Shown piece after piece: positions 1-37,181 of a DNA stretch of 37,181 nucleotides. Numbering within the stretch: the first letter of the stretch is position 1; each line of letters starts with the position of its first letter. A program made the position numbers and the translations under genes. The stretch is taken from the IMG/VR virus record IMGVR_UViG_3300009502_000014, positions 1 through 37,181 of that record. One strand, 5' to 3'. The notes beneath the pieces were generated by a model that made no database searches, was not told the DNA's origin, and was given only the letters and a program-made list of their open reading frames with translations. Source of the stretch: a virus.

Positions 1-123
1 AAGCTGAGTTTGTGTTTTCATGACCGTTTCATGTGCCTTGCTATCCACTTCCAGCTTGGCAACGTCACGCCGTTCTGCATCACGCATTTCAATATCGTGC
101 GCCTTAGCAGTCTGTTTCATCAG
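1..123. repeat. Terminal overlap, copy 1 (identical to 37059-37181)
   Basis: 123/123 nt identical when both window ends are read directly. It lies inside the portal ORF, so it is a circularisation or assembly overlap. Unit length is 37058 bp. Confidence 0.95.
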
Positions 124-1989
124 TTCGCGCTTTGTTTCATTGTCTTGCTTGACTTGCTCAATGTCTTGACGTTGCTTCATTGCAAATTGCAATTGCTGAA
201 TCTGCTGTTGCATTTGTTGCACTTGTGCTTGTGATGCTTTCAATTGCATCTGTACTTGTGGGGGGATAGGTGATTTATCGTCAATCTGTGCCATCGGATT
301 AGCCGCCGCCATCCTGTCTGCAATGATCTCTGCGCCGGGGAAATCCATGTTTCTAAAAATCAAATCACCCGCAGTCTGCATCAATGAAGGATCCGCTTGC
401 AACATCCCCAGCATGGCATCCACAGATTCTTGACGCTTAGAGTTGTAGCCTGGGCCTGTTTCCATCACAACGTCATATTCGCCTACCGTCACATCGTTCA
501 AAATCTTTGCGATGCCTTGCTCGTCTTGGCCTTGCTGATTTAATGTCACCAATTCTGGCTTGCCATCTTCACCAATGATGCGCATGACTCGCTCTGTATC
601 GTATATCTTGGGAATTAGATCGAGAATAATCCTACCCGTGTAAGCAATAGATTGTGTCAAATTATCGTAATAGTGATAATTGGTCATATCAACGGCTTGT
701 TGCTGACCTTGTAATGATTTGCCACTAATGTTGCCAGTAGGCAATTGTGCTGGATCGTAAATACCAATCACCGCCATTAAATCAGCACTCAATGCTTGCG
801 CCGCCGCCATGACACCCGCCGGAGGTGGCTCAGGCTGTAACCGTTGTGGTGGTGGTGCTGGTCTACCGTCAATGTCCGTCTGCTTATACCGTAAAACAGG
901 CATGGCTTTAATATTAGCTTGTGCCCACTCGTTTTCATGACCTTCGTCTTGACCTTCTGCAAGCAACCATTTCGCCTTGGGTGCAAGTGCAACAGATTCG
1001 GTAAGGGCAGTCTGCCAGAAGTTGTACATTTTCTGAGGGTCTTTTGCTTGTCGAGCCAATCCAAAGTATTTTTTCTTGTTGTGAACAATCAATTGCTGAC
1101 CAGTCACCCGCACAACGGGAATGTATTTTCCAGCCCATGTGCCTTCTTCCAAGACTTCCATGCCCGACATTTTGCACCATTTAATCACTTTCTTAAATGA
1201 TTTGCGCCGACTAATTTCATATATCCCAGCCGCTTTCATAATGTTTTGAGCAGGTAACTCAGACGAATAAACGTGAGAACCGTCACTTAACAATATCAAA
1301 TCAGCCTGTTTGCGCTCAGTCCAGAAGTATTCAGCAATACGAATATCTTCTTTCATTATCCATTCTGAATCAAAATCACCCGTCCCCCGCTGGTGAAATC
1401 CCGATCCATCGTCGGCATCTGGATACATTTTGCGGAAAGTTTCTTTGCGTATAACCTCAGTAATCAAACACTTTTCAGCGTCTTGACCGTTTGGCAGAAT
1501 TGAGTTCGGATCAAAATAAACGGTGAACGGGTTGTTTATTCGACGAATATATATTTCTTGGTCAAATGATTTGTCACTAACATAATCCGTCTCTACTCGC
1601 CAATAACCCCAGCCCATACGCACAGCAAAATCAAAAGCATGATCGTAAGCATCGTCTGCGTTACTATTGACCTCAATATGCCGACACACACCCTGCAAAA
1701 TCTCTGCCACTTTAGCGTCTGATTCATTGTTCATCCCATGCACTTTGATGCGTGGACGCTGCTGACGTTGTTGGTTAGTAATCTGTCGGCAATATGCGTC
1801 TAGCTTGTTAATAGTCAAACATGGGCGAGATTCAAGACTACGACTATTTTGCAATTCGACAGGCCATTGATCGCCTGAGCAAAACAAAATATCCTCTAGT
1901 GCTTCTGCACGATTGTTAGAATCCGCATCGTTGCAGAATTGTAAGAATTGTTTTGCTTCTGTAATTCGTGAATCGTAATCGTCTTGCAT
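1..1989 (-). CDS. Portal protein, P22-type (first 663 codons; the ORF runs off the left edge and continues at 37058 down to 36957, about 696 aa in total)
   Basis: ATG at 1989, directly after the terL stop (1992-1994). My hand translation (MQDDYDSRITEAKQFLQFCND...VRMGWGYWRVETDY...YFGLARQAKDPQKMYNFW...) is stop-free down to position 1. It is in frame with the 36957-37178 ORF through the overlap. The ORF track misses it only because no stop lies inside the left edge. Gene order terS-terL-portal-scaffold-coat supports the call. Confidence 0.85.
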   Translation of the reverse strand, partial: MQDDYDSRITEAKQFLQFCNDADSNNRAEALEDILFCSGDQWPVELQNSRSLESRPCLTINKLDAYCRQITNQQRQQRPRIKVHGMNNESDAKVAEILQGVCRHIEVNSNADDAYDHAFDFAVRMGWGYWRVETDYVSDKSFDQEIYIRRINNPFTVYFDPNSILPNGQDAEKCLITEVIRKETFRKMYPDADDGSGFHQRGTGDFDSEWIMKEDIRIAEYFWTERKQADLILLSDGSHVYSSELPAQNIMKAAGIYEISRRKSFKKVIKWCKMSGMEVLEEGTWAGKYIPVVRVTGQQLIVHNKKKYFGLARQAKDPQKMYNFWQTALTESVALAPKAKWLLAEGQDEGHENEWAQANIKAMPVLRYKQTDIDGRPAPPPQRLQPEPPPAGVMAAAQALSADLMAVIGIYDPAQLPTGNISGKSLQGQQQAVDMTNYHYYDNLTQSIAYTGRIILDLIPKIYDTERVMRIIGEDGKPELVTLNQQGQDEQGIAKILNDVTVGEYDVVMETGPGYNSKRQESVDAMLGMLQADPSLMQTAGDLIFRNMDFPGAEIIADRMAAANPMAQIDDKSPIPPQVQMQLKASQAQVQQMQQQIQQLQFAMKQRQDIEQVKQDNETKRELMKQTAKAHDIEMRDAERRDVAKLEVDSKAHETVMKTQTQL

Positions 1990-1991
1990 AA

Positions 1992-3278
1992 TTAACCCAT
2001 CCATGAGCCTGGTGGCGAATATGTCGGTTTCTTAGGCCGCGCCTGTTTTGGTTCGTTAACCATCAACCCCAACATTCTAAATGCGTCGGCACCATGCGAG
2101 TATTGATCGTGCAACGGTGTTTTACTAAATTGCTTAGTATCAGGGTCAACTTCATAGCGATAATGTCTAAGGCATTGTAACCCTTCCGAACAATTATCAC
2201 GATCAAAATAGCAATTACGAAATATTGTCCTTGCGGCATCAATGCTGTCAACAATTGGCACTTTGCCTAAAATTCGAGTCTTAAACCCTGAATTTCTAAC
2301 TATTTCCTCGATGGATCGCCCATTTGCCGCCAAAGTTTTATTCTCAGCATCATGCGGCAACCATAATGTATCGTAGACATAACCAAAGGTTTGCAGTCGT
2401 GCGAGATAATACGCAATCGTCTGTTGGCTATCTTCAAGATATCTAATCAGCCTCGTTTCCATGCCTATAAACTGGACAAACCAAATCGCCGTTGCATCTG
2501 ACCAGCCTAGATCAAATACCGCATGAACTGGTTTAGCAGGATCATACGTCACCTTTGTGATTCTCCCATCCAACTCAGCCAATTGCATTTCTTTGGCAAA
2601 TACCGCACCGTCTACCGTCTGTCTACATATCCCTTCCCAAACGGTGTTATACGCCTCAATATCGCGTTGTTTTAATGACAATCGCTCAAGATTCAACGTT
2701 TCAGGAAACCACGGATTATCAGACCAATTGATCTTTTGAACCACCGAATTATCAGGAGGATGCAATACAAAACGTTGATAGGTTTCATCTGATTCAAGTT
2801 CAGGATTAAAGGTAATCCATATCTCCGAATCTTGTTTACGGATAGTAGGAATCAATACTGACCACGATGCACTAGAAGTTGTCTGTGCTTCTTCTACCCA
2901 ACAAATATCAACACCCTCGAAAGATTTGATATTGGCAACATTGTTTTTTAGTCCAGCAAAGCTAAACTCTGTGCCGTTTTGCCCTCGGATGCTATTTTGT
3001 GTTATTTCGTAAAATCCAAGCAATCCTAACGCCTGAATCTGGTCAGACAATAACTTATGCACCGAATCCTTGATGCTCGTTTGAAATTCCCTTGCACACA
3101 ATACCCTTAAAGTCTTTTGTGCGCCTTTTATCAGCAATGCCCTTGCGACACCCCAACTCTTTGCGCCACCTCGCCCACCAAACAATATTCTGTATCTGGA
3201 TTTCTCAGGTTCAAACAAGCATTGCAGCTTAACCGGAAACTGCGCTTTTGCTATTGCAGATTTAACTTGCTGATTCAT
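1992..3278 (-). CDS. terL: Terminase large subunit (PBSX / Terminase_3-like)
   Basis: 428 aa. The N-terminus has YRILFGGRGGAKSWGVARALL (P-loop-like) and LCAREFQTSIKDS. It overlaps the terS 3' end by 17 nt and is followed by the portal gene. Confidence 0.9.
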   Translation of the reverse strand: MNQQVKSAIAKAQFPVKLQCLFEPEKSRYRILFGGRGGAKSWGVARALLIKGAQKTLRVLCAREFQTSIKDSVHKLLSDQIQALGLLGFYEITQNSIRGQNGTEFSFAGLKNNVANIKSFEGVDICWVEEAQTTSSASWSVLIPTIRKQDSEIWITFNPELESDETYQRFVLHPPDNSVVQKINWSDNPWFPETLNLERLSLKQRDIEAYNTVWEGICRQTVDGAVFAKEMQLAELDGRITKVTYDPAKPVHAVFDLGWSDATAIWFVQFIGMETRLIRYLEDSQQTIAYYLARLQTFGYVYDTLWLPHDAENKTLAANGRSIEEIVRNSGFKTRILGKVPIVDSIDAARTIFRNCYFDRDNCSEGLQCLRHYRYEVDPDTKQFSKTPLHDQYSHGADAFRMLGLMVNEPKQARPKKPTYSPPGSWMG

Positions 3279-3672
3279 CGCGCTTAGGCGTTACAAACGA
3301 TACTTCTATACCAGCAAGCAAAGGTTGTCCGTCTGCGCCAGTAATCTCAGTCTTTGTTGATTCTCGATACTTTTTAGGAAATCTCGCCGCCATTGATCGT
3401 GACCAGATACTTGCATTAAGTTTGGCACAGTCCTTTTCCTCGATCATGTGCGTCTGAGCAATGGTTTCCCACCAATTCTGTTCAAATTCCTTAGCCATTT
3501 CCAAGGCACGCGAAAAATCTTCATGAACATCACGCCATTCATAGATCGTCCGTGTCCCAACATTCAATTCACAGGCTATTTGTTCAATGCTCTTACCTAA
3601 TTTTCCAAGCGTAATCACCCGCTCACAATAATCGGGATCATACTTGCTCGGTCTACCTACTGGTCGAGTCAT
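3262..3672 (-). CDS. terS: Terminase small subunit
   Basis: 136 aa. The N-terminal GRPSKYDPDYCERVITLG...SIEQIACELNVGTRTIYEWRDVHEDF is an HTH pattern typical of small terminases. It lies directly upstream of terL. Confidence 0.75.
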   Translation of the reverse strand: MTRPVGRPSKYDPDYCERVITLGKLGKSIEQIACELNVGTRTIYEWRDVHEDFSRALEMAKEFEQNWWETIAQTHMIEEKDCAKLNASIWSRSMAARFPKKYRESTKTEITGADGQPLLAGIEVSFVTPKRDESAS

Positions 3673-3839
3673 TATTCAGTTGCCATTGTTGCGTAAGCAT
3701 TGACGATTTCATCAACTTCTGCTTGTTGAATCTGCAATTCAATCTCTTTCACCAGGTCGGCAACAATACAATACGGTTCATCTTTCAATATTTCTAAGAT
3801 TAAATCCCATTGCTGTTCATCTAGTGTAATTTGCATCAT
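3672..3839 (-). CDS. Unlisted 55-aa acidic ORF (MMQITLDEQQWDLILEILKDEPYCIVADLVKEIELQIQQAEVDEIVNAYATMATE)
   Basis: Hand translated. Its ATG overlaps the upstream stop as ATGA (3836-3839). Its TAA shares one nt with the terS ATG (TAATG). Below the 60-aa cutoff of the track. Confidence 0.55.
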   Translation of the reverse strand: MMQITLDEQQWDLILEILKDEPYCIVADLVKEIELQIQQAEVDEIVNAYATMATE

Positions 3840-4036
3840 TTCACCTGTGGTTGTACTTCTGCTGGTGCGTCAGAGGGAATTTCTGCCTGTACTTGGGGCA
3901 CAGCTTGAGCGTGAATCTTAACTAGCAACTCATGCACCAATTTATGCGGCAATTCTTGCAATGCTTTCAAAATTGTTTCTACTTCTTCTTTCGTGTGCTG
4001 TAAGTTAATCATTTTTATCCTCAATAAAACAAACAT
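3836..4036 (-). CDS. Hypothetical protein (the likely start is the internal ATG at 4012)
   Basis: Track ORF within a chain of coupled ORFs. No recognisable motif. Confidence 0.5.
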   Translation of the reverse strand: MFVLLRIKMINLQHTKEEVETILKALQELPHKLVHELLVKIHAQAVPQVQAEIPSDAPAEVQPQVK

Positions 4037-4283
4037 CTTTCCAAGACATTATCAAATAACGCTCACCATTTTCTAAATATTCCTGATATTTCAGATACTC
4101 GTCATTGCCCATTGTGCCAAAGCGAATGTAATCATTAGGCTGTACATACTTACTTGCGTCTTTACCTACCGCTATCACCGAACCCATATTAAACTGTTCA
4201 GTCATCACCACTTCGATAATAGATGATTTAATGCGCTCAGTAGGTTTTACAACAATCTTATCTTTTAACGGTTTAAGATTCAT
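4005..4283 (-). CDS. GroES/Cpn10-like co-chaperonin
   Basis: 92 aa. MNLKPLKDKIVVKP, GSVIAVG and YLIMSWKDVCFIE align by eye with GroES MNIRPLHDRVIVKR, GEVLAVG and VLIMSESDILAIV. Confidence 0.7.
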   Translation of the reverse strand: MNLKPLKDKIVVKPTERIKSSIIEVVMTEQFNMGSVIAVGKDASKYVQPNDYIRFGTMGNDEYLKYQEYLENGERYLIMSWKDVCFIEDKND

Positions 4284-4486
4284 GCGACCGCCTTAACTGG
4301 TCTGCCGCGCTTAATCACAGGTACATCAACCGTTACATCTATCACAGGGTTAATTTTAATCGCCCATTCGCCGCACCATTCATTTGCATGATGCGTAACA
4401 TAAGCCGGAAAACGCCGACAACTTCCCAAGCCATCGCCCAAGAAGTATTTACAGGTGCAACACGATGTAAAATCACTTTCAGCCAT
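4280..4486 (-). CDS. Small Cys-rich protein (CCTCKYF...GSCRR...EWCGEW)
   Basis: 68-aa track ORF with a 4-nt overlap onto the downstream gene. The Cys pattern suggests metal binding. Function unknown. Confidence 0.55.
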   Translation of the reverse strand: MAESDFTSCCTCKYFLGDGLGSCRRFPAYVTHHANEWCGEWAIKINPVIDVTVDVPVIKRGRPVKAVA

Positions 4487-4547
4487 TACAACTTCCTTTT
4501 GTAGTGGTTAGCGGGTCATTCGGTGCTGTCACACCATTGACCTGCGA

Positions 4548-4874
4548 TTACTTGTCTTGATCGTGTTCAATGCGCTTGTGGTCATAGCAGACTTTCTCGC
4601 CTACATAACCCTTCATCTCGCCTAGCATCCCATCATTCTTGCCCATGTGTGATGCTTCGCGCAAACCAAGACCGTCAGCTTTGCCCATGCCCACGCCACC
4701 AGCAATAGGGGCTTTACGCTCACCTGATGTATCCGATGCAAGTACGCCTTTAGGCATTTTCTCTCCAGATGCGCCAGTATGAAATTTTTCTTTATCAACG
4801 CTTGATGCTTTGATGCGTTTATCACCCGACATATCAGGTTTGGAAACGCCTTTGGGTAATTTTTCGTAGCCCAT
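4548..4874 (-). CDS. Hypothetical Gly/Lys-rich, probably disordered protein with internal repeats (EKLPKGV / EKMPKGV; MGKADG / MGKNDG)
   Basis: 108-aa track ORF. The repeats are visible in the translation. Confidence 0.5.
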   Translation of the reverse strand: MGYEKLPKGVSKPDMSGDKRIKASSVDKEKFHTGASGEKMPKGVLASDTSGERKAPIAGGVGMGKADGLGLREASHMGKNDGMLGEMKGYVGEKVCYDHKRIEHDQDK

Positions 4875-4904
4875 AATAATCCTTTAATAGAAGGTAGCTT
4901 AATT

Positions 4905-5246
4905 TTACTCTCTTACGTTAAACGTGACAACAACTTTATTCCCTGTCAAGTTTGACAATACTGGATGAATCCGAAACATTTTATCATTTATTCCCAGTGC
5001 GTCTGCTATCCCATCTCGTCCAGATTTAAATGCAGCGACTAAATTATCATCGTCCCTGTGTCTGCGATCAGGTGGATAAAACGTAATGTGCATATCAATC
5101 AATTTATCGATTGGCAAAACCAAACCAAGCGTCAACATTTTGCATATTTCTCGATAATTTTTCTTATGTTTTGCTTTAACCGCCCAATGCAATTGCTGAT
5201 TAGGATTCAATTCTTTGGGTGGAAATGGGTATTCTATTGATCTCAT
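4905..5246 (-). CDS. rusA: RusA-family Holliday junction resolvase
   Basis: 113 aa. PPKELNPNQQLHW...HITFYPPDRRHRDDDNLVAAFKSGRDGIADALGINDK matches the RusA pattern (LxPN..hW, f..P..R.rDlDN...K...D.l). Confidence 0.75.
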   Translation of the reverse strand: MRSIEYPFPPKELNPNQQLHWAVKAKHKKNYREICKMLTLGLVLPIDKLIDMHITFYPPDRRHRDDDNLVAAFKSGRDGIADALGINDKMFRIHPVLSNLTGNKVVVTFNVRE

Positions 5247-5338
5247 GTGTGTTTTTTATCACAATATGCGCATTTGATAGTTGGTTTGTAACATTTAACT
5301 CACTACAATTGCAAAGTAGTCTAAACAAAAGGTAACTT

Positions 5339-6301
5339 ATGGCCTTATATTTAACAGACGAACAATTTATTTCCGAATGGCAAAAAATAGGTAGTCCTGA
5401 ATTATTTGCCAAGACGCATAAATTAAATATACGCTCCGTTTACATTCGTAGACGAACAATTGAAACTCGACATAATATTACGCTTGCTAGTACAAACGAT
5501 CAACGAATCTTTGGAAAGCACACCCGCGCTGAAAAAGCAGCAGTCAATATTAGAAGCGAGATTCAATTAGAAAAAGGCACAGTCATTGTTTTTTCAGACG
5601 CACACTTTTGGCCTGATGAAACAACAACCGCCTTCAAAGCCCTGATTAAACTAATCAAAGAATTAAAGCCATCTGCCATTGTTTGCAATGGTGATGCCTT
5701 TGACGGTGGTGCCATTTCTCGGTTTCCCCGTATCGGCTGGGATCACAAACCAACCGTCAAAGATGAAATTGAGGCGTGTAAGTTTTATTTGGGTGAAATT
5801 GAAAAAGTAGCAAAGGGTGCAAAACTAATCTGGACAATGGGCAACCATGATGCACGTTTTGAAACGGCATTGGCTTCGGTTGTTGGACAATATGAAAATG
5901 TGCCAGGCTTTTCCTTAAAAGATCATTTTCCATTTTGGCAACCTTGCTGGTCGTTCTGGGTCAATGACGATACCGTTATCAAACACCGATTCAAAGGTGG
6001 TCGTTATGGCGGCTACCAAAACACAATCAATAGTGGTGTAAACATCATAACGGGTCATACGCACGTTTTAGCAGTCCAACCTATAACTGACTATAACGGT
6101 ACTCGTTACGGTGTCCAGACGGGTTGTTTAGCCGATCCTGAGGCCCTGGCGTTTGCTGATTACACCGAAGATAACAGTAAAGACTGGCGATCAGGGTTTG
6201 CGGTTTTAACTTGGGATCGTGGCAAGCTGTTAATGCCTGAGCTAATTCAAGTATGGGATGAAGATGAAGTGCAATTTCGCGGCAAAATAATCAAAGTATG
6301 A
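5339..6301 (+). CDS. Calcineurin-like metallophosphoesterase with an N-terminal HTH-like extension
   Basis: 320 aa. Motifs VFSDAHF, NGDAFDGG, GNHD and GHTH appear in canonical order. The roughly 70-aa N-terminus (FAKTHKLNIRSVYIRRRTIE) looks HTH-like. It sits on the opposite strand to its neighbours. Confidence 0.75.
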   Translation: MALYLTDEQFISEWQKIGSPELFAKTHKLNIRSVYIRRRTIETRHNITLASTNDQRIFGKHTRAEKAAVNIRSEIQLEKGTVIVFSDAHFWPDETTTAFKALIKLIKELKPSAIVCNGDAFDGGAISRFPRIGWDHKPTVKDEIEACKFYLGEIEKVAKGAKLIWTMGNHDARFETALASVVGQYENVPGFSLKDHFPFWQPCWSFWVNDDTVIKHRFKGGRYGGYQNTINSGVNIITGHTHVLAVQPITDYNGTRYGVQTGCLADPEALAFADYTEDNSKDWRSGFAVLTWDRGKLLMPELIQVWDEDEVQFRGKIIKV

Positions 6302-6642
6302 AATTCACATCATCATCGCTTCGATCAATTTATATAATGTTGCGAAATCTAGCACCGTTTAAGAATTGGTCAATGCCAGATGAAAAAAATATAATATTTG
6401 TAGCGTCAAACGATACAGATGCTATGGGAACTTATGTTTATGATGAAGAAAAAGAACGGCACGTTATGACCATATCAAAACAAAAAAATGGTCATCTTGA
6501 CACCGTTATTAAAACAATGGCGCATGAAATGATACATTTACGACGCTGGAAAACGTCAGGCTGGGACAAACACGATGATGTATTTAGAAAATATGCCACA
6601 CAAGTAGCAAACGAATTAGGTTTTGATCCCAACGAGTTGTAA
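6298..6642 (+). CDS. SprT-like / HExxH zinc-metallopeptidase-fold protein
   Basis: 114 aa with MAHEMIHL (HExxH). 4-nt overlap with the phosphoesterase gene. Confidence 0.55.
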   Translation: MKFTSSSLRSIYIMLRNLAPFKNWSMPDEKNIIFVASNDTDAMGTYVYDEEKERHVMTISKQKNGHLDTVIKTMAHEMIHLRRWKTSGWDKHDDVFRKYATQVANELGFDPNEL

Positions 6643-6888
6643 TCGTTCTAATAGCCCTTCTTCACTAATACCGTAATGTCGTTCAAACGCTTTGCGTCCC
6701 ATACCATGTACCCCCCCGTTACCTCGATGGTGTTCGGGGCAGAGTGGTATAACTGGTGCGTTTTTTCGTAAACCCCCGTGTCGGATATGGTGTATTTCCG
6801 CTGGGGTTTCACCATATTCCAAAAAGTTGCACAATATGCAACCAAACGATGCCAAACGGTCATAGTGTTTCCTTTCTAATTTGTTCAA
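6616..6888 (-). CDS. Ref-like (RecA-dependent) HNH nuclease
   Basis: 90 aa. LASFGCILC...AEIHHIRHGG...VIPLCPEHHRGNGGVHGMGRKAFERHYGI matches the pattern I associate with the P1 Ref family. Confidence 0.6.
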   Translation of the reverse strand: MNKLERKHYDRLASFGCILCNFLEYGETPAEIHHIRHGGLRKNAPVIPLCPEHHRGNGGVHGMGRKAFERHYGISEEGLLERLQLVGIKT

Positions 6889-7045
6889 CGTATTTATCCC
6901 TTGTTTCCATTGCTAAAATTTCTGCCTGTTCAACAATGTTTGACACGTTTTGATAAGCCGATTCCCAGTCGTTTTTTAACGCCTGTTCGTAAAATTGTTT
7001 AGTGAATTTGGTTAAATCAAAAAAACTTTGTGCGTAATCTTTCAT
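6860..7045 (-). CDS. Hypothetical protein
   Basis: 61-aa track ORF. Its ATG overlaps the upstream stop as ATGA. Confidence 0.5.
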   Translation of the reverse strand: MKDYAQSFFDLTKFTKQFYEQALKNDWESAYQNVSNIVEQAEILAMETRDKYVEQIRKETL

Positions 7046-7188
7046 TTTGCCGCCATGAGATAAAGTCCGACATTGCCAAGCGCATAGCCGAAATAAGTGA
7101 TTGCAAGCGGGTAATTACCTTTCACCCCTTGCTCGATTGAAATGTAACTATATATCAATCCAGTTATCACAATCAACCATGCACTCAT
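7042..7188 (-). CDS. Unlisted 48-aa protein with two hydrophobic helices (MSAWLIVITGLIYSYISIEQGVKGNYPLAITYFGYALGNVGLYLMAAK)
   Basis: Translated nucleotide by nucleotide. ATGA overlaps at both ends (7185-7188 and 7042-7045). Confidence 0.6.
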   Translation of the reverse strand: MSAWLIVITGLIYSYISIEQGVKGNYPLAITYFGYALGNVGLYLMAAK

Positions 7189-7511
7189 CTTACGTTTTTA
7201 TCCATGATTCTGTTGTTTGCTTGCTCAGATCGCCACGCATCAAAACGCATTTGAGCCGTTAATAATTTCCATTTCAGCAATTCACAATTATAAGTTGCTT
7301 CGCCCAAAGCCTTGCATAATTGTTGATATTCTTCACTCGCATAGGCTTCACGTTCCTGAGCCGATACGGGTAAGTCTAAATGCTTTTTCATTTCAATTGC
7401 TTTTAGACTTGACTTAAAGGATTCCAGTTCTGCAAGGTCTTGTCGGGCCTTTGCGTATTTAGGCGCATTGTCCCAAATGAATTGTATTGCTTTGTCTGCG
7501 TTTTCATTCAT
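7185..7511 (-). CDS. Hypothetical coiled-coil protein
   Basis: 108-aa track ORF. Its ATG overlaps the methyltransferase frame-B stop as ATGA (7508-7511). Confidence 0.6.
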   Translation of the reverse strand: MNENADKAIQFIWDNAPKYAKARQDLAELESFKSSLKAIEMKKHLDLPVSAQEREAYASEEYQQLCKALGEATYNCELLKWKLLTAQMRFDAWRSEQANNRIMDKNVR

Positions 7512-7941
7512 TTAAGCAACTCCCAGGCTGTTGCTGCACACAATGGAACTTGTCCATTTCCAATGGCTTTAAGTCTGTCCACAGTTGCTGTTCCTGTTCC
7601 AACAACTCTTGGAACGATCTGCGTTTCATCCATGCAAGTTTGTTCCCACACTCCCGACTGCAAGTTTTCTCTCTCGGTCGTTTGTAAGTGAACTGAGTCC
7701 CGCAATACAGGCAAATCCTGTCCTTCGTATGATCTTTCCAGCGTTGATTCGCATGAATCAACCCGTGACACCTGATGCAAAGAATCGCAATGTTGCTGCT
7801 CGTGTTGTTGCTCGTGTTGTGATCTATGTGATGTCTGTGAAGGGTCTCTGTTCCACCACATCGTTCGCATTTGGACAGATTTTTGTAAAGGCGTTGCGCT
7901 TGTTTTCTGCCAGCGTTCAAACTCTTTTGGGTCAAATTCAT
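7504..7941 (-). CDS. HNH homing-type endonuclease (third frame, overprinted on the methyltransferase 3' end)
   Basis: 145 aa. CERCGG-x4-LHRHHIDHN-x9-NIAILCIRCHGLIH forms the HNH core, followed by a CLYCG...CSRECG zinc ribbon. GGAG lies 8 nt upstream of the ATG at 7941. Confidence 0.8.
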   Translation of the reverse strand: MNLTQKSLNAGRKQAQRLYKNLSKCERCGGTETLHRHHIDHNTSNNTSSNIAILCIRCHGLIHANQRWKDHTKDRICLYCGTQFTYKRPREKTCSRECGNKLAWMKRRSFQELLEQEQQLWTDLKPLEMDKFHCVQQQPGSCLNE

Positions 7942-8941
7942 TTAAATCACTCCATTTGATAGGCCAATTCATAAGCCATTCTACCCAATCTGGATTAAGT
8001 TTGCCACCAGCGTGAGTTGCAAGCGTAGGAGTATTCCTGTTCTTTTTGCTCGGACTGTTGCACTCCTTGGCGTTGTGCGCTGTTGGAGTTGGAAATTGAA
8101 CTTGACCCATAATCGTTTCCAAATTCGGGTTGCGTTTCTGGTTCCATGCTGATTCTGGAGTTATCGTTGCCGCCATTGCTGAACAACTGCGTGGTGTCGG
8201 CCATGTCTGTTTGTCCCTCACCGCTTGATTGATCGTGTATTGGGCTGGCTGACCAGATTTGCGTTTTGGCGTCCAGTTTGGCTGTGTTCCTCGCTGACCG
8301 CAATTCGCATCTGGGGTTGGCCATATCGGTATCTTGCCGTAAACAACTTGCTCCCGTAGATTCATTGACGCATAACTGCGACCTGGGCGAGATTTGTTGT
8401 TGTATTCCATAATCCGATCCAACTTCTTGGGGGCTAATCCCTCCAAAGTGTTGGGTGTTGGCCAATATCCAGATTCTATCTCTTTTATGGTTTGCACCAA
8501 CGTCGGCTGCAGATACAACGCCCCATCTTGCATCAAACCCCAGCGCGGCAAGGTCAGCGAGAACGACATCGAGTCCTCTAGTAACGAGCATTGGGCTGTT
8601 TTCCACGAACGCGTATTTGGGTCTAACCTCGCCAATGATGCGAGCCATGTGCTTCCACATTGAGGACCGGGTGCCTGTGATTCCTGCACCCTTTCCGGCT
8701 GCGCTGATGTCTTGGCATGGAAACCCGCCAGATACAACATCAACAATTCCTCGCCACGGGTTTCCGTCAAAGGTTTGACAGTCATCCCATACTGGGAAAG
8801 GCGGGAGAACTTTGTCATTTTGTCGGGCGCACAATACGCTAGCTGGATATGGCTCCCACTCGACTGCGCAGACTGTTCTCCATCCGAGCAAATGTCCCCC
8901 AAGTATCCCTCCACCAGCACCCGCGAAAAGAGCCAACTCAT
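7508..8941 (-). CDS. C5-methyltransferase C-terminal part (frame B, 477-aa ORF)
   Basis: Contains YWPTP, IWPTPDA, TWPTPRS and FPTPTA repeats, then LNPDWVEWLMNWPIKWSDL, WWNRDP and IVPRVV...VDRLKAIGNGQVP (motif X-like). Its ATG directly follows the upstream stop (TGAATG) and its stop overlaps the next ATG. The first 155 or so codons overlap the frame-A catalytic motifs. Confidence 0.7.
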   Translation of the reverse strand: MSWLFSRVLVEGYLGDICSDGEQSAQSSGSHIQLAYCAPDKMTKFSRLSQYGMTVKPLTETRGEELLMLYLAGFHAKTSAQPERVQESQAPGPQCGSTWLASLARLDPNTRSWKTAQCSLLEDSMSFSLTLPRWGLMQDGALYLQPTLVQTIKEIESGYWPTPNTLEGLAPKKLDRIMEYNNKSRPGRSYASMNLREQVVYGKIPIWPTPDANCGQRGTQPNWTPKRKSGQPAQYTINQAVRDKQTWPTPRSCSAMAATITPESAWNQKRNPNLETIMGQVQFPTPTAHNAKECNSPSKKNRNTPTLATHAGGKLNPDWVEWLMNWPIKWSDLNEFDPKEFERWQKTSATPLQKSVQMRTMWWNRDPSQTSHRSQHEQQHEQQHCDSLHQVSRVDSCESTLERSYEGQDLPVLRDSVHLQTTERENLQSGVWEQTCMDETQIVPRVVGTGTATVDRLKAIGNGQVPLCAATAWELLK

Positions 8942-8945
8942 TCAA
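7995..8945 (-). CDS. C5-methyltransferase N-terminal catalytic part (frame A, 316-aa ORF, TTG start). Only about 8460-8945 looks protein-like.
   Basis: Motif I LFAGAGGG (8907-8930), motif IV GFPCQDIS (8703-8726), motif VI ENS (8595-8603), motif VIII HKRDRIWILA (8460-8489). The remaining 150 or so codons are low-complexity. There is no in-frame ATG; the first codon is TTG, 5 nt after a GGGGAG. Confidence 0.7.
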   Translation of the reverse strand: MNELALFAGAGGGILGGHLLGWRTVCAVEWEPYPASVLCARQNDKVLPPFPVWDDCQTFDGNPWRGIVDVVSGGFPCQDISAAGKGAGITGTRSSMWKHMARIIGEVRPKYAFVENSPMLVTRGLDVVLADLAALGFDARWGVVSAADVGANHKRDRIWILANTQHFGGISPQEVGSDYGIQQQISPRSQLCVNESTGASCLRQDTDMANPRCELRSARNTAKLDAKTQIWSASPIHDQSSGEGQTDMADTTQLFSNGGNDNSRISMEPETQPEFGNDYGSSSISNSNSAQRQGVQQSEQKEQEYSYACNSRWWQT

Positions 8946-9316
8946 GCTAACTCCCCAATTCGTTTTGCAATCCTTGACCTAAACTGGCCAAAATCCTCGC
9001 CCGGAAGCGGGTTAATACCCACCTCCCTGCCTTTTTCCATTGTCAACTGTTCCGTAGAGTACCAAGGCAATTTAGGCTTCTTAGGTTGTGCCTCGCTCAT
9101 ATCCAATTCATCCTCAAATCTGGCTTGATTTAGCCATGTAGAGGCATGAGGAATAAACTCGCTTGATGTATCTTTCAATTTCCAATACCGAATGTGATTA
9201 GGTAGTGTTTCCATCGCTAATTCTTGATCTGCTAATGTCATTTTATCCCAAGCCTTCTGTGCCATGCGCCGAGAAACTTTGCGCGGAAATTGTTGCCAAA
9301 ATTCGTCAAAATTCAT
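8942..9316 (-). CDS. Conserved-looking early protein, function unknown (FWQQFPRKV...HASTWLNQARFEDE)
   Basis: 124-aa track ORF. The pattern vaguely recalls N-termini of some phage replication-organiser proteins, but I cannot support that call. Confidence 0.55.
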   Translation of the reverse strand: MNFDEFWQQFPRKVSRRMAQKAWDKMTLADQELAMETLPNHIRYWKLKDTSSEFIPHASTWLNQARFEDELDMSEAQPKKPKLPWYSTEQLTMEKGREVGINPLPGEDFGQFRSRIAKRIGELA

Positions 9317-9396
9317 TTTTCCAATCGCCAGATTATGTATTTGAAAATAAGTGCCACAACTAATGACACCAAAAATGTATACAAATATTCCATCAT
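9313..9396 (-). CDS. Unlisted 27-aa hydrophobic peptide (MMEYLYTFLVSLVVALIFKYIIWRLEK)
   Basis: Translated nucleotide by nucleotide. ATGA overlaps with both neighbours. Confidence 0.45.
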   Translation of the reverse strand: MMEYLYTFLVSLVVALIFKYIIWRLEK

Positions 9397-9500
9397 TTAG
9401 ATAACAAAAAATCGAAAATTAAACTAAGACCAAACAATATCCACCATCCATGCCTAGCCTCAAATTTAATAAACGTAAAAATTATCAATAAATAAATCAT
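9393..9500 (-). CDS. Unlisted 35-aa hydrophobic peptide (MIYLLIIFTFIKFEARHGWWILFGLSLIFDFLLSK)
   Basis: Translated nucleotide by nucleotide. Its ATG overlaps the stop of the 245-aa ORF as ATGA. Confidence 0.45.
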   Translation of the reverse strand: MIYLLIIFTFIKFEARHGWWILFGLSLIFDFLLSK

Positions 9501-10234
9501 TCGTTCTTCTCTCTCAGCTTGGCTTCGATAGCTGTAAGTTGTCTCGTTGGGAATCCTGCGTGTTCAACAACAATTGAAGCTAATTCTTCGCTAGTCAGCG
9601 ATACCCATTCACGTTGTGATATTTCGCCAATACTGAACATGCCGTTTTCATCTGCCCTTAAACCATAAAACATATATTTAAATTGATGCTCAGTCCCCGC
9701 AGTATCCACATATTCCCCTGCCATGTGACTAGCTGTGCGGTCAAAGCCGTGGTCAACCTCATAATCCAGTCCCAACTCACGAGCGTTGGTGGCCTTCTTG
9801 TCTAGCGGGTGCTGTTTATTGCGTTGCACTTCCAAAGCTTTCCACCAACCCGCTGCATACGCCAATTCCATTTCTGGCGTTGTACATTCTGGAGGGTAAT
9901 CAAGTTTTTGCTCAGGCTGTGCGTCAAACTTATTGCGTGGATCAAACCCACCGCCAGAAACAATGTCGCTGTATTTTGATTGCTCAGGCTGTGCGACTGC
10001 GTGGCGCAACTCATAATTTCGCTGAGATAACTCATCAAGTTGTTTTCGATAATCATCTTCCAGTTTTTTTATGTAGTCTTGCTCAGGCTGTGCGAGTGCG
10101 GCTTCAATATGAGCTTTGTGCGCCTCTAACGCCATTTCACTGATACGCATAACGTATTCATCACCTTCACGCACCCACCGCCATATAAGCGCAGGTGTAA
10201 TTTGAACCTCTTCATATGGTTTGCTTGGTTTCAT
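9497..10234 (-). CDS. Hypothetical protein with three AQPEQ repeats
   Basis: 245-aa track ORF. Coiled-coil N-terminal half. Confidence 0.6.
   Translation of the reverse strand: MKPSKPYEEVQITPALIWRWVREGDEYVMRISEMALEAHKAHIEAALAQPEQDYIKKLEDDYRKQLDELSQRNYELRHAVAQPEQSKYSDIVSGGGFDPRNKFDAQPEQKLDYPPECTTPEMELAYAAGWWKALEVQRNKQHPLDKKATNARELGLDYEVDHGFDRTASHMAGEYVDTAGTEHQFKYMFYGLRADENGMFSIGEISQREWVSLTSEELASIVVEHAGFPTRQLTAIEAKLREKNE
9908..10094. repeat. Three perfect copies of the 16-mer TTGCTCAGGCTGTGCG (9908-9923, 9980-9995, 10079-10094)
   Basis: Read directly. Spacings are 72 and 99 nt. Each copy encodes AQPEQ on the minus strand, while the flanking sequence is not repeated. Confidence 0.9.
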
Positions 10235-10461
10235 TGCATCACCTCTGCCTTAGCGATTGCGGCTTTTGCTCTTGCAATCGTGCCTTCCATTGCTTGATAG
10301 TCGTATCGTTCCATTCTCCATAGCGATCCTTTCAACGCCTCAAGCAACTCCTGATTTACCTCATGCAAGCGGCGTAGTTCGGTGGCAGATTCTTCGTGAT
10401 GTGCGCTCTTATCGCCATCTAATAATTCAGCCAGCCTTAAAGCCTCTGGTTGCTTACTCAT
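10231..10461 (-). CDS. Hypothetical protein
   Basis: 76-aa track ORF with 4-nt overlap downstream. Confidence 0.5.
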   Translation of the reverse strand: MSKQPEALRLAELLDGDKSAHHEESATELRRLHEVNQELLEALKGSLWRMERYDYQAMEGTIARAKAAIAKAEVMQ

Positions 10462-10693
10462 TTCTCATCCTCAAACATTTTGGACAAACGCAGGTTGCTT
10501 GCTGATTTCTTGTGCTTGGTAAAGCACTTGATGCTTGCGTCTGACCAACAAGCTCCAACTCCCGCAACTCGCGGGCGGCGGCAAGTGCTTTAAGATGTTT
10601 ATCAAACGGGATTGATGATTCTTGGTTAATTGGCTTACTGGTCTCAAGCGCATCAATAATTAAATCAATCTTGTTCATGATTACCCCTTGCAC
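10454..10693 (-). CDS. Hypothetical protein
   Basis: 79-aa track ORF in the operon chain. Confidence 0.45.
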   Translation of the reverse strand: MQGVIMNKIDLIIDALETSKPINQESSIPFDKHLKALAAARELRELELVGQTQASSALPSTRNQQATCVCPKCLRMRNE

Positions 10694-10985
10694 GGATTAA
10701 TTTTGCAACTGTTTTTGCCCACACAGCGTCAGGTGCTTTGGGATGCACTCGACCATCTGCCTCGACTAGCGCAGCACAAACCTCACGCTCTTTCAGCACC
10801 GCTTGCTCTACAGCATCACGCATAATCTCAAGGTAATGCTTAGCACAGGCTTTTGTTTCGTCCTGCCTGATTAGTTCTGCAAAGCGTTCAAGGTGTTTTG
10901 AGTCATCGTATGCAACCCAAAATCCACGACTTTCTGACCAAACAAGTTCAGCCTGTTCAGCTAATTCTTTTATGCGCTTGTTCAT
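10665..10985 (-). CDS. Hypothetical protein
   Basis: 106-aa track ORF. GGAGG lies upstream of its ATG. Confidence 0.55.
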   Translation of the reverse strand: MNKRIKELAEQAELVWSESRGFWVAYDDSKHLERFAELIRQDETKACAKHYLEIMRDAVEQAVLKEREVCAALVEADGRVHPKAPDAVWAKTVAKLIRARGNHEQD

Positions 10986-11004
10986 AGAACCTCCGCTGAT
11001 TTTA

Positions 11005-11020
11005 GCCCCCCGTAGGGGGC
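11005..11020 (-). promoter_or_regulatory. Intercistronic GC hairpin (minus-strand RNA GCCCCC-UACG-GGGGGC)
   Basis: 6-bp G/C stem with a UNCG-type tetraloop. It sits between the stop at 11028 and the start at 10985. No U-run follows. Confidence 0.6.
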
Positions 11021-11027
11021 GGTTGAT

Positions 11028-11249
11028 TTAATGTTCAAAAGCTACGCAGATTGTGCAGCCGCTGCGTTTGCAATCGTGACTCTTGCGGTACTTAATTGCG
11101 TCTAAAGAAATAGGCGGATCTACCAAATCAAAAAATTCAATGTCGTAGCCCACGTCATCGATGTGGCAAATTTCATCTTTGCCAATCCACGAGTCTGCAG
11201 CGGCAACCACAAACATGGCCTCACCACCAGCGTTTAACTCTTGTTTCAT
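11028..11249 (-). CDS. Hypothetical protein
   Basis: 73-aa track ORF. Confidence 0.5.
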   Translation of the reverse strand: MKQELNAGGEAMFVVAAADSWIGKDEICHIDDVGYDIEFFDLVDPPISLDAIKYRKSHDCKRSGCTICVAFEH

Positions 11250-11733
11250 AGTATTTCTTCCTTTAAAAGTTGGCGGGCTTTAATTGCTGCGGGTGACTTT
11301 GGGTCGGCATCATCAAGAAGGTGAACCATGGCAACCAAAAGATTGCCTGTATAGTTTTGAAGGCTTTCCAATTTAGAAAAGCGAGGAGCATACTTGTGAT
11401 CTGCGCAGTGCGAAAAACCTGAATCTCTCGGGCCAAACTCGCCGCCGCATTGACTGCAAAATGTTTTGCTGAATTTCATATTAATCTCCTGGCCCCCTTG
11501 GTCATATCGCAGGGGCGGTTGATTAGTTTTTAGGTGATAAGATGACGTCAGCTTCAAGCAACAATTAACGTAATAAACATCATCTGGCTTAGGCTTCTTT
11601 CGGTATTCGGCAAACTCTTCCCATATTAAATGACGTGGCTCATCACACCATTCACCTTGACCGGGTACTGCACGGTATTGAATCTCTGCACCATCGCCCA
11701 CTTCTTAATAAACTCTGCGTGTTTATGTTTCAT
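11246..11733 (-). CDS. Hypothetical protein with an apparent -1 frameshift near its 5' end. It may be two genes, with a second start at ATG 11479.
   Basis: The ATG at 11733 overlaps the upstream stop as ATGA and encodes MKHKHAEFIKKW. The long ORF (track 11246-11701, GTG start) continues one frame back as GDGAEIQYR...EYRKKP. The joined product is collinear with the 15648-15800 paralog. Confidence 0.5.
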
Positions 11734-12056
11734 TTTGACCACTCCAATTGACCCCATATGCCGGGGTGTTTTTTAGCTAATAAAATTGCTTCTTCGCACG
11801 TTGTATCCTGCCCACTAAAGCGCCATGCCGTAAACGGTGTTCTGCTGCCTTCCATCGCCACTTTTGCACGTTGGATACCAGGATATTGAACCATCGTCAT
11901 AATTTTATGCACGTTGTAATCCTTCACCCCTGTCAACTCTGCAATGGATTTGGCATTGATCCATTTCCCACCTTGAGCAATTACGGTATCAATGATCTTT
12001 GTTTGCTGGGGTGACATATTCAATCCGTCCATCAGGATAAAAAAGGGTGTTTTCAA
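11730..12056 (-). CDS. Hypothetical protein (likely start at an internal ATG, 12032 or 12017)
   Basis: 108-aa track ORF. Confidence 0.5.
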   Translation of the reverse strand: MKTPFFILMDGLNMSPQQTKIIDTVIAQGGKWINAKSIAELTGVKDYNVHKIMTMVQYPGIQRAKVAMEGSRTPFTAWRFSGQDTTCEEAILLAKKHPGIWGQLEWSK

Positions 12057-12165
12057 TGCGGCTGGGTTTATACAACAAATCTAGGCTGTTCGGCCTTGTT
12101 GCACATTGTTCCAGCGTAAAACCTTTGTAATCAGGTCGCTTCATATAATCAATTTTTTCTTTCAT
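11989..12165 (-). CDS. Unlisted 58-aa ORF (MKEKIDYMKRPDYKGFTLEQCATRPNSLDLLYKPSRIENTLFYPDGRIEYVTPANKDH)
   Basis: Hand translated. Its ATG overlaps the stop of the 78-aa ORF as ATGA. It fills the gap at 12057-12161. Confidence 0.4.
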   Translation of the reverse strand: MKEKIDYMKRPDYKGFTLEQCATRPNSLDLLYKPSRIENTLFYPDGRIEYVTPANKDH

Positions 12166-12398
12166 TCGGACACCTCGTATTTTGTATCGACAATTTCAGC
12201 GTCATCAATCAAATCGACGTAAAGTTCGTAATTCATGTTTTCTTTGACACACTCCAATGCGTCAATACAATCTTTTGCCAAAATGTTGATAACAATTTTT
12301 TTGGTAATAACAACAGTTACGTTAAATTCTTCGTATTCTGTTAAATGCTCGTCACCGTGGATGTGATCGTTGCGCCCAGTGTCTGGATGTAAGCCCAT
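12162..12398 (-). CDS. Small, strongly acidic protein (19 D/E against 6 K/R in 78 aa)
   Basis: Track ORF. It has its own near-consensus promoter and an AGGTGA SD. Confidence 0.65.
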   Translation of the reverse strand: MGLHPDTGRNDHIHGDEHLTEYEEFNVTVVITKKIVINILAKDCIDALECVKENMNYELYVDLIDDAEIVDTKYEVSE

Positions 12399-12441
12399 TT
12401 GTTCACCTGTATTTGTTTAATGGCGTTGTTGCCATGACTAG

Positions 12442-12470
12442 ATATTAAGCTATCTTAATACTAATGTCAA
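12442..12470 (-). promoter_or_regulatory. Sigma70-type promoter TTGACA-17 nt-TAATAT with embedded palindrome ATTAAG-ATAG-CTTAAT
   Basis: The minus strand reads TTGACA TTAGTATTAAGATAGCT TAATAT. -35 is at 12465-12470, -10 at 12442-12447 and the palindrome at 12445-12458. Confidence 0.7.
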
Positions 12471-12484
12471 ACTAGGGACAAACC

Positions 12485-12685
12485 CTAAGCGTTGCGTTTA
12501 TTCCATATTTCAGTAGCTAATTCTGGTTCTTGTTGCGCCCAATTTGTTCCACCACAATGAACATTAATACACCTAACACGCCACCAGTTTTTTTGGTTTG
12601 GCATTGGTTCTAATGTTGCTTTGTTATTGCAAAACGGGCAGTTTTTTAAAGTGTTTGCTAGTGTATTTAGTTTATTGGCTTTCAT
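12485..12685 (-). CDS. Lar-family restriction-alleviation-like zinc-ribbon protein
   Basis: 66 aa. CPFCNNKA...RVRCINVHCGG...TEIWNKRNA matches the Lar_restr_allev pattern (CPFCG...C..C...A...WN.R). Confidence 0.6.
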   Translation of the reverse strand: MKANKLNTLANTLKNCPFCNNKATLEPMPNQKNWWRVRCINVHCGGTNWAQQEPELATEIWNKRNA

Positions 12686-12930
12686 TTGCTAAACCTTTTA
12701 GAAATAGAACGACCAACCCGCAATCTCACGATTTGCGAAATTGTTAGGTGCTGTATACCGTAACCACGGCTGTTCCAGTTGGCCTAACCCAATGACTGGA
12801 GGGCATGGCGGGTGTCGACCCCGATCTCCGTTTCTACCTATTTAACGGCTTCTGCCCCAACTAATCTTTCTTCTTTAGTGCGCTTGATCTTTGCCCACTA
12901 CTGGATTAACTGCCCAATAAGCAAATCGGC

Positions 12931-13012
12931 GAAGAAATAAAAAAACCGCTTTAATCTGTATCTTGGTGAGAGGCCCCTTTTTTTACAGGGCAAGATACAG
13001 ACTAAAACGGTT
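12931..13012 (-). terminator. Long-stem intrinsic terminator, possibly also an RNase III-type site
   Basis: On the minus-strand RNA, AACCGUUUUAGUCUGUAUCUUG pairs with CAAGAUACAGAUUAAAGCGGUU (22 bp including 2 G-U). There is an apical CCCU/GGGG hairpin and a 9-nt bulge. UUUUUUUAUUUCUU follows. Confidence 0.7.
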
Positions 13013-13048
13013 TCATCGGCTCTCACACCAATGTTTAAATTATACACT

Positions 13049-13084
13049 AAAAAGAAAACCCACCCGTACTTTCGCAGAGGGGTG
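13049..13084 (-). terminator. Intrinsic terminator with a GAAA tetraloop
   Basis: Minus-strand RNA CACCC-CUC-UGC-GAAA-GUA-C-GGGUG followed by GUUUUCUUUUU. Confidence 0.6.
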
Positions 13085-13221
13085 AGCCGTGTTGCAAAGC
13101 AAGTCTTACTTTGGGACTGTGTTTAGCCACCTAAGTAACTAAAGGAAAATTATAAAAGGGAAGCTAGTCTTTTCCTAGCAGTCACCCCTGTCAGTAGTAG
13201 GCTACTGTCCCCTGGCTTTTC

Positions 13222-13446
13222 TCAGGGCTGCAATTCAGGCCATATTTCAAGCCAAGATGCGGGAAATAATCCTTTGCGTGTATATTTGCCATTGCTGTGT
13301 TTTTCAAGCTGTGCTGCCAAAAAAATCAATTTTTCTTGTGGTACACCTGCAACACGCCATTGACTAACCGCCGCTGGACTAATTCCACACATCTTGGCTA
13401 CCTTCGTCGTACCGCCTAATATGTCAATGATTTCTTTATGTTTCAT
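13222..13446 (-). CDS. Cro/YdaS-like HTH regulator
   Basis: 74 aa. GGTTKVAKMCGISPAAVSQWRVAGVP is a Cro/YdaS-type HTH. It is the first gene of the leftward unit and has no SD. Confidence 0.75.
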   Translation of the reverse strand: MKHKEIIDILGGTTKVAKMCGISPAAVSQWRVAGVPQEKLIFLAAQLEKHSNGKYTRKGLFPASWLEIWPELQP

Positions 13447-13452
13447 AGATTT

Positions 13453-13481
13453 ATTTTACTTAATGTTAAGTTTGCTTGCAA
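13453..13481 (-). promoter_or_regulatory. Leftward promoter TTGCAA-17 nt-TAAAAT (predicted leaderless transcript)
   Basis: -35 at 13476-13481, -10 at 13453-13458. The ATG A at 13446 is 7 nt past the -10. Confidence 0.55.
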
Positions 13482-13504
13482 CAATTAAAATAATCAATTA
13501 AGAT
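13476..13504 (+). promoter_or_regulatory. Rightward early promoter TTGCAA-17 nt-TAAGAT
   Basis: It uses the same palindromic -35 hexamer as the leftward promoter. The operator-like TTAAGATAGCTTCA (13499-13512) overlaps the -10. An AGGTGA SD precedes ATG 13548. Confidence 0.55.
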
Positions 13505-13547
13505 AGCTTCACTAGCAATCAAGCTAGAAACTCAATACAGGTGAAAT

Positions 13548-14102
13548 ATGCAAGAGTTAGCAAAAGCGTTAGTCAAAGCACAAGGTTCAATGAACCACGC
13601 TGCCAAAGATAGTAAAAACCCCCATTTCAAATCGTCATACTCTAGCTTGGTTTCCGTCATTGATGCAATCAGACCGCATCTTGCCGGAAACGGTTTGGCA
13701 TTTGTGCAAAAAACACACGATGCAGAAGGGGGTGTCTGTGTAGAAACAATGTTGATCCATGAATCAGGGCAGGAATTATCGTTTGGTCGTTTATTTGTAC
13801 CTGCGACAAAACAAGACGCTCAAGGATATGGTTCGGCATTGAGTTATGCAAAACGTTATTCGTTACAAGCTGGTTTGGGTATTGCTTCAGAAGATGACGA
13901 TGGCAATGCCGCAGTCAAATCTGCGCCTGTCAAACTGGTTTTTGATAGTGACAAAGCTATTGATGAAATGAACAGTAAAAAAACGTTACCAGAGTTGCAA
14001 GAATCTTTCGCAAAATGGTACAAAATCGCAAATGTTGAACAACGTGCATCGTTGCAAGCGTTTTACGAAGGCATGAAAGAAGCATTACAGGAGAAAAAAT
14101 AA
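13548..14102 (+). CDS. erf: ERF-family single-strand annealing protein
   Basis: 184 aa. KNPHFKSSYSSLVSVIDAIRPHLAGNGL...GSALSYAKRYSLQAGLGI matches the ERF pattern. Confidence 0.8.
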   Translation: MQELAKALVKAQGSMNHAAKDSKNPHFKSSYSSLVSVIDAIRPHLAGNGLAFVQKTHDAEGGVCVETMLIHESGQELSFGRLFVPATKQDAQGYGSALSYAKRYSLQAGLGIASEDDDGNAAVKSAPVKLVFDSDKAIDEMNSKKTLPELQESFAKWYKIANVEQRASLQAFYEGMKEALQEKK

Positions 14103-14506
14103 TGGCTAATGATTTGAACCGTTGTGAATTTATAGGACGTTTGGGCAAAGACCCTGACTTACGTTTTGCACCGTCTGGCGGTGCTGTAACTAATTTTTCG
14201 ATTGCTGTCGGATATAAAAGCAAAGAAAAAGAAACGACAGAATGGGTGCGTGTGACCGCATTTGGAAAGTTGGCAGAGATATGTGGGGAGTATCTTAAAA
14301 AAGGCTCACAGGTCTATTTAGCGGGTCGTATGACCACTCGCAAATGGCAGAAAGATGGTGTAGATCAATACACCACAGAAGTTGTTGCCGAACAGATGCA
14401 AATGCTTGGCGGCAAAACCGAGCAAGATCACAGTAAACCGATTTATAGCGGCATGAAACCCAAAGCAGAGTCCTTGGCAGATATGTCAGATGATGTCCCT
14501 TTTTAA
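14102..14506 (+). CDS. ssb: Single-stranded DNA-binding protein
   Basis: 134 aa. The OB-fold N-terminus is NRCEFIGRLGKDPDLRF...EWVRVTAFGKLAE and the acidic C-terminal tip is DMSDDVPF. Confidence 0.9.
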   Translation: MANDLNRCEFIGRLGKDPDLRFAPSGGAVTNFSIAVGYKSKEKETTEWVRVTAFGKLAEICGEYLKKGSQVYLAGRMTTRKWQKDGVDQYTTEVVAEQMQMLGGKTEQDHSKPIYSGMKPKAESLADMSDDVPF

Positions 14507-14531
14507 CGAGCATATTAAATAAAGGTGAAAT

Positions 14532-14726
14532 ATGAAAATTAGCCCACCAGAATTTCCAACTTGGATAATTGATGATTTAATGGCGCATGGTATGAGTTTG
14601 CGGGATTATTTTGCAATATCAGTATTACACGTTCTTATTGCCAATGAACATTCAGATTCTTGGATTGAGGATTGCAAAGATGCTTATGCAATTGCTGATA
14701 ATATGTTAATAGTGAGGGAACAATGA
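14532..14726 (+). CDS. Hypothetical protein
   Basis: 64-aa track ORF with an AAAGGTGA SD. Confidence 0.5.
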   Translation: MKISPPEFPTWIIDDLMAHGMSLRDYFAISVLHVLIANEHSDSWIEDCKDAYAIADNMLIVREQ

Positions 14727-15439
14727 GCGAACATTGGTACGATAAAGACGGCAAACCAGCCTACACAATTATTGGTGCAAATGGCAAAGAGCGGAATACA
14801 ACGGTGCGTGATGCGCGAAAGCATGGCTACGTTCCGTCAGTCACGACAATTTTGGGTTTGTTACATAAGCCTGGATTAGAAACGTGGAAGTTGCAAAATA
14901 TGCTTTTAGCTGCGCTGACTTTGCCAAAACAAGATGGCGAATCAGAAACAGACTGGATCGAGCGTGTTATGCAAGATTCCAAAGCGACCGGAAAGGAAGC
15001 AATGGAACGTGGCTCACGGATGCACGATGTGTTAGAACAATTTTACAAAAGCAACGGGTCATCGATCTGGCCTTTGTATTGTATTGAAATTGACCGAATG
15101 TTATATGAACACTTTGGAAAACAAAACTGGATCCCAGAAAAATCGTTTTCCGATCCGATGGGATTTGGTGGAAAAGTCGATTTGCATTGTGATGGTATTG
15201 TGATTGACTTTAAAAGCAAAGAGGGCAGTTTGGAATCTGTCAAAGCCTATGATGAACAAATCATGCAATTGGCAGCATATCGTGTCGGATTAGATATGCC
15301 CAAAGCCCGATGCGCAAATGTTTATTTTACAGAACAAGGTGATGTAAAAATCATTGAACATTCAGAAGAAGATATTCAAAGTGCATTTGATTGCTTTGAC
15401 CATCTTTTACAATTTTTCAATATAACTAAAGGTTTATGA
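14723..15439 (+). CDS. PD-(D/E)XK (RecB/Cas4-like) nuclease
   Basis: 238 aa. GSRMHD, GGKVDL...VIDFKSK (D...DxK) and QLAAY (QxxxY) are present. It lies next to erf and ssb. Confidence 0.6.
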   Translation: MSEHWYDKDGKPAYTIIGANGKERNTTVRDARKHGYVPSVTTILGLLHKPGLETWKLQNMLLAALTLPKQDGESETDWIERVMQDSKATGKEAMERGSRMHDVLEQFYKSNGSSIWPLYCIEIDRMLYEHFGKQNWIPEKSFSDPMGFGGKVDLHCDGIVIDFKSKEGSLESVKAYDEQIMQLAAYRVGLDMPKARCANVYFTEQGDVKIIEHSEEDIQSAFDCFDHLLQFFNITKGL

Positions 15440-15517
15440 TTTCTGCGCCGAACGGGATGTCCCAACTCCTTGTTCCCTAGTAGGCGCACCCTTTTTACAA
15501 CAATTTGTTAAGTTAGC

Positions 15518-15546
15518 TTGCATAACACTTTAAGAGCGCTTAATAT
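15518..15546 (+). promoter_or_regulatory. Sigma70-type promoter TTGCAT-17 nt-TAATAT with embedded palindrome TTAAG-AGCG-CTTAA
   Basis: Read directly. The palindrome is at 15530-15543. The upstream 17-mer at 15506-15522 is 16/17 identical to 13464-13480. Confidence 0.65.
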
Positions 15547-15576
15547 ATGTATGTTATTTAACAATAAAGGTGCAAC

Positions 15577-15651
15577 ATGAAAGATTTTTTATTGGCTTGT
15601 TTGGGCTGGATGATTATTTTTTCACCCTTAATTATATGGTGGATCAAATGA
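15577..15651 (+). CDS. Unlisted 24-aa hydrophobic peptide (MKDFLLACLGWMIIFSPLIIWWIK)
   Basis: Translated nucleotide by nucleotide. An AAAGGTG SD lies 4 nt upstream. Its stop overlaps the next ATG as ATGA. Confidence 0.4.
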   Translation: MKDFLLACLGWMIIFSPLIIWWIK

Positions 15652-15800
15652 AACACAAACACTACAAATTGATTGTTGCGTGGGCCGAGGGTTTGATTAT
15701 TGAGCGCAAAGACGAATTCAATGATTGGGAAGAAATTGAAAATCCAGTCTGGAATCTTGATACTGAATATCGTGTTAAACCACAGGATGAAACAACATGA
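15648..15800 (+). CDS. 50-aa acidic protein (MKHKHYKLIVAWAEGLIIERK...EYRVKPQDETT), paralog of the 5' end of the 11246-11733 gene
   Basis: I prefer ATG 15648 to the track's GTG 15570. There is a GGTGGA SD, ATGA coupling, and the paralog starts with the same MKHKH. Confidence 0.55.
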   Translation: MKHKHYKLIVAWAEGLIIERKDEFNDWEEIENPVWNLDTEYRVKPQDETT

Positions 15801-16048
15801 CTCAGCAAGAATTGATTATTAAATGCCTCAAGAGGGGCTGGAAATCGCCCTTAGACGCATTGCGTGAAGCAGGTACGATGAAACTATCAACCCGTGTTGG
15901 CGAATTGCGTAAAGCAGGTTGTGTGATTTTAGACAAGTGGCATCCCAGCCGCGCCTATAAACTTTATAAAATGGTGAAAAATGCAAAACCCATCGTTGTT
16001 AGACCCAAAATTCAAGTATGTGCCAGCAAATCAAACAAACATAGCTGA
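15797..16048 (+). CDS. Winged-helix / HTH_39-like DNA-binding protein
   Basis: 83 aa. LIIKCLKRGWKSPLDALREAGTMKLSTRVGELRKAGCVI matches the pattern I associate with PF14090. It is the last gene of the rightward unit. Confidence 0.6.
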   Translation: MTQQELIIKCLKRGWKSPLDALREAGTMKLSTRVGELRKAGCVILDKWHPSRAYKLYKMVKNAKPIVVRPKIQVCASKSNKHS

Positions 16049-16097
16049 AACATTTAAAAGGTTTGGATTTGTACCGCCAAGCCAACAAAAAAAATAA

Positions 16098-16250
16098 TTA
16101 TTTAGGCGCAGGGGGATGCGCCTTATTTATTGGTTCTTGTTCGTGTTTGTGTAATTCACGTTCCAATTCTTTGACGTGATCTTTAATAACTTCGTAATCA
16201 CCTTTTTGAGTTCCTTTTCGTTCATCTTTAACCGTAAATTTAGTTGCCAT
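16098..16250 (-). CDS. Possible 50-aa hydrophilic ORF after the endolysin gene (MATKFTVKDERKGTQKGDYEVIKDHVKELERELHKHEQEPINKAHPPAPK)
   Basis: The ATG immediately follows the endolysin TAA. The ORF reads through the terminator hairpin. No TM segment or lipobox. Confidence 0.3.
   Translation of the reverse strand: MATKFTVKDERKGTQKGDYEVIKDHVKELERELHKHEQEPINKAHPPAPK
16104..16123. terminator. Bidirectional intrinsic terminator between the convergent units
   Basis: AGGCGCA-GGGGGA-TGCGCCT, a 7-bp stem. It has an A8 tract upstream and TATTTATT downstream on the plus strand. Confidence 0.7.
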
Positions 16251-16763
16251 TTAGTTCACCATTTTAAGTGCTGTGGTTTTAACTTCTTCTACACGATTTA
16301 ACCAACCTTTGCCAAATTCTGAAAAAGTCGGTAATGATTTATAAAATCTGACTTTTTCATCTGAAAACTTAAAAATCACAACTTCAACAGGAAAGGTTGA
16401 AACTGCGCCAAGTGTATTTTTGCCTATCTGTCCATCCATCGTTGCATCAACACAACTTTGCAAAGTCTTAAGAGAGCGACCAACTCCAGAATTAACAGCA
16501 AAGTCAAATACAAGATAGTCCAAACCGTTTGGCAACAGGTCGCAACTACACGCATCCCAATACTTCCTTTTGTATAGCGGGGTTACATCCTCAATAGACA
16601 AGTTGCGCATTTCTTTTTCGTTTGATGCGCGGCCTACCCATGATTCCCAAACGGATTGCGTCACCCCTAAATTGGTTCTGCCACCTGGGTCTTTTGGATC
16701 GTCACTATATCCGCCTTCTGATTGAAGGACTAAGTTTAACGATTTTTGCCAGTTGTCGATCAT
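16251..16763 (-). CDS. Endolysin, GH108 N-terminal domain plus PG_binding_3-like C-terminus
   Basis: 170 aa. LQSEGGYSDDPKDPGGRTNLGVTQ is the EGGY motif, and DFAVNSGVGRSLKTLQ...DGQIGKNTLGAV follows. Confidence 0.85.
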   Translation of the reverse strand: MIDNWQKSLNLVLQSEGGYSDDPKDPGGRTNLGVTQSVWESWVGRASNEKEMRNLSIEDVTPLYKRKYWDACSCDLLPNGLDYLVFDFAVNSGVGRSLKTLQSCVDATMDGQIGKNTLGAVSTFPVEVVIFKFSDEKVRFYKSLPTFSEFGKGWLNRVEEVKTTALKMVN

Positions 16764-17161
16764 TTACTAGCAACCCCGTTTTTCTTATCAAATGATCGCA
16801 TTCCGGCGAGGCCAAGCATACCCATGAGAACCTGCATCGTGATTGTGGTATCGATGATGGGGAAGTTGCCCGTGTAGCCAACCATCGTTGCAATAAACCT
16901 TGCGATCGGCTCGACGATAGCCACATAACCCAACCCAAGTCCGCATACCCAACCCACAAAAGGCCGCCAGCCCGATACAAACACGGACGTGCTTGCCGCC
17001 TCGACTTTGTTGATATCCAGTTGTTCGGTAATCTGCGCCAGCTCACCCGACATTTGCATCTTGGTCAATTCAAGGTTCGCCGCCGCCGCTTGAGCAGGAT
17101 CGGGAAACAGACGAGTAATTAGTTGCGAACCGACGGTCACGATTGCGGTGATTGGATCCAT
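16760..17161 (-). CDS. Holin (3-TM, GTA_holin_3TM-like)
   Basis: 133 aa. VEAASTSVFVSGWRPFVGWVCGLGLGYV plus two further hydrophobic helices. 4-nt overlap with the endolysin gene. Confidence 0.6.
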   Translation of the reverse strand: MDPITAIVTVGSQLITRLFPDPAQAAAANLELTKMQMSGELAQITEQLDINKVEAASTSVFVSGWRPFVGWVCGLGLGYVAIVEPIARFIATMVGYTGNFPIIDTTITMQVLMGMLGLAGMRSFDKKNGVASK

Positions 17162-17394
17162 TATTTATCCTGTTTGGTATCTAATTTATCAAGAATCTTA
17201 TTGAGCATTTCTTTCATTTCAGTGGCAAAATCTTTGAAATCATCACGCCTTACAAATTCAGTGTGCATTTTTTCTTGAAACTCTTTGATATATTTTTTTG
17301 ATTCTTCGGTAGCATCCCAAATCACTTTTACCAGCCAAACGACTAAGCCAAGTAATATTCCAAACACCGTGTTAAATGCCGCTTGATAGTCCAT
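17161..17394 (-). CDS. Small N-terminal-TM protein with a charged helical tail (lysis accessory, antiholin or spanin-like?)
   Basis: 77 aa. FGILLGLVVWLVKVIW is the TM segment, followed by a K/E/D-rich helix. It lies directly upstream of the holin gene. Confidence 0.45.
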   Translation of the reverse strand: MDYQAAFNTVFGILLGLVVWLVKVIWDATEESKKYIKEFQEKMHTEFVRRDDFKDFATEMKEMLNKILDKLDTKQDK

Positions 17395-20045
17395 TACTTT
17401 TTCCCAATGTCGCTTAACTTAGTTTGACCTGATCTTGCATTTTGTTGCATACGTTGACGTTCTAAATCAGCCGCTTTTTGTTGCGATTTTAATATATTTT
17501 TTTCTGCATTAAATTCATTCAATGATTTAATACCACCACCGATAACTGGTAATCTTTCAGCGGCTCCTTTTACGGTTGCTCTGGCAGCACCACCTAATCG
17601 AGCAGAAATACTTTGTAACCGTTCGGCTTGCAAGGCCGCACCTTCATATCCATGCTTGCCGGGCATAATTTGCCCACCGTAATTTAACGTGTGAAAGTTA
17701 GCTACTTCTTGAGGATCAAACGCATATTCAATTTTTTTCGCTCTTGCGTTCATTGTTTTGTTTGCCGCTTGATGTGACCAAACACCCGCATTTTTTGCAC
17801 CATCTTCGTAAATTTCCCGCGCAATTGATCCTTTCATTTCAGCCAATACGGATGATGCCGCTTGTTGTAACTCCGGTGGTACTGCTAATTCAAACCCTTC
17901 ACCGCGAATTGTTCCGCGCTCAAGCATTTCAGCCGTATTGTAAATATGCCTCCATTGGTCAAATGGCATACTATTTAACGTTTGCATAATCTTTTCAAAC
18001 GGAACGGCAGTTTGTACGCCGTTGGGGTCAATATCGCCAAACACTTTTTTAATGCCTGGTGATTCAAACAATACTTTTTCAGCACTATGCAAAGAATCAG
18101 CACGTTTTAACAAATCCCCACCACCCGCAGCCGCAATATCTTGATCAATGGCACGGTTAATGACTTTAATTACGCCAGCGTTATCTTTTGTCCAGTTGGC
18201 ATTTAAAGACTTTCTAACGGCATCCCATGCGCCAATGCTATTGGGTGCATAAACGTTTCCATGTTCGTCTTTGAACCCAACCGTTCGAGCCAATTCAATC
18301 AATTGACCTGCACTATTGGCTACGTTTTCATTTCCTTTTAATCCCAAACCAGCTTTAAATTGAGGATCATTCAATATTTTATTGACGTTTTCTGTCTGAA
18401 TAGGATTGTCACCCACTTGGTTTCTGGCTTCTTCATATAATTTGTTTTTTTCTTGATTGATAAATCCTGACAAACTATTATCTTTTCCGGCAAATGTTTC
18501 ATTAACCCGTTCACCACGTTCGTAATCATTTTTTAATACTGGATCTGCGCCCGTTGCTTCAATGCGTTGTTGCGCATAATTAGATAAGGCTCGTTGTTCT
18601 TCCGCCAATTGATCTTTCATCAACTGACCTTGTGGAGTGTCGGAAGATTTTTCAGCTAACAAGACCTCGTTGCGCAACGTATTTTCATTGCCCGTCATCA
18701 CACCTGTTCTAACTTTGTCGCTATTTAATATTTCTTGAGCAATCTGCGCTCTGGTTTGTTGTTCATTTAACGGCACATCACTTGATCCATTAGATAGTTT
18801 CACAACTGGGAAATCCCCACCTCTTGCAAGTTCCTGATTAACAAACGGCTCATAAGGATTTCCTTCTGCTTTTGCCGCACCAACTCCTTTTAATTCTTTG
18901 AATTGTTCGTCTAACGTTGGTTTTTGAGTCGAATCAAATACAGGTTCTCTACTTCTATCTATTGGCAATTCATTTTTAGCGGCAAATTGTTCTTGTAGCG
19001 TTTTACCTACACTTTTACCGACTTCACCTACTTTTCCACCAGCAGCCACCAAACCAGTATTAGCCATCCATTCAAAAGTAGCAGGGTCTATTTTTTGCCC
19101 TGTCTCTTTATAAAATTTATCAGATAATGCTTGTGAACCTTCTCCAATATTTTCACCAATAAATTTCATAATCCGGCTAGTGGCTTCGCCTTGCACCATT
19201 TTATCGTTTTGATCTACTCCAAACGCTTTTCCAAATGGCCTAGAAACCGCCTCAGTTGCTTTGTTTGCAATGTCTTTGGCAAAGTCTTTGTTTACCTCAA
19301 AACCCGCTAAACGAGCCGCTTCCTCACCTAGCTTGGCAACAGGATATGTAACAAGATTGACAGTCGTTGGAATAACCGCACCAACGGTATTATCCAATGC
19401 TGATACAGTTGATTTACCCAATTCACCAGCTAATTCGCCAAACGTTCTATCTTTTAATGGTTCACTAGTTTTTTGTGCTTCATTTCTTATTTGATTTTCT
19501 TCGCTTGCCGCTTTTGCTCGAGCCGAAAACGTAGATAAATCTTGGGGCGCAAAATCTTTTTTGGATTCTGGCGTAAAAGGTTTTGATTTTTGACCCGTTG
19601 TTGCACCAATCGTAGAGCCAGGCAATCCAGCCCAATGCTTACCCGCGAGTTGTATTGCTTTTTCTGTATCGCCGTTTTTAATTGCGTCTAATGCGCCACT
19701 TTCATCTAATAAACCAATGGCCGCTAATTTTTGATTTTCTTCTGAAAAATCTTTTAAATTTTGTTTTTTCTTTTGATCTTCCCAAGTTGATTTAATAATT
19801 TGATATTTACCCGCTGCGGTTGACGTTGCGCTACCCGAATTAAATTTAACGGAAATATTAGGATGATCGGATAAATCTTTAAATTGTTGATACCCTACTG
19901 TTTCATTTTCAGCCGGGTATCCTTCGTGCTTGTTAATGCCAGATAAAAAACCTTGAACGTTTTCATCTTTTAGATAACGTTCATAATCTTTGGGCGCATC
20001 TGTTTCATCGCCTATTGCTTGCATAGCACGATCTGAAAAAGCCAT
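17394..20045 (-). CDS. Internal virion / ejection protein with an N-terminal lambda-type (GH104) lytic transglycosylase domain
   Basis: 883 aa. NKHEGY, FKDLSDHP and STAAGKYQIIKSTW...LKDFSEENQ...ESGALDAI..GD...AI...HWAGLPG align by eye with lambda R WSEGT, FTDYSDHP and STGAGRYQLLSRWW...LKDFSPKSQ...ERGALPMI..GD...AI...IWASLPG. Confidence 0.8.
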   Translation of the reverse strand: MAFSDRAMQAIGDETDAPKDYERYLKDENVQGFLSGINKHEGYPAENETVGYQQFKDLSDHPNISVKFNSGSATSTAAGKYQIIKSTWEDQKKKQNLKDFSEENQKLAAIGLLDESGALDAIKNGDTEKAIQLAGKHWAGLPGSTIGATTGQKSKPFTPESKKDFAPQDLSTFSARAKAASEENQIRNEAQKTSEPLKDRTFGELAGELGKSTVSALDNTVGAVIPTTVNLVTYPVAKLGEEAARLAGFEVNKDFAKDIANKATEAVSRPFGKAFGVDQNDKMVQGEATSRIMKFIGENIGEGSQALSDKFYKETGQKIDPATFEWMANTGLVAAGGKVGEVGKSVGKTLQEQFAAKNELPIDRSREPVFDSTQKPTLDEQFKELKGVGAAKAEGNPYEPFVNQELARGGDFPVVKLSNGSSDVPLNEQQTRAQIAQEILNSDKVRTGVMTGNENTLRNEVLLAEKSSDTPQGQLMKDQLAEEQRALSNYAQQRIEATGADPVLKNDYERGERVNETFAGKDNSLSGFINQEKNKLYEEARNQVGDNPIQTENVNKILNDPQFKAGLGLKGNENVANSAGQLIELARTVGFKDEHGNVYAPNSIGAWDAVRKSLNANWTKDNAGVIKVINRAIDQDIAAAGGGDLLKRADSLHSAEKVLFESPGIKKVFGDIDPNGVQTAVPFEKIMQTLNSMPFDQWRHIYNTAEMLERGTIRGEGFELAVPPELQQAASSVLAEMKGSIAREIYEDGAKNAGVWSHQAANKTMNARAKKIEYAFDPQEVANFHTLNYGGQIMPGKHGYEGAALQAERLQSISARLGGAARATVKGAAERLPVIGGGIKSLNEFNAEKNILKSQQKAADLERQRMQQNARSGQTKLSDIGKK

Positions 20046-21343
20046 TATAGTTTTCCTGAAATCAGGTTTTCGTATTCATCGCCTTTTTTCATAATTTTTT
20101 CACGTTCTTTAGGCGATAGATTTTTCATAAATTTAGCTAATTCGCCTTGTTTATCTGCTTCCAAAGCCAATATCACATCAGGGTCATACGCCTTATTCAT
20201 TTTGGTTAAATAATTTCTTTGCGCTTGAAAGTTGTTTCCATGCAATTTAGCCAAATTGTCAAAACCTTCGTTAAGATTTTGAGTATGCAACATAAGTGGT
20301 TTGACAGATAACAATGACCTTTTAATCGCTTCTGGTGTTGCATCAGGGTCTGCTAATGTATGTTGAGCATTGGTAAGTGCCGCAACCGTTCCCCCGCTTG
20401 GCATCATTTGTTGCAGATAAGATGACGCACCCGCTAAATCTTTTATCAATACTGCTCGAGCCGTTGCAGCATCTTGCCCAATTCCAAAAAGACCGCCTGA
20501 ATACGAATTAAATTTAGCAGCTGTCCCACCCAACTTACCTTGTATCATTTCATCAGCAGCTTTGACTGCTTCGTCAATTCTTTGTAATCCAGGACCAACA
20601 CTTTGTGCCGCTTTTGCGGTATTTGTGCGAGTTTCTTGCAATTGTGAAATAGTTGTTGGGGTTTCCGTTTCAGGAATTCGCATATTATTACTGGCTGGCA
20701 ACGGTTGTTGAATCAATTGACCCGTATTTAGATTCTTCACAGTTGTAGTAGGATTGCCTGACAAATCAGTACCTTGTACCGTTTGCTGACCCATAATGTT
20801 AGCCTGTTGTGTCGATCCCGGAATAAACATATTGCGAATCGTACCAACATGATTCATAACCGATGATGGATCACTTTGCGCCGCAGTAATTAAATGAGCA
20901 ATAATTGGTTCAACCTTATCGGCTGGCACACCGGAATCTATCAATCTTTGTCTTTGCAATGCTAATGTTTTAGTAATAGCTGTTTTATCTTTTCCCGCGC
21001 GAATGTCTGGGTCAACCGATAATGCTGATACGCCTTCGGTTGCCGCTTGATATTGTTTTTGATTTAAACCAAACTGTTTTTCTGTTGTGCCAATTTGCGC
21101 TTGTTTTGTCGCTTGCTTTGCTTGTTCTACGTATTCTGGGTTTCTTTTTCTTGCCAAATCAACTTCAAGCTGTTTTGCTTCTAATTCCAACGGATTGATT
21201 TGTTGTGACTGTTGATAAGCCTGTGCGTTACGAGCAATATTTAACATATCGCCCAAGCTGGTTTGCGCGGGTTGTTTTAGGTTGCCAATAATGCTGGCAT
21301 CAATAGGGTTTGAATTGGTAAACGCAGGTACAAAAGTTGCCAT
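20045..21343 (-). CDS. Putative internal virion / ejection protein
   Basis: 432 aa, Gln/Ala-rich and helical. Its position matches the P22 gp7/gp20/gp16 block. Confidence 0.5.
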   Translation of the reverse strand: MATFVPAFTNSNPIDASIIGNLKQPAQTSLGDMLNIARNAQAYQQSQQINPLELEAKQLEVDLARKRNPEYVEQAKQATKQAQIGTTEKQFGLNQKQYQAATEGVSALSVDPDIRAGKDKTAITKTLALQRQRLIDSGVPADKVEPIIAHLITAAQSDPSSVMNHVGTIRNMFIPGSTQQANIMGQQTVQGTDLSGNPTTTVKNLNTGQLIQQPLPASNNMRIPETETPTTISQLQETRTNTAKAAQSVGPGLQRIDEAVKAADEMIQGKLGGTAAKFNSYSGGLFGIGQDAATARAVLIKDLAGASSYLQQMMPSGGTVAALTNAQHTLADPDATPEAIKRSLLSVKPLMLHTQNLNEGFDNLAKLHGNNFQAQRNYLTKMNKAYDPDVILALEADKQGELAKFMKNLSPKEREKIMKKGDEYENLISGKL

Positions 21344-21347
21344 CTTA

Positions 21348-22451
21348 TTATCCTAATGGAGTGCCTGAAATTAACCCATCGTTAGATACGGGGAATGATT
21401 GCGCATTAGATATGGGGACTGATTGCGGATTAAATACCGGATTTTTTGCCGCCAATAATTGACTGAGCAAATAGTTATTACCTGCACTAGATAACCCGCT
21501 AGATAACGAATTCGCCGCACCGATCTGACCTGCTGCGTTTGCATTGGCTGCACCTGTAATACCCCCCGCCCCTGCTTGTGCCGCGCCTGTTGTCAAACCA
21601 ACTGTATTATTACCCAACCCAGTAGCCAAATTAGCCAAGTTTGAACTGCTATTTGTTGTAAGACCTGTACTTGTTGGTGCAAGGGTGCTAAACATACTGG
21701 ATAACGCACCGCTATATTGACCACCCGCTTGAATATTTTGACCCGTTCCAGTCAACCCTATATTAGCAATTCCGCTTAAACGATTGTAAATATTGTTTTG
21801 CTGTGTTTGATAATTATTAAAAGCATTTTGATAAGCATTACCCGCATAATTTTGCGCAAAAATATCGGCAGCGTTAACCATGTTTGATCCGCCACCAGCA
21901 ACATTCATCGCTTGATTGGAAGCACCCAACCCTTGTTGCAATTGCCATTGATAATTAGGCGCAAGTTGGCTATTTAAATCCGCATTATTAAACGTATGTG
22001 AAAGTTGGGGGATTAAACTTTGTAATTGACTAGCCGCCGCGCCCCCTGCATTTTCATACGGCTGTAAATTATTATATTGTTGCTGATATAAATTAGATTG
22101 ATCGCCGTATTGTGCGTTATATAAATTGTTTAGATAATTCTGCTGTCCGGCTTGATTGCCAGTAACGTCTTGTGTAGCTTGTCCATACGCACCTTGTAAA
22201 ACAGGGATGCCAGCCAATGCGGTTTGTTGTTGTAATTGTGCCGCTTGGGTAGCCGCATCAGCTTGTGTTTGAGCCGCGCTTTTTGCCGCACTACCGCTGA
22301 TAGCCGAGCCAAGTAACGATGCGCCACCAGCAATAGCGGCTGTAACAGGATCATTAAACTTACGGATGCGACTAAACTTGGGATCGCCACCAAGGGGATC
22401 ACCAATCGGATCAAATTCCGCATTACTGCGGTTTAGATAATTCTTAAACAT
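21348..22451 (-). CDS. Putative internal virion / ejection protein (Gln/Asn/Gly/Ala-rich)
   Basis: Track ORF 21348-22463. I prefer the ATG at 22451, which has GGGAG 6 nt upstream. Low-complexity QQQ/NNY composition. Confidence 0.5.
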   Translation of the reverse strand: MFKNYLNRSNAEFDPIGDPLGGDPKFSRIRKFNDPVTAAIAGGASLLGSAISGSAAKSAAQTQADAATQAAQLQQQTALAGIPVLQGAYGQATQDVTGNQAGQQNYLNNLYNAQYGDQSNLYQQQYNNLQPYENAGGAAASQLQSLIPQLSHTFNNADLNSQLAPNYQWQLQQGLGASNQAMNVAGGGSNMVNAADIFAQNYAGNAYQNAFNNYQTQQNNIYNRLSGIANIGLTGTGQNIQAGGQYSGALSSMFSTLAPTSTGLTTNSSSNLANLATGLGNNTVGLTTGAAQAGAGGITGAANANAAGQIGAANSLSSGLSSAGNNYLLSQLLAAKNPVFNPQSVPISNAQSFPVSNDGLISGTPLG

Positions 22452-22830
22452 ATTTACTCCCATCGCATCTTAATAAGATTTTAACTGAGTCTTTAGATAA
22501 CTCAATAAAACCAAGTCTTTTGCAAAAATTTAATCCGTTTATATTGTCATTCATCACATAAGTTATTGCATACCCATACTTTTCTATTATCTTTTTCAAA
22601 GTTTGCTTAATGTGCAATCTCATTGATGCACCGCAAGGTTTTCCATAACCAACGTGAATTTCATTGCCTTTTATTAAAACTGCTCCGATTACTTCATTAT
22701 TTCTAAATAATGGAATAATCTCCCAACCTTTTAATGTAATTTCAAATATTTCTTTACTAATAGATAATTTTGTTTTGACTGACTCATAAAGCATTTCAAC
22801 TGCGTCAGACAATGCTTGTGATAATTCCAT
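22444..22830 (-). CDS. GNAT-family N-acetyltransferase-like protein (low-GC insert)
   Basis: 128 aa. VIGAVLIKGNEIHVGY and INGLNFCKRLGFIE form the C-terminal GNAT motif pattern. My hand count gives about 27-28% GC at 22501-22620 against about 50% at 22861-22920. Confidence 0.6.
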   Translation of the reverse strand: MELSQALSDAVEMLYESVKTKLSISKEIFEITLKGWEIIPLFRNNEVIGAVLIKGNEIHVGYGKPCGASMRLHIKQTLKKIIEKYGYAITYVMNDNINGLNFCKRLGFIELSKDSVKILLRCDGSKYV

Positions 22831-23314
22831 TTGTCACCGTGATGGTTTTAGGGGTTGCATCACCAGATTTGAATGTACCCGTTGCCCCACCCGTAATCTG
22901 ACCGCTGGTAATAGAAATCGGAACATTACTTGCCGCCGTAATTTGACCGACTGAATTCAACGTAAAACTTGGCACTTGACCCGCATTACCATAAGTCCCC
23001 GCTGTCGCACCCGTCGATGATAAAGACAACGTAATCACACCCGGCGCATTGGTTACTGTAATACCCGTTCCTGCCGTTAACGTGCGCAAGGTATAACCTG
23101 TACCATTACCGATAAGCAATTGACCGCTAGCAGGGGTTGTAGACGTTCCTGTGCCGCCGTAAATCGTAGGCACAATGCTATTTACACTTGCCCCAACATA
23201 AGAAGGGTTTTGCAACCATAGCAACCACGGATAAGAGGGTCGTTGTGTTGTCGGATCAAGAAATGGCGTTTGTGGATACGCGATATTGGTGTTGGTTGTG
23301 TTAGAAGTAGCCAT
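22805..23314 (-). CDS. Tail fibre / needle-like protein
   Basis: 169 aa. IYGGTGTSTTPASGQLLIGNGTGYTLRTLTAGTGITVTN is a module shared with 28265-28504. It follows the gp10-like gene, as the needle gene does in P22. Confidence 0.55.
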   Translation of the reverse strand: MATSNTTNTNIAYPQTPFLDPTTQRPSYPWLLWLQNPSYVGASVNSIVPTIYGGTGTSTTPASGQLLIGNGTGYTLRTLTAGTGITVTNAPGVITLSLSSTGATAGTYGNAGQVPSFTLNSVGQITAASNVPISITSGQITGGATGTFKSGDATPKTITVTNGIITSIV

Positions 23315-24900
23315 TAGTTGCTACCTACACTTGCTTTTAGATTCGCTGAAACAATCACGCATTTAATTGGATCGCTGACCGAAACTTCGAATATTCGATC
23401 TCTCGCCATTCCTAACCGCCGCCAAATTGCGCGGTTTTTATATCTGCCAATCTGTCCAATACCAACCCAATGTTCATTACTCCACGTTGAGCCACCATCG
23501 TTAGACCAGCGCAACATTGCTTGGGGATTCGCCCCCACCGTTTCACCATTGATGCTAAATGTGTAATAAATATTAACAACTTGAGTTGGCGCAATAACAT
23601 ACGTCCCACTTGGCGCAATCGTAATGCTTGTAGGCGATAAATTTTTATTGGTAAACGTTTGACCATTTAACCCAATGCCTGGTTGAAATTGAATTTGCAA
23701 TTCATCAAAATATTGTCTTTGCAAATCGGTGGTTAAATGGGGCGCACGACGCAACCTTCTGATCGTGTTGCCGTTTTCCGTGTAATTACTAAAGTCAAGA
23801 ATATAAATATTACCGTTTTGATAATCACCGACGATATTTACATTATTGAAAAATGCGCCACAATTTGAACGGTGACGATGATAAATACCGCTTGAATCAA
23901 GCGATAACCATTTATGCCACATTTTACTTTGCAAGTCATAAACCCAAGTAATGTCTACCGTGGGAAATGTGACAACGTAAAATTCATGACCTTCAATTTG
24001 ATAAGTGTAAGCAATCGCATCAGCGATATATTGACCCGCTAATGTTGCCTCCACTGCGTGAGTTGATACCCGTTGAAATTGATAGCCGACCACGCCGCCA
24101 ATAATGGCTTGCCCACGTTCATCTTTTGATACAAATAAAAATTGTTCAGCAAATCGAGCAAGCGAAAAAGGAGCGGCAATTCCGTGTTGCATAGATGTAC
24201 CCGCGACCCGCGCAAAGGGGAAGCTAGTAATCCCTGTAATTTGATTGCCAACGTCAATCCAAACTTCAGTCGTTTTTTCACCAAACAAATAAACCTGACG
24301 ATGATCGCAAATGAGCGATACAAGCGTATCAGGTGATGAATCTTTAACACCGTAATAAGCGTTGGTAGAATAAGGTGAGGCTAAATCAGTAGCCGCCCAA
24401 TCTCTGGTGTTTGGCTGATTATAAACAATATAGTTATCCACCACATCGACAACATTAGCCCCTTGCCACGGCCCATCAGTAGAAGGTAGTGTCTGGAACG
24501 AACTGGGGCTAACTACCCATACATAACGATTGACACCATCAGCAATATAACAATACAACCCTTGCGCGCCGTTTACGTTGTCTGTGATGCTGACAGGGCC
24601 AGCAGAAGTGGTCAATGTGCCGATGAAATGTATGTTTTCGCTAGTATCGACCGAATAAACTGTAGCACCACAAACAATTACTAAATACTGTCCACCAGAC
24701 AATGCTCGCATCCCTCGAACAGGTGCGTTATTTAATGTGAATAATTTTGTTAAGCCGGGCGTTGGATATAGCGCAACAACCCCACGATCACCGGGTTGTT
24801 TTAATGGATCAATTTCTGGATACAGGTTGATACATTCCTGCGCATCTTGATAGATACTAGGCGTTGTGTAGCTTGGGCCAACAAATCCAAAATCCGGCAT
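23314..24900 (-). CDS. P22 gp10-like tail hub / DNA-stabilisation protein
   Basis: 528 aa. The C-terminus WSNDGGSTWSNE...GRYKNRAIWRRLGMARDRIFEVSVSDP resembles the P22 gp10 C-terminus (TTDGINYG...KRVLWKRVGRIRRLIGFKLRV). Position after the adaptor-like gene. Confidence 0.55.
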   Translation of the reverse strand: MPDFGFVGPSYTTPSIYQDAQECINLYPEIDPLKQPGDRGVVALYPTPGLTKLFTLNNAPVRGMRALSGGQYLVIVCGATVYSVDTSENIHFIGTLTTSAGPVSITDNVNGAQGLYCYIADGVNRYVWVVSPSSFQTLPSTDGPWQGANVVDVVDNYIVYNQPNTRDWAATDLASPYSTNAYYGVKDSSPDTLVSLICDHRQVYLFGEKTTEVWIDVGNQITGITSFPFARVAGTSMQHGIAAPFSLARFAEQFLFVSKDERGQAIIGGVVGYQFQRVSTHAVEATLAGQYIADAIAYTYQIEGHEFYVVTFPTVDITWVYDLQSKMWHKWLSLDSSGIYHRHRSNCGAFFNNVNIVGDYQNGNIYILDFSNYTENGNTIRRLRRAPHLTTDLQRQYFDELQIQFQPGIGLNGQTFTNKNLSPTSITIAPSGTYVIAPTQVVNIYYTFSINGETVGANPQAMLRWSNDGGSTWSNEHWVGIGQIGRYKNRAIWRRLGMARDRIFEVSVSDPIKCVIVSANLKASVGSN

Positions 24901-24909
24901 AGCCCATCC

Positions 24910-25893
24910 TTATCTAAAGAATCCACCAGAAAGTATCCAACCCGCGTCTTTTTGTCTGCTACTTAACAACGCATCTGCAAAACGTGCCGCTTGAACGGGG
25001 CGCATATTTGTGCGCTTTAACGTGCTTTTAGCTTGCGCCGCATAGCCTTGAATCAATCCGTTGCTAATTTGATTGACCTTGCCGTACATGGGCAATAATC
25101 GCTCTGCTAAACACCAGCGCAACGCCATCGTATAGCCTTGAGGCAAGATAATTGAATCGTATAGGGTAGTAAAACGACTAAATATATTGTCGGCAAAAAT
25201 GTGCATTTCACCCTGTGCCGGATTGGGCCAAACATAAATGTTGCCAAGTGTTTCCGATGGTTGATAATACAACGCTTTAGGCCAAGGCCCGTTTAGCGTT
25301 TTCAAACCAATCATCTCGTAATCTTCAACATTCAATATAGCAACTGGATAATCTAAGCCACCGTTCACTACAGGCATACCATTGCTATTAGTATTGATTC
25401 TGACAAAGGCAGAATTTATCGTCAATGGGCGTTGATAGTATAAATTTATCGTAATAGGTACGCTTGATGTACCCGCGGTTTGTGACACGTTTACAGTATA
25501 TGTTCCTGCTTCGTTAACATTGTTTCCTGCACCCGTTAGCATTTGCGTAATGGTTGTGCCAGCGGTAATGCCTGTGCCACTTAGTGTTTGCCCTGTGGAT
25601 ACCGCACCAGAACTGATACCTGTAAGTGTTAAAACCGTACCAGAAATGTAACCTGTAACGACCGCACCGATTTGTCCACCTGGGCCAATGGTGTATTGTG
25701 TTTGACCTGCGGTAATTGGAAATACAATTTCATTTTTGTAAAATACCATCTGATCTTCATTTGACCATTGATCTACCAAGTCATTGAGCATATCAAACGC
25801 ATCTTGCGCTGCTTCTGGTGTTGGGTTTTCCCCAGCTTCCAATGCACCGATGTCTTTTAACGCTCTGCTGATAATATCAATTGGTTGCGTCAT
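24910..25893 (-). CDS. Head-to-tail adaptor (P22 gp4-like N-terminus) with a C-terminal extension
   Basis: 327 aa. IISRALKDIGALEAGENPTPEAAQDAFDMLNDLVDQW resembles P22 gp4 LVRAALRKLGVASD...QSMQDAVDDLEAMMAEW. Confidence 0.45.
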   Translation of the reverse strand: MTQPIDIISRALKDIGALEAGENPTPEAAQDAFDMLNDLVDQWSNEDQMVFYKNEIVFPITAGQTQYTIGPGGQIGAVVTGYISGTVLTLTGISSGAVSTGQTLSGTGITAGTTITQMLTGAGNNVNEAGTYTVNVSQTAGTSSVPITINLYYQRPLTINSAFVRINTNSNGMPVVNGGLDYPVAILNVEDYEMIGLKTLNGPWPKALYYQPSETLGNIYVWPNPAQGEMHIFADNIFSRFTTLYDSIILPQGYTMALRWCLAERLLPMYGKVNQISNGLIQGYAAQAKSTLKRTNMRPVQAARFADALLSSRQKDAGWILSGGFFR

Positions 25894-25894
25894 A

Positions 25895-26209
25895 TCAAAC
25901 CTTTAACGTAAATACTGGGGGCAACCACGGTGCAACCATCGTTTTTTCTTTGCTCAACTCGTCTAATTGTTCTTGTAACCGATCAAGAATAACGTTTCTA
26001 CCGTCTACCATTGAGCCGCTTTTAATCCAGTCAATGACCATTTGTTCCGTCACTTGCGCAATTGGAATGATTGCTTGTTTAGCGTCAAAATACCAATTAC
26101 CTTCGGTTTCTACCGTGTTTTGTTCATCCGATGCGCGTACAAAGTATTTGGCAGCACTAATTACGCCATCTTTGCCATCAATATCAAGAATCTTCCAAAG
26201 TACATTCAT
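25895..26209 (-). CDS. Conserved small phage protein (MNVLWKILDIDGKDGVISAAKYFV...)
   Basis: The track start at 26275 overlaps the upstream gene by 70 nt. The ATG at 26209 overlaps the upstream stop as ATGA, so I prefer it. Confidence 0.55.
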   Translation of the reverse strand: MNVLWKILDIDGKDGVISAAKYFVRASDEQNTVETEGNWYFDAKQAIIPIAQVTEQMVIDWIKSGSMVDGRNVILDRLQEQLDELSKEKTMVAPWLPPVFTLKV

Positions 26210-26862
26210 GCAACCCTCTGCAATAAATACCAGTTGTTTGATGATATGACAGCAGGGCCACCCATTACATTCCACGTTCCAGATAAACTAGGAGTAAAAT
26301 TTGTCCCTGCTATTTGGCTATTCGGCGTATAACTACTTGCAGAATATGCCCACGCATAACTGTAAAGTTGACCATAAGAAGGGGGTTGCGAGGATACCCA
26401 TGTTGTGCCGTTAGAAGTCAGCACATAGCCTGTTACACCGCTAGACGTAAGCCCTGTACCTCCATTTGCCGCCACAAGCGTACCAGCCAAAGTAATGTCA
26501 CCATTGGTTGCCGCAGTAGGGGTAAATCCAGTTGTTCCTGCGTTAAATGTTGTGACAATGTTTTGACCCGTTGGTGTACCAGAAATGTTATCGTAAGTCC
26601 CAATTTGATTGGCACTTGAATCTTGCAATACAAATTTATAAGAATATCCAACACTTAGCCACACTTCGCTTGGCACTCGCCCATACGAATCTAAAACAAT
26701 CGGATTTGTGTTGGCAATGTTTCCTGCAATTGATGTGTACGTTGCCAAAGGGCTAGTCGTACCTGCTGAATATGTGTAAATCATCCCCCCAGCTAACGGT
26801 TGACCCGTATTACTGAAAAATTGCCAACCTGCTCCTGCGAAAGGGGATAAAAAAACAGACAT
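26206..26862 (-). CDS. Tail fibre protein
   Basis: The preferred ATG at 26862 shares one nt with the upstream TAA. MSVFLSPFAGAGWQFFSNTGQPLAGGMIYTYSAGTTSP is a familiar podophage fibre N-terminus. It also carries an NGGTGLTSSGVTGYVLTSNG module. Confidence 0.65.
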   Translation of the reverse strand: MSVFLSPFAGAGWQFFSNTGQPLAGGMIYTYSAGTTSPLATYTSIAGNIANTNPIVLDSYGRVPSEVWLSVGYSYKFVLQDSSANQIGTYDNISGTPTGQNIVTTFNAGTTGFTPTAATNGDITLAGTLVAANGGTGLTSSGVTGYVLTSNGTTWVSSQPPSYGQLYSYAWAYSASSYTPNSQIAGTNFTPSLSGTWNVMGGPAVISSNNWYLLQRVA

Positions 26863-27206
26863 TATGCTACCACCCAAGTTTTAGTTGGTTCATCCCATTT
26901 ATATATTTTTCCATCAGTAGGCATGGGTGTAGGGGGTGTCCACGTCCACGTTGGCGCTGAGATCGTCCAAGATGGATAAGGTTGAGGAGCATAAAACACA
27001 TCGTGCGTTGCATCGTAAGTGTAGCCAATCCCCGCATAATTTCCACGCAAAGGAGTGCCACCAGCCGAATGTACGCCGCCGTGAGTGTTATAGCTAGTTT
27101 GTATCCAAGTGCCGGGGCTAGTATCTACAAACGTGTTAAAAAATTCTGGTTCAGCCGGCATGACTTGAACAACTTTACCGTCAAATACTTTTGCATAATG
27201 TGACAT
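26862..27206 (-). CDS. Conserved small phage protein (MSHYAKVFDGKVVQVM...WIQTSYNTHGGVH)
   Basis: The preferred ATG at 27206 has a GAGGA SD; the track uses TTG at 27218. Possible fibre accessory protein. Confidence 0.55.
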   Translation of the reverse strand: MSHYAKVFDGKVVQVMPAEPEFFNTFVDTSPGTWIQTSYNTHGGVHSAGGTPLRGNYAGIGYTYDATHDVFYAPQPYPSWTISAPTWTWTPPTPMPTDGKIYKWDEPTKTWVVA

Positions 27207-27214
27207 TTTTATCC

Positions 27215-28255
27215 TCAAGCATTGTAGGTTGATGACGAAGTAAAGGTGTGGATGGTGTAACCACCCGACGATGTAACTGTACCGCCTGTGCCACGCTGTG
27301 AGCCGAGGTAACTGATAATTACGATGCCTGAGCCGCCATTACCGCCAGTGTTTCCAGATCCATAACATCCACCACCACCACCACCAGTATTTGCCGTTCC
27401 AGCAAAACCATTTGTTGTACCTCCCGCACCGCCACCACCTGCACCACCTGTTCCTGCTGATCCACTATTATATGCAGCACCGCCTCCGCCACCAGCATAA
27501 GTTACAGATGTTCCAGAAATAGAATTTGAATTACCTGCCCCTCCATTTCCACCATTAGTTCCTGCGCTAGATTGTCCTGCTGCGCTTGCGCCTCCACCAC
27601 CACCACCACAATCATTTGTTACGCTTGAACCATTGCCGCCTGCATTTCCTTGACCTGATGTACCAGAACCGCCAGAAACTGTCGTTTCACCGCCACCGCC
27701 GCCAGAACCACCTGAACCTCCAGGATATGTTAATGCTCCACCTCCATATCCACCACCAATTGCTGTAGATATTCCAGTTATTGAAGAATTTGATCCATTT
27801 GTTGCTTGAGTTGTTGTTGATACACCGCCACTTCCACCTGCACCAACTGTAATTGTGTATGCTGTTCCTGATGATAAAGAACTTGCTCCTGTTAAAAACC
27901 CGCCAGCACCACCACCACCGCCGCCATATGCACCACCACCACCACCACCACCAGCAACAACAAGATAATTAATTGAATAACCGGCAGGTTGTGAAAAAGT
28001 ATGCCAAGTTGATGTCGTTGTATCGTACCATTCTGGATTACTCGTTGTGCTATTTTGACGAATCATCCCAGAAACAGGAGAAGAAGGACGTTGTGCAGTA
28101 GTTCCAACGGGCATCAAAATTGCTTGGTTAGTAGTATCAGCAATAGCTAAAGTTCCGTTAGCGGCAGGAACAGTTAAAGCAAGCGTAGACGCTGTATCTG
28201 ATCCTGTTAATGCGGTACTACCGCCAGATGCTCCTTGAAAAACTAAAGTTCCCAT
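27215..28255 (-). CDS. Glycine-rich fibre-like protein
   Basis: 346 aa. MPVGTTAQRPSSPVSGMIRQN is followed by LVVAGGGGGGGAYGGGGGGAGG and many poly-Gly tracts. Confidence 0.6.
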   Translation of the reverse strand: MGTLVFQGASGGSTALTGSDTASTLALTVPAANGTLAIADTTNQAILMPVGTTAQRPSSPVSGMIRQNSTTSNPEWYDTTTSTWHTFSQPAGYSINYLVVAGGGGGGGAYGGGGGGAGGFLTGASSLSSGTAYTITVGAGGSGGVSTTTQATNGSNSSITGISTAIGGGYGGGALTYPGGSGGSGGGGGETTVSGGSGTSGQGNAGGNGSSVTNDCGGGGGGASAAGQSSAGTNGGNGGAGNSNSISGTSVTYAGGGGGAAYNSGSAGTGGAGGGGAGGTTNGFAGTANTGGGGGGCYGSGNTGGNGGSGIVIISYLGSQRGTGGTVTSSGGYTIHTFTSSSTYNA

Positions 28256-28264
28256 GATATGTCC

Positions 28265-28504
28265 TTATGGCGCAATAATTAAAGTTGATGCAGTTGTGGC
28301 AACCGTTATTGCGCCACTCGTATTAGTAATAACAATATTTTGCCCAGCCGTAAGCGTAGACAAAGTAAAGTTTGCAGCGTTTCCAATTGGAATTTGACCA
28401 TTTGCTGGCGTTGCAGATGTACCTAACCCGCCACCTGACGGATTAAGTAAACCTGCTGAACTAACGTTTTCAGCAAAAAGGGAAAAATTACGATTGATTG
28501 TCAT
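28265..28504 (-). CDS. Short fibre-module protein (paralog of part of 22805-23314)
   Basis: 79 aa. SGGGLGTSATPANGQIPIGNAANFTLSTLTAGQNIVITN. Confidence 0.5.
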   Translation of the reverse strand: MTINRNFSLFAENVSSAGLLNPSGGGLGTSATPANGQIPIGNAANFTLSTLTAGQNIVITNTSGAITVATTASTLIIAP

Positions 28505-28505
28505 A

Positions 28506-29147
28506 TTAGATCGTGGTGCTTACTTCTTCCCATTGCATACCAAATACCAAACTGGATGCAACAGAGGCCGCTGAAGTGTAGAAAGCCGCATAACCGCCAG
28601 GGGGAATAACCAATCCACCTTCAAGATCAATCACTTTGCCACCGTTCACTACCGTAGTGATTGCACCCGTTAGCAATGTGTCCAACAAGATTAACCGAGT
28701 AGGCGCAACAGGCATCGTCACCGCTGAAGCGATCAATCCTGTACCAGCAGAGTTACCTACAAAGTTGGACAATGGGACAAGTGCCGTGGTTTGTGTAACC
28801 GCCGTTGATGCGCTATAACCCGTCATAATGCCGAGAATCAAACCCGCTGTTTGGGCAACCAACGTAGCGTATGATACTTTGTTCAACACTAGGTTAACAG
28901 TTGAACCGATAGGATTCGTAATTGCCATGCCTGTGTAGGTGGTAGCAAAACCAGCGGTAGTGGTTACACCCGCCAAGTTAGCACCTGCATACATGGTTTT
29001 ACGAACTGTGGTTTCGTAGTAACGACCATGCAATTCATCAACGATCAATTCGGTTGTTGCACCGACTCGAAGCGTTGCGTTCGATGGGCTTGTTCCTACC
29101 GTTTGTGCTGATGTACCGCCTACAACGACTGCTAATGGGAGTGCCAT
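28506..29147 (-). CDS. Virion-associated beta-rich protein, function unknown
   Basis: 213-aa track ORF, Thr/Ala/Val/Gly-rich. Confidence 0.5.
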   Translation of the reverse strand: MALPLAVVVGGTSAQTVGTSPSNATLRVGATTELIVDELHGRYYETTVRKTMYAGANLAGVTTTAGFATTYTGMAITNPIGSTVNLVLNKVSYATLVAQTAGLILGIMTGYSASTAVTQTTALVPLSNFVGNSAGTGLIASAVTMPVAPTRLILLDTLLTGAITTVVNGGKVIDLEGGLVIPPGGYAAFYTSAASVASSLVFGMQWEEVSTTI

Positions 29148-29156
29148 AATATTTCC

Positions 29157-30101
29157 TTAAATAAATGAATAATTAACGACCGCAGCCGTTGTGAGTGCTG
29201 TTGAATCGGTCAGTGCCTGACCACCCGTTACTGCAATGATGATGCCAGTTGAAAAATATAAACCTACGTCGTTAATATCCAAGTTAAACGTACCGCCCGT
29301 AGTGCCGCCGGGGATTAAATAGTTAAGTGTTGCCGCCGTGGTGCCAAGAGTGACCGCTGTTTGGTTATAGATTTTCAGGTATACCGGAGTCGCTTGGGCA
29401 TTGCCTACGGTCAAATGATATAACTTTCCGGCAGATGCTTTAATCGTTGTGGTGGCTACCGTCAAGGGTGTAACGAGCGTACCTAATGTTTGACCGTTAG
29501 ATGTTGCACTTGAGCCAATTGCAATAAATCCAGCCGTACCAGCAGAAGCCGTACCGCCGATGTTGACAATGTTCATACCTAACTGAGCAGTGGTAGACGA
29601 TACTGCTGCACCACCAATAGCCGCTACGTTTTGACCCACCAAAGGCAAATAGCGTAATGTGTAGACAAACGCACCGACCGTTGTACAAGTGATTCTTATA
29701 TACCGACTTTGGCAAGGAAACGTATAACTGGTATTTGCCGCCGCAAGCGTTGTAGCCCATGCGCCAGCATTAGTAATTCCGCCAATAGCCGAATAAGTGA
29801 TGTTGTCGTTCGATCCTAATACGGTTCCAATAAATGCGGCAGTTGTAAATTCAATGGTTTGATAACCCTGCGTATCAATCGTAAACGCTTGACCAACGGT
29901 AGACGCCACCAAGCGAATAACCGCTGGTGAATCTGACAGAATCATATTGCCATTTACGTCTACCGTTGGATTATTGATAGACTTGGTATGTAAAGCTAAA
30001 TCACCACGGATGACGTTATCAAGGGTAGCGACCCCATCAAAATCGCCACCCGTTGTACCTTGTACGCTCGTCTGCTGTATGTTATTTCCAATCCACGCCA
30101 T
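29157..30101 (-). CDS. Virion-associated beta-rich protein, function unknown
   Basis: 314-aa track ORF, Thr/Ala/Gly-rich. Confidence 0.5.
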   Translation of the reverse strand: MAWIGNNIQQTSVQGTTGGDFDGVATLDNVIRGDLALHTKSINNPTVDVNGNMILSDSPAVIRLVASTVGQAFTIDTQGYQTIEFTTAAFIGTVLGSNDNITYSAIGGITNAGAWATTLAAANTSYTFPCQSRYIRITCTTVGAFVYTLRYLPLVGQNVAAIGGAAVSSTTAQLGMNIVNIGGTASAGTAGFIAIGSSATSNGQTLGTLVTPLTVATTTIKASAGKLYHLTVGNAQATPVYLKIYNQTAVTLGTTAATLNYLIPGGTTGGTFNLDINDVGLYFSTGIIIAVTGGQALTDSTALTTAAVVNYSFI

Positions 30102-30427
30102 TACGACACCTCAATCGAAGAAAGGGTGACATCAACCGCACTTGTCGCAGTAACTTTCACCGAGTAACCCTGTGGCACAACAATCTTTGCCGCGTTCATT
30201 ACATCTAACGATGTTCCCACCGGAATTAAAATATTTGCCGCCAAGTTAGTAGTCACCGTTGCGCCAGAATTGACCAGCGTGACCGTGGCGTTAGCAGTTG
30301 TTGTTGTACTGGTGTTGGCAATTAAACAACCGATTAACGTGGCTTGTACACCAGACGTTGTTGGGTTGTATACCGTAGTCAACGATGTAACGTTAGGTGC
30401 TTGTGCGGAGACGTAGTTAATAGCCAT
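30101..30427 (-). CDS. Small, nearly uncharged Thr/Ala/Val-rich protein
   Basis: 108 aa, with only 5 D/E/K/R by my count. Confidence 0.5.
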   Translation of the reverse strand: MAINYVSAQAPNVTSLTTVYNPTTSGVQATLIGCLIANTSTTTTANATVTLVNSGATVTTNLAANILIPVGTSLDVMNAAKIVVPQGYSVKVTATSAVDVTLSSIEVS

Positions 30428-33400
30428 TATGCAATCATCGCTAAAGCCAAGGCTATTTTAGCCGAGGAGGTTGCAGAACCAGAAGTTCCGAAAGGTATAT
30501 TAAGGTCATTTCCCGTAAAAGTAAACGAAGAAGATGCCCCTAACACTCCGCTACTATTATACTGAACTTGCGTGTTGCTACCCGCTGGCGTTGCAATCGT
30601 TGTTGTGTTGTATGCAATGAAATCAAGAATGTCACCAGCATTAGCTGCCGTAGTTAAGACAACCGTTGTCCCATTCGTTGCTGTGTAATCAGCGGCGTTG
30701 AGCAATACACCGTTTAGATAAACTGCAATGTACGGTGCAGAATATGAAACGGTAAATGTTGTTTGCGCCGCCGTAGCCGTTGCGCTCGTTCTGGAATAAC
30801 TAGATGTACCTGAACCAATAGTTGTCCAAGTAGGCGGTGCGCTAGAACCGCCAGATGTTAATACTTGTCCAGATGTACCGTATCCTGTTGTGCCTGTTGT
30901 AGCAGGGGTTGTGCCGAGGTTCGTGGACAGTCCAATTGCACCCGCCGCATTGATAACGTGCGCCGATTGCCCTGCTGTACCATACGTTAAATACGTCTTG
31001 TACCCATTACCAGAGCCTACCGATATATCACCATCGTGACCAGAAAAGTAAACGCCGTTGTTGATGCTGTAAAAGTCTGCTGGCGTGGACGCACTAAACG
31101 ACGATGAATTCATCCCGAACTCGCCGTAATAACTTGAGTCTGTCCCCAAATTATTGCTTAAAACATAGTTGACCGACGCACCCGCCGTATTGCTACTGTT
31201 TTGGAACAGACTTTGTAAGTAACTACCCGCTACACTTGCACCCGATGCTACGTTGGTGTTTGCCGCATTAAAAGTTAACGCAGGGGTAACATTGGTGGTC
31301 GAAGTAATCGAAAGTGTAGGCGTAGCTAATGTGTTATTGGTCGTGTTGTAATTCAACGCAGAATTACTTGCAAGCGCACTTGTGCCTGCACCGTAGGGAA
31401 TGTATCCAGCAGTCAACGACGTTAATCCTGTGCCGCCATTACTGACTACCAACGTGCCACCAAGTGATATAGCACCCGTTGTCGCACTAGCTGGGGTTAA
31501 ACCTGTCGTGCCACCTGCAAAACTCGTCACGCCACCAGATGATGCCGCCCAAGTCGGTATACCAGCCGCTAGTGTTAATACATAGCCGTTAGTGCTTGCC
31601 GCCAATCTTGAAAGCGTGTTGCTAGCACTTGCATATAAAAGATCGCCTGTCGCATAAGCTGTTAATCCAGTACCGCCAAAACCCGTCCCTAACGTACCCG
31701 CTGATACTTGCGAAGCATTAAGACTTGTTAAAGACGCACCTGAGCCACTAAAAATAGTTGCCGATAGCGTACCCGTCGAAGGGTTGTATTGATATTTTGT
31801 AGAACTTGTGTATTCAGTCGTTAAATTACCGCTAGTCTGGTTTGCAAACAAAGGATAACGCGTTGCATTAGTTGTTGTATCGTCTGTAACAGTTGTATAA
31901 GCTGTAGGCGTTGTCCAGCTTGGTGCGCTTGTACCATTTGACGTTAAAACTTGACCTGTTGTGCCGTTTGCAACAAAAGACGTAGCACCTGCACCAGTTT
32001 GATAAGGTATTTGACTTGCAATACCGCCTGCTAAGTTTGTCGCTGTTGTTGCGCTAGTTGCTGTGGACGCAGATCCAACTGATAAAGTAGATTGTGCAAC
32101 ATAAATTGGTGCAGATGCGCCCGCAGTTAATACATAACCCGATGTGCCAAGCGATAAAAATGTTGAAGTGCTTGCACCAGTTTGGTAAGGCAATGCACCC
32201 GTTGAACCGCCTGCCACATTAGTTGCCGCCGTTGCCGATGCAACCGCACCGCTAACAATAGATCCTAAAATTGACGTAATCCACGCAGGGTTTGAGTATG
32301 ATCCTGTTGTATAAACACCGTTAGTCACAGTTGCGGCATTGCCGCCGATGTTCAAAGAAGTTGCTGTGCCTGTTAACCCTGTGCCTGGGCCACTAAACTG
32401 TGTGGAAGCAGTAATCGTTGTGCCACCAACCGTAGAACCGCTTATGGGCGTTCCTGTAATGCTTCCGCCAGTAATTGATACATTATTGGCGTTTTGGGTA
32501 GACATTGTGCCTAAACCCGAAATTGACGTGTTTGGTATGGTTGTAGATGCCGTGGCAGCGCTCGCACCATTTGCATATAAATAACCAGTTAAATTAGATG
32601 TACCTGTACCACCGTAAGTTGGGCTAATTAACGAAGCATTCCATGTCCCAGCGGTCAAAGTGCCTACGCCCGTAATCCCTGTGTAAGAACCAGACAATAA
32701 CGATGAAGCAATTGTGCCAGACGTAATCTGTGATGCACCAATAGCAATTGCAGTCGTTGCAGCGCTTGTTAATTGGCCTTGAGCGTTTACTGTAAATGTA
32801 CCAACGCTGGATGCTGAACCATAACTTGCAGCAGTTACCGTTGTATTTGTAAGGCTAAACGTGTTTGAACTAAGTGTTAACCCTGTGCCTGCAAAATATG
32901 TACCGTTTCCTGAAAATTGCACCCAAGGCATAGCAGTAACGCCAATTGTGCCTGTAGAAGATGCCGTACAAACCCATCCAGTATTAGCTTGAGAACCATT
33001 TAGTAATACGGTGTACGCGCCTGAAACCTCAGACCATACATCCATATCGCTTGCTCTTGTCCAAGTACTAGCCGACGCTATGTAAATACCATTTTGCGAC
33101 GATGTGCCTTGATTCTTAACCAATACGCGATCACCATTAAGTGTCACATAGGTGTCAATTGTTTGTAATCCTGACAAAGTAATTGATACAGTAGTGCCAA
33201 CAGCGCAGGCCGCTTTCGGACCGAGACCTTGCGCTACCGTGTCAACATATAGTTTATTTGCTATGTCAGATGCGTTTGATGGAGAAGTACTTATTTGACC
33301 TGTCGTTGTGGTCAAACTTGTAAATGCACCTGTTGATGGCGTTGTAGAACCAATTGCCGTGCTATCTATTGTGCTATTAGTTATGTTTAACCCAGATTGA

Positions 33401-33525
33401 ATAGGGTTAAGTGTTGCATAAAATGGCTGACCTTGACCAATAAACGTATTAAATGACCCGTCAAGATTAAAATACGCTTGAACAGGCAATATATTTTGGT
33501 CAACGGTTAAGGCTGGATTAGCCAT
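30427..33525 (-). CDS. Large tail fibre protein
   Basis: 1032 aa. The N-terminal part has DIANKLYVDT...GDRVLVKNQGTSSQNGIYIAS..WTRASDMD, a common fibre domain pattern. It is followed by several or more GGTG/QTGA...G(Y/Q)VLTSNG modules. Confidence 0.75.
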   Translation of the reverse strand: MANPALTVDQNILPVQAYFNLDGSFNTFIGQGQPFYATLNPIQSGLNITNSTIDSTAIGSTTPSTGAFTSLTTTTGQISTSPSNASDIANKLYVDTVAQGLGPKAACAVGTTVSITLSGLQTIDTYVTLNGDRVLVKNQGTSSQNGIYIASASTWTRASDMDVWSEVSGAYTVLLNGSQANTGWVCTASSTGTIGVTAMPWVQFSGNGTYFAGTGLTLSSNTFSLTNTTVTAASYGSASSVGTFTVNAQGQLTSAATTAIAIGASQITSGTIASSLLSGSYTGITGVGTLTAGTWNASLISPTYGGTGTSNLTGYLYANGASAATASTTIPNTSISGLGTMSTQNANNVSITGGSITGTPISGSTVGGTTITASTQFSGPGTGLTGTATSLNIGGNAATVTNGVYTTGSYSNPAWITSILGSIVSGAVASATAATNVAGGSTGALPYQTGASTSTFLSLGTSGYVLTAGASAPIYVAQSTLSVGSASTATSATTATNLAGGIASQIPYQTGAGATSFVANGTTGQVLTSNGTSAPSWTTPTAYTTVTDDTTTNATRYPLFANQTSGNLTTEYTSSTKYQYNPSTGTLSATIFSGSGASLTSLNASQVSAGTLGTGFGGTGLTAYATGDLLYASASNTLSRLAASTNGYVLTLAAGIPTWAASSGGVTSFAGGTTGLTPASATTGAISLGGTLVVSNGGTGLTSLTAGYIPYGAGTSALASNSALNYNTTNNTLATPTLSITSTTNVTPALTFNAANTNVASGASVAGSYLQSLFQNSSNTAGASVNYVLSNNLGTDSSYYGEFGMNSSSFSASTPADFYSINNGVYFSGHDGDISVGSGNGYKTYLTYGTAGQSAHVINAAGAIGLSTNLGTTPATTGTTGYGTSGQVLTSGGSSAPPTWTTIGSGTSSYSRTSATATAAQTTFTVSYSAPYIAVYLNGVLLNAADYTATNGTTVVLTTAANAGDILDFIAYNTTTIATPAGSNTQVQYNSSGVLGASSSFTFTGNDLNIPFGTSGSATSSAKIALALAMIA

Positions 33526-33534
33526 GTCTACCTT

Positions 33535-33885
33535 TTACGATTGATCGTTGATTGGTGTTACATAAATTATACTTGCTGTTGCGCTATTGCTGATAGCCGT
33601 CATGTAAAAAGGGCTAGTCGGCACAGCCAATACAATCGGGGTTGTCATCCCTGCTGGCAAGACAAACCCACCTGACGATGTGCCATCAACAGGAAATACC
33701 GCTGCTGGTGCTGGCGTGTAATTTGTCATTTGCACAGCCACAGGTGCCGCACCCGTATTCAAAAACGAGGCAAAATTAACTTGATCGTTTGTATTATCAT
33801 TGATCGTAACTGATGCGTGTGAAGTATTAGTGACCGACAACGCAACAGTTTGACCAGCCGTTCGCAATACGCTGGTATTTGACAT
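33535..33885 (-). CDS. Small, nearly uncharged Thr/Ala/Asn-rich protein
   Basis: 116 aa, with 5 charged residues by my count. Confidence 0.5.
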   Translation of the reverse strand: MSNTSVLRTAGQTVALSVTNTSHASVTINDNTNDQVNFASFLNTGAAPVAVQMTNYTPAPAAVFPVDGTSSGGFVLPAGMTTPIVLAVPTSPFYMTAISNSATASIIYVTPINDQS

Positions 33886-33887
33886 GA

Positions 33888-34211
33888 TTAACCTGCCGTT
33901 GCTGGGATTGGCCCATCAGCACGAATTACTTCGATCAAATAACTTCCAGCAGCAGGGGTTGCGCTACTTGCCGTTAAATTGCCGAATTGAATCGTGAGCG
34001 TATTAGCCGCAGAAACATAATCATTGGCAATGATAATGCCCGTGGTCTGTGAGCCAATAGGGGAAACGGTCAATACATCAGTAGTCAATAAACCCGGTAC
34101 GGTAAAACTTTGTGCGGCAGTTGTATTAGCGGCAACGGCAGCAGGTGTTAATGTCGGTTGAATTAAAAAATAATTCAAAATATTACCGCGCAAAATGGTA
34201 GTTGAAGGCAT
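33888..34211 (-). CDS. Small Thr/Ala-rich protein
   Basis: 107-aa track ORF. Confidence 0.5.
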   Translation of the reverse strand: MPSTTILRGNILNYFLIQPTLTPAAVAANTTAAQSFTVPGLLTTDVLTVSPIGSQTTGIIIANDYVSAANTLTIQFGNLTASSATPAAGSYLIEVIRADGPIPATAG

Positions 34212-34230
34212 GATTTATTCCTTGTAAAAA

Positions 34231-34246
34231 TCCCCCCGAAGGGGGA
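34231..34246 (-). promoter_or_regulatory. Intercistronic hairpin (minus-strand RNA UCCCCC-UUCG-GGGGGA)
   Basis: Read directly. It sits between the stop at 34253 and the start at 34211. Confidence 0.6.
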
Positions 34247-34252
34247 ATCTTA

Positions 34253-34666
34253 TTAACTGAAGTCGTAACCGTAAACATAAACATCCATTGTAGCAGTCGC
34301 ACCTTGCGCTGTACCGACGTTTATGTATAGGTTTTGACCTGTTTGCGCTGCTGTCGAAGCAACAGTACGTTGCGATACAACAGTAGAACCCGTCAATGCT
34401 GACAATGCCGCGTTAGAAACAATACCTGTACCACCTGCACTTGGGGCTGTAAACAGACCTGCCGCCGCGGTTGTAAGACTTGTTGAAGCATTAGTAAAAA
34501 TGACGTTTGAAACAGAATAAGTGTTTGAGTTAATGATAGGTAAAACCGTATCACCCGTAGCATTAACGTTAACGCCTTGGTAAAAAGCCAACAGACGAAT
34601 GGCTTGGTTTGTTGAAATATTGGTAACGTGATTGGTTTGCGTACTTGCTGGGCCTGGATTTGCCAT
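34253..34666 (-). CDS. Possible capsid decoration / cement protein
   Basis: 137 aa, beta-rich. It lies immediately after the coat gene and is bracketed by two GC hairpins. The call rests on position only. Confidence 0.4.
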   Translation of the reverse strand: MANPGPASTQTNHVTNISTNQAIRLLAFYQGVNVNATGDTVLPIINSNTYSVSNVIFTNASTSLTTAAAGLFTAPSAGGTGIVSNAALSALTGSTVVSQRTVASTAAQTGQNLYINVGTAQGATATMDVYVYGYDFS

Positions 34667-34692
34667 GATAATTTCCTTTTAAGTTTGTTAAC

Positions 34693-34708
34693 GGGGGGCG
34701 AACCCCCC
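34693..34708 (-). promoter_or_regulatory. Hairpin after the coat gene (minus-strand RNA GGGGGG-UUCG-CCCCCC)
   Basis: Read directly. 6-bp G/C stem with a UUCG tetraloop and no clean U-run. Confidence 0.65.
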
Positions 34709-34713
34709 ACTAA

Positions 34714-35961
34714 TTAAGCTGCCACGCGGCAAGCCAGTTCTGGATACAGAGGAGCCCAGCCGTACAGCACATCTAAGCGAGTCGGAATTGAATCGTTGTT
34801 GATGGTGTACTGACGAACCACACGCATTGACAGGCCGATCTCTTTATCGCTTGCACGACCAGCAAAGTGAACACCTTCTGGCAATTCAAGGTCAGCCACA
34901 GCCAAAGTAAATGCGTTACGGTGCATAACAATGTTTTGTGGGGAAACTGTACCTGTATTGTTAAAAGGAGTAACCACAGCACTTGAAGATGTCGCAGATA
35001 CTGATACGTTTTGGAACTGACCAGCGGTAATGATCGCTGGCGATACAGTCACAGAAGCAGACGAACCCGAACCAATGGTCACAGCAGAAGTCACAACAAA
35101 GTTGCGCAACTTGTTTGAACCGTAAGCCTGGCGGTTTTGTGGGTTGACAGCGTAAACGTTAGCAATTTGAATGACATCGCCTTGGTTCAATGCCGCCGCA
35201 GCACTTGCCGATGCAATGGTAATGGTTGATGTTGATGCCCAACCAGAAGTCAACGAACCAGAGAATGTTGCCGTATTGGTTGACAACGTAGCAGAAGAAT
35301 ACGAACCAAACGTCTGCGATACGACGTTTTGATCCATCTTCCACGACATACCAGCCGAATCAACACCCATCAAGCCTTTTTCATACTGGCGGCTGATTTT
35401 CTCAGCGGGCATGAACAGACCTTTCAAGCTGTCAACAATTGTTGCAGAAGTGAATGGCTCAACAATACATGAACGACGACCATCGCGTGGTGCGCCTTCA
35501 GAATCAAGGTAAGCACCAGCGGTCAGATAAGTAATCAAACCAGTTGGAGGCGTACCAGCTGTACCCACGATGTTAGCCGTGTTGTTTTTAGCCATAACCA
35601 AACCGTCACGATCAATCTTGTTCGCAATAGCGGCAACAGCAGGTTTCAATACACGGTCACTAAACATATCGAGCGACAAAGCCAAATCTTGCGTTGTAAA
35701 CTGTGTGTCAACGTGGAATTGAGTTGACAAAGTAACAGGCCCAGGCGTTTCGTTGAAATCTTCGACGTTCAGCGCAGGACCAGTTGTACCGATAAAGCGT
35801 CCAGGTCTGCGAACGTTAACAGTATTACCAATCTTTGCGCCAACAACGGCAAATTGGTCATCATAGTTACGATCCACTTCCGAGGTGAAAGTCAATTCGT
35901 TTTCGAGAACCATCAAGGCCTCGTTGGTGATTTTACTAATGGTTAGCAAGTTATTTGCCAT
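34714..35961 (-). CDS. Major capsid protein, P22 coat-like
   Basis: 415 aa. Position after the scaffold gene. The N-terminus (ISKITNEALMVLENEL...) and C-terminus (...LDVLYGWAPLYPELACRV) resemble the P22 gp5 family by eye. Confidence 0.75.
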   Translation of the reverse strand: MANNLLTISKITNEALMVLENELTFTSEVDRNYDDQFAVVGAKIGNTVNVRRPGRFIGTTGPALNVEDFNETPGPVTLSTQFHVDTQFTTQDLALSLDMFSDRVLKPAVAAIANKIDRDGLVMAKNNTANIVGTAGTPPTGLITYLTAGAYLDSEGAPRDGRRSCIVEPFTSATIVDSLKGLFMPAEKISRQYEKGLMGVDSAGMSWKMDQNVVSQTFGSYSSATLSTNTATFSGSLTSGWASTSTITIASASAAAALNQGDVIQIANVYAVNPQNRQAYGSNKLRNFVVTSAVTIGSGSSASVTVSPAIITAGQFQNVSVSATSSSAVVTPFNNTGTVSPQNIVMHRNAFTLAVADLELPEGVHFAGRASDKEIGLSMRVVRQYTINNDSIPTRLDVLYGWAPLYPELACRVAA

Positions 35962-35985
35962 GATAATTCCTTTAATTAAATTGGT

Positions 35986-36897
35986 TTATCTAATCTTTTT
36001 CGCCAATCTTGCTTCTTTCCATTGCTGATATGTTCCGTGAAATTCGCCATTGGCGTTAATCGGCACATCAGCCGCAGAACTAGACGCTTTTAACGCGCGA
36101 ATAGGACTAGGTGCATTTGACTGTCTAGCAACAGGTTTCACTTCTGGCTCGTCTTTAGCTTCAAAACGCGCTTCCAATTTCCCAATTTCTTTTAAGGCTT
36201 TTGCAACAGGCATCGCAGCCAGTTTTCGAGCGTATTCAGTATCTTGAGCAAGGTGATATAAAACTTCTGGCCCTACATCACTTTCAACAATTGCATCACG
36301 GATTGCATCGTTTACCGCTACGTCCGCACTCGCAACCATTTCCTCAAAATCTGGCATTTTTGCCTTTGCAGCCTCAACTTTTTGCGTCCAAGCACTAATA
36401 ACCTTGTTACGCTCCTCGTTGGCTCTGCGATCAGCTTCAGCCCTGTCACGCTCTGCAAGTACCTTTTCAACATTCCATTCAGACAACGCTTTTGCATATT
36501 CAAAAGCATCCTGAAACTGGGAAGGCTGGGGTTCTTGTCCTAAAGGTTCCGCCACAATTGGCGTTGCCTTTTGTTCATATTCCCGTAAACGAACTTCTAA
36601 ATTTTCCCTAGCTTCTCGCTCCTTCGCCGCTTCTTGTTTGGCTTGTTCGCGTTGCTTGGTTAATTCAGAAAACCGTTTTTCAAGTTTAGGATTTTGTTTC
36701 GGCTTATCTGTTACTTCCGCTTCATCTTCCGCATTAGCATCGCTCTGTGATTCTGCCTCGACTGTACGCTCTGATTCCTCAGCCAATACAGGAGCATCCT
36801 CCACAGCCAGACCTAACTTGTTTGCGTAAAATTCCGCTGCATTTTCACTTGTTACAACACTTCCTGCATTACGTTCATCTGACATGAGTTGCCTCAA
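35986..36897 (-). CDS. Scaffolding protein
   Basis: 303 aa, acidic, Ala/Glu/Lys-rich coiled coil. It lies between the portal and coat genes. Confidence 0.7.
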   Translation of the reverse strand: MRQLMSDERNAGSVVTSENAAEFYANKLGLAVEDAPVLAEESERTVEAESQSDANAEDEAEVTDKPKQNPKLEKRFSELTKQREQAKQEAAKEREARENLEVRLREYEQKATPIVAEPLGQEPQPSQFQDAFEYAKALSEWNVEKVLAERDRAEADRRANEERNKVISAWTQKVEAAKAKMPDFEEMVASADVAVNDAIRDAIVESDVGPEVLYHLAQDTEYARKLAAMPVAKALKEIGKLEARFEAKDEPEVKPVARQSNAPSPIRALKASSSAADVPINANGEFHGTYQQWKEARLAKKIR

Positions 36898-36956
36898 GAA
36901 TTAACCTAGTTAAAAACTAACTAGTAAGTATTGCTGATAGTTTAATACTATTTATA

Positions 36957-37181
36957 TTAAATAGCACGTTCTGTTGTTTCTGCCGATGCTTCTTTTGCCG
37001 CTTGATTGCTTAAATGAGCCAACATCAATGCAAATTGACCTTTAATTTCTTCAATTTGAAGCTGAGTTTGTGTTTTCATGACCGTTTCATGTGCCTTGCT
37101 ATCCACTTCCAGCTTGGCAACGTCACGCCGTTCTGCATCACGCATTTCAATATCGTGCGCCTTAGCAGTCTGTTTCATCAG
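36957..37181 (-). CDS. Portal protein C-terminal end (wraps from position 1)
   Basis: The 73-aa track ORF is the in-frame continuation of the 1-1989 ORF (position 37178 equals position 120, same codon phase). It is a Gln/Glu/Lys-rich coiled-coil tail like a P22 portal barrel. Confidence 0.8.
   Translation of the reverse strand: MMKQTAKAHDIEMRDAERRDVAKLEVDSKAHETVMKTQTQLQIEEIKGQFALMLAHLSNQAAKEASAETTERAI
37059..37181. repeat. Terminal overlap, copy 2 (identical to 1-123)
   Basis: Same as copy 1. Confidence 0.95.

What the first reader, a model, noticed from the sequence alone, without database searches (positions are those of the whole stretch)
7504..7941. HNH endonuclease gene overprinted in the third frame on the 3' end of the methyltransferase gene
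Two ORFs of different phase overlap for 434 nt. Frame C (7941 to 7504) encodes a clear HNH nuclease: CERCGG, HRHHIDHN, LCIRCHGLIH and a CLYCG/CSRECG zinc ribbon, with GGAG 8 nt before its ATG. Frame B continues the methyltransferase through the same DNA. In frame B, WWNRDP (7841-7858) and IVPRVV...VDRLKAIGNGQVP (from 7618) are separated by about 74 low-complexity residues (SQTSHRSQHEQQHEQQH...). In phage C5-methyltransferases as I remember them, the WW..(E/D)P and (I/V)PRV strings are only a few residues apart. The apparent insertion (7619-7840) coincides with the HNH catalytic core and zinc ribbon (7645-7869). The picture is a free-standing homing-type HNH gene that invaded the methyltransferase gene, while the host frame stays open straight through it. 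The frame-B stop is still ATGA-coupled to the next gene. This differs from an intein, where the nuclease is in the same frame. It also differs from a classic intron ORF, where exon frames are interrupted. A 12-nt tandem repeat (7793-7816) lies in the doubly coding part.
Basis: partly seen in the sequence, partly recalled or inferred. Interest (0 to 1): 0.8.

Follow-up and report, generated by a model that had tools for sequence, protein, structure and literature searches.

The report
Hidden HNH gene inside phage methylase
A small HNH nuclease gene sits inside a phage DNA-methylase gene in a different reading frame, and the methylase frame is kept free of stop codons so that it reads straight through; this is a well-supported new example of a selfish-element arrangement first described in 2025.

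Summary
On the minus strand a 145-aa HNH ORF (7941-7504, frame C) overlaps the methylase ORF in frame B (8941-7508) for 434 nt.

The HNH is a real gene. It matches PHROG HNH families (E 7e-11). Among eight relatives its substitutions concentrate at HNH third codon positions.

The host frame is open by selection. Given the HNH protein, 5-12 frame-B stops are expected (P<=0.0007 per locus). None occurs in the window.

About 70 close relatives lack a 373-nt segment (7982-7610). HNH-plus alleles are scattered among HNH-less ones, and the cassette and methylase phylogenies disagree. No intron or intein signal was found. The invading-HNH reading is therefore supported.

Three details are wrong:
- The insert is 373 nt, not 222.
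- "WWNRDP" is a by-product of the HNH CxxCGG, not a methylase motif.
- The methylase uses two frames (motifs I-VIII in A; TRD, IX and X in B).

In HNH-less relatives two fully overlapping ORFs encode the enzyme, as in M.EcoHK31I. The 3n+1 insert moves motif X into the other frame.

Out-of-frame HNH insertions read through by phage methylases were published in 2025 (the ShiLan domain). This is a new variant of a known kind.

The parts
7504..7941 (-). HNH endonuclease ORF (frame C), 145 aa. The conserved 116-codon core is 7941-7594. Motifs: CERCGG from 7869, HRHH 7839-7828, CIRCHG 7779-7762, zinc ribbon CLYCG 7713-7699 and CSRECG. The last 29 codons (7593-7507) are a read-on found only here and in P0121.
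   Evidence: PHROG HNH, E 7e-11; third-position variation in this frame; AF2 beta-beta-alpha plus ribbon, pLDDT 72.5
7950..7953 (-). GGAG Shine-Dalgarno-like sequence 8 nt upstream of the HNH ATG. TGGAGT and the ATG are conserved in the WIN-type HNH-plus loci. The same bases also encode W-S of the methylase in frame B.
7610..7982 (-). 373-nt segment (3n+1) present in HNH-plus alleles and absent from about 70 HNH-less relatives. It holds a recoded end of motif IX, the HNH core and a new pre-X segment. The boundaries are ambiguous by a few nt, because the first bases of the insert (AGAATGGCT) resemble the 3' flank (AGAGTGGCT in HNH-less alleles).
7508..8941 (-). Frame-B ORF (beta'), 477 aa. Its first ~155 aa are the +1 reading of the catalytic-domain DNA. 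It then carries the TRD with four (W/F)PTP repeats (from 8464), motif IX, a 124-codon read-through of the insert, pre-X and motif X.
7995..8945 (-). Frame-A ORF (alpha'), TTG start, 316 aa. C5-methyltransferase motifs I (8927), IV (8729), VI (8609) and VIII (8483-8466). After about 8460 it is the out-of-frame reading of the TRD DNA, and it stops at 7995 without reaching motif X.
   Evidence: (PF00145, E 9e-30, aa 4-168)
7940..7996 (-). Motif IX and following motif in frame B: LNPDWVEWLMNWPIKWSDL.
   Evidence: aligned to in-frame homologues P0091 and P0010
7544..7618 (-). Pre-X and motif X in frame B: IVPRVVGTGTATVDRLKAIGNGQVP. In HNH-less relatives the homologous DNA is read in the other frame (frame 0, with motifs I-VIII).
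7507..7581 (-). Frame-C reading WTDLKPLEMDKFHCVQQQPGSCLNE. This is a relic of the C-terminal tail of the beta ORF of HNH-less alleles. Here it is fused to the HNH ORF because the usual HNH stop is missing.
7793..7816 (-). Two tandem 12-nt copies (11/12 identical) encoding NTSN/NTSS in the variable HNH loop. Specific to this window and P0121; there is no length change relative to relatives.
8939..8956 (-). Shared start region. GGGGAG (8956-8951), then TTG (8945, frame A) after 5 nt and ATG (8941, frame B) after 9 nt. The upstream gene's TGA is at 8944-8942. In relatives the pattern is NTGAATGAG, with the frame +1 ATG present in 84/88.

Best explanation
A mobile HNH endonuclease cassette of homing-endonuclease type sits between motif IX and motif X of a phage C5-cytosine methyltransferase gene. 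It is encoded in the +1 phase of the host frame.

**How it is probably expressed.** The HNH is probably translated from its own GGAG-ATG start inside the methylase mRNA (inferred). The methylase ribosomes read through the same DNA in frame B. This produces a roughly 124-residue passenger linker whose only detectable constraint is the absence of stop codons. The element therefore needs neither RNA nor protein splicing to spare its host gene.

**Architecture of the host gene.** The host gene is itself unusual. In HNH-less relatives two fully overlapping ORFs start 4 nt apart behind one Shine-Dalgarno sequence.
- Frame 0 carries motifs I-VIII and X (the large domain).
- Frame +1 carries the TRD and motif IX (the small domain).

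This resembles M.EcoHK31I. Because the cassette is 3n+1 nt long, it moves motif X into the TRD/IX frame. That turns the enzyme into an alpha (I-VIII) plus beta (TRD-IX-linker-X) pair.

**Inferred spread.** The HNH cuts the conserved, doubly coding IX/pre-X segment of HNH-less alleles. The cassette is then copied in by recombinational repair during co-infection.

**Shown versus inferred.** Shown: the anatomy, the selection on each frame, the stop avoidance, the presence/absence polymorphism and the phylogenetic discordance. Inferred: translation of both products, nuclease activity and target, and retained methylase activity.
For: **The HNH is a real gene.** PHROG HNH families match at E 7e-11. 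There is a free-standing homologue, P0127. Catalytic and zinc ligands are invariant. Variation concentrates at HNH third positions, 0.406 against 0.176 and 0.152.

**The host frame is open by selection.** Expected frame-B stops are 5.5-12, with P(0) <= 0.0007 in each of 8 loci diverged by 7-26%. The MTase frame is also open through four other, divergent HNH variants: L029/L032, L109, L110 and L114.

**The cassette is an insertion.** Motif X lies at IX+38 nt in 76 HNH-less loci and at IX+411 nt in 10 loci carrying the window-type HNH. There are no indels among the 8 aligned unique HNH-plus sequences. The junctions are aligned.

**Mobility.** For 9 of 12 HNH-plus entries, including the window (89.7% to L001/L002), the nearest neighbour in catalytic-domain DNA, duplicates aside, is HNH-less (84-96% identity); the exceptions are L029, L032 and L086. 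Cassette and N-terminal identities disagree: L084-L085 are 93% against 81%, and WIN-L084 are 77% against 85%.

**Two-frame host gene.** The selected frame switches 0 -> +1 -> 0. Frame 0 has no stop across the TRD in 68/72 HNH-less loci but does in 7/10 HNH-plus loci (Fisher p 9e-6). L082 and L085 have 6 and 8 stops, close to the permutation expectation of 7.8 and 7.7. Frame +1 is open from the ATG at -14 in 81/82 loci.

**No splicing signal.** Rfam finds nothing. Frame B has no Pfam domain. Only about 25 nt of the insert lie outside the HNH ORF.

**Precedents.** PMC11855218 and M.EcoHK31I in PMC2836561.
Against: - There are no expression or activity data.
- Pfam HNH is below its gathering score, and Foldseek against the PDB gave no hit with E < 0.1.
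- AF2 of the 477-aa frame-B protein was uninformative, with pLDDT 30. There is thus no structural support that the linker is tolerated.
- One relative (L081) has a stop in the methylase frame inside the overlap while its HNH is intact. The methylase is therefore dispensable at least sometimes.
- Cassettes in different phages are only 74-93% identical, so spread is not demonstrably recent.
- These phages also shuffle TRD modules. Patchiness could therefore come from ordinary recombination rather than HNH-driven homing.
- The L029/L032 HNH variant has no canonical start codon.
Confidence: 0.7

Rival explanations
1. The HNH is a resident, useful phage nuclease (for example for packaging, host DNA degradation or competition between phages) that has been tucked into the methylase gene. 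It would be a stable overlapping gene rather than an actively homing selfish element.
For: HNH proteins have many roles in phages. The HNH is under purifying selection in lineages whose cassettes differ by up to 26%, which suggests long residence. Five divergent HNH variants occupy the same site and phase, consistent with old vertical descent plus recombination.
Against: Only about 4% of the closest relatives carry it: 3 of 80 loci. Phages with 84-96% identical catalytic domains lack it, so it is not needed. Its distribution is discordant with the host gene. The window has another small HNH-like gene at 6616-6888.
Confidence: 0.15
2. A single full-length methylase is made by programmed ribosomal frameshifting, not two polypeptides. 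This would be +1 near 8465 in this window. In HNH-less relatives it would be +1 and then -1 at the conserved CTTAAAG in motif X.
For: The selected frame switches cleanly 0 -> +1 -> 0. At CTT AAA G / C TTA AAG both frames encode Leu-Lys, and the sequence is nearly invariant. Single-chain in-frame homologues exist: P0010, P0091 and P0017.
Against: Frameshifting does not require the frames to stay open away from the shift sites. Yet frame +1 is open from its ATG in 81/82 loci. Frame 0 is open across the TRD in 68/72 HNH-less loci, and this openness is lost when motif X is re-phased. No canonical slippery heptamer lies at the VIII/TRD junction. M.EcoHK31I shows that the two-chain solution works.
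Confidence: 0.12
3. The insertion killed the methylase, and the open frame B across the HNH is a leftover or a composition effect.
For: Phage orphan methylases are dispensable. L081 carries a stop in frame B. Frame A is already truncated.
Against: Seven of 8 unique HNH-plus sequences, diverged mainly at positions able to create stops, have no stop where 5-12 are expected. Motifs IX and X flanking the insert still vary mainly at frame-B third positions. Four other HNH variants show the same open host frame, and the same holds in a 33.6% GC Staphylococcus phage.
Confidence: 0.06
4. The segment is a group I or group II intron, or an intein, that is removed after transcription or translation.
For: Homing endonuclease genes are usually carried by such elements. 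The start of the insert resembles the 3' flank.
Against: There is no Rfam match at E <= 1 in 7300-9100. 348 of 373 nt are HNH coding sequence, which leaves no room for a ribozyme. There is no Hint or intein domain in frame B. The nuclease is out of frame with the host. There would be no reason for stop avoidance in the host frame if the segment were spliced out.
Confidence: 0.03

Closest known systems
[quoted passage not shown]
   Same: - An insertion in a phage DNA methylase that adds no stop codon to the host frame.
- The HNH, with zinc fingers, is encoded in another frame.
- No intron or intein features.
- Disjunct distribution among related methylases and discordant phylogeny.
- The start of the insert resembles the sequence just downstream of the site.
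- The in-frame product looks disordered.
   Different: - Here the element is much smaller: 373 nt with a 116-145 aa HNH, against 606 nt with a 195 aa HNH.
- It is 3n+1, not 3n.
- It has an ATG with a GGAG 8 nt upstream, instead of a GTG with no RBS.
- It lies in a 43% GC genome, where an open alternative frame is statistically demonstrable.
- It sits in a two-frame methylase, where it re-phases motif X.
- Sequence homology to the ShiLan HNH and identity of the insertion site were not tested. tblastn of the window HNH against the phage collection found nothing.
M.EcoHK31I (alpha/beta C5-methyltransferase; beta encoded wholly within alpha in another frame; PMC2836561 citing Lee et al. 1995)
   Same: HNH-less relatives of this gene have two overlapping ORFs in different frames. 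[quoted passage not shown]
   Different: - Here the two ORFs overlap over their whole length and start 4 nt apart.
- The TRD-like (W)PTP repeats are in the motif IX frame, whereas EcoHK31I alpha holds the TRD.
- Heterodimer formation is untested.
- In the window itself, motif X has moved to the beta frame.
Two-gene C5-methylases with alpha = I-VIII and beta = TRD-IX-X. Examples: M.AquI (from memory: Karreman and de Waard 1990) and Mycobacterium phage Noelle gp77/gp76 (MN813697)
   Same: The window's HNH-plus allele has this partition: frame A carries I-VIII, and frame B carries TRD-IX-X, with overlapping ORFs in different frames.
   Different: Noelle's ORFs overlap by only about 180 nt and have no HNH-bearing linker between IX and X. 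In the window, frame B is open from the very start of the gene.
Free-standing homing endonuclease genes, intron-encoded HNH genes (for example I-HmuI) and inteins
   Same: A selfish nuclease gene with a patchy distribution, inserted at a conserved site of a host gene, with the host gene's function apparently preserved.
   Different: Host function is preserved neither by RNA splicing, nor by protein splicing, nor by splitting the gene into pieces. It is preserved by translation through the nuclease gene in another frame.
Staphylococcus phage CUB-EPI_14 gp45 'DNA-cytosine methyltransferase' (ON325435.2)
   Same: An HNH ORF of about 160 aa lies in the +1 frame of an annotated single-chain C5-methylase whose frame stays open, in a 33.6% GC genome.
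   Different: The site differs (upstream of motif IX), the HNH is larger with an N-terminal zinc ribbon, and the methylase is a single chain. It is not annotated as such in the record.

Membership tests
Out-of-frame HNH insertion elements in phage DNA methylases (ShiLan-domain type) | Insertion in a methylase gene that is absent from close homologues | tested here: met
   373 nt are present in 10 loci carrying the window-type HNH and absent in 76 HNH-less loci at the same site.
Out-of-frame HNH insertion elements in phage DNA methylases (ShiLan-domain type) | No stop codon in the host frame across the insertion | tested here: met
   There are 0 stops in the window and in 7/8 unique relatives, where 5.5-12 are expected; P <= 0.0007 per locus.
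Out-of-frame HNH insertion elements in phage DNA methylases (ShiLan-domain type) | An alternative frame of the insertion encodes an HNH endonuclease | tested here: met
   PHROG HNH families at E 7e-11; invariant CxxC / HH / N / CxxCH residues.
Out-of-frame HNH insertion elements in phage DNA methylases (ShiLan-domain type) | No intron or intein signatures | tested here: met
   No Rfam hit, no Pfam domain in frame B, and only about 25 nt outside the HNH ORF.
Out-of-frame HNH insertion elements in phage DNA methylases (ShiLan-domain type) | Disjunct distribution and discordance with the host methylase phylogeny | tested here: met
Out-of-frame HNH insertion elements in phage DNA methylases (ShiLan-domain type) | Sequence homology to the ShiLan HNH and the same insertion site | not tested
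   The ShiLan sequence was not retrieved. tblastn of the window HNH against 50,697 phage records gave no match, so any relationship is distant.
HNH / His-Me finger endonucleases | Beta-beta-alpha-metal core with catalytic His, Asn/His and zinc-binding CxxC pairs | tested here: inconclusive
   The sequence motifs and PHROG profiles are met, and the AF2 model shows strand-strand-helix at 34-70. However, Pfam PF01844 scores 17.2 bits, below its 21.4-bit cut-off, and Foldseek gave no hit with E < 0.1.
Homing endonucleases | Site-specific cleavage of the empty allele and biased inheritance | not testable with these tools
   Only indirect evidence is available: the patchy distribution, and the fact that the empty site is a highly conserved, doubly coding segment that is recoded in HNH-plus alleles.
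C5-cytosine DNA methyltransferases (PF00145) | Motifs I, IV (PCQ), VI (ENV-like) and VIII in the catalytic domain | tested here: met
   Frame A aa 4-168, E 9.3e-30; motif positions.
C5-cytosine DNA methyltransferases (PF00145) | Motifs IX and X present and in one polypeptide with I-VIII | tested here: not met
   Motifs IX and X are present but in frame B, whereas I-VIII are in frame A. A single chain would need a +1 frameshift.
Heterodimeric overlapping-ORF C5-methylases (M.EcoHK31I / M.AquI types) | Motifs partitioned between two ORFs in different frames that overlap | tested here: met
   The window has the I-VIII | TRD-IX-X partition, and HNH-less relatives have the I-VIII+X | TRD-IX partition.
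Heterodimeric overlapping-ORF C5-methylases (M.EcoHK31I / M.AquI types) | Two polypeptides are made, and both are required for activity | not testable with these tools
   This is inferred only from the frame-specific stop avoidance, which disappears when motif X is re-phased.
Inteins / group I introns | Hint splicing domain in frame with the host, or a ribozyme core flanking the ORF | tested here: not met
   The nuclease is out of frame, and 348 of 373 nt are HNH coding sequence.

The most novel reading that the evidence does not exclude
The HNH cassette is an actively homing element that spares its host gene by a third route, neither RNA nor protein splicing. The methylase is translated through it in another frame. 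Because the cassette is 3n+1 nt long, it also re-partitions the enzyme: an EcoHK31I-like pair (I-VIII+X / TRD+IX, two ORFs overlapping end to end) becomes an AquI-like pair (I-VIII / TRD+IX+X) that is still active. Its target would be the short stretch where motif IX and pre-X are encoded by the same DNA in two frames. That stretch is exceptionally constrained and therefore a safe homing site.
Probability: 0.35. Interest if true: 0.75.

Novelty: new variant of a known kind. Interest (0 to 1): 0.6.

Why it matters
**A clean test case for a recently described arrangement.** Out-of-frame homing endonuclease genes that the host gene reads through were recognised only in 2025. They were found in high-GC mycobacteriophages, where open alternative frames are common and no ribosome-binding site could be found. 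This window improves on that in three ways.
- Its genome is 43% GC, so selection for the open host frame can be demonstrated statistically.
- The HNH has a plain GGAG-ATG start.
- Dozens of natural HNH-plus and HNH-less allele pairs define the empty site.

Cleavage, homing and read-through can therefore be tested directly.

**Practical relevance for annotation.** Phage C5-methylases can be encoded by two ORFs that overlap over their whole length, and a selfish insertion can move a catalytic motif from one subunit frame to the other. Gene callers currently report only one of the ORFs, or a nonsense hybrid. They miss the nuclease altogether.

Tried and rejected
- **Near-identical DNA in isolate phages:** none found. 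tblastn of the HNH against the phage collection also found nothing.
- **Pfam on frame B:** no family.
- **Profile search of the HNH alignment against PDB sequences:** only a marginal IscB HNH hit, E 0.016.
- **AF2 and Foldseek of the HNH:** the fold is plausible, but no match has E < 0.1.
- **AF2 of the 477-aa frame-B protein:** pLDDT 30 throughout. It says nothing about whether the linker or the N-terminal out-of-frame part is disordered.
- **Rfam scan for introns:** nothing.
- **ShiLan genome:** I tried to fetch it to compare the insertion site and the HNH. The accession I guessed was another phage, and ShiLan was not among the 60 best tblastn rows.
- **Sequencing frameshift artefacts, rejected:** the same frame structure recurs in about 80 independent assemblies and in a cultured Acinetobacter phage.
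- **De novo overprinting of the HNH on an older methylase linker, rejected:** the HNH has free-standing homologues and carries the third-position signal, so the methylase reading is the secondary one.
- **The 12-nt repeat as a meaningful feature, rejected:** it is window-specific and there is no length change.
Full report
**1. Observation**

The window is a roughly 37-kb phage genome with terminase, major head protein and connector genes, at 43% GC.

On the minus strand, ORF 7941..7504 (frame C, 145 aa) and ORF 8941..7508 (frame B, 477 aa) overlap for 434 nt.
- GGAG lies 8 nt before the frame-C ATG.
- The frame-B TGA overlaps the ATG of the next gene.
- A 2 x 12-nt repeat lies at 7816-7793.

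**2. The HNH is a real gene**

- Pfam HNH is only sub-threshold (E 0.006). PHROG HNH endonuclease families match at E 6.8e-11 and 1.4e-7, the latter including the zinc ribbon.
- Nine database homologues exist. Five are 116 aa long and 70-82% identical. One, P0127, is a free-standing phage HNH sharing GRxxAQRLYK..CERCGG..RHHID.N..NN.
- The zinc and catalytic residues are invariant.
- AF2 gives a strand-strand-helix core plus ribbon at pLDDT 72.5. Foldseek found nothing significant.
- The codon-position test is the decisive evidence. Among 8 unique HNH-plus sequences with no indels, differences per site at frame-B codon positions 1/2/3 are 0.406/0.176/0.152 inside the HNH core. Frame-B position 1 is HNH position 3. 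In the flanking motif IX and X regions the maximum is instead at frame-B position 3. Selection therefore acts on the HNH protein inside the overlap and on the methylase outside it.

**3. The host frame is open by selection**

I held each HNH protein fixed and redrew synonymous codons.
- With genome codon usage, frame B acquires 9-12 stops on average.
- When the gene's own codons are permuted, it acquires 5.5-8.
- P(no stop) is <= 0.0007 in every one of 8 loci.
- The window and six others have none. L081 has one.

The HNH has 38-45 codons starting AA, AG or GA. None of them is preceded by a T in the window.

**4. It is an insertion relative to most relatives**

A protein search with the reconstructed methylase returned thousands of relatives. 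From IMG/VR I fetched 108 loci.
- In 76 loci without HNH, motif X starts 38 nt after motif IX.
- In 10 loci carrying the window-type HNH it starts 411 nt after.
- The difference is 373 nt, which maps to 7982-7610 in the window.

About 4% of the closest relatives carry an insert (3 of 80).

For most HNH-plus loci, including the window (89.7% to L001/L002), the nearest neighbour in catalytic-domain DNA is HNH-less, at 84-96% identity; L029, L032 and L086 are the exceptions. Cassette identity is discordant with catalytic-domain identity: L084-L085 are 93% against 81%, and WIN-L084 are 77% against 85%. This patchiness is what a mobile element, or recombination of a cassette, produces.

No Rfam family matches. 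Frame B has no Pfam domain. 348 of the 373 nt are HNH coding sequence. An intron or intein is therefore very unlikely.

**5.

Pfam places motifs I-VIII in frame A (8945-7995; E 9e-30). The (W)PTP-repeat TRD, motif IX and motif X are in frame B.

In HNH-less relatives the pattern is different.
- Motifs I-VIII are in frame 0.
- The TRD and motif IX are in frame +1.
- Motif X is back in frame 0.
- The frame under purifying selection switches accordingly.

Both frames are nevertheless open over the entire gene.
- Frame +1 is open from an ATG 4 nt after the frame-0 start in 81/82 unique loci.
- Frame 0 is open across the TRD in 68/72 HNH-less loci.
- Permutation expects 2.4-7 stops across the TRD.

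The DNA encoding LNPTWVEWLMGWPLGWTDLKP (motif IX, frame +1) also encodes WWDVEPNVGRVANGVAARVDRLKA (pre-X, frame 0). This resembles the architecture described for M.EcoHK31I, whose beta chain is encoded within alpha in another frame; there the TRD is in alpha and beta is nested within it.

A cultured Acinetobacter phage (OQ471969) has the same arrangement, with only one ORF annotated.

**6. Effect of the insert**

Because 373 = 3n+1, the cassette shifts motif X from frame 0 to the TRD/IX frame. It shifts the old beta tail (WTDLKPLEMDKF...) into the HNH frame.

The doubly coding segment is "unfolded" into two singly coding copies. A left copy is read only as motif IX, and a right copy only as pre-X. 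Both are in frame B.

In HNH-plus alleles, frame 0 no longer needs to reach motif X, and it decays.
- 7 of 10 have stops in the TRD region, against 4 of 72 HNH-less alleles (Fisher p 9e-6).
- L082 and L085 have 6 and 8 stops, close to the random expectation of 7.8 and 7.7.
- The window still shows avoidance (1 stop, P 0.0015), which suggests a recent acquisition.

This contrast is my main argument that the two ORFs are translated separately and are not joined by frameshifting.

The window's 145-aa HNH is longer than the usual 116 aa only because the usual stop is missing.

**7. Generality**

Every linker between motif IX and pre-X that I opened contains an intact HNH ORF in the +1 phase of the methylase frame, with that frame open. 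There are five divergent types: WIN type, L029/L032, L109 (P0010), L110 (P0023) and L114 (P0008).

A 33.6% GC Staphylococcus phage methylase hides a similar HNH at another site.

**8. Comparison with what is known**

Arsenault, Gosselin and Gogarten (2025, PMC11855218) described the ShiLan domain. It is an insertion in a mycobacteriophage methylase with no stop in the host frame, an HNH in the third frame, no intron or intein features and a disjunct distribution. They also described a second case (Pacc40) and hits elsewhere. The kind is therefore known.

This element differs in the following respects.
- It is smaller.
- It is 3n+1 nt long.
- It has a canonical SD and ATG.
- It lies in a moderate-GC genome.
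- It sits in an overlapping two-ORF methylase, whose subunit composition it changes.

I rate it a new variant of a known kind.

**9. Limits**

Nothing here shows translation, nuclease activity, the cleavage site or methylase activity. AF2 of the frame-B protein was uninformative. Homology and site identity with ShiLan were not tested.

Noticed in passing
window 7995-8945 and 7508-8941 (-); loci L001-L108: The methylase gene family consists of two ORFs that overlap over their whole length in frames 0 and +1. Motifs I-VIII and X are in one ORF, and the TRD and motif IX are in the other. Both ORFs are kept free of stops in about 70 independent phage contigs. Gene callers report one ORF or a hybrid of the two.
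   Followed up: yes
window 8939-8956 (-): One GGGGAG precedes two start codons 4 nt apart in different frames: TTG at 8945 and ATG at 8941. In relatives the pattern is NTGAATGAG, with ATG/GTG/TTG for frame 0 and a conserved ATG for frame +1 (84/88).
   Followed up: partly
L112 (Acinetobacter phage vB_AbaM_ABMM1, OQ471969.1) 1129-2043: A cultured phage has the same two-frame methylase. Only the frame-0 ORF is annotated as DNA methyltransferase. The frame +1 ORF (MSWLFSQ...WTDLRPLEMDKFQSW) is not annotated.
   Followed up: partly
L116 (Staphylococcus phage CUB-EPI_14, ON325435.2) 399-2204: The annotated single-chain DNA-cytosine methyltransferase gp45 hides an HNH ORF of about 160 aa in its +1 frame, just upstream of motif IX. 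The genome is 33.6% GC, and the host frame is open throughout.
   Followed up: partly
L113 (Mycobacterium phage DotProduct, JN859129.1) 2315-4306: A LAGLIDADG motif (LAYVAGLIDGEGC) and about 150 following residues lie in the +1 frame of the annotated methylase gp64, between motifs VI and VIII. This looks like a second type of nuclease read through out of frame. The genome is high-GC, so the open frame is less telling.
   Followed up: no
L081, about 120 nt after motif IX: One HNH-plus relative has a stop codon in the methylase frame inside the overlap (MRTM*WDRDP), while its HNH ORF is intact.
   Followed up: no
L029 and L032, between motif IX and X: A divergent HNH variant (391-nt insert) has no ATG, GTG or TTG between the preceding stop and its catalytic motif (TGA GTC ATA AGC ...). 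How it would be translated is unclear.
   Followed up: no
L001-L108, conserved CTTAAAG in motif X: At GAC AGA CTT AAA GCC / G ACA GAC TTA AAG CC both frames encode Leu-Lys, and the sequence is almost invariant. It might allow -1 slippage from the motif IX frame into the motif X frame.
   Followed up: no
window 6616-6888 (-): A second small protein with HNH-like motifs (HHIRHGG ... CPEHH) matches phrog_1588, a family of unknown function.
   Followed up: no
L111 (Mycobacterium phage Noelle, MN813697.1) 1411-2386; many other actinophage and Paenibacillus phage records: Many isolate phages annotate two overlapping 'DNA methylase' genes in different frames. In Noelle, one carries I-VIII and the other TRD-IX-X, overlapping by about 180 nt.
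   Followed up: partly

Follow-up and report, generated by a model that had tools for sequence, protein, structure and literature searches.

In the plasmids pT181, pIP501 and pAMbeta1, the leader of the rep gene contains a terminator that an alternative pairing prevents from forming, and copy number is held in feedback by a small RNA that contacts the loops of the nascent leader and so brings about termination. The c4 RNA of phages P1 and P7 is processed from a leader, and its loops pair with sites that lie on either side of it in one and the same transcript, heteroimmunity between these sister phages being determined by covarying changes (the target in P1 is the antirepressor operon, on which c4 acts through translation and Rho). 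The CI RNA of the satellite phage P4 is cut out by RNase P. In published work this RNA (by its seqB) is described as pairing with both seqA and seqC in its own leader, and premature termination as keeping the replication genes off (PMC4825925). At the IsrK locus of Gifsy-1, a promoter-proximal terminator gives rise to a short RNA as well as a read-through isoform, and the latter is targeted in trans by the former (PMC4825925). Other attenuator-derived RNAs that act in trans have been documented (PMC6614838).

The locus described here has something in common with each of these systems. It lies in a window of 37,181 nt (the whole stretch of DNA analysed, IMG/VR record IMGVR_UViG_3300009502_000014), which is the near-whole genome of a P22-like podovirus with terminase, portal, coat and tail genes, and with erf, ssb, nuclease and rusA in its early region. 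The sole close relative of the window in GenBank is MW202674, an uncultured freshwater phage, and the phages in which the family of this locus occurs are uncultured, freshwater and P22-like, their hosts being probably Betaproteobacteria. Between the stop codon of a cro-like gene, which is divergent from erf, and a Lar-like gene there are 536 nt (12686-13221) with only spurious ORFs of less than 50 aa. This tract is the largest non-coding gap of the window, the second largest true gap being 202 nt (apparent gaps of 791 and 554 nt within 1-1991 are the portal gene running past the end of the window: tblastn 1989 to 88, 92% identity). The first-pass annotation had picked it out as ORF-free, as by far the biggest gap, as having no start plus SD and as a structured region of leftward RNA, all of which is borne out: protein coding was rejected because the ORFs are short and relatives show hairpin-shaped indels, and the minus strand folds further below chance (z = -4.9) than the plus strand (z = -2.0). 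The view that the tract is a single leader did not survive comparison with relatives, in which its modules (a cro terminator, a sRNA-like insert of about 95 nt, a switch unit and a larger structured RNA; Table 1) reassort independently between phages. We lean towards reading the tract as a chain of leftward non-coding RNA modules, the core of which (12935-13044, minus strand) would represent an uncatalogued phage leader or small-RNA family acting as a terminator/antiterminator switch.

Table 1. Features of the non-coding tract and its flanks, listed in the leftward direction of transcription (positions are those of the window)
Feature	Position	Strand	Remarks
Promoter-like site 5' of cro-like gene, TTGCAA-17-TAAAAT	13453-13481	-	Consensus scan
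cro-like HTH gene, 74 aa	13222-13446	-	Pfam P22_Cro 3e-10, YdaS_toxin 1e-9
Compound hairpin past cro stop	13157-13213	-	Outer stem AGGGGA/UUCCCU, two inner hairpins, then U4
First TATAAT box	13149-13154	-	Good -35 absent in window; putatively active
Module A, sRNA-like insert of about 95 nt	13049-13142	-	Two hairpins and GAAA-loop terminator T1
T1, GAAA-loop terminator	13049-13087	-	-14.4 kcal/mol, z = -2.45
Second TATAAT box	13039-13044	-	9-13 nt upstream of SL1; position conserved across family
SL1, hairpin of 6-7 bp	13014-13033	-	S1a 13020-13029 (GGUGUGAGAG) in loop
SL2, terminator hairpin	12943-13013	-	S2a 12991-13013 pairs with S2b 12943-12965, 23 bp
Apical A-rich-loop mini-hairpin of SL2	12974-12990	-	
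S1b, single-stranded at SL2 apex	12965-12973	-	CCUCUCACC
U7 run and tail of SL2	12935-12945	-	U7 = 12939-12945
Type C structured RNA, about 235 nt	12700-12934	-	Slot held elsewhere by other RNAs or replication gene
Bulged stem in type C	12775-12799	-	Identical in L058
GUGA hairpin in type C	12719-12737	-	Hairpin of different sequence in L058
Lar-like restriction-alleviation gene	12485-12685	-	Pfam Lar_restr_allev 1.4e-7
Hairpin CUUAGGG-UUUGU-CCCUAG	12472-12489	-	Directly followed by consensus promoter
Consensus promoter TTGACA-17-TAATAT	12442-12470	-	TTAAGATAGCTT motif; restarts leftward transcription

In the switch unit, which folds in the window at -45 kcal/mol (z = -8.1), a small hairpin (SL1) with the box S1a in its loop is followed by the long terminator hairpin SL2, with S1b single-stranded at its apex. 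With T1 just upstream, this amounts to the tandem terminators that had been noticed in the sequence; the long stem proposed there, with its apical mini-hairpin and U7, is also present and measures 23 bp, and so is the complementarity between CCUCUCACC and GGUGUGAGAG, which covaries across relatives far beyond chance. Relatives were gathered from IMG/VR (80 of about 250 cro-linked loci taken), JGI metagenomes and GTDB genomes by searches with the cro-like protein and with the conserved hairpin 3' of cro, which gave more than 100 loci; a switch unit is present shortly downstream of the cro-like gene in 39 of these, on at least 32 distinct phage contigs. Its members have a -10 box (TATAAT, GATAAT, CATAAT or TAAAAT), with which a -35 sequence (TTTACT, TTGCAT or TTGCAC, at 16-17 nt) is often associated in distant relatives, and a SL1 of 4-7 bp that lies 9-13 nt past the box. 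S2 is near-perfect and 21-24 bp long, apart from two near-identical loci with 18 bp, and its apex comprises one or two mini-hairpins (A-rich loop in 23 of 29) and a single-stranded stretch. A U-run follows S2b in every member, and all 32 distinct loci thus have the stable hairpin directly followed by a U-run that is expected of an attenuator.

The boxes S1a and S1b are at the same positions in every member, but their sequences differ, about 24 variants being found (for example GUGAGAG, GUGGAAG, UUGGCGGA, UUGGCCGAC, CUGGCAGAC, UGGUCGGG, GUAGCG and UGGAACGC). The longest perfect S1 duplex has a mean length of 7.6 nt between cognate boxes, and is at least 6 nt in all, as against means of 5.0 nt for non-cognate boxes and 4.8 nt for shuffled loops. 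RNAalifold, applied to a MAFFT alignment of 14 members, recovered SL1 and S2 with 16 of 29 pairs compensatory, and when S1 was added as a pseudoknot helix 95.6% of cells were paired, compared with 36-46% when the partners were slid. Two-sided changes affect 15 of the 23 pairs of S2 (97.8% of cells paired) and six of the seven pairs of S1 (90.4%), and values as high for S1 and S2 covariation occurred in none of 500 shuffles; the pairs of SL1 are kept in 86-96% of cells, one of them having seven two-sided changes. Covariation in relatives, which the first-pass annotation had seen as the means of checking its proposal, is therefore strongly positive for both helices. A covariance model built from the 14 members gave one match in the window (12935-13044), where the minus strand scores 115.6 bits and the plus strand 37, and in each related locus it likewise found a single copy, without exception on the strand of cro; these loci include MW202520 and loci not used in training. 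Since G-U pairs, which would be A-C on the opposite strand, are abundant in the minus sense, the structure is read as a cro-sense RNA. Like the other modules, the switch unit reassorts between phages independently of its flanks.

The idea that the tract might contain a new RNA element also stands. No family of Rfam 15 matched the switch unit, either at gathering score over the whole window or at E <= 10 over 12400-13500, and in a permissive search the long hairpin drew only chance miRNA-like matches; a literature search did not find a description of the element. It is absent from cultured relatives, Acinetobacter phages with 44% Cro identity, in which cII comes directly after cro, and genome scans gave no matches with the single cro-like protein and only MAG contigs and weak matches with an alignment. 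The switch unit is a well-supported new RNA family with dozens of members and two covarying, competing helices.

How might these two helices be related? In most loci S1a lies a mere 4-11 nt ahead of the 5' arm of S2, the spacing reaching about 24 nt in just a few, and in the class to which the window belongs S1b abuts the 3' arm of S2, the extended S1 taking the first 3 nt of that arm. Because the short linker would have to span about 30 bp if S1 were stacked on the full 23-bp S2, S1 and S2 should be unable to coexist, to judge from the dimensions of an A-form helix, and this geometry, like the S1 covariation, supports the original suggestion that the alternative pairing is incompatible with the long stem. 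When the nascent RNA is considered only as far as S1b, the S1 helix is part of the minimum free energy (MFE) structure in 27 of 30 loci (in a shifted register in the case of the window); the complete RNA, as SL1 plus SL2, is lower by about 13-32 kcal/mol in most loci, and by 21.5 kcal/mol in the window. Covariation, cognate duplexes and nascent MFE structures all speak for a conserved alternative pairing that is exclusive with the terminator, as in an attenuator.

The simplest reading of these results is a kinetic one, in which S1 forms first and blocks the completion of S2. Transcription would begin at, or pass, the conserved -10 box, and SL1 would be made first, with S1a in its loop; next to emerge would be the long hairpin's 5' arm, followed by one or two mini-hairpins and then S1b, and S1a and S1b would pair ahead of the synthesis of the 3' arm, closing a loop around the 5' arm. 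Once the 3' arm had been made the 23-bp hairpin would be far more stable, yet its lower half, which adjoins the U-run and is needed for termination, would be barred while S1 holds, because the short linker could not span the helix and because the first 3 nt of the 3' arm are engaged in S1. S1 would in this way serve as a kinetic antiterminator, its persistence setting the choice between release of an RNA of about 95 nt and read-through into the cargo, and removal of S1, by whatever means, would permit termination. Thus, competition between the short pairing and the long terminator hairpin probably decides whether transcription continues downstream; we infer both the direction of the switch and the use of a promoter for it in the window. 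The stability of S2 is so far above that of S1 that termination could be constitutive.

Upstream of the switch unit, the promoter-like site of the cro-like gene belongs to the control region of the divergent cro and erf genes, where the TTAAGATAGCTT motif is found. Both hairpins that had been placed right after the cro stop are present, one (13192-13207) specific to the window and the other (13163-13179) conserved, with GCUAG/CUAGC here and GUUAG/CUAAC in relatives, a compensatory swap of C-G to U-A. They form part of a compound hairpin that is a probable weak cro terminator, its fold taken alone not being significant (z = -0.6). Module A, apparently a small RNA gene in its own right, ends in the GAAA-loop terminator recognised in the first pass; it is found in the window and in five relatives (L001, L019, L021, L023 and L026), and is missing in L002-L005. 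RNAalifold on five sequences gave 25 pairs for it, four of them compensatory, and in L001 the sequence of T1 is different, with hairpin and U-run retained. Its insertion duplicates the -10 box: in relatives that do not have the insert it is the first TATAAT box that serves the switch unit as its -10 (as TGnTATAAT in L002/L003). The box next to the switch unit in the window has neither a -35 nor a TGn extension, and was not called by the promoter scan, the -35 position being taken up by the tail of T1. Since module A displaces the -35 of the switch unit, its promoter strength in the window is uncertain, and the unit might be transcribed there partly by read-through. The first-pass annotation, which had seen no convincing promoter between the second terminator and the Lar-like gene, had overlooked both of these perfect TATAAT boxes. 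In the stretch from 12935 to the start of the Lar-like gene, including the type C RNA, a consensus scan gave no promoter-like site.

The unit, then, would act like a terminator/antiterminator attenuator, and its logic resembles that of the leader-encoded immunity RNAs of P4 and P1. As in the plasmid systems, a leader terminator is opposed to an alternative pairing ahead of a replication gene (in some relatives; see below). In the plasmids, however, the small RNA comes from the opposite strand, whereas the candidate effector here is the terminated leader itself, in the same sense, and no antisense promoter was seen in the consensus scan. With P4 the locus shares a regulatory RNA situated within the untranslated leader of the operon that it controls, and short complementary boxes in one transcript; the cargo of the class-1 relatives is, moreover, also a replication gene. 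Unlike P4, there is only one partner box (S1a) instead of two, the RNA is ended by its own intrinsic terminator and not by RNase P cutting, and the internal pairing is proposed to work against termination in cis. The arrangement of P4 and P1, with target boxes both upstream and downstream, is not found here: S1a is the sole partner of S1b, no further partner of at least 8 nt occurring in the window or at the comparable position in MW202674. Neither integrase nor cI is present in the annotated relatives; an attP or integration site had been considered for the tract and was rejected, as no integrase is annotated in complete relatives. The heteroimmunity specified by c4 in P1 and P7 has a parallel in the phage-specific S1 'addresses' discussed below, but the fold is different (a 23-bp terminator hairpin here), and the Rfam C4 antisense model, which covers c4 and CI RNAs, gave no match at gathering score over the window or at E <= 10 over 12400-13500. 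The likeness to IsrK lies in a short RNA made by a terminator, a read-through form and, if the proposal that follows is right, trans action on the same locus; IsrK, in contrast, activates translation of the long isoform, and a covarying alternative to its terminator has not been described.

Could the released RNA have a role of its own? In the finished RNA the probability of being unpaired is 0.65 for S1a and 0.87 for S1b, compared with 0.28 overall; for the S1a at 13020-13029 the value is 0.86. Between sister pairs, which are not independent of one another, S1 has 0.23 changes per site against 0.10 for S2 (2.3 times as many), complementarity being kept, and near-identical units differ chiefly in S1 (L050 and L055 have four changes in the 12 positions of S1 and none in the 46 of S2). 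The exposure of the S1 boxes and the S1-biased divergence with retained complementarity have therefore led us to propose pairing in trans. Released RNA, with S1a and S1b single-stranded, would pair with nascent leaders, block S1 and favour termination, and the result would be a dose-dependent negative feedback with phage-specific 'addresses'. A search of the 37-kb window for a second partner box like S1a or S1b gave none above chance, so the trans model rests on self-pairing only. Exposed boxes with no other partner and a fast-changing S1 suggest that specificity is under selection, as it is in determinants of immunity or incompatibility, though the faster change of S1 could be neutral drift with compensation. 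We infer trans feedback from these features, and a purely cis switch would fit the data equally well. That the unit represents a novel kind of RNA feedback device, self-addressed and acting in the same sense, is accordingly offered as a tentative suggestion, to which we give a real but minor chance of being right.

A different role for the same exposed boxes would follow if module A and SL1-SL2 were stand-alone genes for trans-acting sRNAs, each with its promoter and terminator and each base-pairing with host or phage mRNAs; S1 would then do no more than mask or clamp the RNA from within, and any read-through would be incidental. We think this unlikely, although several features favour it: the -10 boxes are discrete and the terminators strong, S1a and S1b are exposed, and the U-tail with an A-rich-loop mini-hairpin (23 of 29 loops) is a layout typical of chaperone-bound sRNAs, and one that is linked with Hfq. 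Attenuator-derived RNAs acting in trans are, besides, already on record (PMC6614838). On the other hand, there is no complementary site elsewhere in the phage (within the 37-kb window), the hypervariability of S1 (about 24 variants) is hard to square with a conserved host target, and class-1 relatives offer no other promoter for the gene that follows, which makes read-through functional there.

The length of the stem raises the further question of whether the duplex of 21-24 bp is mainly a site of processing or stability for RNase III or a dsRNA-binding protein, parting the cro message from the downstream RNA, with S1 modulating access to the duplex. RNase III sites are well known in phage early leaders, and the stem is held at about two helical turns (18-24 bp), longer than termination requires. 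A processing site would have no need, however, of the U-run that always follows the stem; the stem is free to covary and has no conserved internal motif, and the covariation of S1 would be left unexplained. A role for RNase III at the 23-bp duplex is possible, and processing could coexist with the switch, but that it should replace the switch seems to us quite improbable.

If the unit is a terminator/antiterminator switch, what does it control? In eight loci and in MW202520 (class 1), a gene for a DUF1376 (YdaU-like) protein starts 11-17 nt past the U-run and is followed by 'replication protein P'; this leaves no room for a promoter, so the unit there is the leader, or attenuator, of a replication operon. 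The window and most other loci have instead 235-390 nt of non-coding sequence after the U-run, of at least four types. The 16 sequences of type A represent a genuine structured RNA: of its 65 pairs, 28 show compensatory changes. Type D, in L032, L059 and L063, matches RF02932, the Betaproteobacteria-1 RNA, at 81-83 bits (gathering score 49.4), and in these three relatives that RNA fills the slot equivalent to 12700-12934 of the window. The window's own RNA in the slot, type C, has no match to RF02932 or to any Rfam family at E <= 10, and has only its position in common with the Betaproteobacteria-1 RNA. Its GC content is 0.46-0.50, against about 0.40 in the flanks, and its sole relative is L058, whose contig was also the only one returned by a pattern scan for further type C RNAs. 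The two are 85% identical; three pairs differ by compensatory changes, and the GUGA hairpin has been exchanged wholesale for another. Both this GUGA-loop stem and the bulged stem had been correctly described in the first pass. The stretch 12797-12858 recalls a tRNA in having an acceptor-like stem, a T-loop-like GUCGACA and a 3' CCA, but this reading was dropped, as the fold is unremarkable (z = -0.17) and RNAalifold with L058 favours another; ARAGORN found no tRNA or tmRNA genes, and Rfam gave no such match at E <= 10. Neither the window nor MW202674 has the DUF1376 gene, MW202520 lacks type A RNA, and the neighbouring replication proteins are not homologous, which implies that the replication modules differ as a whole. 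It is no more than speculation that a large RNA replaces the DUF1376 domain.

Beyond the type C RNA of the window lies the Lar-like gene, which is absent from the relatives examined and may be the only protein gene whose transcription depends on read-through of SL2. It had been supposed that everything downstream would need such read-through, but leftward transcription is restarted by the consensus promoter just beyond the Lar-like gene. This promoter and the hairpin preceding it (12442-12489) are conserved in L001, L019, L021 and others, and the promoter's TTAAGATAGCTT motif recurs in the cro/erf control region. Only the type C RNA and Lar could therefore be gated by the switch, the rest of the leftward programme lying beyond its reach, and as the window's cargo is something other than a replication gene, the function of the unit there may differ from that in class-1 relatives.

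The same promoter bears on the suggestion, made in the first-pass annotation, of a cis-acting RNA like HK022 put, which would make RNA polymerase terminator-resistant without N or Q: with leftward genes past Lar having a promoter of their own, processive antitermination is unneeded. There are indeed two stem-loops right after a promoter-like box, and no N- or Q-like protein had been noticed in the first pass, but a put element consists of two cis stem-loops with no terminator of its own, and the second stem-loop here is itself a U-run terminator; the covarying feature, moreover, is an RNA-RNA pairing (S1) that has no counterpart in put, and neither sequence nor model evidence was found for such an element, so that we consider it very improbable. 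An element acting as DNA (a replication origin, cruciform or recombination site) would account for the long inverted repeat and for the proximity of replication genes in relatives, but has hardly any likelihood, given that the many G-U pairs become A-C mismatches when the opposite strand is read, that the model gives the minus strand 115.6 bits and the plus strand 37, and that the U-run is on the 3' side only, with a conserved -10 box upstream.

We return to the terminator/antiterminator switch and to what it may mean. What the family adds is a switch RNA of unusual design, in which the antiterminator would trap the 5' arm in a closed loop, in place of the classical competition for a strand of the terminator. 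As both S1 partners are displayed in the finished RNA, self-regulation in the same sense becomes testable with compensatory mutants. If such regulation is real, the address of a terminated leader would recognise only nascent leaders of its own type and break their antiterminator, turning the cargo off as copies accumulate; the unit would then be a protein-free, same-sense counterpart to P4 immunity and to the antisense control of copy number in plasmids, and, were it such a sensor of dosage, diversification of the address under selection would mean that co-infecting relatives are not cross-regulated. On this view, the interchangeable cargo of the slot (the DUF1376 initiator gene or at least four unrelated large RNAs) would suggest that these RNAs have a role in the early or replication programme. 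Orphan RNAs thereby gain a genomic context, Betaproteobacteria-1 and at least three uncatalogued RNAs (235-300 nt) sharing one regulated slot, and the presence of a replication initiator gene in the same slot of other relatives narrows the hypotheses as to what these RNAs do.

3' of the U-run that closes the switch unit (a -10 box followed by the SL1 and S2 hairpins, which carry S1a and S1b, respectively), some related phages have the large structured RNA that we term type A, in which 28 of the 65 predicted pairs are compensatory across 16 sequences. This uncatalogued RNA has no Rfam match; the GenBank annotation of its region instead shows a handful of tiny hypothetical proteins, placed on the wrong strand. 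In MW202674.1, the window's one close GenBank relative (locus L001), five short 'hypothetical proteins' span the non-coding RNA region and the cro-like gene itself, and the cro-like ORF, which lies on the minus strand of the locus at L001 3232-3456, is left without annotation. Some relatives have a DUF1376 gene in this slot: MW202520 possesses DUF1376 and lacks type A RNA, and the domain is absent from the whole of the window and from MW202674. The window's 124-aa protein matches the replication initiation families listed in the table only over residues ~179-260 of 383.

Coordinates of features in the window and in related phages (L numbers, loci of relatives)
Feature	Location	Strand	Basis
Type A, large structured RNA	~250-280 nt after U-run in L030/L033/L039/L050/L061/L065 and others; MW202674 5114-5390		
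Five short 'hypothetical proteins'	MW202674.1 4603-5377 (L001 2645-3419)	opposite to cro	GenBank record
124-aa protein	window 8942-9316	minus	PHROG 'replication initiation protein' families, C-terminal part only
Conserved ~100-nt hairpin-rich RNA with own U-run	L039/L040 ~46-150 nt after cro; L011/L012 likewise		
Mini-hairpin adjoining S1b	window 12974-12990; equivalents in relatives		
Motif TTAAGATAGCTT, partly palindromic	window 12441-12454 and 13498-13511		
tRNA-like segment, GGGGCAG...CGGG-GUCGACA-CCCG...CAUGCCCU-CCA	window 12797-12858	minus	
Betaproteobacteria-1 (RF02932)	L032 1981-2105; L059 1165-1290; L063 1276-1401		Rfam model, 81-83 bits

On the other side of the switch unit, between it and cro, other relatives carry a ~100-nt RNA (containing ...GACACCAGCACUCAGACUUGUG...GGUGUUAGCGACC...) that is unrelated in sequence to module A, the sRNA-like insert of the window. 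Within the unit, an A-rich loop, GUAAAAAAAG or UUAAAAAAGG, is kept in 23 of 29 distinct mini-hairpin loops, and the mini-hairpin could serve in chaperone binding or in pairing with the 3' U-tail. The TTAAGATAGCTT motif (GTTAAGCTATCTTAAC in relatives) probably serves as operator for the cro-like protein; one copy lies at the second leftward promoter, the other in the control region of the divergent cro and erf genes.

Part of the window's own slot lends itself to a drawing with an acceptor-like stem, two hairpins, of which one contains a T-loop-like sequence, and CCA at the 3' end. We reject this tRNA-like reading: the fold is no better than those of shuffled sequences (z = -0.17), and neither ARAGORN nor Rfam calls the segment.

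Finally, in three related phages the Rfam motif RF02932 adjoins the switch unit on its downstream side, in the slot equivalent to window 12700-12934. Its presence there hints that the phage hosts are Betaproteobacteria, and a hitherto orphan motif is thereby placed in a phage early region.
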